Source: a virus (Duplodnaviria > Heunggongvirae > Uroviricota > Caudoviricetes). Taken from it: a DNA stretch of 4,362 nt. A program made the translations under genes and the position numbers. Below the pieces are notes generated by a model. The model worked only from the letters and a program-made list of their open reading frames with translations, was not told the DNA's origin and did no database searches. This document shows, one piece after another, positions 1 through 4,362 of the stretch; position 1 is the first letter of the stretch; the number at the start of each line of letters is the position of its first letter. The stretch is from IMG/VR virus record IMGVR_UViG_2663763220_000004. One strand, 5' to 3'.

Positions 1-44
1 TCCTTCTGATGCCATTCTATTTCAGGAAGGAGTGTCCGTTAAAC

Positions 45-239
45 TCAGGCTACCTCACCCGTCCCGGATACCGAGAACGTTTCGTCCAGCAACTGGAGAG
101 AGTTCGACGGTGGCATCATTGCCCATGCCGGAGGCGCTGGAGGTTTCGGCTGAGGATGGCACAGGGCATTTTCCTTTGACGAGCACCCGACCACCATTAT
201 CAAGCTTGCGCCGAAGAGCATCATTTTCAGCTTTCGCAT
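45..239 (-). CDS. Rz1: Rz1-like o-spanin (outer-membrane lipoprotein), encoded in a different frame within the 3' half of Rz and running 10 nt past the Rz stop
   Basis: 64 aa, [24 protein letters not shown]...: hydrophobic signal-like N-terminus ending in lipobox-like VVGC, then a Pro-rich stretch ([16 protein letters not shown]), as in lambda Rz1. Out-of-frame overlap with Rz is the classic spanin arrangement. Confidence 0.8.
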
Positions 240-459
240 CAGCTAACTCCTTCGTGTATTTAGCATCGAGTGCATCAGCATCACGCTGGCGCTGCTGCAT
301 GTCAGTAATGGTTGCGTTCGCCAGCTTCAGTTCTCCGGCGTTTTTGTCGCGCTGCTCTTTGTAGGTAATGGCGTTATCACGGTAATGATTAACAGCCCAT
401 GACAGGCAGACGATGATGCAGATAACCAGAGCGGAGATAATCGCGGTGACTCTGCTCAT
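55..459 (-). CDS. Rz: Rz-like i-spanin (type II inner-membrane protein with periplasmic coiled coil); start taken at the internal Met (MSRVTAI...) rather than the ORF-track start at 474
   Basis: N-terminus [34 protein letters not shown] closely resembles lambda/DLP12 Rz. The ATG at 459..457 overlaps the endolysin stop (ATGA overlap), implying translational coupling. C-terminal ~45 residues diverge from the lambda Rz I recall, and the protein is short (134 aa). Confidence 0.8.
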
Positions 460-989
460 TGATCTATCCCCCAACAGGCTAATGCGCTTTCCTGGTCACG
501 ACGAATAACCTGTCCATAGCAGTTATTTGAACGTATGCGGCAATCGCGCCCAACATCTTTTATCCACCAGCGAATCGCCTCGCATGCGCCCTTACGATCA
601 CCGGCATTCAGCCGCTTATAAAACGTCGACGGGAAACACTTACCGGGGCCAATGTTATAGGGGCAAAATGACGCTATACCCGCTTTCTGGGGTTCGGTCA
701 GAGGTACTTTAATATTGCGCTCCACCCATGCCAGCGCCTTATCACGTTCAATAGCGTTAACCTGGTCACATTTTTCCTTCGACAGCTTCATTCCCGGTAT
801 GACAGGCTTACCATCCACCATTGTGGCACCACGACAGATGGTCCATATGCCAGAACCATCACGGTATGCCGTTGTGTGATTACCCTCTTTTTCGTTCAGA
901 AACTGGTCAAGTATCTGGGGAGCAGACGCGCCTGCGGCAATCAGCGCCAGAACAGCAGCCGACAGGCCGTATTTGATTTTTGCGCTCAT
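456..989 (-). CDS. R: SAR-type endolysin (T4-lysozyme-like / GH24 muramidase, phage 21 R / Stx-phage R type)
   Basis: 177 aa. N-terminal Gly/Ala-rich weakly hydrophobic segment ([18 protein letters not shown]), typical of signal-anchor-release domains. Catalytic motif E-x8-D-x5-T seen directly in [17 protein letters not shown]. Overall strong resemblance to endolysins of 933W-type prophages, from memory. Confidence 0.9.
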
Positions 990-1054
990 GGATATTTATC
1001 AGGATTTATCGGCAACAAATAACGAGCCAACTTATATACGCCTTTTAAGATAAG

Positions 1055-1684
1055 TCAGCCCCGGCTGGATCCAGTCATCAGGCTCTTTCTTAAAGGGGGA
1101 GTATTGAAATCACGAAGAAGAGCCTCCCGCACCGCAGCATCCATGTCTGCACCACTGGCAAGTGCTTCAATCTCTGCCGCCACCTGCAAATACCCCATGC
1201 AACGGCCAATGCGTTTCATAACTCTGGTGTTTTCGTCTTTCAGGCATCTGATAGCGAGATTAATAATTTTCAGGCAGTGATGATGCGATGCCCGGACAGG
1301 TTTTCCGTTCTCATAAACGACGAACTCACCCTCTTCACAGGAAACCCTGAAAGGCCGATGGGGTTCCTGGTCTTTATCCGGTGCAGACGCAATAAAATCA
1401 CTTTTATGCTCTTCCTCTCCGGCACTGTTAACCGTAATGACGTACTCAGGCCGCAGGTAAGCCGCCTCTTTTTCTGACAATGCGGCCGGTAAAAACTTTT
1501 CCTGCAAAAACTTCATAAAAGTCTCGTGAGCGACTTTGTGGCAGTAATCGTAAATCGCCGCATAATGCTCATCGCGGCGTTTGTTTTCATCTTCAGAACT
1601 CACCAACGCCGACAATTTTTTATTAAGCTCAGTGATTTCATTTTCCAGGTGATTGAATCGCTGATTCATTTCTTCATGCTTCAT
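1055..1684 (-). CDS. Hypothetical 209-aa soluble protein of unknown function, inserted between holin and endolysin; no family recognised
   Basis: Intact ORF with a good SD (GGGGAGAG about 6 nt upstream of the ATG) lying inside the 3' end of the upstream holin copy, with stop-to-start spacing of 3 nt. No predicted TM segment or signal peptide. Acidic, coiled-coil-like N-terminus (NQRFNHLENEITELNKKLSAL), a central beta-like segment (YVITVNS...FRVSCEEGEFVVYENGKPV), and a His/Cys-containing C-terminal helix (RASHHHCLKIINLAIRCL). Confidence 0.7.
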   Translation of the reverse strand: MKHEEMNQRFNHLENEITELNKKLSALVSSEDENKRRDEHYAAIYDYCHKVAHETFMKFLQEKFLPAALSEKEAAYLRPEYVITVNSAGEEEHKSDFIASAPDKDQEPHRPFRVSCEEGEFVVYENGKPVRASHHHCLKIINLAIRCLKDENTRVMKRIGRCMGYLQVAAEIEALASGADMDAAVREALLRDFNTPPLRKSLMTGSSRG

Positions 1685-1687
1685 TAT

Positions 1688-1865
1688 TTACTCTCCCCGT
1701 GCAGCCTTACGCTTGTCTTCTCTTATTTTGAAATACAGATTCGTCAGATAAGTCAGAAGCCCCAGAAGCAGACTTCCCAGCACACCAATCGCAGCCCACT
1801 GTGATGGCCTGACCTGATCCAACCACTGCAAAAACCAGTAGCCGGCACTGCCGGCGGAGGGGCCG
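1688..1865 (-). CDS. Second S21-type holin copy, 3' portion only (5' end lost in the N-run); divergent from the copy at 1889..2104
   Basis: My translation in the holin frame gives ...[58 protein letters not shown]. This differs from the upstream copy at four residues (T/P, S/R, V/L, F/L) plus several synonymous changes. The ORF-track ORF 1707..1889 covers this region in the wrong frame. Confidence 0.7.
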
Positions 1866-1875
1866 NNNNNNNNNN
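1866..1875. other. Run of 10 N: assembly or scaffold gap of unknown true length
   Basis: Literal n characters in the sequence. Flanks are a gene start (ATG TCG CCA TCA.. at 1889..1878) on one side and the middle of a holin gene on the other. Confidence 0.95.
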
Positions 1876-1888
1876 AATGATGGCGACA

Positions 1889-2104
1889 TTATTCACCTCT
1901 CGCAGCCTTACGCTTGTCTTCTCTGATTTTGAAGTACAGATTTGTCAGATAAGTCAGGAAGCCCAGAACCAGACTCCCCAGTACACCAATCGCAGCCCAC
2001 TGTGACGGACTGACCTGATCAAGCCACTGTAAAAACCAGTAGCCAGCACTGCCTGCGGAGGTGCCGTAGGCAATGCCCGTTGAAATTTTGTCCATGGATT
2101 TCAT
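1889..2104 (-). CDS. S: Class II pinholin, phage 21 S21-type, with dual-start motif (Met1-Lys2-Ser3-Met4)
   Basis: 71 aa, [71 protein letters not shown]: two TM segments, the first Gly/Ala-rich, and a charged C-terminus. Near-identical to S21 as I recall it. Strong SD (GGAGGTGAGGCT) before the ATG. Confidence 0.9.
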
Positions 2105-2160
2105 AGCCTCACCTCCGCAAATAACGGATGGCGTAGTTTTACACTGAGAAATGAAAGGGA

Positions 2161-2187
2161 TTTGAAAAGAAAAAACCGCAAAAGCGG
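2161..2187 (-). terminator. Weak candidate intrinsic terminator on the minus strand, downstream of the tRNA array
   Basis: Short hairpin CCGC-TTTT-GCGG (4 bp stem) followed on the minus strand by TTTTTTCTTTTC. The stem is short, so this is marginal. Confidence 0.3.
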
Positions 2188-2264
2188 GCGAAACGATATA
2201 TACAATAAGGAAAGCACTCTATCCAACAAACCACTCACAGTTAATCGGAATAAAAGCAGAGTGC

Positions 2265-2337
2265 TTATGAATGATCGCCTGCCCGAAGGTTAGTATTTCT
2301 GCACAGCAATTTTGCAAAAAAAAGCGATCATTCATAA
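2265..2337. repeat. Perfect 14-bp inverted repeat (TTATGAATGATCGC ... GCGATCATTCATAA) with a 45-bp spacer, in the tRNA-holin leader
   Basis: Seen directly: arms at 2265-2278 and 2324-2337 are exact reverse complements. The spacer contains an A8 run and TTGCAA. Confidence 0.85.
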
Positions 2338-2396
2338 CTTAAACGTCTTTCAGTCACTCCGGGATTTCCCATCATCGCAGACTGAAAGACTCTGAC

Positions 2397-2471
<75 letters not shown>

Positions 2472-2474
2472 ATA

Positions 2475-2550
<76 letters not shown>

Positions 2551-2552
2551 AC

Positions 2553-2629
2553 TGGACCGCCACCGGGGACTCGAACCTCGCACACTCAACTTAAAGGGTT
2601 GACGCTCTTTCCTGATGAGCTAGTGGCGG
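2553..2629 (-). tRNA. tRNA of uncertain identity: anticodon loop CCTTTAA, so anticodon would be UUU (Lys) but with C at position 33; alternatively a degenerate Arg-type tRNA
   Basis: Reverse complement CCGCCACTAGCTCATCAGGAAAGAGCGTCAACCCTTTAAGTTGAGTGTGCGAGGTTCGAGTCCCCGGTGGCGGTCCA: acceptor CCGCCAC/GTGGCGG, D-stem GCTC/GAGC, anticodon stem TCAAC/GTTGA, T-loop TTCGAGT, encoded CCA. Unusual features are a 5' C, C33, a 9-nt D-loop and a T-stem mismatch. Confidence 0.55.
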
Positions 2630-2630
2630 T

Positions 2631-2690
2631 TGGTGGCCCTTGCTGGATTTGAACCAGCGACCTGGCGATTATGAGTCGCTCGCTCTCACC
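2631..2690 (-). tRNA. ileZ: tRNA-Ile2-like (gene anticodon CAT, ileX/ileZ type), 5' end truncated by the N-run
   Basis: Reverse complement ...GGTGAGAGCGAGCGACTCATAATCGCCAGGTCGCTGGTTCAAATCCAGCAAGGGCCACCA closely matches E. coli ileX as I recall it (...GCAGGCGACTCATAATCGCTTGGTCGCTGGTTCAAGTCCAGCAGGGGCCACCA). Anticodon loop CTCATAA. The acceptor 5' strand and D-arm fall in the Ns. Confidence 0.75.
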
Positions 2691-2700
2691 NNNNNNNNNN
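2691..2700. other. Run of 10 N: assembly or scaffold gap of unknown true length, interrupting the 5' end of the Ile tRNA
   Basis: Literal n characters. About 16 nt of tRNA would be expected here but only 10 positions are present, so the Ns do not represent true length. Confidence 0.95.
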
Positions 2701-2800
2701 CGCAGGATAATAACGTTACGAAATCAATGTTGCAAGCATTCAAAAATCACCCTTATCTCCTCCACCAGCGCATTCACCATGTCTATCCGAGATAAGTGGC

Positions 2801-2824
2801 ACAAAAAACCCGCTTGTGGGCGGG
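2801..2824 (-). terminator. Intrinsic terminator (tR'-like) between the late promoter and the tRNA array; also looks terminator-like on the plus strand
   Basis: GC-rich hairpin ACCCGC-TTGTGG-GCGGGT (6 bp stem, 2807-2824) followed on the minus strand by TTTTTT (2806-2801); on the plus strand it is followed by TTTTGTTTGCTTTTG. Confidence 0.6.
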
Positions 2825-2878
2825 TTTTGTTTGCTTTTGCCATCACGTACAAAATCGGCAAAGTATCAGATTTGCATG

Positions 2879-2907
2879 AATATATGCCTTTCAATCTACT
2901 TTTGCAA
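2879..2907 (-). promoter_or_regulatory. Candidate sigma70 late promoter (pR'-like) immediately at the 3' end of the Q-like gene
   Basis: Minus strand reads -35 TTGCAA (2907..2902), a 17-bp spacer, then -10 TATATT (2884..2879). About 10-20 nt downstream is a -10-like GATACT (2867..2862) that could act as a sigma-dependent pause element. The predicted ~70-nt transcript would end at the terminator at 2801-2824. Confidence 0.45.
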
Positions 2908-3585
2908 CACTTTGCTTTGAAAATGCCGTCTTTTTTTTGAACGTGTTCTCATTACAAACAATAAAGCCTCACTATCCAGTCGGTGAAAAATGTGTTTCAT
3001 TGCAACCCAGTGACGAGTAAATGTTTTGGACCAGTTTTTAGTTGTCACTCCCGCCAGTAATGCCAGCTCCTGGTATTCATAACCTTCCCCACCAAAAAGT
3101 TCTGCTTTTACTGCCTGCGCCGCCAGCCAGATTAATTTTTTCAGGCGTTCCTGCGTTTTCCCTGCAATTTTTCTGGTACCGGATTGAGCATTAAATTCAT
3201 TCCACGCCCACTGTGTTATCGCGATCTGATATTCCCAACAAATACTCCCGCTGTAACACCACAACAACCAGGCTTTATAGTGCTCTTCAAGAGACAGAAC
3301 AGCCCGCCGCCACGATGATGTCGAAAACTCAACCGGACTGACCAGAGGAATTGACGTCCCCTTCGCCAGCGATTGCTTTCCCGGGATTGGTGGATTATCC
3401 CGCGTTATCATTTTTCCAGTCACTTCATCGCGGTACCGGATTTTTTTACGCCTGTAACGCCCTGTATCGAACATGGCATTCTCTTGCCAGGCTTCAAGCT
3501 GACCTTTTGTTGCCCCACTCAAATCAGCGGTGGCGATAATGAGCTGCTCACGCACAAACTGTAAATACTGGTTATTCATGCGCAC
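2896..3585 (-). CDS. Putative late-gene antiterminator (Q-like), assigned mainly by position; family not confirmed
   Basis: 229-aa ORF directly downstream of rusA (10-nt overlap) and directly upstream of a promoter/terminator pair, tRNAs and the lysis cassette, which is the canonical Q slot. C-terminal region has an HTH-like segment (YQELALLAGVTTKNWSKTF). No similarity to lambda Q that I can see. Confidence 0.5.
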   Translation of the reverse strand: MRMNNQYLQFVREQLIIATADLSGATKGQLEAWQENAMFDTGRYRRKKIRYRDEVTGKMITRDNPPIPGKQSLAKGTSIPLVSPVEFSTSSWRRAVLSLEEHYKAWLLWCYSGSICWEYQIAITQWAWNEFNAQSGTRKIAGKTQERLKKLIWLAAQAVKAELFGGEGYEYQELALLAGVTTKNWSKTFTRHWVAMKHIFHRLDSEALLFVMRTRSKKRRHFQSKVLQK

Positions 3586-3941
3586 CCCAGTTCTGTGATT
3601 TTTATCCCCAGCCGCCCACCAGGAACGAGCTGACCGCGCACAATATTGATTTCATCAAACTGCTCGTCGTCTATAAGTAGTCCAGCATGCGTCAGCGCAT
3701 CCAGCGGTGCCTTCAGGATATTGTCCAGGTCACGACGGCGCTTATCCGGTGGCTCTGCAATAATCTTTATCGCCAGCCTTCCGGACAGGTTTAATTTCAG
3801 TCGCTGCTGGCGAACAATTAGCGCCACATCACGGCGATAACGCTCACCGGCTTTTGATACAAAATATGTGCTGCCACGACGTCGCCAGTAGGTGTTCACC
3901 GTTGGCGGGTAAGGCAAAACAAATTCTATGCGTTCGGTCAT
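3576..3941 (-). CDS. rusA: RusA-family Holliday junction resolvase
   Basis: 121 aa with conserved RusA blocks: LPYPPTVNTYWR, PDKRRRDLDNILKAPLDALTHAG..DDEQ (catalytic Asp cluster), GGRLGIKITELG. Alignable by eye to E. coli RusA (120 aa). Confidence 0.9.
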   Translation of the reverse strand: MTERIEFVLPYPPTVNTYWRRRGSTYFVSKAGERYRRDVALIVRQQRLKLNLSGRLAIKIIAEPPDKRRRDLDNILKAPLDALTHAGLLIDDEQFDEINIVRGQLVPGGRLGIKITELGCA

Positions 3942-4283
3942 TTATGCTTTCCACTTCAGAACACCCGAATTTCTCGCGTGCATTAAAAAACGAATCAGCA
4001 ACAACAACTGACTACCGTGTTTTTCTTCAAAATCTTTTACCCCGGCGTGTAGTTCGTTATGGCATTTACGACACAGCGGAATAACAAACAAATCGTCAGC
4101 CTTTGTTCCCATCCCTCCCAGTCCATGACCAATGATGTGGTGCGGATCATCTGCCTGATTGCCACACGTCATGCATTTCTGCGTTTTTACCCAGCGCGTG
4201 TATACAGGCATCTCTTCCCGTTGTGGTTTCTGGCGCTGGAGATACTGAGCCGGAGATTCCGGATCAACGGCAATGCTGACCAC
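3942..4283 (-). CDS. Small zinc-finger/HNH-like protein typical of the nin region upstream of rusA (possibly DUF1364/YbcO-like); start uncertain (4283, or the internal Met at 4211 giving 89 aa)
   Basis: Motif C-x2-C...DPHHIIGHGLGGMGTKADDLFVIPLCRKCHNELH, i.e. paired CxxC with a His-rich HNH-like core. Its stop abuts the rusA start. The internal ATG at 4211 is preceded by GGGAAGAG. Confidence 0.55.
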   Translation of the reverse strand: MVSIAVDPESPAQYLQRQKPQREEMPVYTRWVKTQKCMTCGNQADDPHHIIGHGLGGMGTKADDLFVIPLCRKCHNELHAGVKDFEEKHGSQLLLLIRFLMHARNSGVLKWKA

Positions 4284-4362
4284 CGTCTCTTCCTGTGGTG
4301 GATTCTGTTGCTGGTGGGCGTGAGGCAGCGGCGCAAGATTTTTTGTGCGCTGCTTCAGTATG

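Follow-up and report, generated by a model that had tools for sequence, protein, structure and literature searches.

Is a gene that lies between the pinholin gene S and the SAR endolysin gene R of a lambdoid prophage an unusual insertion, and what would its product do there? The question is raised by ORF209, a reading frame at positions 1055–1684 on the minus strand of a 4,362-nt stretch of virus DNA (IMG/VR record IMGVR_UViG_2663763220_000004; this whole stretch is called the window), located from the list of open reading frames, its match to PHROG 1085 and alignments A1–A3. A first-pass annotation had regarded the gene as an unrecognised insertion into a cassette of the phage 21 type, in which the endolysin was said normally to follow the holin directly, and had listed defence or superinfection-exclusion cargo, a regulator of lysis timing and a moron of other function as candidate roles. 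The position itself deserves attention, as the S-R slot of phage-21-type lysis cassettes, those of many Stx phages included, is a hot spot of module shuffling.

The reading-frame list, profile matches and a tRNA search identified the minus strand of the window as the late region of a lambdoid prophage. The order begins with a DUF968/HNH gene (3942–4283 and past the window end), followed by rusA (3576–3941), the antiterminator gene Q (2896–3585), a tRNA cluster between Q and the pinholin gene, and a complete phage-21-type pinholin gene of 71 codons (1889–2104), all on the minus strand. Downstream of ORF209, on the same strand, are the SAR endolysin gene R (456–989), a SAR-type lysozyme by its Pfam Phage_lysozyme match (E 5e-24) and the lysozyme annotation in E. 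coli CFSAN029787 (locus L001), then Rz (55–474) and, embedded in it, an ORF for an Rz1-type lipoprotein (45–239), the usual two-component spanin arrangement. The tRNA cluster consists of Gly, Thr and Lys tRNA genes, the only ones reported by ARAGORN on the window, and a fourth tRNA gene, which is tRNA-Ile in those complete genomes that match and is split here by a run of Ns at 2691–2700.

ORF209 starts with an ATG at 1682–1684 (minus strand), encodes 209 amino acids and ends with TGA. The upstream holin frame ends ...GCA CGG GGA GAG TAA, with the stop at 1688–1690, and is followed by ATA and then by the ORF209 ATG. A good Shine-Dalgarno sequence, GGGGAGAG, was read at 1691–1698 on the minus strand, 8 nt before the ATG and within the last holin codons, and a spacer of 65 nt precedes the start of R at 989. 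The frame, its own strong Shine-Dalgarno sequence, the 3-nt stop-to-start spacing and the 65-nt spacer had all been described before, and each can be read directly from the sequence. At E ≤ 1e-3, 132 homologues were found, with pairwise dN/dS values against relatives of 0.24–0.65 that point to purifying selection on ORF209. An identical 630-bp CDS is annotated as WP_001300760.1 in complete genomes, including that of E. coli CFSAN029787, and S. flexneri SFBU1023 and E. coli ECMA0423 carry this ORF too. Homologues, dN/dS and the annotated identical CDS thus mark ORF209 as a genuine gene and not a chance reading frame. No mention of WP_001300760 was found in the literature searched, and genome surveys of Stx phages do not discuss the slot gene.

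The ORF209 product is mildly acidic (pI 6.1), and its highest 19-residue Kyte-Doolittle mean is 0.76. No hydrophobic segment and no signal-like N-terminus were detected in a hydropathy scan. Pfam gave no holin or spanin match, and none of the features looked for in a membrane lysis protein (transmembrane segment, SAR domain or lipobox) was found. The description of the product as soluble in the first-pass annotation agrees with these values. On the coding strand near the gene, neither a promoter-like site nor a terminator of its own was observed. ORF209 would thus be transcribed only with the Q-dependent late operon, as had been supposed. The protein can be divided into a coiled-coil N-terminus (residues ~1–63), an acidic variable middle (64–108), a conserved C-terminal domain (109–197) and an out-of-frame tail (198–209), which is considered below.

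The holin sequence directly before ORF209 had been taken for a duplicate copy of the complete pinholin gene. The two are separated by a run of Ns at 1866–1875, a gap between two different lysis cassettes that the first-pass annotation had passed over. The left flank (59–1865) is 99.1% identical to E. coli CFSAN029787 (L001), where the same ORF is preceded by a complete 216-bp holin gene, and by this identity positions 1688–1865 (minus strand) are the last 178 nt of the pinholin gene that belongs before ORF209, cut by the assembly gap. The right flank (1888–4362) is 95.8% identical to a different genome, TUM2826 (L002). Before the N-run it reads TAATG and then TCG CCA TCA TT, which is the start (14 nt, 1876–1889, minus strand) of a different SAR endolysin allele (MSPS...), with its ATG overlapping the TAA stop of the complete holin gene. 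An exact 22-nt match to this start was found in nine loci. In six of them (L051, L055, L058, L062, L066 and L070) S abuts R, and the L051 sequence translates to a lysozyme beginning MSPSLRK; a lysozyme was not detected on the remaining three. The window thus joins a direct S-R cassette to an S-ORF209-R cassette, the partial holin gene being a contig end at a scaffold join, and the two cassettes are expected to come from separate prophages. A tandem duplication of the holin gene was ruled out by the 22 differences among 178 positions between the partial holin (1688–1865) and the corresponding stretch of the full one (1889–2066), by the different flank matches, and by the complete genomes that carry ORF209, which have a single holin gene (1050 bp there against 1251 bp in the window). 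The second N-run, at 2691–2700, replaces 19 nt of TUM2826, so the N-runs are gaps of unspecified content and not length-preserving masks. Where prophage cassettes are repeated, scaffold gaps between them can look like a duplicated gene, as the window illustrates.

To what extent the S-gene-R order is exceptional was addressed by a survey of the best 80 loci with an S21 holin in IMG/VR, 73 of which also hold a lysozyme. A slot gene was present between S and R in 47 of these 73 (64%), and S abutted R in the other 26. The gap from S to R, when filled, measured 374, 399, 418, 671, 692, 877, 888, 1085 or 1263 nt. Identical holin proteins were found with and without a slot gene, and the slot gene is thus dispensable for the lysis machinery. 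Most filled slots carry only the DUF1327 head described below, without the C-terminal domain. The gp05 gene of Stx2 phage 86 is a slot gene as well, as is ydfR in the Qin prophage of E. coli K-12. At all 80 IMG/VR loci that encode the C-terminal domain, a holin match ends 7–8 nt upstream wherever that DNA is present, and in the window, as in L001, L086 and L087, 3 nt separate the holin stop from the ORF209 start. The expectation that the endolysin directly follows the holin was therefore not borne out by the related prophages, in which an S-gene-R backbone is common. This is largely the outcome that the first-pass annotation had named as refuting its interpretation. The order seen in the window is not unusual, and ORF209 is an ordinary, slightly damaged family member in a commonly occupied slot.

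Decay of the slot was also frequent. Among GenBank phages, 438 records hold an S21-type holin, 101 a DUF1327 gene and 20 an ORF209 match, and the matching records include many Stx1a, Stx2a and Stx2c phages. DNA similar to part of ORF209 was found in 1066 of 5426 complete E. coli genomes, often reduced to a 187-nt 3′ remnant without annotation or to an annotated pseudogene of YdfR. Further broken slot alleles are P0074, L156 and L157. The slot is thus a hot spot of both recombination and decay. In ATCC 25922 (L089 1299–2225) and in ST131, a truncated YdfR pseudogene and the 187-nt 3′ remnant of the C-terminal domain lie before the lysozyme gene.

No Pfam, NCBIfam or PADLOC match was obtained for ORF209, in agreement with the earlier failure to recognise it as any lysis, defence or regulatory family; it is, all the same, catalogued in PHROG 1085, a family annotated as of unknown function (E 1.2e-73, 249 bits, residues 1–209). 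The gene is thus already present in RefSeq and in PHROGs as a hypothetical protein, and its finding is mostly ordinary. The earlier interpretation holds as far as a real, soluble gene of the late transcript is concerned, and fails for the notable insertion and, as described below, for the HEPN-like motif.

The full-length match to PHROG 1085 spans only profile positions 117–288 of 296, so that ORF209 lacks the N-terminal third and the extreme C-terminus of the profile. This partial coverage is explained by longer homologues. Many of them have 268–333 aa and carry an N-terminal DUF1327 domain (PF07041, 'YdfR family'), and these long members contain every ORF209 module at 44–82% identity. One of them, P0004 (333 aa), shares 82% identity with ORF209 across 94% of the ORF209 length; it matches PF07041 at 6.6e-35, whereas ORF209 gave no PF07041 match at E ≤ 0.1. 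In alignment A1, ORF209 begins past the DUF1327 head and the linker. The absence from ORF209 of this domain of its relatives had escaped the first-pass annotation.

Alignments A1–A3 revealed a modular build, with an optional DUF1327 head, a linker, a coiled coil (LENEIxELNKKLS), a variable acidic middle and a conserved C-terminal domain of ~110 aa. The modules occur as the head only (104–116 aa, for example YdfR of K-12 Qin), head and coil (183 aa), head, coil and C-terminal domain, and coil and C-terminal domain (185–217 aa, with their own MNHEEMNQRF start). By its sequence, ORF209 falls in the headless class with coiled coil and C-terminal domain. Headless forms, with their own start and an adapted N-terminus, make up a populous subfamily. 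The intact members (185–217 aa) include P0006 (217 aa), P0030 (213 aa) and a 213-aa gene of the Stx1a prophage of E. coli 08-00022, and they share build, position and start context with ORF209 at 61–89% identity. The core-motif columns of the C-terminal domain (the His at the start of helix 1, G-R-C-M-G-Y/L-L-Q and A-E-I-E-A) are invariant in A1, and several are invariant or near-invariant in A2 and A3. ORF209 retains them as H136, G160-R161-C162-M163-G164-Y165-L166-Q167 and A169-E171.

A profile search of 1.84 billion representatives returned 39 matches, and a word-indexed profile search added Salmonella enterica 'hypothetical proteins' of the same build. In a scan of 185,579 species-representative genomes, three loci were recovered, all from Escherichia or Shigella. 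The family was found only in Escherichia/Shigella and Salmonella prophages in these searches. In Salmonella and in contig L091 the family gene lies between Q and the holin gene, and S overlaps R there; such Q-X-S relatives are at L084 4001–4918, L092 4001–4801 and L091 134–943. The Q-X-S relatives adjoin toxin-antitoxin genes (ParE/HTH, HicAB), and the holin of L092 belongs to a different family, PF16080.

Three-frame translation, repair by a single C and the alignments revealed a feature that had been overlooked, namely a frameshift at the C-terminus of ORF209. Nearly all aligned relatives end ...DFNTPPFKK.P..W..PG.TYLK.RI, and its K, W, P-G and Y-L belong to the very small set of positions that hardly vary when E. 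coli and Salmonella members are compared (A2, A3). The intact headless relatives keep PPFKK.P..W..PG.TYLK.RI, whereas ORF209 has LRKSLMTGSSRG in its place. It ends PPLRKSLMTGSSRG, in which the conserved P-P-F-K..P..W..P-G..Y-L is absent, and ORF209 thereby lacks 5–6 of the 17 near-invariant positions of the family. At the site, a run of five C at 1095–1099 (minus strand), the coding strand reads ACT CCC CCT TTA AG. One added C restores the family frame and gives a 217-aa product with a tail identical to that of P0004. The 1-nt loss shifts the last 20 codons out of frame, and 12 unrelated residues replace the tail. The displaced native tail, FKKEPDDWIQPGLTYLKRRI followed by a stop, is still encoded at 1032–1094 (minus strand) in the −1 frame relative to ORF209 and carries the near-invariant K, W, P-G and Y-L.

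The five-C allele was seen in L001, L086 and L087, at least three complete genomes checked directly, and in 11 of the 80 IMG/VR loci; five further complete genomes are near-identical across the ORF209 locus. Its presence in several complete genomes and IMG/VR loci shows that it is not a read error in the window. Before the frameshift, the 197 codons of the ORF are undamaged, and several genomes share the identical sequence. As the displaced tail has acquired no other mutations, the frameshift is recent. The allele occurs in several genomes and on 11 IMG/VR contigs with no additional decay, and so it may still be functional.

The C-run is part of a heptamer, C_CCT_TTA (1091–1097, minus strand; C_CCU_UUA in the transcript), which lies in the correct frame for a −1 slip. 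After such a slip the conserved tail would be back, with a single Phe-to-Leu substitution. Loss of one C from CCC CCC TTT A creates the heptamer automatically, and folding of the 71 nt downstream gave a structure no better than those of shuffled sequences (z +0.38), so that no stimulatory RNA structure was found there. Programmed −1 recoding at this site is unlikely. With low probability, slippage could rescue the frameshifted allele in part, giving two products from one gene, and the peptide KKEPDDWIQPGLTYLK would be a candidate marker for the −1 product.

Structure prediction for ORF209 from a 22-sequence alignment yielded an unusable AlphaFold model (pLDDT 51). The model of P0004, built from 81 sequences, showed a DUF1327 head, a domain of ~90 aa, with three strands and a helix (pLDDT 80–96) and a C-terminal domain of three short strands, three helices and a tail helix (pLDDT 77–90), joined by two long helices and disordered linkers. 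The predicted structures gave a helical N-terminus, a beta-rich stretch and then helices, in line with the coiled-coil-like N-terminus, beta-rich middle and C-terminal helix that had been described. A profile search of PDB sequences produced no solved-structure match (best E-value 0.15). Pfam scans of 81 family members returned only DUF1327 and scattered coiled-coil noise, and no structural or sequence relative of known function was found for the C-terminal domain in these searches. This most conserved piece of the slot is still without a Pfam model.

The R-x4-H spacing of the C-terminal domain had been compared to a HEPN motif. HEPN nucleases combine R-x4-6-H with an all-helical bundle, whereas R131-x4-H136 of ORF209 is located at a strand-to-helix junction and the P0004 model predicts a domain of three strands and three helices. 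R131 is Pro in most E. coli relatives and variable in Salmonella, and H136 alone is conserved among the aligned relatives. The HEPN interpretation was rejected because the Arg is not conserved, no HEPN match was found in Pfam or PADLOC and the predicted domain is not all-alpha. The Cys of the reported C-terminal His/Cys feature is also not a family trait, as C137, which follows the His triplet, is replaced by Ser in most E. coli relatives and by Arg in the aligned Salmonella sequences.

A possible link between the family and host RNA turnover comes from YdfR, the one experimental lead met in the literature searched, and it concerns the partner domain. Residues 1–72 of YdfR interact with Rne 1–597 in a bacterial two-hybrid assay and co-purify with Rne 1–598, and RNA co-purifies with YdfR (PMC13232886). 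The part of RNase E bound by YdfR is its catalytic half, and RNA binding by YdfR is possible; its overproduction altered few transcripts (PMC13232886). YdfR/DUF1327 proteins (K-12 Qin YdfR, Stx2 phage 86 gp05) occupy the same slot as ORF209, directly after the S21-type holin, and like it they belong to the late operon and are of unknown function. ORF209 differs from them in having no DUF1327 domain and in beginning at the coiled coil. Since it shares no residues with the 103-aa K-12 YdfR, the RNase E binding of YdfR 1–72 is not directly transferable, and the RNase E data reach ORF209 only via the domain fusion in its relatives.

Because relatives fuse the C-terminal domain to DUF1327, and YdfR is reported to bind RNase E, host RNA turnover is the probable target to be considered. 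ORF209 would be a non-essential accessory gene of a lambdoid prophage, located in a recombination-prone slot between pinholin S and SAR endolysin R, and a 1-nt deletion in a C-run has exchanged the family's most conserved tail for 12 unrelated residues in the ORF209 lineage. The family would act late in infection, in the cytoplasm, as an oligomeric adaptor, with a C-terminal domain whose probable target is host RNA turnover and not the envelope. Such a late cytoplasmic adaptor linked to RNA turnover is the most likely of the roles considered for the family, and yet a tentative assignment that we hold to be possible and somewhat doubtful. The explanation of ORF209 taken whole, as an accessory slot gene, a headless member of a modular family, frameshifted and with an adaptor role, is mildly favoured. 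Without the RNase E-binding head and the invariant tail, the ORF209 allele itself would be attenuated or partner-dependent; most likely it is either attenuated or reliant on a partner that shares the coiled coil. A bolder form, in which the C-terminal domain is a new effector module brought to RNase E by the DUF1327 head and joined by headless forms through the coiled coil, is quite improbable. If true, a gene inside the lysis cassette would let lambdoid and Stx phages redirect the decay of host RNA. The tie between DUF1327 and RNase E (PMC13232886) gives a testable lead for the whole family, and what value the locus retains comes from the C-terminal domain, which has no name, and from its being joined to a domain that binds RNase E.

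The constant linkage of the family to lysis genes counts against the adaptor, as it fits a lysis-related role equally well. The main rival to the adaptor is thus a cytoplasmic regulator of lysis timing, whose target would be either the pinholin, at its charged cytoplasmic C-terminus, or the still unreleased SAR endolysin, and which would in this way tune the moment of lysis. It is consistent with a family that always adjoins lysis genes even where its position changes (S-X-R in E. coli; Q-X-S in Salmonella and contig L091), with the 3-nt coupling of the ORF209 start to the holin stop and with expression from the late transcript only. Such a regulator is nevertheless unlikely. The absence of a slot gene from 26 of 73 S21 cassettes, with the same holins occurring in both states, argues against a required partner; most filled slots hold a DUF1327 head without the C-terminal domain; ORF209 has no membrane segment; and the pairing of a Salmonella relative with a PF16080 holin argues against a specific holin contact. 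Accessory lysis genes are found within lysis cassettes of other phages, as with RIII of T4, which is cytoplasmic, LydB of P1 and LysA/LysB of P2. Like ORF209, these are small late genes nested among lysis genes; ORF209 has no sequence or fold similarity to them, and many cassettes with identical holins lack a gene of its type.

The loss of 5–6 of 17 near-invariant positions, the frequency of decay in the slot (P0074, L156 and L157 are broken) and the pseudogenes and 187-nt 3′ remnants in many genomes, ATCC 25922 and ST131 among them, would also suit a dead remnant that rides in the late operon and yields no functional product. We regard this as rather unlikely for the ORF209 allele, given 197 codons that are intact before the frameshift and identical in several genomes, and a displaced tail whose freedom from further mutations speaks for a recent event. 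The headless subfamily is populous, so the missing head is not in itself a sign of decay. Cargo that protects the lysogen, by defence or superinfection exclusion, is highly improbable. A moron of this kind would be at home in a position that is hypervariable and prone to recombination and that holds many alternative modules as well as small convergent genes, which is typical of cargo hot spots, and in a narrow family of moderately fast evolution (dN/dS up to 0.65). With no promoter-like site of its own, however, ORF209 would be silent in the lysogen, and ydfR of Qin has almost no RNA-seq reads under standard growth (PMC13232886). The check for a defence family that had been suggested gave no match in PADLOC (zero families of PADLOC-DB v2 at E ≤ 0.1), the HEPN-like motif lacks conservation, and ORF209 showed no feature of an enzymatic or transmembrane effector.

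Small genes on the opposite strand accompany some members of the family. A convergent gene of 90–105 aa (phrog_1853, annotated as of unknown function) follows the family gene in E. coli, Salmonella and a metagenome contig, at L003 3493–3807, L090 2652–2924, L092 4807–5124 and L094 585–902 (all minus strand), and was present at 20 of the 80 IMG/VR loci. Where a slot has a different C-terminal module, the convergent gene differs too (phrog_2572 or phrog_25324). As these small genes run antisense to the late transcript, the lysogen could express them. A dependence of the C-terminal domain on a phrog_1853 partner, the loss of which would explain the frameshift, was considered and rejected, as the domain is intact at 47 of the 80 loci although the partner is missing there. 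The Stx1a prophage of E. coli 08-00022 has an IS1 element (L090 2966–3660) in the same slot, between the convergent gene and the lysozyme gene.

Follow-up and report, generated by a model that had tools for sequence, protein, structure and literature searches.

The window, by which the whole 4,362-nt stretch of DNA analysed here is meant, is the entire draft record AZPR01000267.1 (GCA_000566245.1). It is composed of three pieces of short-read assembly (positions 1–1865, 1876–2690 and 2701–4362) and two runs of exactly 10 N each (1866–1875 and 2691–2700), and every one of its genes lies on the minus strand. A literature search on the accession (AZPR..., GCA_000566245) found no citing paper. The source organism is presumably Shigella flexneri, an assignment which rests on near identity to chromosomes of that species, among them AE014073.1 (S. 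flexneri 2a 2457T).

Read in the direction of its genes, the window begins with the late region of a lambdoid prophage, referred to as prophage B. The record end cuts a DUF968/HNH-like gene, of which the 3′ part is present (3942..4362; PF06147, E = 4e-47) and which encodes 352 aa at complete loci. It is followed by the genes for a RusA Holliday-junction resolvase (3576..3941; PF05866) and for antiterminator Q (2896..3585; PF06323, E = 4e-91). At 2805–2828 and 2879–2907 on the minus strand, a consensus scan picked out a promoter-like TTGCAA-17-TATATT overlapping the end of the Q gene, and a strong hairpin with T-runs on both strands lies about 50 nt downstream of the promoter-like site. Situated upstream of the tRNA genes, these candidate elements would fit the lambdoid pR′/tR′ layout.

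A cluster of four tRNA genes separates Q from the holin gene. The first of them, with the anticodon CAT (2631..2706; assigned to Met by ARAGORN and to Ile by PGAP), is broken by the second 10-N run; the remaining three, tRNA-Lys(ttt), tRNA-Thr(tgt) and tRNA-Gly(tcc), were identified by ARAGORN at 2397..2629 and are found as the same cluster at a Shigella prophage-B locus. A perfect 14-nt inverted repeat (2265–2278 and 2324–2337, with a 45-nt spacer) was observed between tRNA-Gly and the start of the holin gene. The holin itself is a complete class II holin (pinholin) of the S21 type with a length of 71 aa (1889..2104; PF04971). Piece 2 ends with the first 14 nt (ATGTCGCCATCATT, encoding MSPS..) of an rrrD/R21-like SAR endolysin gene (1876..1889), at which point the first 10-N run begins.

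This first run (1866..1875) is a scaffold join with prophage B on its right and a different prophage, referred to as prophage A, on its left. At the end of piece 1 lies the 3′ fragment of a second PF04971 holin gene, comprising codons 14–71 plus the stop codon (1688..1865). An open reading frame (ORF) of 209 aa (1055..1684; PHROG 1085) stands between this holin and its lysozyme (456..989; 177 aa; PF00959, E = 5e-24), and the gene for an Rz i-spanin of 134 aa follows (55..459; PF03245), the C-terminus of which is altered by an IS insertion. The terminal 57 nt of an IS3-family element (1..57; 100% matches to IS ends) conclude the record. In closed genomes, the order in prophage A is Q′, tRNA genes, holin, 209-aa ORF, lysozyme and an Rz gene cut by an IS.

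The IS end replaces the 3′ end of the Rz gene, leaving 134 aa instead of 155. Positions 59–1865 match loci with intact Rz and positions 1–57 match IS ends elsewhere; at Shigella loci, the latter sequence adjoins, at 100% identity, several 385-aa HTH_Tnp_1/rve transposase genes. S. flexneri chromosomes (e.g., AE014073.1) carry the same Rz-truncating insertion. The prophage-A lysozyme is 35% identical to R21 and has its hydropathy maximum at residues 5–25, where an N-terminal SAR-like segment is predicted.

The 209-aa ORF product is soluble and was assigned to PHROG 1085 (unknown function) with E = 1e-73, and profile searches together with a PDB sequence search returned no Pfam, NCBIfam, PADLOC or significant PDB match for it. 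Structure prediction with AlphaFold2 from the single sequence gave a model too poor for use (mean pLDDT 42). The gene is a conserved one among prophages of Shigella and E. coli, and in ten Shigella chromosomes it occupies the same position; the assembly collection has its exact 209-aa sequence in 3,334 indexed blocks, and an Stx2a-converting phage carries a gene at the equivalent position with 77% DNA identity.

The two holin sequences constitute a direct repeat of 178 nt (1688–1865 versus 1889–2066) with 88% identity and a start-to-start spacing of 201, and the presence of this repeat in the record is confirmed to be far beyond chance. A reading made earlier from the sequence alone (the sequence-only reading) had described them as two S21-type holins lying head-to-tail. 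Their class was borne out, as both copies match PF04971 (phage 21 holin S; cut-off 26 bits), the upstream copy with 121.5 bits (E = 1.4e-35) and the downstream fragment with 97.3 bits (E = 5e-28), the latter over profile positions 10–63 only. They are not two genes lying head-to-tail, however, as only the upstream one is complete. The upstream holin (2104..1889; MKSMDK...) has 71 aa with an intact Met1/Met4 dual-start motif and is identical to the prophage-B holins of E. coli FDAARGOS_944 and of Shigella LR213455.1. The downstream copy begins at codon 14, right at the N-run, and its start codon and first 13 codons are absent. In complete relatives, this gene is full length (71 aa, MKSM); the prophage-A holin was found as a full 71-aa gene at all ten Shigella loci and in FDAARGOS_944. 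The 58-aa product from the piece edge to the stop codon of the truncated copy is on record only from AZPR01000267.1, and an exact-protein look-up of its 47-aa ORF with a TTG start showed this sequence not to be on record.

Over the common 58 aa, the two proteins differ at four residues (T15P, S32R, V46L and F49L), as the sequence-only reading had noticed. Three of these, S32R, V46L and F49L, truly distinguish the A from the B holins of Shigella, but T15P is due to base 1861, which is G in the window and T in every relative. This variant was not found in any other genome examined (5,426 complete E. coli genomes and ten Shigella loci). Since the base is unique to the record and close to the end of the piece, with 5 nt between it and the N-run, it is probably a sequencing or assembly error.

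A Shine–Dalgarno motif and a start codon follow each holin gene, in agreement with the sequence-only reading. The stop codon of the upstream holin overlaps an ATG (TAATG; ATG at 1889..1887) that is preceded by GAGG, while the downstream holin stop codon is separated by 3 nt from the ATG of the 209-aa ORF (1684), which has GGAG ahead of it. The MSPS... product had been taken for the start of a different downstream gene, and it is indeed that of the rrrD/R21-like SAR endolysin. In a Kyte–Doolittle analysis, the holin showed a single clear hydrophobic peak at residues 33–60 (TMD2); the TMD1 region (residues 10–28) remained below 1.0 in this simple profile, as expected for a releasable TMD1. Given the near identity to S21, a two-TMD topology is very likely. 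As to putative SAR endolysin partners, the upstream holin is accompanied in the record by 14 nt of the R21-like gene, which is IS-disrupted in relatives, and the downstream holin by the lysozyme with the N-terminal hydrophobic segment, which lies beyond the 209-aa ORF.

The prophage-B cassette closely resembles that of phage 21. Its holin is identical to S21-71 in 70 of 71 residues (99%), the dual-start M1/M4 motif included, the holin stop codon overlaps the start of an R21-like endolysin gene, and tRNA genes lie between Q and S. It differs from phage 21 in that only 14 nt of the endolysin gene are in the record and that the gene of the Shigella relatives is destroyed by an IS66-family insertion. 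Moreover, the Q protein of the window is of a different family, PF06323, whereas the phage 21 antiterminator is annotated as weakly similar to other Q proteins. In Shigella, prophage B is laid out as DUF968, RusA, Q, four tRNAs, S21-type holin, 17 nt of rrrD and an IS66-family element (GTAAGCGCCCC...), which interrupts rrrD after these 17 nt. The prophage-B lysis cassette is therefore dead in the Shigella lineage, and the endolysin gene having been destroyed there, the cassette is that of a prophage remnant. Beyond the IS66-family element, which cuts rrrD at about the equivalent of window position 1873, the Shigella relatives were observed to carry an IS3-family element and Mu-like tail genes. 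In FDAARGOS_944, the 14 nt continue as a full rrrD gene (MSPSLRKAVAVAIGGG..., MSPSLRK...), the product of which is 95% identical to R21; seven copies of rrrD are present in this genome.

Mapping of the two flanks of the first N-run onto closed genomes placed them at two distant loci. In LR213455.1, window 1–1865 corresponds to about 3,263,923–3,265,787 (+) with two mismatches, and window 1876–4362, identical outside the N-run, to about 1,912,711–1,910,216 (−), so that the left and right parts are 1.35 Mb apart on opposite strands. The corresponding positions in CP182555.1 are 709,169–711,033 (−) and 1,951,183–1,953,678 (+), 1.24 Mb apart and again on opposite strands; the identity to these two chromosomes is 99.9–100% for both parts. 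The closest complete E. coli genome, FDAARGOS_944 (NZ_CP065613.1), contains window 59–1865 with 99.3% identity at 5.022 Mb (−) and window 1876–4362 with 99.7–99.8% identity at 0.651 Mb (+), i.e., 0.70 Mb apart, on opposite strands and in two different annotated prophages. Its prophage A is annotated as tRNA-Ile/Arg/Thr/Gly, holin, a hypothetical protein of 209 aa, lysozyme and lysis protein, and its prophage B as DUF968, RusA, Q, tRNA-Ile/Lys/Thr/Gly, holin, rrrD and lysis protein.

The separate loci are matched almost base by base in Shigella. Ten Shigella loci were read, and of these, eight (e.g., AE014073.1) differ from window 1–1865 at a single base, 1861, and a ninth at two; the match takes in the 57-nt IS end truncating Rz as well as the R32 holin variant. 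In Shigella flexneri, the locus belongs to a cryptic lambdoid prophage (e.g., AE014073.1, about 715–724 kb) with the IS-truncated Rz gene. In the Shigella prophage A, the complete 71-aa holin gene stands behind a PF06530-type Q and a tRNA cluster belonging to that prophage (Met/Ile, Arg, Thr, Gly), whereas the window has the gene only from codon 14 onwards, next to another prophage. Three loci, LR213455.1 among them, match window 1876–4362 without any difference outside the N-run. Comparison of the two tRNA clusters showed a clean one-tRNA swap, prophage B having tRNA-Lys(ttt) where prophage A has tRNA-Arg(tct), with flanks of 95–100% identity, a tRNA cassette replacement on a small scale within a mosaic lambdoid late region.

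A single 71-aa holin per locus was found at all of the 22 complete-genome loci compared (ten of prophage A, ten with the exact RusA of the window, nine of which have the prophage-B layout, and the two of FDAARGOS_944). For a wider survey, a 1,001-nt query across the junction was searched against 5,426 complete E. coli genomes, and the best 60 of 3,177 records were considered. Among the matches listed, six places cover at least 80% of the query, each of them spanning 799–800 nt, which means that one holin is present and both copies in the query align to it. The 60 places listed as matching in two pieces are all about 200 nt shorter than the 1,001-nt span of the query. A tandem holin was thus seen neither among the matches listed from the 5,426 complete E. 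coli genomes nor in 20 Shigella/E. coli loci. In the collection of species-representative genomes, the junction with its Ns had no match, and the 24-nt end of piece 1 had a chance match only, in a GC-rich MAG contig that is unrelated and shows no similarity to the window.

These data bear on the principal claim of the sequence-only reading, a tandem, divergent pinholin duplication with swapped cargo. As a real local tandem, a single prophage would contain holin B and the start of rrrD and, after a short gap in the sequence, a second, possibly complete holin with the 209-aa gene. The record does show both copies in one orientation, in gene order and at a spacing of 201 nt, and both are good PF04971 matches. 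However, no determined sequence joins them, the 10-N run 1866–1875 alone standing between, and a run of this kind has an arbitrary length, as the second one demonstrates (see below). Furthermore, the flanks lie at two loci in three closed relatives with 99.3–100% identity, more than 1 Mb apart in two of them and 0.70 Mb apart in FDAARGOS_944, the arrangement is absent from the closed close relatives and from the survey, and the breakpoints coincide with repeat edges. We therefore regard a local tandem as extremely unlikely, and the duplication claim is not supported. That the two sides of the N-run might belong to different prophage loci had been foreseen as the observation that would speak against a duplication, and it was made in all three closed genomes.

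The second N-run is informative about the nature of both. It stands for 19 real bases (ACTGAGCTAAAGGGCCGGG, plus strand), the sequence being otherwise collinear, and the break between pieces 2 and 3 falls inside the conserved tRNA gene with the CAT anticodon. This join is a true adjacency. As 10 Ns replace 19 bases here, a run of 10 N serves as a placeholder, the length of which does not reflect gap size.

The ends of the pieces at the first N-run were then compared with the prophage sequences. Prophages A and B, which are in inverted orientation to each other, share a near-identical stretch of about 640 nt (95–100% identity) that runs through the tRNA region and reaches 50 nt (16 codons) into the holin gene. 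Within it, exact identity of A and B holds for 121 nt (2055–2175 in the coordinates of the upstream copy). Piece 1 stops at the equivalent of position 2066, which is 12 nt into this 121-nt identity. Piece 2 stops 14 nt into rrrD and 3 nt before the IS66-family boundary, and this boundary is also seen in the independent draft contig AFHD01000002.1 and in closed Shigella genomes. Both pieces thus end at repeat boundaries, with flanks at distant loci. From tRNAs through holin into rrrD, piece 2 has the B allele at all A/B-diagnostic sites, as determined by comparison with Shigella. The counterpart of the shared stretch from prophage A would accordingly be located in another part of the assembly. 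The possibility of piece 2 being a collapsed A/B consensus was considered and rejected on account of these sites.

Recombination between resident lambdoid prophages had been put forward as another option. Homologous recombination of prophages A and B in the tRNA–holin stretch would yield a hybrid late region with B upstream and the A lysis genes downstream, and the inverted stretch of about 640 nt at 95–100% identity offers a substrate for it; the event would invert the intervening chromosome and create the hybrid. The product expected is a single hybrid holin, however, and not a full holin B with the start of rrrD and a fragment of holin A. In addition, the B alleles throughout piece 2, up to and into rrrD, mean that it was a non-recombinant B that was assembled. 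We give this explanation virtually no credence.

A rearrangement mediated by IS elements, or an arrangement of prophages in tandem, could also have brought the lysis genes of prophage A downstream of prophage B, with the N-run hiding an IS66-family element or further sequence. IS-driven rearrangement is common in Shigella, IS66-family and IS3-family elements directly follow holin B in the relatives, and the scaffolder had some reason to link the pieces. Against this, piece 1 ends where A becomes identical to B, which fits a repeat-induced break and not an IS junction; positions 1850–1865 show no IS terminus; and the two loci are separate and mutually inverted in all closed relatives. If it were true, the locus would be a fused two-holin composite of prophage remnants, in which a 5′-truncated holin A follows a holin-rrrD′ stump. 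On balance, we consider such a rearrangement very unlikely.

It is concluded, with high confidence, that the tandem holin pair is a scaffold misjoin of two different Shigella/E. coli prophages and not a real feature. The sequence-only reading had listed a mis-scaffold of two prophages as the last of its three options, and the assignment of the N-run flanks to different loci identifies it as the one to retain. The fixed 10-N runs, the piece ends at repeat or IS edges, the distant flanks and the base peculiar to the record are all shared with repeat-induced scaffold misjoins, and no departure from a repeat-induced misjoin with a fixed-length N placeholder was found.

The misjoin may have come about as follows. 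Assembly of piece 1 would have stopped on entering the stretch shared by A and B, and that of piece 2 where the multi-copy IS begins, the shared stretch having presumably been assembled inside piece 2. Read pairs from the unique 3′ half of holin A would reach back into the shared stretch and could thereby have linked pieces 1 and 2. The true continuation of piece 2 would be the multi-copy IS, which scaffolders would have ignored, and because of this, piece 1 would have been the only unique link from piece 2. The overlap implied by the link, a negative gap, would then have been written as 10 Ns, with the result that the 3′ halves of the holins, 12% divergent, appear twice at a distance of 201 nt. 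As for the true neighbours of the piece ends in the source strain, we infer from the relatives that they would be those seen at the two separate loci.

Even if it were real, the tandem would be a minor curiosity, since IS elements have already disrupted both lysis cassettes and one of the holin copies is truncated. The underlying biology is that of two separate prophage remnants, each with a pinholin gene in single copy. The holins themselves show nothing new, and the lambdoid remnants in which they reside are decayed and riddled with IS elements. The finding is of consequence as a caution for draft genomes of Shigella and E. coli, where short scaffolds can join different lambdoid prophages across N-runs of fixed length. 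Such misjoins create apparent duplications, truncated genes such as the 58-aa 'holin' called here and chimeric prophage maps.
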